From positions 1 to 17,992 of the forward strand of contig JBDHKN010000091.1 in assembly GCA_039586365.1 (NCBI GenBank): DNA of 17,992 nt, in the 5' to 3' direction. This document shows, piece after piece, positions 1 to 17,992 of the stretch. The translations under genes and the position numbers were made by a program. The stretch is from Gemmatimonadota bacterium (GTDB lineage: Bacteria > Gemmatimonadota > Gemmatimonadetes > Gemmatimonadales > GWC2-71-9). The notes below the pieces were generated by a model. It did no database searches. It was not told the origin of the DNA and worked only from the letters and a program-made list of their open reading frames with translations. Position 1 is the stretch's first letter. The number at the start of each line of letters is the position of its first letter.

Positions 1-1332
1 GTCAACAAGCTGCTGGGCCAAGGCATCGAGATCCAACAGGCACCGCAGCCGTTCACGCACGAGGGCAAGGTATATGGTCCGGGAGCGTTCGTCGTGTCTA
101 TGGCTCAGCCCAAGATGGGTGTCATCCGGTGGCTACTGGGCCGCACGTTCTACCCGGTAAACAGCTTTACAGTCGACGGTCAGGGCAATCCGATACGGCC
201 CTACGATATGGCCGCTGACGTTATGGCCGAGTTCATGGGAGTCCGGGTGGATCCGGTGGACCATACGGTGGCGGCCAATCTCATCGAGCTTGCCGCGCCG
301 ATAGAGCCGGTGGGTGAAGTTGCCAGGGGAAGTCACGGCTACGTGATCGATGGACGGTTGAATCACGCATTCCAAGCCGTGAATCTGCTGTTCGACAAGG
401 GTATAACCGTCAGGCGGGTCGACCAACCTTCCGCTGAGATGCTGCAAGCGGGTGATTTCGTCGTGACCGGTGGGTCGGAGGCTGACATCACAGACATAGC
501 ACGGCAGACAGGTGTCGACTTCACCGCGCTCGACCGCGACGCCACAGCGACGAGCCACGAACTGGAGCGGCTGCGGATCGGCATGTACCAGCGGTACTAC
601 GGTGGCAATATGGATGAGGGTTGGACGCGCTGGCTGTTGGAGCACTACGGTTTTCCCTATTCGACGCTGATGGATGCGGACATCAAGTCCAACGAGCTGG
701 AAGAGGACTACGATGTCATAATCCTGCCGGCCGATCAGGTGAACTCGATGGTCGGAGAGCAGGAGGGTGAGGGCAGTGGTGGCCCCTACGCCAGTGGGCC
801 GGAGAGCTATCCGACCGAGTACCGCAGCGGATTCGGACCCGAAGGTGTGGCGGCATTGAAGACATTTGTCCAGAACGGTGGCACGTTACTCACGTTCGCC
901 GAGGCTGGGTCGTTACCCATTGAAAAATTCGGGCTGCCGTTACGAAACGCAACGGAGAGCAGGCCACCCAGCGAATTCTGGTGTCCGGGGTCAACACTCA
1001 GGACGAAGTTCGACAATGCCAATCCACTGGCGTACGGAATGCCGGATGAAGGCCTCGCGACGTTTCTGGCACGTAACCAGGCCTACGAGATCGTGCCCAC
1101 CGCGCACAACGACCGTATCGAAGTCATCGCTTCGTTCCCGGAACGCGACCTGCTACAGAGCGGATGGTTGATAGGCGAGGACGTCATTGCCAAGAAGGCA
1201 GCGATGGTGTCGGTGCAGTACGGCCAGGGTAGGGTAGTACTCATCGGGTTCCGGGCACAGCACCGAGCCCAGACTCACGGTACGTTCAAGTTGGTGTTCA
1301 ATACGCTGGTGAGTGGGCCGGAAACTCGTTGA
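1..1332 (+). CDS. M14-family zinc carboxypeptidase-like protein, C-terminal part with class-I glutamine amidotransferase-like domain (5' partial)
   Basis: Frame +1 is open from base 1 (VNKLLGQGIEIQQAPQPFTHEGKVYGPGAFVVSMAQP...), so the track start at 94 is internal. MDEGWTRWLLE, YDVIILP, FVQNGGTLL and GRVVLIGFRAQHRAQTHGTFKLVFN are typical of the C-terminal half of long bacterial M14 peptidases. The catalytic domain would lie upstream of the window. Confidence 0.8.
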   Translation, partial: VNKLLGQGIEIQQAPQPFTHEGKVYGPGAFVVSMAQPKMGVIRWLLGRTFYPVNSFTVDGQGNPIRPYDMAADVMAEFMGVRVDPVDHTVAANLIELAAPIEPVGEVARGSHGYVIDGRLNHAFQAVNLLFDKGITVRRVDQPSAEMLQAGDFVVTGGSEADITDIARQTGVDFTALDRDATATSHELERLRIGMYQRYYGGNMDEGWTRWLLEHYGFPYSTLMDADIKSNELEEDYDVIILPADQVNSMVGEQEGEGSGGPYASGPESYPTEYRSGFGPEGVAALKTFVQNGGTLLTFAEAGSLPIEKFGLPLRNATESRPPSEFWCPGSTLRTKFDNANPLAYGMPDEGLATFLARNQAYEIVPTAHNDRIEVIASFPERDLLQSGWLIGEDVIAKKAAMVSVQYGQGRVVLIGFRAQHRAQTHGTFKLVFNTLVSGPETR

Positions 1333-1386
1333 GTCTGTGACAAGCGACCGCCAGCCAAGCTAGCGGCGCGGGTTGTGTTTCCAGGA

Positions 1387-1417
1387 GAAGAGCCGGAGCC
1401 TGGTACTCCGGCTCTTC
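1387..1417. terminator. Perfect 12-bp stem-loop between convergent genes; probable bidirectional terminator or 3'-end stabiliser
   Basis: GAAGAGCCGGAG (1387-1398), loop CCTGGTA, CTCCGGCTCTTC (1406-1417). There is no long U-tract on either strand. Confidence 0.65.
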
Positions 1418-1458
1418 CGATTGAATGACTGTTGTTTTGTCGGTGGGCCTCCTCTTCG

Positions 1459-2256
1459 CTAGCGTGGCTGCCGCACCAACACGTAGTGGCCGGAAACAGC
1501 ATCGACCCGCAGCTCAGCGATGTGGCCGCTCTCGCGTTTAAACGCATACAGCACCACGCCAGTGGAATCTGTGAAGGTGAAGTCACCGATGTGTCTTTCG
1601 GGAAGGTAGTACCAGTTGCCGTCGTCTCGCTCCACAACGTATCCCTCAGCTGCGAGCTGGGTGGCCGGCAGGCTCCAATAGGGCTGGTTGGCAAGGCCAT
1701 CGACGGTGTGCCCGGTTTCGTCGGTGACCTTTTTCAGGCTGACGTCCCAGTCGCGCTCGTAGTTGTACCTGCGGAACCGGAACAACTCCTCGCTTGCGCT
1801 CCACACAGTGGCGGTCAACGCCTTACGGATCTGCTCCCAGACCAGAGAAGTGGCTGCCCCCACCTCCGGATGAACGCCACAAAGGTCCTCGCCCGTCACT
1901 TCCACGGTAGCGAGTTTGACCGGGAGAGCGACGACCCTGGGTGCGTACACCAAGCTGGTGTCCGCAGCAATCTCGAATGGGTCTGAAGTGTGCGCATGGT
2001 AGCCGATGCGCTCGGATCGGAGGCGATAGACCCCTTCAGATGGCGCCCGAAGCAGGAAGTGTCCGGCGCTGGTGCTGAGTGTCCGGGCAACCTCCTGATC
2101 TTCCTCATCCACCAGCACAATGAAGCCAGTCCCTACGGGTAGACCGGAGTTCAGGTCGAGTACTTGGCCGGACACTATTTGGGGGGACAGCGGTGCAGTG
2201 GACGCGTGAGCCACCACGAGTATGCCTAGGGCGAGAGCGAACCGTTGCTCAAACAC
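1459..2256 (-). CDS. Exported protein with carboxypeptidase-regulatory-like domain; probably truncated or chimeric
   Basis: Signal-like N-terminus (RFALALGILVVAHA), then VSGQVLD...G.F.L.AP..G.YRLRSERIGY (CarboxypepD_reg-like), then VWEQIRKAL and GYVVERDDGNWYYLP. The start codon is uncertain (see findings). Confidence 0.7.
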   Translation of the reverse strand: MFEQRFALALGILVVAHASTAPLSPQIVSGQVLDLNSGLPVGTGFIVLVDEEDQEVARTLSTSAGHFLLRAPSEGVYRLRSERIGYHAHTSDPFEIAADTSLVYAPRVVALPVKLATVEVTGEDLCGVHPEVGAATSLVWEQIRKALTATVWSASEELFRFRRYNYERDWDVSLKKVTDETGHTVDGLANQPYWSLPATQLAAEGYVVERDDGNWYYLPERHIGDFTFTDSTGVVLYAFKRESGHIAELRVDAVSGHYVLVRQPR

Positions 2257-2564
2257 AGTGTGGAAGATGTGCCAGGATCATTGGTTCCCTTGCACTCTAT
2301 TGCTGAATTACCCGCAATGTACCGGTTCGATCCTCTGGGTCCTCCCCTGTCCTGGGATCCGGCGTTGTAGCAGGCGGAGTCAGTTGACTCAGCCTCAGTC
2401 AGGAGGCCAGCAGAGTGTCTCGCCGGTCGGATCGTAGGGCTGGAAGCTGCGGAGGCCTGGACGGGGCCGAGACGTATCGACGAAAGACCGTGGCAGGTTG
2501 GCAGACCGGGTCCACCCCGCCGGCCAGAAAGTGTGGTTGTAGCTGCCATTTCGGCAGAGATGCT

Positions 2565-2581
2565 TGGGCACGCCGGTTGCT
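2565..2581 (+). promoter_or_regulatory. Sigma54 (RpoN) -24/-12 promoter for the hsp20 cluster
   Basis: TGGGCACGCCGGTTGCT matches the consensus YTGGCACG-N4-TTGCW. GG (2567-2568) and GC (2579-2580) are exactly 10 nt apart, and the site is about 77 nt upstream of the hsp20 ATG. Confidence 0.7.
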
Positions 2582-2657
2582 CCCGGGCATTCGCGTCGGC
2601 GCAATCTCCGGCTGCCGCAGACAAACGACCGTGAACTTGAGAGGAGGGAACCTAGCA

Positions 2658-3119
2658 ATGATTGTCACACGCATTCGTCCGCTGCAGAGACCGTGGTGGT
2701 CGGCGTGGGGCGACTTCGACCGGGTGCGCCACGACATGGCACGCCTGGCGGAAGCCATGTCGAACGGTGCGTTTCCGGAAGCGGGCACGCGGATGTTCCC
2801 GTTGGTGAATGTCACCCAGGACAGCGACAATTTCTACGTGCGGGCCGAACTCCCGGGAGTCCGAGCAAATGAGCTGGAAGTCTCTGCCGTGGGCAGCAAG
2901 CTCTGCATCTCCGGCAGTCGTGCACTGCCCGAAGAGGAGGGAGGGGTGAGTTACCACCGCAGGGAAAGAGAGGGAGGCAACTTCAGTCGCAGTATCGAGC
3001 TGCCCTCCCCGTTTGATCGAGATCGGGTGGAAGCGCAGTATGAGAATGGTCTTCTCACAGTCACGCTGCCGCTCGCCGCGGAAACCAAGCCGCGGCAGAT
3101 CCCGGTGAGCACCGGGTGA
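2658..3119 (+). CDS. hsp20: Hsp20/alpha-crystallin small heat-shock protein (153 aa)
   Basis: FPLVNVTQDSDNFYVRAELPGV...YHRREREGGNFSRSIELP...A.YENGLLTVTLP and a C-terminal IxV motif (RQIPV). The strong SD GAGGAGG at 2641-2647 supports ATG 2658 rather than the track start at 2415. Confidence 0.95.
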   Translation: MIVTRIRPLQRPWWSAWGDFDRVRHDMARLAEAMSNGAFPEAGTRMFPLVNVTQDSDNFYVRAELPGVRANELEVSAVGSKLCISGSRALPEEEGGVSYHRREREGGNFSRSIELPSPFDRDRVEAQYENGLLTVTLPLAAETKPRQIPVSTG

Positions 3120-3159
3120 ACCTGATTGGTGCATAGGCCACTGAGAGGAGAATAGAGCC

Positions 3160-3570
3160 ATGGCGAAAGAGAAGACCCACGAAGTGCAGACGGTGGAGCG
3201 CGAGGAATCGTCCACCGCTGTAGAGCAAACCCGGCCAGGTCCGGTCTACACTCCGGCTGTAGACATTTTCGAGGAGGGGGAACGGATCACCGTTCTCGCC
3301 GACATGCCCGGCGTGAGCAAGGACGACTTGCGCATCGATCTGCATGACAACGTTCTCACGCTGACTGGTGACCCAGCAGGTCTGGAAGGTGAAGCGGAGG
3401 CAGAGGTGTTCCGGGAGTATTACTCGGGCCGATTCTACCGCCAATTCACCCTGTCGGACAAGATCGACCAAGGGAAGATCGAGGCGAAGCTGGTAGACGG
3501 CGTGTTGCGACTCGTGCTGCCGAAGGCGGAGGCCAGCAAGCCGCGACAGATTAGGATCAAGGCTGGATGA
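3160..3570 (+). CDS. hsp20: Second Hsp20/alpha-crystallin small heat-shock protein (136 aa)
   Basis: YTPAVDIFE...ADMPGV...FYRQFTLSDKIDQGKIEAKLVDGVLRLVLPK and a C-terminal IxI motif (RQIRI). SD GAGGAG at 3145-3150. Confidence 0.95.
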   Translation: MAKEKTHEVQTVEREESSTAVEQTRPGPVYTPAVDIFEEGERITVLADMPGVSKDDLRIDLHDNVLTLTGDPAGLEGEAEAEVFREYYSGRFYRQFTLSDKIDQGKIEAKLVDGVLRLVLPKAEASKPRQIRIKAG

Positions 3571-3576
3571 CCGTAG

Positions 3577-3602
3577 CGACGCGCCAGCTCACTGGCGCGT
3601 CG
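3577..3602 (+). terminator. Perfect 11-bp GC-rich hairpin after the hsp20 pair (leaky terminator or stabiliser)
   Basis: CGACGCGCCAG (3577-3587), loop CTCA, CTGGCGCGTCG (3592-3602), 6 nt after the stop codon. The U-tract is weak. Confidence 0.6.
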
Positions 3603-3637
3603 GTCTGCTCAAAACCCCAACAGGCCATCGGTGAACG

Positions 3638-4330
3638 ATGACAGGCGGGGAATACTACCGAATCCTGGGCGTCCCTCCGTCGGCCAGCAAGCGAGCGATT
3701 AGGGACGCGTACCTGAGTCTGGTCAAGCGACTGCATCCTGATCGGGTCGGACCCGCGGGCACAGCGCGGTTTCAAGATGTGGCGGTGGCTTACGAGACGC
3801 TGTCGGATCCCGCCAAGCGTCGGCTGTACGATCTGCGCTTCCCCCCTAGGGTACCAACGCGTACCGCACGCAGTGAACCGGCGTCAGTAGGGCCACAGCC
3901 TGAGCCTCTGGTGCCGGAGCCTATCGAGGTGGTGGGAGAACCCGAGACGGTAAGCCCGTCTCTCGAAGAGGTCTTACAGCGACTCCAAAGGACCCGCACT
4001 GGAATGCGGGTCCCGAAGTGGGAACACCAGGAAGGGTTCGACATCGGTGTCATATTGACGCGGCTCGAGGCATCCAGAGGTGTGGTCTTGCCAATGGCCA
4101 TTCCGACCCTGCGGGAATGCCCCCGGTGTGGGGGACTGGGAGGGACGGTTCTCCCCTGCCACGCCTGCGGCGGTCTCCGCATGGTGGAGCAGCGGGGAAT
4201 CGTGAGGGTGCACATTCCACCAAGCGTGAGGGACGGGGACGTCGTCGAAGTCTCCCTGGAGCGGATCGGTGTCACGAACATGTTCCTGCGGATTCATCTA
4301 TCCGTAAGGAGCGACGAGCCGGTTTGGTGA
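3638..4330 (+). CDS. DnaJ-domain co-chaperone-like protein with a short Cys-rich zinc finger
   Basis: J-domain YYRILGV...HPD...FQDVAVAYETLSDPAKRRLYD, then CPRCGGLG and CHACGGLR, then a DnaJ-C-like segment VHIPPSVRDG. Confidence 0.9.
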   Translation: MTGGEYYRILGVPPSASKRAIRDAYLSLVKRLHPDRVGPAGTARFQDVAVAYETLSDPAKRRLYDLRFPPRVPTRTARSEPASVGPQPEPLVPEPIEVVGEPETVSPSLEEVLQRLQRTRTGMRVPKWEHQEGFDIGVILTRLEASRGVVLPMAIPTLRECPRCGGLGGTVLPCHACGGLRMVEQRGIVRVHIPPSVRDGDVVEVSLERIGVTNMFLRIHLSVRSDEPVW

Positions 4331-4345
4331 CAACGGTCTCCGCTG

Positions 4346-6391
4346 TTAGAACACCTCGATCCCGAGCCGCACGGTCCGGCCCGGTTGGGGCATGCCGCAT
4401 TGGTCGAACACCGCGACGTCCGCTACGTTGTCGAGCGACAGCGTCGTCCGGATGTCACCCCACAGGCCCTGTCCCAACCGCCAGTCACGCCGCAGGCCCA
4501 CGTCGATCCGGGTCTTACCGTCCAGTGCGACGTCGCTGTCCAGTTCCGGATGCACGCAGTACTGATCGCCGGTGTGCTTGAGTCCTGCGATGCCTCTGAA
4601 TCCGAGTGGGAGCGGTGCACGCAGGTCGAGGCCGGCTGTGAACTCCGGCATGTGCTCGGGCTGGATTGGCCCGCTGGTGGCCGCGGGATCCTCGACGGTG
4701 ACGTCCTGCAGCATGATATCGCCTTGGATCTCCGTGCCAGCGATGGAACCGCCCACCAATAGCTCTATCCCCATGCTGTTGATCATGTCGCGGTTGATGC
4801 GACGGTAGTTGCCCTCTGGCGTGGAGGTACGCACCACCGCGTCACTGAGTTCGTGGCGGAACAACGCGGCCTGAACTTCGATGCCGGAACGTTTGAACGT
4901 GGCACCCAGCTCAGCAGCGTTGAGCCGCTCGGGGTCGAGGTCTGGATTGGGCTCGAACCGGCCCAGCGCACCCGAATAGAGTTCACGCAACGCGGGGAAA
5001 CGGGCGCGGGTGCTCACTGAGGCGTGGAGCTGGAGGTCGTCACTCAGCGCTAGAGTACTCACTCCTACCCGTCCACCCCAGGCCCACAGCCGACCTAACG
5101 GCGGCTTGCCTCCAGACTCAGGAGTGTCAGCGCCGTCCAGCGCAACGCCCACCGTGAATTCAGTAGTCTTGGGCAAGTGCCACGCGGTCTCAGAGGCTAG
5201 GCTCCACAACCGCTGGCGATACTCGTTGCGCTCCACCTCGTCGAGGATCTCCGTGTGGTTGACATCGGCATAGCTAAGAGCCGCCCGAAACTGGCCGTGG
5301 GAAGTAAGGGTGTGTTCACCCAACAGTCGCAGCGTCATGTTCCGGTCGTCACCCGACTCCGTCTCCACTACCTCATCGTAGTCCAGGGATCCGAACGCCT
5401 CTATATCCTGCCGGCCGCCGTTGAACCCCAAGCTCGCCTCCAGGTCACCCATTCCCCAGGGGGTGCTGCGCTGCCCCGTCCCGGCCGAAAGCGCCGCAAC
5501 AGCCTGCCACTCATTGGGGTAGCGCCACAGGCGCGGCTCCTGAACGTGCAACTCCGGGGGTACCCCCCGCTTGGCCCGGAATCCGGAGGCAGAGAGCGAG
5601 ATCCAGCTGCCTCGGTAGCTTTCCCACCGTATGGCACCGAACCCGTTGACCTCCTCCACATCCGAGTTGGTGCGGAGGTCGCCCTCACTGCTGGGATCGA
5701 CGACATCGGCGGGCAGGGCCAACCCGTCACGGGAACGGAAGCCGGCTCCGGCCCGAAACACCAGATGTCCGCTACCCAGGTCCGACATTTGGACCCCGGA
5801 GGCGCCAACGGCCCGGGAACCGACGTTGTCCACGCCTACGGAGGCCCTGAGTTCGTCCCGATCCTGGCGAAGTCCGCCTCTCCCCAGGTCCACCTCCACC
5901 ACCCCACCCAACACGTTGGGACCGCTCAGTACGGACGGCAGGCCCCGCACCAACGTGAGGTCTCGGACTCCCATCAATGGTATCACCGCCGGATCAGTGC
6001 GGTGGTCCCAGGCCAGGGTCAGAGGCACCCCGTCCAGCAGCACCGCCACCTGTCGTGACTCCGAGCCACGGACCGAAATCTCGGCCATGCCCCTGGAGTT
6101 CTGGCGCACCAACACGAAGGGAAGCTTCCTGAGCGCGTCCTCGAACGTAGCGACCGGCTCGATGGCAAGGGACTCGGGGAATGCGATGATTCCAGTGGCG
6201 CCGCCGGCGACGGTGGTCCGTCTCACTGCCGTCACGACAAGGCCGCCGATGGTGAAAAGCGTGTCGGGCCTAATGCTGTCGGGGCGCTCCTGTGCTACCA
6301 GTGAATCAGATTGAGACGTGGTGAGCGTCACGAGTATGAGCGTTGTATGCATCAAAGCACGCGCCGGCAGGCGCTGCTTTTTGGTTCTCAT
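4346..6391 (-). CDS. TonB-dependent receptor (plug plus beta-barrel), substrate unknown
   Basis: LVVTA, plug motifs ISVRG and VAVLLDGVPL, VRGLPSVLSGPNVLGGVV, barrel motifs RFPALRELY and NPDLDPE, and a C-terminal GRTVRLGIEVF ending in Phe. SD GGAGGAG supports ATG at 6391 rather than the track start at 6409. Confidence 0.93.
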   Translation of the reverse strand: MRTKKQRLPARALMHTTLILVTLTTSQSDSLVAQERPDSIRPDTLFTIGGLVVTAVRRTTVAGGATGIIAFPESLAIEPVATFEDALRKLPFVLVRQNSRGMAEISVRGSESRQVAVLLDGVPLTLAWDHRTDPAVIPLMGVRDLTLVRGLPSVLSGPNVLGGVVEVDLGRGGLRQDRDELRASVGVDNVGSRAVGASGVQMSDLGSGHLVFRAGAGFRSRDGLALPADVVDPSSEGDLRTNSDVEEVNGFGAIRWESYRGSWISLSASGFRAKRGVPPELHVQEPRLWRYPNEWQAVAALSAGTGQRSTPWGMGDLEASLGFNGGRQDIEAFGSLDYDEVVETESGDDRNMTLRLLGEHTLTSHGQFRAALSYADVNHTEILDEVERNEYRQRLWSLASETAWHLPKTTEFTVGVALDGADTPESGGKPPLGRLWAWGGRVGVSTLALSDDLQLHASVSTRARFPALRELYSGALGRFEPNPDLDPERLNAAELGATFKRSGIEVQAALFRHELSDAVVRTSTPEGNYRRINRDMINSMGIELLVGGSIAGTEIQGDIMLQDVTVEDPAATSGPIQPEHMPEFTAGLDLRAPLPLGFRGIAGLKHTGDQYCVHPELDSDVALDGKTRIDVGLRRDWRLGQGLWGDIRTTLSLDNVADVAVFDQCGMPQPGRTVRLGIEVF

Positions 6392-6742
6392 CGGCGACTC
6401 CTCCAACACATGTACATGTCCATCCCCCGCTAAACCTACCTAATTCTGCAAGGAACACACCGTGGGGCAGGCACACATGGACGACTTCGAGTAGACGCGC
6501 GGGGTAGGTGGAATGGGAGGGATCTCGCCTGGGCACGTGTTGCCGAGTGCGGTAGCCCAACGCGATTGTCGTACGAGGTGGACGTTTGGCGTCCTCGAAT
6601 CTGGACGAAGTTCCGGAGACGAAACTGCTGCGACTGTGAGAGGCGCCGCTGCGACTTGACCTCGATGTCGCGCCGATAGCTCATCTCGGCGTGCTTGGCC
6701 TGTGTGGGGGTTATCGTCTGTGTTCACCAGCGGCCCTGCAGG

Positions 6743-9700
6743 TTAGGAATGCAATGGTGGCCTCCGGGCCCCAAGACGGAGGAAGAGGGTCGGAACGACT
6801 ACCATGTTGAGCGCGGTGGACGTCAACAGCCCGCCCAACACGACGATTGCCATGGGTGCCTCGATCTCCTTGCCCGGCTCTCCGCCACCCAGGGCCAGAG
6901 GCAGCAGCGCCAAGGCGGCCGTGAGGGCGGTCATCAGAATCGGATTGAGTCGCTGCAGGGAGCCATGATACACAGCCTGGTATAGCGGTAGGCCCTGGTC
7001 AATGAGTCGGTTGTAGTTGCTCACGAGCAGGATGCCGTTGCGGACGGCTATCCCGAATAGCGTGACGAACCCCACGAGGGTGGCAACGTTCAGCGTGTTG
7101 TGCGAAGCCAGGATAGCAAATACCCCACCTATTAGTGCTAGTGGCAGATTCACCATGATGAGTAGTGCGGAACGCATACTGCCGAATTCCTGGAACAGGA
7201 TGAGGAAGATCACGACGACCGACAAGCCGGACAGCAGAGTGATCATTCGAGCGGCGGCAAAGCCGCTCTCGAACTGGCCGCCGAACTCGATGTAGTAGCC
7301 CTCGTCGAGCTCCACGGTCTGGGCGATGCGATCGCGCATTTGTGCGACGGCACCGGCAACATCTCCTCCAGTCACGTTGGCTTGCACGACCAGCTTGCGC
7401 TGAACGGCCTCCCTGCTGATGGTGTTTGGTCCCCTGTCTTCCACGATGTCGGCCAGCAGCACCAGAGGGACTTTCGCTCCCACCGGGGTGTCCACCAGAG
7501 CCGAGCGTATCTGTTCCGTAGTGCTCCGGTGCCCAGCCTCAAACCTCACGATCAGATCGAACATGTTCTGGCCTTCGAGAACTTGCGACACGACTGCTCC
7601 GTAGAAAGCGACGTCGATGGCCTCCGCCAGTTTACCGGCAGTCACCCCGTATCTAGCCATGGCTTGCCGGTCGGCGCGCACGCGTAGCTGCGGGACGTCG
7701 GCCTGTTGTTCCACTGACAGATCCACTACACCCGGGATATCTTCGACCGCGGTCCGGATTGCTTCGCCAATGCGTCTCAGTTCGTACAGGTCGCTACCGA
7801 ACAGTTTCACCGCGATGGCGGCCCTGGTTCCGGACAACATGTGATCGATGCGATGCCCGATTGGTTGGCCGAACGTGATGCTCATGCCGGGCACCGTAGT
7901 CACGAGGCGGCGCAACTCGGCGGTGATGTCTCGCTGCCTGCCGTATGAGAGATCCAACATCACTTCGATTTCTGCGCCGTTCACACCCTGCCCGTGCTCG
8001 TCCAGTTCTCCCCGCCCCGTGCGGCGGGCGGTGGACAACACCGCTGGGTGAGTCAGCAACCGGCGCTCGACGAGGCTCCCCAGGAGGTCTGACTCCTCGA
8101 TATTAGTACCGGGCACCGTCACCGCCGTGAGCGTTAATGCACCCTCCTGAAACTCAGGCAGGAATCCCCGACCCAGCAACGGCAGCACGAGCAGCGTAGC
8201 CACGACTGCGCCGGCCGCGGCGGCCCCGACGGTGAGTGGGCGCTCCAGCCAGCGGTCCAGGATACGTGAATACCACGTCTTGAGCCAGGTCACGAGCCAG
8301 CTTTCGCCCCCGCGTTTCACGAATGGAGCATTCGGGAGGAGATAGAACGAGAGGACCGGTGTCACCGTGACCGCGACGAGCAGTGAAGCGAGGATGCTGA
8401 CCACGTAGGCAAACCCCAATGGTCGGAACATCCTTCCCTCGACGCCGGACAGAAAGAACAGCGGCACGAAGACAATTGTGATCACCAAAGTCGCGTTGAC
8501 GATCGGGCCCATCACTTCTCTCGTAGCGTCGAACACCACGGTTGCCACTGGCTGTCTCTGCTCCGCTGCCGTAGCTGCGTTTTGCTTGAATTGCTGGAAG
8601 ATGTTTTCGACCGCTATGATCGCGTCGTCTACGAGCGCACCGACGGCGATGGCCATGCCTCCCAGCGTCATCGTGTTGATCGTGATGCCGAACAAGCGCA
8701 TGATCACGATAGCCGTCAATATCGACAGAGGGATAGCGAGCACGGAGATAGCCGTGGTCCGGATGTTCCACAGAAACAGGAACAGGATGACGATGACCAA
8801 GATGGCCCCATCACGCAGGGCCTCGATGACGTTATCGACGGCGAGCGAAATGAAGGTGGATTGGCGGAAGATGGCACGATTGATCGTCATGCCGTCCGGC
8901 AACCCTGCCTCGATACGGTCCAGTTCGGCGTCAATCCGTCTCGTAAGCTCGAGCGTGTTTGCGTCGGGCTGTTTCTGGATCGTGAGAACCACCGCCGGCT
9001 CTGCGTTGACCGACGCCGTTCCAAACCGGGGCTGTGGGCCGATCACGACGTCCGCAACGTCGTGCAACAGAATGGGTGTGCCATCCCGCACCACCACAAC
9101 CGTCTGTTCGATGTCCTCCAGCTGCCGCACGCGGCCAAGACCGCGGATGAGTATCTCCTGTCCGGCCGCCTGGTAGACGCCACCCGCAGCGATGGCGTTC
9201 GCGTCCCGTGCCGCCGCGAGCACCGCGTCGAGCGGGATTTCGAATGCCCGCAGCTGCTCGGGATGGACGAGGATTTGATACTGCTTCACTGCTCCGCCGT
9301 TGGTCACGACCTGAGCCACACCCGGGACCGCTAGGAGGCGCTTCCGCACGACCCAATCGGCGGTGGCTCTTACTTCGAGTGGTGCGTGGATGTCGCTGGC
9401 CAACGCGATCATCATGATCTCGCCCATGATCGAAGTGATGGGGGCAAGAGTGGGTTGGCTCGCGCCCGCAGGTAGCTGGAGAGCGACCAACTGCAGCTTT
9501 TCACTCACTACTTGACGGGCGCGAAAGATGTCCTGGCCCCAATCGAATTCCACCCATACTATGCTGAAGCCCTGAGTGGTCGACGAACGAACTCGTCGCA
9601 CACCGGTGGCTCCGTTCACCGCGGTCTCGATCGGAAATGTCACCAGCGTCTCGACCTCTTCGGTCGCCATGCCATGTGCGTCGGTGAGGATGGTGACGGT

Positions 9701-9835
9701 TGGCGCCGTGAGGTCGGGGAAGACGTCTACCGGCATCCTCGTGGCGGCATAGCCGCCGCCGAACAGTAACAGCACCGCAAAGAACAACGTGATGATCCGG
9801 TTCCTCAGGGACCACTCCAGCAGGAAGTTCAACAT
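6743..9835 (-). CDS. czcA: CusA/CzcA-family heavy-metal efflux RND permease (1030 aa)
   Basis: MPVDVFPDLTAPTV, EEVETLVTFPIE, NTMTLGGMAIAVGALVDDAII, GFLPEFQEG, ARRTGRGELDEH, RLNPILMTA, GGLLTSTALNMVVVP. Family-level call; metal specificity cannot be determined from sequence alone. Confidence 0.95.
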   Translation of the reverse strand: MLNFLLEWSLRNRIITLFFAVLLLFGGGYAATRMPVDVFPDLTAPTVTILTDAHGMATEEVETLVTFPIETAVNGATGVRRVRSSTTQGFSIVWVEFDWGQDIFRARQVVSEKLQLVALQLPAGASQPTLAPITSIMGEIMMIALASDIHAPLEVRATADWVVRKRLLAVPGVAQVVTNGGAVKQYQILVHPEQLRAFEIPLDAVLAAARDANAIAAGGVYQAAGQEILIRGLGRVRQLEDIEQTVVVVRDGTPILLHDVADVVIGPQPRFGTASVNAEPAVVLTIQKQPDANTLELTRRIDAELDRIEAGLPDGMTINRAIFRQSTFISLAVDNVIEALRDGAILVIVILFLFLWNIRTTAISVLAIPLSILTAIVIMRLFGITINTMTLGGMAIAVGALVDDAIIAVENIFQQFKQNAATAAEQRQPVATVVFDATREVMGPIVNATLVITIVFVPLFFLSGVEGRMFRPLGFAYVVSILASLLVAVTVTPVLSFYLLPNAPFVKRGGESWLVTWLKTWYSRILDRWLERPLTVGAAAAGAVVATLLVLPLLGRGFLPEFQEGALTLTAVTVPGTNIEESDLLGSLVERRLLTHPAVLSTARRTGRGELDEHGQGVNGAEIEVMLDLSYGRQRDITAELRRLVTTVPGMSITFGQPIGHRIDHMLSGTRAAIAVKLFGSDLYELRRIGEAIRTAVEDIPGVVDLSVEQQADVPQLRVRADRQAMARYGVTAGKLAEAIDVAFYGAVVSQVLEGQNMFDLIVRFEAGHRSTTEQIRSALVDTPVGAKVPLVLLADIVEDRGPNTISREAVQRKLVVQANVTGGDVAGAVAQMRDRIAQTVELDEGYYIEFGGQFESGFAAARMITLLSGLSVVVIFLILFQEFGSMRSALLIMVNLPLALIGGVFAILASHNTLNVATLVGFVTLFGIAVRNGILLVSNYNRLIDQGLPLYQAVYHGSLQRLNPILMTALTAALALLPLALGGGEPGKEIEAPMAIVVLGGLLTSTALNMVVVPTLFLRLGARRPPLHS

Positions 9836-9847
9836 CAGCCGTGTCCC

Positions 9848-11341
9848 CTAGTGCGCGTGCGCACGGTCGGAGAGTTCGGCCGTGTTCAGCGAGGCGAGTT
9901 TCACCTGATAGGCCCCCAGCGTCACGACCCGTTCACCCGAGGCCACCCCGGTTCTCACTATCGTCCATACCCCGTCTGACGGTCCCAGCGTCAGGATGCG
10001 TCGCTGGAACGTCTCGCCGCCAATCTGGACGTATGCCACGTTTAGCCCGTCTTCTTCCCGAACCGCTGATGTCGGTACAGCGGTTCCCGTTTCCGGTTCG
10101 CCTAGCAACAGCAGACCCTCGGCGAGCATACCGATTCTCAGGCGCTGGTCCTTGTTGTCCACCTCGAGCACTATTGGGAGGGTCCTCCTCGCTCGGTCGA
10201 TCACCTTCCCGACCGACACGACACGCGCCGACCGGTAGACCTCGTCGCTCCCTTCTACCTTGAAAGTGGCTCCCGCTGCCAGTGACAGATCCACCGCATG
10301 GTGAGCGGCGACGTCCATCCGTAGCCAAACCGTGCGAGGGTCGACGATGGAATAGAGCAGCTGACCGGCGGTGACGCGTTGACCCATCACCAGTTCCCGC
10401 CGGTCGACCACCCCTGTGATCGGAGCACGGAGCGACAGTTCGAAGCCCGATCCCGGCGTTGCACCCATGGAGGCGAGTGCGGCACGAGCTACCGCGAGAT
10501 CACGTCTGGCGTCTTCCAGACGCCTGGCTGGAATGGCCTCGATCGAGTAGAGCCGTTCCGCGCGAGCGACTTCCAGAGCCAAGCGTTGCTCCCGGGCTAT
10601 CTGAAGAGCGTAGGCATCGTCGCCGCTCACGGGAGCCAGTACCGCGAGCGTATCGCCCTTGCGGACCCAGTCTCCCGGGATGGGTACAGCCCCGTTGTCC
10701 TCGGGCAAGACCAGCCCGGCGACGGGAGCGGTGACCTCGACCAGTCCACCGACTTGCGGGATGATTTCACCGGTGGAACCAATGGAACGGGGCACCGCTT
10801 TCGCCGCGGCGGCCTCGGTGGCGAATGCTATCGCCCACTGTTGTTCTTTGAGGAATGTGATGCCGGCTGGAGGCTCGTCCTCTGGGCGCGGCCGGTCATC
10901 GTGTGACTCGCGGACCACCACGGGGCCAACGACAACCTCAGTCGACAGCCGCGGGCTGTTCAGGTCCATCACCAGCTCGTACTCGCCTGCCACGGAGAAC
11001 GAAGGAGCCGGCGCAAAGACCCCTGGCCGGGCCGGCTCAGCCACGCTCTCCACGAACTCGCCGCTATCCGGTACCATGAACCGCAGCGTCAGCACACCTT
11101 CGGTCACGGGTTGATGGGTCCGAAGATCGGTGAGATGGACGACCCACGGCTCGGTTGCTTCGCCCGCGAAGAGCTCCGGATGCTCGAAGAAGAGCTCGAC
11201 GGAGTCGGTCCATATCGTCACTGATTCGTGGTGGTGTTGGTCGGCTGGGTCGGCCGTGAAGTCGCCACCGCTTCCGCATGCGTGAGCCGAGCAGGTCAGC
11301 ACTGATATCAGGAAAGACCTAATGCGGGTCTGGTAGATCAT
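9848..11341 (-). CDS. czcB: RND periplasmic adaptor (CzcB-like), probable lipoprotein with an extra N-terminal domain
   Basis: Lipobox-like AHA-C, GDWVRKGDTL, LRAPITGVV, LRIGM, VPTSAV, GERVVTLGAYQVKLA, with His-rich ends (HHHE, HAH). It overlaps the tolC stop by ATGA at 11338-11341. Confidence 0.92.
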   Translation of the reverse strand: MIYQTRIRSFLISVLTCSAHACGSGGDFTADPADQHHHESVTIWTDSVELFFEHPELFAGEATEPWVVHLTDLRTHQPVTEGVLTLRFMVPDSGEFVESVAEPARPGVFAPAPSFSVAGEYELVMDLNSPRLSTEVVVGPVVVRESHDDRPRPEDEPPAGITFLKEQQWAIAFATEAAAAKAVPRSIGSTGEIIPQVGGLVEVTAPVAGLVLPEDNGAVPIPGDWVRKGDTLAVLAPVSGDDAYALQIAREQRLALEVARAERLYSIEAIPARRLEDARRDLAVARAALASMGATPGSGFELSLRAPITGVVDRRELVMGQRVTAGQLLYSIVDPRTVWLRMDVAAHHAVDLSLAAGATFKVEGSDEVYRSARVVSVGKVIDRARRTLPIVLEVDNKDQRLRIGMLAEGLLLLGEPETGTAVPTSAVREEDGLNVAYVQIGGETFQRRILTLGPSDGVWTIVRTGVASGERVVTLGAYQVKLASLNTAELSDRAHAH

Positions 11342-12618
11342 ATGTCCCCCTCTCCGGCCGGCTGTGAGTTGCTGAATCCTCCAGCCGCGCGTTCGAGGTC
11401 GTAATAAGCGATCCAGAGTTCTGCAATCACGTGCGCTCTGGTGTCTTGAGCGTCCCGAAAGGCTTCGGCGGCATCCAGCAACTCCAGCAGGGTCATCTCT
11501 CCCTCGTCGTAGCTTGCCAGTGCTACTTCCAGTAGGTCATCTGAACCAGCCAACAGGGTGTCGGTAACCAGCCGGTCTATTCGCCTGAGAGAGGTGTATG
11601 CATCCAGCGCGGTATTCAAGTCGTTCTCAACCGCCCGGCGTGTCAGGAGCAGACGTCTCTCGGCGGCGTCCAGCCTGGCGGTGGCCGCGTCGGACTCTCC
11701 ACCCTGTCGATCCAGTATTGGGAGAGGCAGTTCCAGGCCTAGGACTCCGCCGTCGAACCCACCGGAAATTCGCTTGTATCCGGCGACAACCGTGGGATTG
11801 GGTAGAGCCCCCCAACGGGCAAGGCTGACGGCGGCGCTCGCAGCCTCAACGCTGAGATCCGCGGCTAACAGCTCAGGTCGCTGTGCCAACGCACTGGCGA
11901 CGAGATCAGAATCGCTCACGGCAGGAGGGATGCCCGCCAAAGGCGACATCGGTGCCGCCAGGAGGCCGATTGAATCCGGCATCAGTAGCATTGTCAGTCG
12001 GCGCCGAGCCTGAGCCAACTCAATGGCTGCGTGGCGCAGTTGGCTCTCGTAGCGGGCCCGCTCGACCCGAATCCGTCTCAGCTCGTAACCCGATATGTCG
12101 CCCTCGGCAAACCGAGCCGTGCCGTTCTGCTCCGCTCGGCGAAACACCCCCGCGACCTGATGCACCACTTGGAACGTGACCTCGTCTCGACCGGCTGCAA
12201 CGAACGCCTGCTTCACAGCGAAGTTGAGGGCGCTGCTATCGGCCCGCGACATCGCACTAGCTGCGTCGGCTGCTCTGGCCGTTGCAGCCCTCCGCTGCCC
12301 GTACCTCCACGGCCAGTCTATCTGTTGACTCAAGGTCACGTAGCGCTCGGTCTCGCTGAGGTCCGAGCCGTTTGAAACCGACTCGTGCTGCAGCGCGGCT
12401 ACTGGATTGGGGTAAGCCTTCGCCTGCCGGGCCAATCCCGCTGCTTCGGCTGCCGTAGCCCGAGATATCTGCAGTTCCAGGTTGTTGTCTCCGAAGAGCT
12501 GTAGTGCTTGCTCCAGGGTCACTCGCGTGACCCTCTCCTGGGCCACTGCAGTGCTGCAGGGCAGGAGAACAAGGCTGGCCAGGATCACCCCGTATGCGTG
12601 TCGCTTCCTGAGTTGCAC
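11338..12618 (-). CDS. czcC: TolC/CzcC-family outer-membrane efflux protein
   Basis: Signal peptide, VTLEQAL, NPEL-type repeats (NNLEL, QRPEL), YPNP/LPNP, LELPLPILDR, YDEGEMTLLELLDA. GTG start with SD GGGAGG (12624-12629). Confidence 0.92.
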   Translation of the reverse strand: MQLRKRHAYGVILASLVLLPCSTAVAQERVTRVTLEQALQLFGDNNLELQISRATAAEAAGLARQAKAYPNPVAALQHESVSNGSDLSETERYVTLSQQIDWPWRYGQRRAATARAADAASAMSRADSSALNFAVKQAFVAAGRDEVTFQVVHQVAGVFRRAEQNGTARFAEGDISGYELRRIRVERARYESQLRHAAIELAQARRRLTMLLMPDSIGLLAAPMSPLAGIPPAVSDSDLVASALAQRPELLAADLSVEAASAAVSLARWGALPNPTVVAGYKRISGGFDGGVLGLELPLPILDRQGGESDAATARLDAAERRLLLTRRAVENDLNTALDAYTSLRRIDRLVTDTLLAGSDDLLEVALASYDEGEMTLLELLDAAEAFRDAQDTRAHVIAELWIAYYDLERAAGGFSNSQPAGEGDI

Positions 12619-12722
12619 GCCGACCTCCCAATTGACGAAATCCGATCGGCCGCGTAGCGGTCCGATCTAGCGTACTTGAACTGTGGGTGTTGGAGCTGCT
12701 CCGGCTGGTCCGGAGCTGTCTG
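12616..12722 (-). promoter_or_regulatory. Structured spacer between the leader ORF and tolC (candidate attenuator)
   Basis: Hairpin 1 is GCTCCGG-ACCAG-CCGGAGC (12698-12716). It is followed by a C-rich, G-poor tract and hairpin 2, GATCGG-A-CCGC-TAC-GCGG-CCGATC (12644-12667). The 3' arm of hairpin 2 can alternatively pair with GGTCGGCGTG over the SD end and start codon. Confidence 0.5.
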
Positions 12723-13064
12723 TCAGGCGTGCGACGTGGGGGGGGCTCGCGTCCGGATACGAGAAAGTGGGTCTCGGCTTCCAGGGCGCATCTCGGAGTG
12801 TGCCACCGGTCGTAGCAGGCGCGACGCTGAGCCGTTGGTAGCAACTACTTCTGCACTCTCGGCCCCGGCAAGCTCTGCCTGCGGGTTCTTGTCGCGATCG
12901 TCTTGTTCGACAACCGGCGCCCTGCAATCGCAGTGACTGGCCTCAACGTGTGCCACCGTGCAGTCGTGGTGCGGATGAGGATGCAGCCGTACGGCTGACG
13001 AGAAGAACGACAGGAAGCCGCCCAGCATCAGCCCCAATGCGGCATTCGACCGGATGCGTAACAT
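12723..13064 (-). CDS. 113-aa His/Cys-rich leader protein with C-terminal RAPP motif (DUF2946/CruR/CzcI-like candidate arrest peptide)
   Basis: Basic then hydrophobic N-terminus MLRIRSNAALGLMLGGFLSFFSSAV, then HPHPHHDC...H...HCDC, ending RIRTRAPPTSHA*. It lies directly upstream of czcCBA. The start at ATG 13064 was chosen from the promoter geometry. Confidence 0.75.
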   Translation of the reverse strand: MLRIRSNAALGLMLGGFLSFFSSAVRLHPHPHHDCTVAHVEASHCDCRAPVVEQDDRDKNPQAELAGAESAEVVATNGSASRLLRPVAHSEMRPGSRDPLSRIRTRAPPTSHA

Positions 13065-13070
13065 GGTCGG

Positions 13071-13099
13071 ATATTCGAGGAATTCAAGCTGGGTGTCAA
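13071..13099 (-). promoter_or_regulatory. Sigma70-type promoter for the leader ORF-czcCBA unit, probably leaderless
   Basis: Perfect -35 TTGACA (13099-13094), 17-nt spacer, -10-like GAATAT (13076-13071) retaining the -11A and -7T, then 6 nt and the ATG. No SD is present. Confidence 0.6.
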
Positions 13100-13189
13100 G
13101 CTGCAATCGCATCACGAACGGCAGGATGATGCCGCATCCCTGGTGGCGGGAGAGGTTGAGGAGTATGACCTAGTTGCAGCTCGTGTGTG

Positions 13190-13619
13190 AGCCTTCGGAC
13201 CAGCAGCACGTCTTCGCCGCCGACTTTCTGCGCCTTCCAAATGCAGCGCTGCCGGTGCAGTCGCAGCCAACCAGCGGCAAACACCAAGAGAACGAGGGTG
13301 GAGCCGAGGATCCAAAGGACTGCCAGAGATCCCTCGACGGCCGGAAGGAACACCCGTGATCCCGAGTGCGCAGCGGCACCACGGTACCCATCTCATAGAG
13401 GAACTCGACAGGGAGGCCGAGGCCTCCGCCGAGGGCCTCCGGCTCGCCTGCAGGGACCAGCCGAGGCAGGAACGGTGTGACGCCAACCGCGGCCAGCGCT
13501 CCGAACCAGGCCCAGCGCGTGGGCCTTCCCAGTGACCTGAGCGCCCGATCGAGAAAGTGGGCTGCCCCGGCGACGAGTAGGGCCAGTACCACGGAGTAGA
13601 TCATCACCGGCAGGGTCAC
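13190..13619 (-). pseudogene. BlaR1/MecR1-like M56 peptidase remnant (frameshifted, 3' truncated)
   Basis: Coupled to blaI by a GTGA overlap. N-terminus MIYSVVLALLVAGAA...LGRPTRWAW. The M56-like membrane segment LWILGSTLVLLVFAAGWLRLHRQR...VGGEDVLL continues only in another frame (ORF 13096..13353). No HExxH zinc motif follows. Confidence 0.8.
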
Positions 13620-13990
13620 GGCTCACCATCCTCCAGCTCTTCCAAGATCTTCCGCATGCGGGCCAGCTCTTTTGGCGGGATATCTTGCTCGGACACCAGC
13701 TGAGCAAGAAGCAGTGCAGCCGACCCGCCGAAGATCTTCTCCCGGATGCGGTTGAGGGCGCTTCCTCCGGCGGCCTCCTTCTCGACCAGGGGGTAGTATC
13801 GGTACGCCCGTCCCTCTGATTTGTGACGGACCGCTCCCTTTCTCTCCAGGATCTGGAGGAACTTGAGGACCGTAGTGTAGGCCACGGAGTCACCCAGGGT
13901 CTCCCGAACCTCGGCGACCGAGCCGGATCCTTCTCGCCACAGCACGCTCATGATGTCCAGCTCGCGCTCGGTGAATGTGTGGTTGCCCAA
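13616..13990 (-). CDS. blaI: BlaI/MecI/CopY-family transcriptional repressor (124 aa)
   Basis: FTERELDIMSVLW.EGSGSVAEVRE.L...VAYTTVLKFLQILERKG.V.H..EGRAYRYYPLV...FGGSAALLLAQLV. Probable TTG start at 13990 with SD GGAGA. There is no C-terminal CxC/CxxC, so it is not CopY-type. Confidence 0.92.
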   Translation of the reverse strand: MGNHTFTERELDIMSVLWREGSGSVAEVRETLGDSVAYTTVLKFLQILERKGAVRHKSEGRAYRYYPLVEKEAAGGSALNRIREKIFGGSAALLLAQLVSEQDIPPKELARMRKILEELEDGEP

Positions 13991-14094
13991 GGAAGGATTC
14001 TCCGGCTGAGGTGACGTGTCCGCGCGCTTCTTTGTCAGAGATCCTCGACCGACCCGGACCACAAGGAGAGGCCGGCCGCTCGACGGCCATCTCT

Positions 14095-16914
14095 TTACCG
14101 TTTCCCTGCTCTTCTGCCGCCCCTACCGCCGCCTGAACCTGGTCGCAGGTGGTAGATGAACTTCAGTAACAGGTAGTGGCCGAGTGATTCGATCCGCGTC
14201 TCTTGGATGAAATTCGACGAACTTGTGAAGTTGACGCCCTGGTTCTGGTTGAGCAGGTCGAACCCCGTCAGCTCGATTTCGGCTCGTTCGCCAAAGAGGA
14301 GACGCGATATCGAGGCCTGCAACATCGCGACGTTCCGGCCCGGGCCGAACACATCCTGGTCGAAGATCCGATAGTTGAGCGAACTGTTGAACTTCCAGAC
14401 ATCTCCTAGGTAGTAGGTTCCCCTCGCGTAGATGGTGCTGTTGACGTAGCTCTGGTTCAGTTCCTGGTTCAGCGAGTAGTTCACATTGTTGAAGGTGACT
14501 CTTCCGCCCGCCTCTACGTCGAAGATTTCCTTGTCGCGGTTCTCGAGGTCGGCGCTCACCGTATTGCGCAGAATGCGGCTCACGTTTTCGGCCTGGTTCA
14601 CAAACTCCGAACCCGTGGAGTACGTGACGCTGTAGCTGAGGTCGATCCGTGCTCCAATGGATCGGATGGGTCTGCCGTAGTTCACGCCGCCGTTCGTCGA
14701 CCAACTCCGACCGGAGTTGACCGACGTGACCTGCTGGAATCCGTTTTCGTCCACGGTCCTCGAGCGGACTATTTCGTCAGTCGTGTAGGAGATCCGCAAA
14801 AACGTAAACAGATTTACGAAGCTAAACTGGTCGTAAAACCGGTACTCGGCGCTCAGCCCATGAGTATACTCAGGCGTCAGGTCTGGATTGCCCGTGTAGA
14901 CGTTGAGCGGACTGCTGTTGTCGGCGAAGGGTTGGAGTTCAGTCATCGTGGGCTCGCGCGTTGACGTGCGGTAGCGGAGATTCAGGTTCCAACCCGGCTT
15001 GAACTGGATTTTGAAGTTCACGGACGGGAGGATGTGGGTGTACCCGTTGGTAATCCGCTCGTCCCGATCCAGGATCGCTCCATTCAGGTCCGAACTCTGG
15101 ACTTGCAGTCCGAGGACCAACGACGAGTTTTCCGTGTTGCTGTTGAGACGCAGGCCCCCCTCCAGATAGGTATATGTCCGTTCGAACTCGGAACTCAACA
15201 GGTCGTTGAGGACCGAGGTACCTCCATCGAGATCATAGACCGACTTGGTCTGGTCCTCGTCGACGGCGCGCCGCGCTCCGAAAAGCTCCAGCACGCGACT
15301 ACGGCCAAGCGGCTGTGTGAGCGAGAGCCGCTGCGAATGGCTCAGGGTATGGCCGAAGCGCGACTGCTCCTGCACGATCTCGTCGTACGTGAGCACGTCG
15401 CCTCGGTCCCGGCTGCCGGTCGTCGAGGAGAGGTCGGCCGACAGGTCGGGTTCGTTGAGGTTGGCCCGGACCTCGGCGACGACGCTGCGGCCGGCTTCGT
15501 TCAGTCGTTTGCGCCATGTGAGGCGGGCGCTGCCTCCCAAGTCGTTACCCTCGACGGCATAATTGGTGGCCGCCGTATTCAGGATCACACCCTCAGCGGT
15601 CTGCGTCTCCTGGAACTCGATATTGATGAGCGAGGACGAGCCTGCGGTCAGGTCCCCGCGCAGCCTCAAATCGTGTCCGTCCGCGAAGGCGTATTGAGTG
15701 TTCAGATTGATGCGGTGTGTGAGATTATCCGTCGTCTGGTTGCTCGTCTGGCCGACCAGCGAGGACACTTCGGAACCCAGCAGCTGCTGCCGCTGAACCT
15801 CACGAGCCTGCAGGTTGTCAAGGCTGCTCAGGAAGTAACTGGTGCGAATCCATCTGTCTTCTCCGAGGTCGCGGCTCGCGTTCACGCCTAAAGCGATGGT
15901 CTCGGTGAAGCCGTCGTCGCGGCCCCCTCCAATCTGGGCGCCGCCGCCCCCGCGCCCCCGGCCTCCCCCCATGAAGTTTTGGTAGTCTCCCCACGAGAAC
16001 CCTGCCTGGCTCACATTGTTGACATTCGCGATTGCAGCAAGTTGGGTCGTGGGAGAGAACCGGTTGATGCTGATCCTCTCGTCGTACAGAGCCTGGTCGT
16101 CCCCTGGAGTATCGAAGACCCCGTAGGTGCCTCCATCCGCTCCGAACGCGCTGGCTATTCGGCCGAAGTAGCCGCGCCTCGCGTCCTCCCTGAGTTGCAG
16201 ATTGATCGTTCTCTCCTCCTCGCCGTCAGCAATGCCGGTGAATTCCGCCATGTCGGACTGTTTGTCATAGACCTGGACCCGATCAACCGCCTCGGCGGGC
16301 AGGTTTCTGGTCGCGATTGTCGGATCGCTCCCGAAGAACTCCTTGCCGTCGACGAGGACGTTTTCCACGTCCTCGCCCTGCGCTTTGATCGATCCGTCGG
16401 CCTCGACCTCGATGCCGGGAAGCCTCTTGAGCAACTCCTCTACCGTGGCGTTGGGGCGAGTTGGGAATGCTGCGACGTTGTAGTCAAGGGTGTCGCGCCT
16501 GTTTACGAAGGGGACATGTTCGGCGCTCACCACTATTGCGTCCATCTCGTGAACCAGAACGTTGAGCGTAACCGTACCCGCATCGACGTTCATATCTGTG
16601 ACCGAAAAGTCCCTCCGGAATGGCTGATATCCTACAAGGGTTACCTGCAGGATGTATTCTCCCGCCGGGAGCCGGCGCAGAGTGAACGCTCCGTTGCCGT
16701 CCGTCGTGACGAACTTCGTCAGCACGGAATCTGCGCGGGTGAGAGCCACCACCATGGCTCGCGGCAGGCCGCTACCGGCAGAGTCGACAACCACGCCGTT
16801 CACATCGAACTGGCCAGTCTGAGCAGAAGCGGGATCGGCCATCAGGACCCCAAAGACTATCACGGCGCACCCGGCCACCCCGCGCAATGGAGAACCGGGT
16901 GAAGACGCCGGCAT
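14095..16914 (-). CDS. Outer-membrane beta-barrel protein with N-terminal carboxypeptidase-regulatory-like and plug-like domains (Bacteroidota-type, TonB-receptor-like)
   Basis: DTLDYN, VEELLKRLPGIEV..DG.I.AQGE.V..VLVDGKEFFGSDPTIATRNLPAEAVDRVQVYDKQSD, GYFG, ANVNNV, P.MTELQP..DNSSPLN..TGNPDLTPEY, DLLNQN, and a Gly/Arg tail. Confidence 0.9.
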   Translation of the reverse strand: MPASSPGSPLRGVAGCAVIVFGVLMADPASAQTGQFDVNGVVVDSAGSGLPRAMVVALTRADSVLTKFVTTDGNGAFTLRRLPAGEYILQVTLVGYQPFRRDFSVTDMNVDAGTVTLNVLVHEMDAIVVSAEHVPFVNRRDTLDYNVAAFPTRPNATVEELLKRLPGIEVEADGSIKAQGEDVENVLVDGKEFFGSDPTIATRNLPAEAVDRVQVYDKQSDMAEFTGIADGEEERTINLQLREDARRGYFGRIASAFGADGGTYGVFDTPGDDQALYDERISINRFSPTTQLAAIANVNNVSQAGFSWGDYQNFMGGGRGRGGGGAQIGGGRDDGFTETIALGVNASRDLGEDRWIRTSYFLSSLDNLQAREVQRQQLLGSEVSSLVGQTSNQTTDNLTHRINLNTQYAFADGHDLRLRGDLTAGSSSLINIEFQETQTAEGVILNTAATNYAVEGNDLGGSARLTWRKRLNEAGRSVVAEVRANLNEPDLSADLSSTTGSRDRGDVLTYDEIVQEQSRFGHTLSHSQRLSLTQPLGRSRVLELFGARRAVDEDQTKSVYDLDGGTSVLNDLLSSEFERTYTYLEGGLRLNSNTENSSLVLGLQVQSSDLNGAILDRDERITNGYTHILPSVNFKIQFKPGWNLNLRYRTSTREPTMTELQPFADNSSPLNVYTGNPDLTPEYTHGLSAEYRFYDQFSFVNLFTFLRISYTTDEIVRSRTVDENGFQQVTSVNSGRSWSTNGGVNYGRPIRSIGARIDLSYSVTYSTGSEFVNQAENVSRILRNTVSADLENRDKEIFDVEAGGRVTFNNVNYSLNQELNQSYVNSTIYARGTYYLGDVWKFNSSLNYRIFDQDVFGPGRNVAMLQASISRLLFGERAEIELTGFDLLNQNQGVNFTSSSNFIQETRIESLGHYLLLKFIYHLRPGSGGGRGGRRAGKR

Positions 16915-17673
16915 CTACGGACGCCTCCGTCGGGCGCGGCTGCGCATTGTCAATTCCGCCAACTTCTCAGTTACGATCGCCTCGTATTCGTCACGGGACA
17001 CCTCCTGTCCGTCTTCCGGCGCCCTGATGGCTCCAGCCTCCACACGGGTGAGATTCACTTCTGCAGCGGAGTACACAGTGTGTCCATCATCGACGGAGAC
17101 GGAGAGGATCATTCCAGGGAGTCCGCCGAACAAATCCGGGCCGGCCGAGACCGGGATTTCCGGGGTAAACCAGGCTTCAATGACCGAGCTGTCCTCGACT
17201 GCCGTCGCCTTCTGAACCAGGTATCCGAGGAACTCGGTCTGCTCACCCGTGAGCTTCCACTCATATGCAGGCTGAGCGCCCGAAATGCGGAAGGTGCGAC
17301 CCATGAACTCGCGGGTTTCCGTAACCGTACCGTCCTCATTGTTCATATAGACCTTCAGGAGCGTCTCCTGGTCGCTCCGTGACGGCGACCCCATTCTGAG
17401 CCTTGTGACGTACCCCCGCATGCGGAGTTCCATAGCCGCCAATTCGTTTTCCTCCTCCTCGGCCGTCGGGGCAGGGATCAAGAGCGAAGCCGACTCGTCG
17501 AAGAGCAGAAGCATGGAACTCACGTTCGCAGACGGGATCTGATTCCTCGTCTCCCCCAACCGCTCCGGCACCTCGAAATCGTACCGCACGGCGCGATCGA
17601 ATAGTATGACCCCTGACTGGGCAGCAGCGGCGGCTGGGTAGAGGATCAGCAGAAAAGTCAGTAGCCTTTTCAT
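16915..17673 (-). CDS. GLPGLI-family exported protein (252 aa)
   Basis: Signal peptide MKRLLTFLLILYPAAAAA-Q from ATG 17673. Signature WKLTGEQTEFLGYLVQKAT...IEAWFTPEIPVSAGPDLFGGLPGMIL. Its stop abuts the next ATG (TAG-ATG, zero gap). Confidence 0.92.
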   Translation of the reverse strand: MKRLLTFLLILYPAAAAAQSGVILFDRAVRYDFEVPERLGETRNQIPSANVSSMLLLFDESASLLIPAPTAEEEENELAAMELRMRGYVTRLRMGSPSRSDQETLLKVYMNNEDGTVTETREFMGRTFRISGAQPAYEWKLTGEQTEFLGYLVQKATAVEDSSVIEAWFTPEIPVSAGPDLFGGLPGMILSVSVDDGHTVYSAAEVNLTRVEAGAIRAPEDGQEVSRDEYEAIVTEKLAELTMRSRARRRRP

Positions 17674-17719
17674 GATGATTGACCGGCTGAGGTGAAGTGC
17701 CCCAAGAGTTGCTTTGTGG

Positions 17720-17748
17720 ATGCTAATCGCGCATCCGGGCCCTGTCAA
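17720..17748 (-). promoter_or_regulatory. Sigma70-type promoter for the GLPGLI and beta-barrel operon
   Basis: TTGACA (17748-17743), 17 nt, TAGCAT (17725-17720), 46 nt upstream of the ATG. Confidence 0.75.
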
Positions 17749-17992
17749 CGAAAAGTTTCGTAGATGCTGCGTGCATAGGGAAGTCCACTGTGCCTGCCAA
17801 ATCGCATAGCGGGGGTGATTGGGCATGCGCCAAGCGCAGCCTCATTAACACGGTGACCGAGAATCAGGATGCCTTTGCAGCCTACAGGACGGGCATCCCC
17901 TCGACACCTGGACGGGCCGGGAGACGCCGCAAGTCACGCAGGCAGGGACGCAAGTTGAGCTGAAATTGGGAGCCGGCACTGTCTGAAAGGGG

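Follow-up and report, generated by a model that had tools for sequence, protein, structure and literature searches.

The gene at 12723..13064 (minus strand) of the window, the whole 17,992-nt stretch of DNA analysed here, encodes a 113-amino acid (aa) leader peptide that heads the operon of a heavy-metal RND pump. The leader is a real and conserved gene with a coherent mechanistic picture. It represents no new kind of system; judging by its sequence, it is likely to be a further candidate for a class of metal-sensing leader peptides that has already been catalogued. The preferred reading, with a probability of about 0.5, is that the leader works like CutF, that is, metal would prolong ribosome arrest at the C-terminal RAPP motif, and translation of the pump would go on. 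The gene itself, its conservation, its position in the operon, the class motifs of the pump and the family-level complementarity statistics are directly supported.

Anatomy and coding status of the leader

The features on which the original prediction was built, namely the 113-aa ORF, the His/Cys cluster, the RAPP codons and the 104-nt gap between the leader stop and the GTG start (12618) of the outer-membrane factor gene, were all re-read exactly as described. The N-terminus resembles a signal peptide by hydropathy (residues 1-24; 12993..13064, minus strand), with a basic n-region and a hydrophobic helix at residues 6-23 (hydropathy peak 1.95); SSA precedes residue 25. The His/Cys cluster (residues 28-47; 12924..12983, minus strand), with His at positions 28, 30, 32, 33, 39 and 44 and Cys at 35, 45 and 47, is followed by a 58-residue linker from Cys47 to Arg106 (12750..12923, minus strand), which includes the EQDDR and RDP motifs, and by the RAPP motif (residues 106-109; 12738..12749, minus strand; CGA GCC CCC CCC), four codons before the TGA stop. 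Arrest at this motif is known from other RAPP peptides (PMC10951233, PMC12992588). An AlphaFold2 model of the leader contains the N-terminal helix alone, with the remainder disordered (pTM 0.24).

The dN/dS ratio of the leader is 0.30 in comparison with locus L079 (84% identical leader) and 0.35 in comparison with locus L001 (54%; TolC 71% identical to that of the window), against 0.97-1.36 for the other two frames in the same comparisons. Codons 1-60 are under the strongest constraint (0.16 and 0.24) and those of the linker under the weakest (0.55 and 0.75 over codons 61-93); the linker is poorly kept in sequence but similar in length across the family. By this pattern of substitution, the leader ORF is a real, translated gene.

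The family core of the cluster, H33/H39/H44/(H or C)47, is essentially His-only. The columns of H44 and H47 are conserved at >=90% in the family alignment (A1), and the His columns are the sole conserved positions apart from Pro and Arg; the invariance of RAPP in this alignment comes partly from selection of the sequences, and the non-circular features are the signal, the His columns and the spacing between the cluster and RAPP (mostly 52-62 residues). The Cys triad is restricted to the sub-lineage of the window, and two loci from the same genus (L085 and L087) have a His-only or nearly His-only cluster. A His-rich cluster is thus a feature of the family, and Cys or CxC as candidate ligands a feature of the closest relatives only. 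In 11 of the 24 leaders (L003-L005, L009-L011, L034, L039-L041 and L045), a second R[AGS]PP motif lies 7-10 residues before the last one, a place that is occupied by RDPL in the window leader; arrest at two points, or contacts with the tunnel, could result from such tandem motifs.

In the entire 5.44-Mb genome, 6 of the ORFs with one of the 40 X[AG]PP motifs near a stop are also signal-like, and two of these six end in RAPP. So low a count, like the dN/dS values, points to more than a chance ORF. The only other RAPP leader of this genome (G000:C75, about 21341-21009, minus strand; 111 aa) carries a CXXC motif and is followed by genes whose products, identified by eye, are a porin-like protein, a binding protein like ZnuA and a permease; they probably form a metal uptake operon. 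Because this second leader heads a probable uptake operon, the cell may hold leaders of both signs. Loci similar to the second leader are found at L076 and L097.

Promoter, pump and conservation of the cassette

The leader appears to have a promoter of its own. The predicted -35 hexamer, TTGACA (13094..13099, minus strand), is identical in the window, L079 and L001, and the predicted -10 hexamer, GAATAT (13071..13076, minus strand), which matches the consensus in 3 of 6 positions, lies 17 nt after it and 6 nt before the ATG; the entire TTGACA-17 nt-GAATAT arrangement is common to the three loci, and the DNA farther upstream differs. With the leader start codons picked by hydropathy before the count, a -35/-10 pair precedes the ATG in 16 of the 24 leaders compared with 1.8% of random ATGs, and a -10-like hexamer is present in 19 of the 24 compared with 19% at random ATGs; none of the 24 has a Shine-Dalgarno (SD) sequence before the ATG. 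Because the promoter pair abuts the ATG and there is no SD, the operon transcript is likely to start as a leaderless mRNA at 13064; a literature search for leaderless mRNA in Gemmatimonadota gave nothing. This promoter was identified by comparison of loci, not by a consensus scan, which listed neither the GAATAT box nor any promoter or intrinsic terminator in the leader-tolC gap. A longer reading of the leader (129-130 aa, starting at 13115/13112, as in P0017) was rejected because the predicted promoter would fall inside it.

The pump genes follow on the same (minus) strand: an outer-membrane efflux protein of the TolC/CzcC/CusC type (11338..12618; 426 aa; PF02321, E 1e-32), a periplasmic adaptor (RND MFP; 9848..11341; 497 aa; TIGR01730 above the cut-off) and a heavy-metal RND transporter (6743..9835; 1030 aa; TIGR00914, 753 bits with the cut-off at 701). 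The closest solved structures to the transporter are ZneA and CusA. Its motifs, read by eye, are AVG-X3-DDA-X3-VEN in TM4, HRIDH and HGQGVN; set against the TM4 motif AIG-X3-DD(A/S)-X3-(V/M)EN and the HRLDH-type site from table rows of PMC7060636, they mark the pump as HME5/NieA-like rather than CzcA. The HME5 (NieA/NrsA) group has been tied to nickel and, in cyanobacteria, to copper (PMC7060636). The label 'czcCBA-type exporter' in the original prediction is therefore loosely right, in that the operon is a heavy-metal RND operon, and does not extend to CzcA proper. Farther downstream, 333 nt after the RND gene, there is a gene for a TonB-dependent receptor (4346-6409, minus strand; best match BtuB-like, below the cut-off), and a riboswitch search around it found none; two Hsp20 genes and a DnaJ-domain gene (2415-4330, plus strand) are convergent with it.

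Upstream of the leader, no two-component, MerR or ArsR gene is present beside the pump, as had been stated, but this needs a qualification: a gene for a BlaI/MecI/CopY-family repressor (PF03965; 13616-14062, minus strand) ends 551 nt upstream of the leader. Between the two lies an M56/BlaR1-like gene (13096-13619, minus strand), which is split over two frames and stops before the protease part, and so appears by eye to be frameshifted and truncated; intact paralogues are found on C5 and C69. Control of the pump by BlaI was considered and rejected because blaI is not conserved (it flanks 1 of 54 loci, that of the window), the DNA above the -35 hexamer differs in L001 and L079, and the M56 partner looks broken. 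Given that blaI and M56 are not conserved beside the pump and that the leader has its own promoter, the leader cassette probably landed in the M56 gene. In L001, CopC and DUF4198 genes are found beside the leader.

A TolC query gave matches at 63 places in 58 of the 401 genomes of the phylum, and 50 of these places were inspected (the other 13 all belong to genera g89-g91). An ORF with a signal, a His-rich segment and R(A/P)PP next to the stop, 60-230 nt before tolC, is present at 23 of the 50 places, in 21 of the 27 genera, which bears out the expectation that the RAPP leader is conserved upstream of homologous pumps, at the head of a heavy-metal RND operon. Two places in a distant family (L042 and L043) have a His-rich upstream ORF that ends in SLTDLSPP instead of RAPP, possibly another arrest motif. 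The leader is absent from the remaining 25 places, all in genera g89, g90, g91 and g98. An adaptor gene follows in 24 of 24 leader loci (L001 included) and in 14 of the 25 loci that lack the leader, so that the pump can exist without it. In one of the leader-lacking genera, g89, a conserved, GC-rich, non-coding element is located about 150 nt upstream of tolC (L015, L016, L019-L023, L025, L030 and L031); these loci have no adaptor gene in the flank, and the element has no Rfam match. At three leader-lacking loci (L013, L029 and L047), a cation-diffusion-facilitator gene, CzcD-like by eye, lies directly before tolC.

With a profile built from alignment A1, the family search (33 of the 401 genomes) yielded 18 new loci, 15 of them before an outer-membrane efflux gene, and three weak matches that head TonB-receptor-like or porin-like genes; among the profile loci, L083 duplicates L001. 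A protein search with the same profile gave 87 matches, all unnamed or hypothetical, one of them with PF11162. In L079 (positions 1-2258), the promoter, the 84%-identical leader and both intergenic hairpins stand ahead of an unrelated outer-membrane efflux gene, the product of which is only 28% identical to that of the window over 185 residues, and the similarity between the two loci stops just past hairpin 2. The same unit in front of an unrelated outer-membrane factor suggests that promoter, leader and hairpins form a portable regulatory cassette.

mRNA pairing and mode of regulation

In SecM, the stall exposes a downstream initiation site. At most of the leader loci, the last codons of the leader, from RAPP onwards to the stop, show complementarity to the SD/start region of tolC, with two hairpins enclosed. 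In the window (all on the minus strand), the leader strand at 12726..12732, which would be covered by a ribosome stalled at RAPP, is predicted to pair with 12621-12615 in the tolC start region (pair probability 0.39-0.94 at 37 C, varying with the folded length); the SD of tolC, GGGAGG (12629-12624), and the GTG start together span 12616..12629. The enclosed elements are a 7-bp hairpin right after the leader stop (12698..12716), with a compensatory pair change in L001, a second hairpin (12644..12667), the stem of which is kept in L001 and L079, and, between the two, a strand (12669..12675) able to pair with the start codon of tolC in place of the leader strand.

The cognate duplexes of RAPP-stop and tolC-start segments have a mean energy of -18.6 kcal/mol compared with -16.5 +/- 0.55 when the partners are permuted, a value reached in 4 of 20000 permutations, with four starts set by hand; only 6 of the 24 cognate duplexes rank among the best three in their row. 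No cognate advantage was seen with two control segments. The advantage of the RAPP-stop segment was found again in 21 further loci, a set that includes one duplicate and skips two RSPP loci (13 of 20000 permutations); because related genomes are not independent, these permutation figures are not strict probabilities. When the footprint is blocked that a stalled ribosome would occupy if its P site held the first Pro (following the geometry in PMC10951233), the cost of opening the initiation region drops by >2 kcal/mol in 12 of 24 loci, compared with 1 of 23 for a footprint placed 11 codons earlier; over nine settings, a drop of >1 kcal/mol is seen in 14-19 of 24 and 2-6 of 23 loci, respectively. 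When the upstream RNA is left out as well, taking away the strand under the ribosome lowers the SD-to-start opening cost by >2 kcal/mol in 18 of 24 loci; 11 of 15 further efflux loci agree. In 15 of 24 loci, sequestration of the start by the native codons exceeds that by more than 80% of the 25 synonymous recodings, and the Pro codons of RAPP are CCY in 33 of 48 cases compared with 156 of 383 in tolC.

For the window locus itself, the predicted gain on stalling ranges from -0.3 to 4.2 kcal/mol depending on the footprint and the folded length, with one setting negative, and is small because the intergenic strand at 12669..12675 takes over the start codon; the native codons stand at only the 16th percentile of synonymous recodings. 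Release of the tolC initiation site by the stall is therefore best viewed as a prediction at the level of the family, uncertain for the copy in the window. An Rfam search of the window and of 19 loci had no matches; the intergenic region and the tested leader-lacking loci are thus not accounted for by any known riboswitch. An exported-type, translated leader together with such mRNA pairing is in keeping with stall-dependent control of the RND operon, as originally predicted.

From these data and from characterized systems, we infer promoter use, export, arrest, metal binding and the sign of regulation as follows. Transcription would start at the leader's own promoter and give a leaderless mRNA, as the conserved motifs suggest; the leader would be translated, as dN/dS indicates, and presumably exported co-translationally. 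By analogy with ApdA, ApdP and CruR, the ribosome would be arrested with Pro108 in the P site; the distance of 58-78 residues between the cluster and Arg should then place the cluster beyond the tunnel and the membrane, which together span an estimated ~47 residues (Ozturk 2023, PMC9973294). In the absence of metal, pulling by Sec would end the arrest and the ribosome would depart, upon which the RAPP-to-stop strand is predicted, from the family-wide statistics, to re-pair with the SD and start of tolC. Nickel, cobalt or zinc (or copper, in the Cys-bearing sub-lineage) would lengthen the arrest, and the pump would be made, a step suggested by the class of the pump and the precedent of CutF.

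The stall could instead act on transcription, with the ribosome shielding a C-rich Rho-loading site and RNA polymerase reading into tolC for as long as metal prolongs the arrest. This is unlikely, notwithstanding that all 24 loci have more C than G around RAPP (35 vs 19 for the window), that there is a 104-nt gap with a hairpin directly past the stop that could pause the polymerase, that the translational switch is predicted to be weak in the window locus, and that CruR acts through Rho (PMC9426467). Pro-rich coding yields an excess of C over G by itself, the intergenic region is mostly structured and has no intrinsic terminator, and a translational switch would lead one to expect the locus-specific complementarity that is seen with the start region of tolC.

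Less likely still, the leader might monitor secretion in the manner of SecM or ApdP, or couple pump synthesis to membrane-bound ribosomes, with the His cluster of secondary importance and the metal response being transcriptional or absent. A signal, a long linker and RAPP are indeed the anatomy of a Sec monitor (PMC10951233), and the protein encoded first after the leader is a Sec substrate as well, but the genes downstream are for metal transport rather than sec genes, the His columns are the sole conserved non-Pro/Arg positions, and dN/dS is lowest (0.16-0.24) over codons 1-60.

The architecture alone leaves the sign of the metal effect unfixed because weaker profile relatives are found in front of TonB-dependent receptors and of an uptake operon of the porin/ABC type. 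If metal-driven folding pulled on the chain and so relieved the arrest as in CruR, the operon would be on when the cell is metal-poor, and the RND system would not serve detoxification. CruR has this sign together with a true RAPP, CutF being stalled on PPP, and a TonB-dependent receptor gene lies behind the RND gene on the same strand, and profile relatives head uptake genes; such a sign is nevertheless improbable in the window, where the transporter scores above the TIGR00914 heavy-metal efflux cut-off and has the HME5 signature linked to Ni/Cu resistance, and an exporter repressed by its own substrate is unexpected. A secreted, His-rich metal-buffering peptide without a regulatory role and with an incidental RAPP, for which the signal-like start, the His-rich mature part and the disordered model could be taken, is hardly credible given the RAPP-like end and first operon position in independent profile matches, the family-wide pairing statistics and the codon bias.

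A fuller version of the preferred, CutF-like reading is more tentative, although still quite possible: a portable cassette of leaderless promoter, leader and hairpins, in which the His cluster would sense periplasmic Ni, Co or Zn and the metal would strengthen a true RAPP arrest and so turn on an RND exporter, with a sign opposite to that of CruR; a CXXC-type RAPP leader at an uptake operon would give the same cell both signs, and a near-identical cassette would have moved before an unrelated outer-membrane factor.

Comparison with known leader peptides

The motif of the leader is shared with ApdA/ApdP and SecM, in which a RAP/P arrest motif lies in an exported nascent chain (PMC10951233); unlike the window leader, those peptides, as described there, precede Sec/YidC genes and lack a metal cluster. 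The position of the leader is shared with CzcI and NieI of Cupriavidus, in that the gene of a small exported His/Cys protein comes first in czcCBA, and nieI heads an HME5-type nieIC-cep-nieBA operon (PMC7060636). In contrast to the window leader, CzcI is described as being without a C-terminal proline motif (Ozturk 2023, PMC9973294), and NCBIfam and Pfam scans gave no match that links the window leader to CzcI or NieI; the suggested CzcI models came to nothing, as no NCBIfam or Pfam family of that name is among the matches of 23 family members.

Leaders of this kind are already catalogued among RAPP and RGPP uORFs. The source data (Fig. 4B) of an EMBO J 2025 survey (PMC12992588) contain 530 RAPP vs 380 AAPP uORFs before 'TolC family protein' (5.5-fold), 620 RAPP uORFs before RND adaptors and 50 before CusA/CzcA; among 29 of these rows, many are His-rich. 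One row, MSR21050.1 (111 aa, before TolC), has GxPSHHH, HHGHG-VxLVxQxDR and RPPP..PRAPP as in the family of the window leader, to which, from these motifs identified by eye, it apparently belongs. Close relatives of the window leader may also be listed in the data of PMC12992588 and Ozturk 2023. The terms TolC and efflux do not occur in the main text of PMC12992588, and no description of the promoter or mRNA pairing of TolC-associated uORFs was found in the parts of that source covered here.

The efflux-associated, His-based leaders, which are the majority, are known as catalogue entries; in the non-subscription literature searched, no experiment on a RAPP leader in front of an RND pump was found, and the experimentally tested metal leaders are the copper-sensing CruR and CutF only. 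The present family is a compact test case, with a conserved promoter, a fixed spacer, a mutable anti-SD pairing, clusters both with and without Cys in a single genus, and leader-lacking lineages for contrast. It could show whether metal can tighten rather than release RAPP arrest, and could carry the mechanism beyond copper.

CruR (Bp2923) of Bordetella pertussis has CXXC, RAPP and a spacer of 45 residues as its defining features, and export-regulating uORFs were anticipated in the same work (PMC9426467); its arrest has been demonstrated by toeprint (PMC12992588). The window leader resembles it in the export-like signal, the metal cluster, RAPP 3-4 residues from the end, first position in the operon, a long intergenic region and the C>G bubble. 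It differs in its target, an exporter and not a TonB importer, so that metal should act with the opposite sign. On three features, the leader falls outside DUF2946 proper. First, there is no PF11162 match: the proposed HMM comparison of the window leader (P0001) gave none at E<=5, Pfam and NCBIfam scans assigned it to no family, and the leader locus is not among the PF11162 matches in its own genome; of 23 family members, 3 match the model weakly (the best with E 0.0034), a single match of the profile, P0049, scores above the curated cut-off, and an Atlas feature match of 0.94 connects the window leader to a cluster named DUF2946-containing. Second, the window leader has no CXXC, only C35 and C45-x-C47, and the cluster is free of Cys in most relatives. 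Third, the spacer is 58 residues compared with 45 +/- 2 under the CruR rule.

In contrast, the reading that the leader would work like CutF stands. In Rhodobacter capsulatus, Cu-induced stalling on CutF opens an SD stem-loop (PMC9973294 = bioRxiv 2022.11.11.516240), as confirmed in bioRxiv 2025.02.05.636593, and outer-membrane efflux protein genes (CusC/CzcC/SilC) are the commonest neighbours of CutF-like leaders, His-only clusters included (PMC9973294). The 'inverted' logic that an exporter target was said to need is accordingly not new, CutF already turning on a detoxifying gene by Cu-induced stalling. Like CutF, the window leader is short (113 aa, <150), has, by hydropathy, an N-terminus that resembles a Sec signal (SPase I type in the CutF rules) and a candidate metal-ligand cluster, comes first in its operon with a same-strand gene 104 nt downstream (<1000), and carries a PP motif (108-109) among its last 15 residues; in both, the stall is predicted to melt an SD-hiding structure and to turn a detoxifying gene on, although the prediction is weak for the window locus. 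Unlike CutF, it has RAPP instead of PPP, a His-based core instead of CxxxC and a spacer of 58 instead of 45 residues; the anti-SD strand consists of the leader's own last codons, ~100 nt away with two hairpins enclosed; and the target is an RND pump rather than a copper oxidase.
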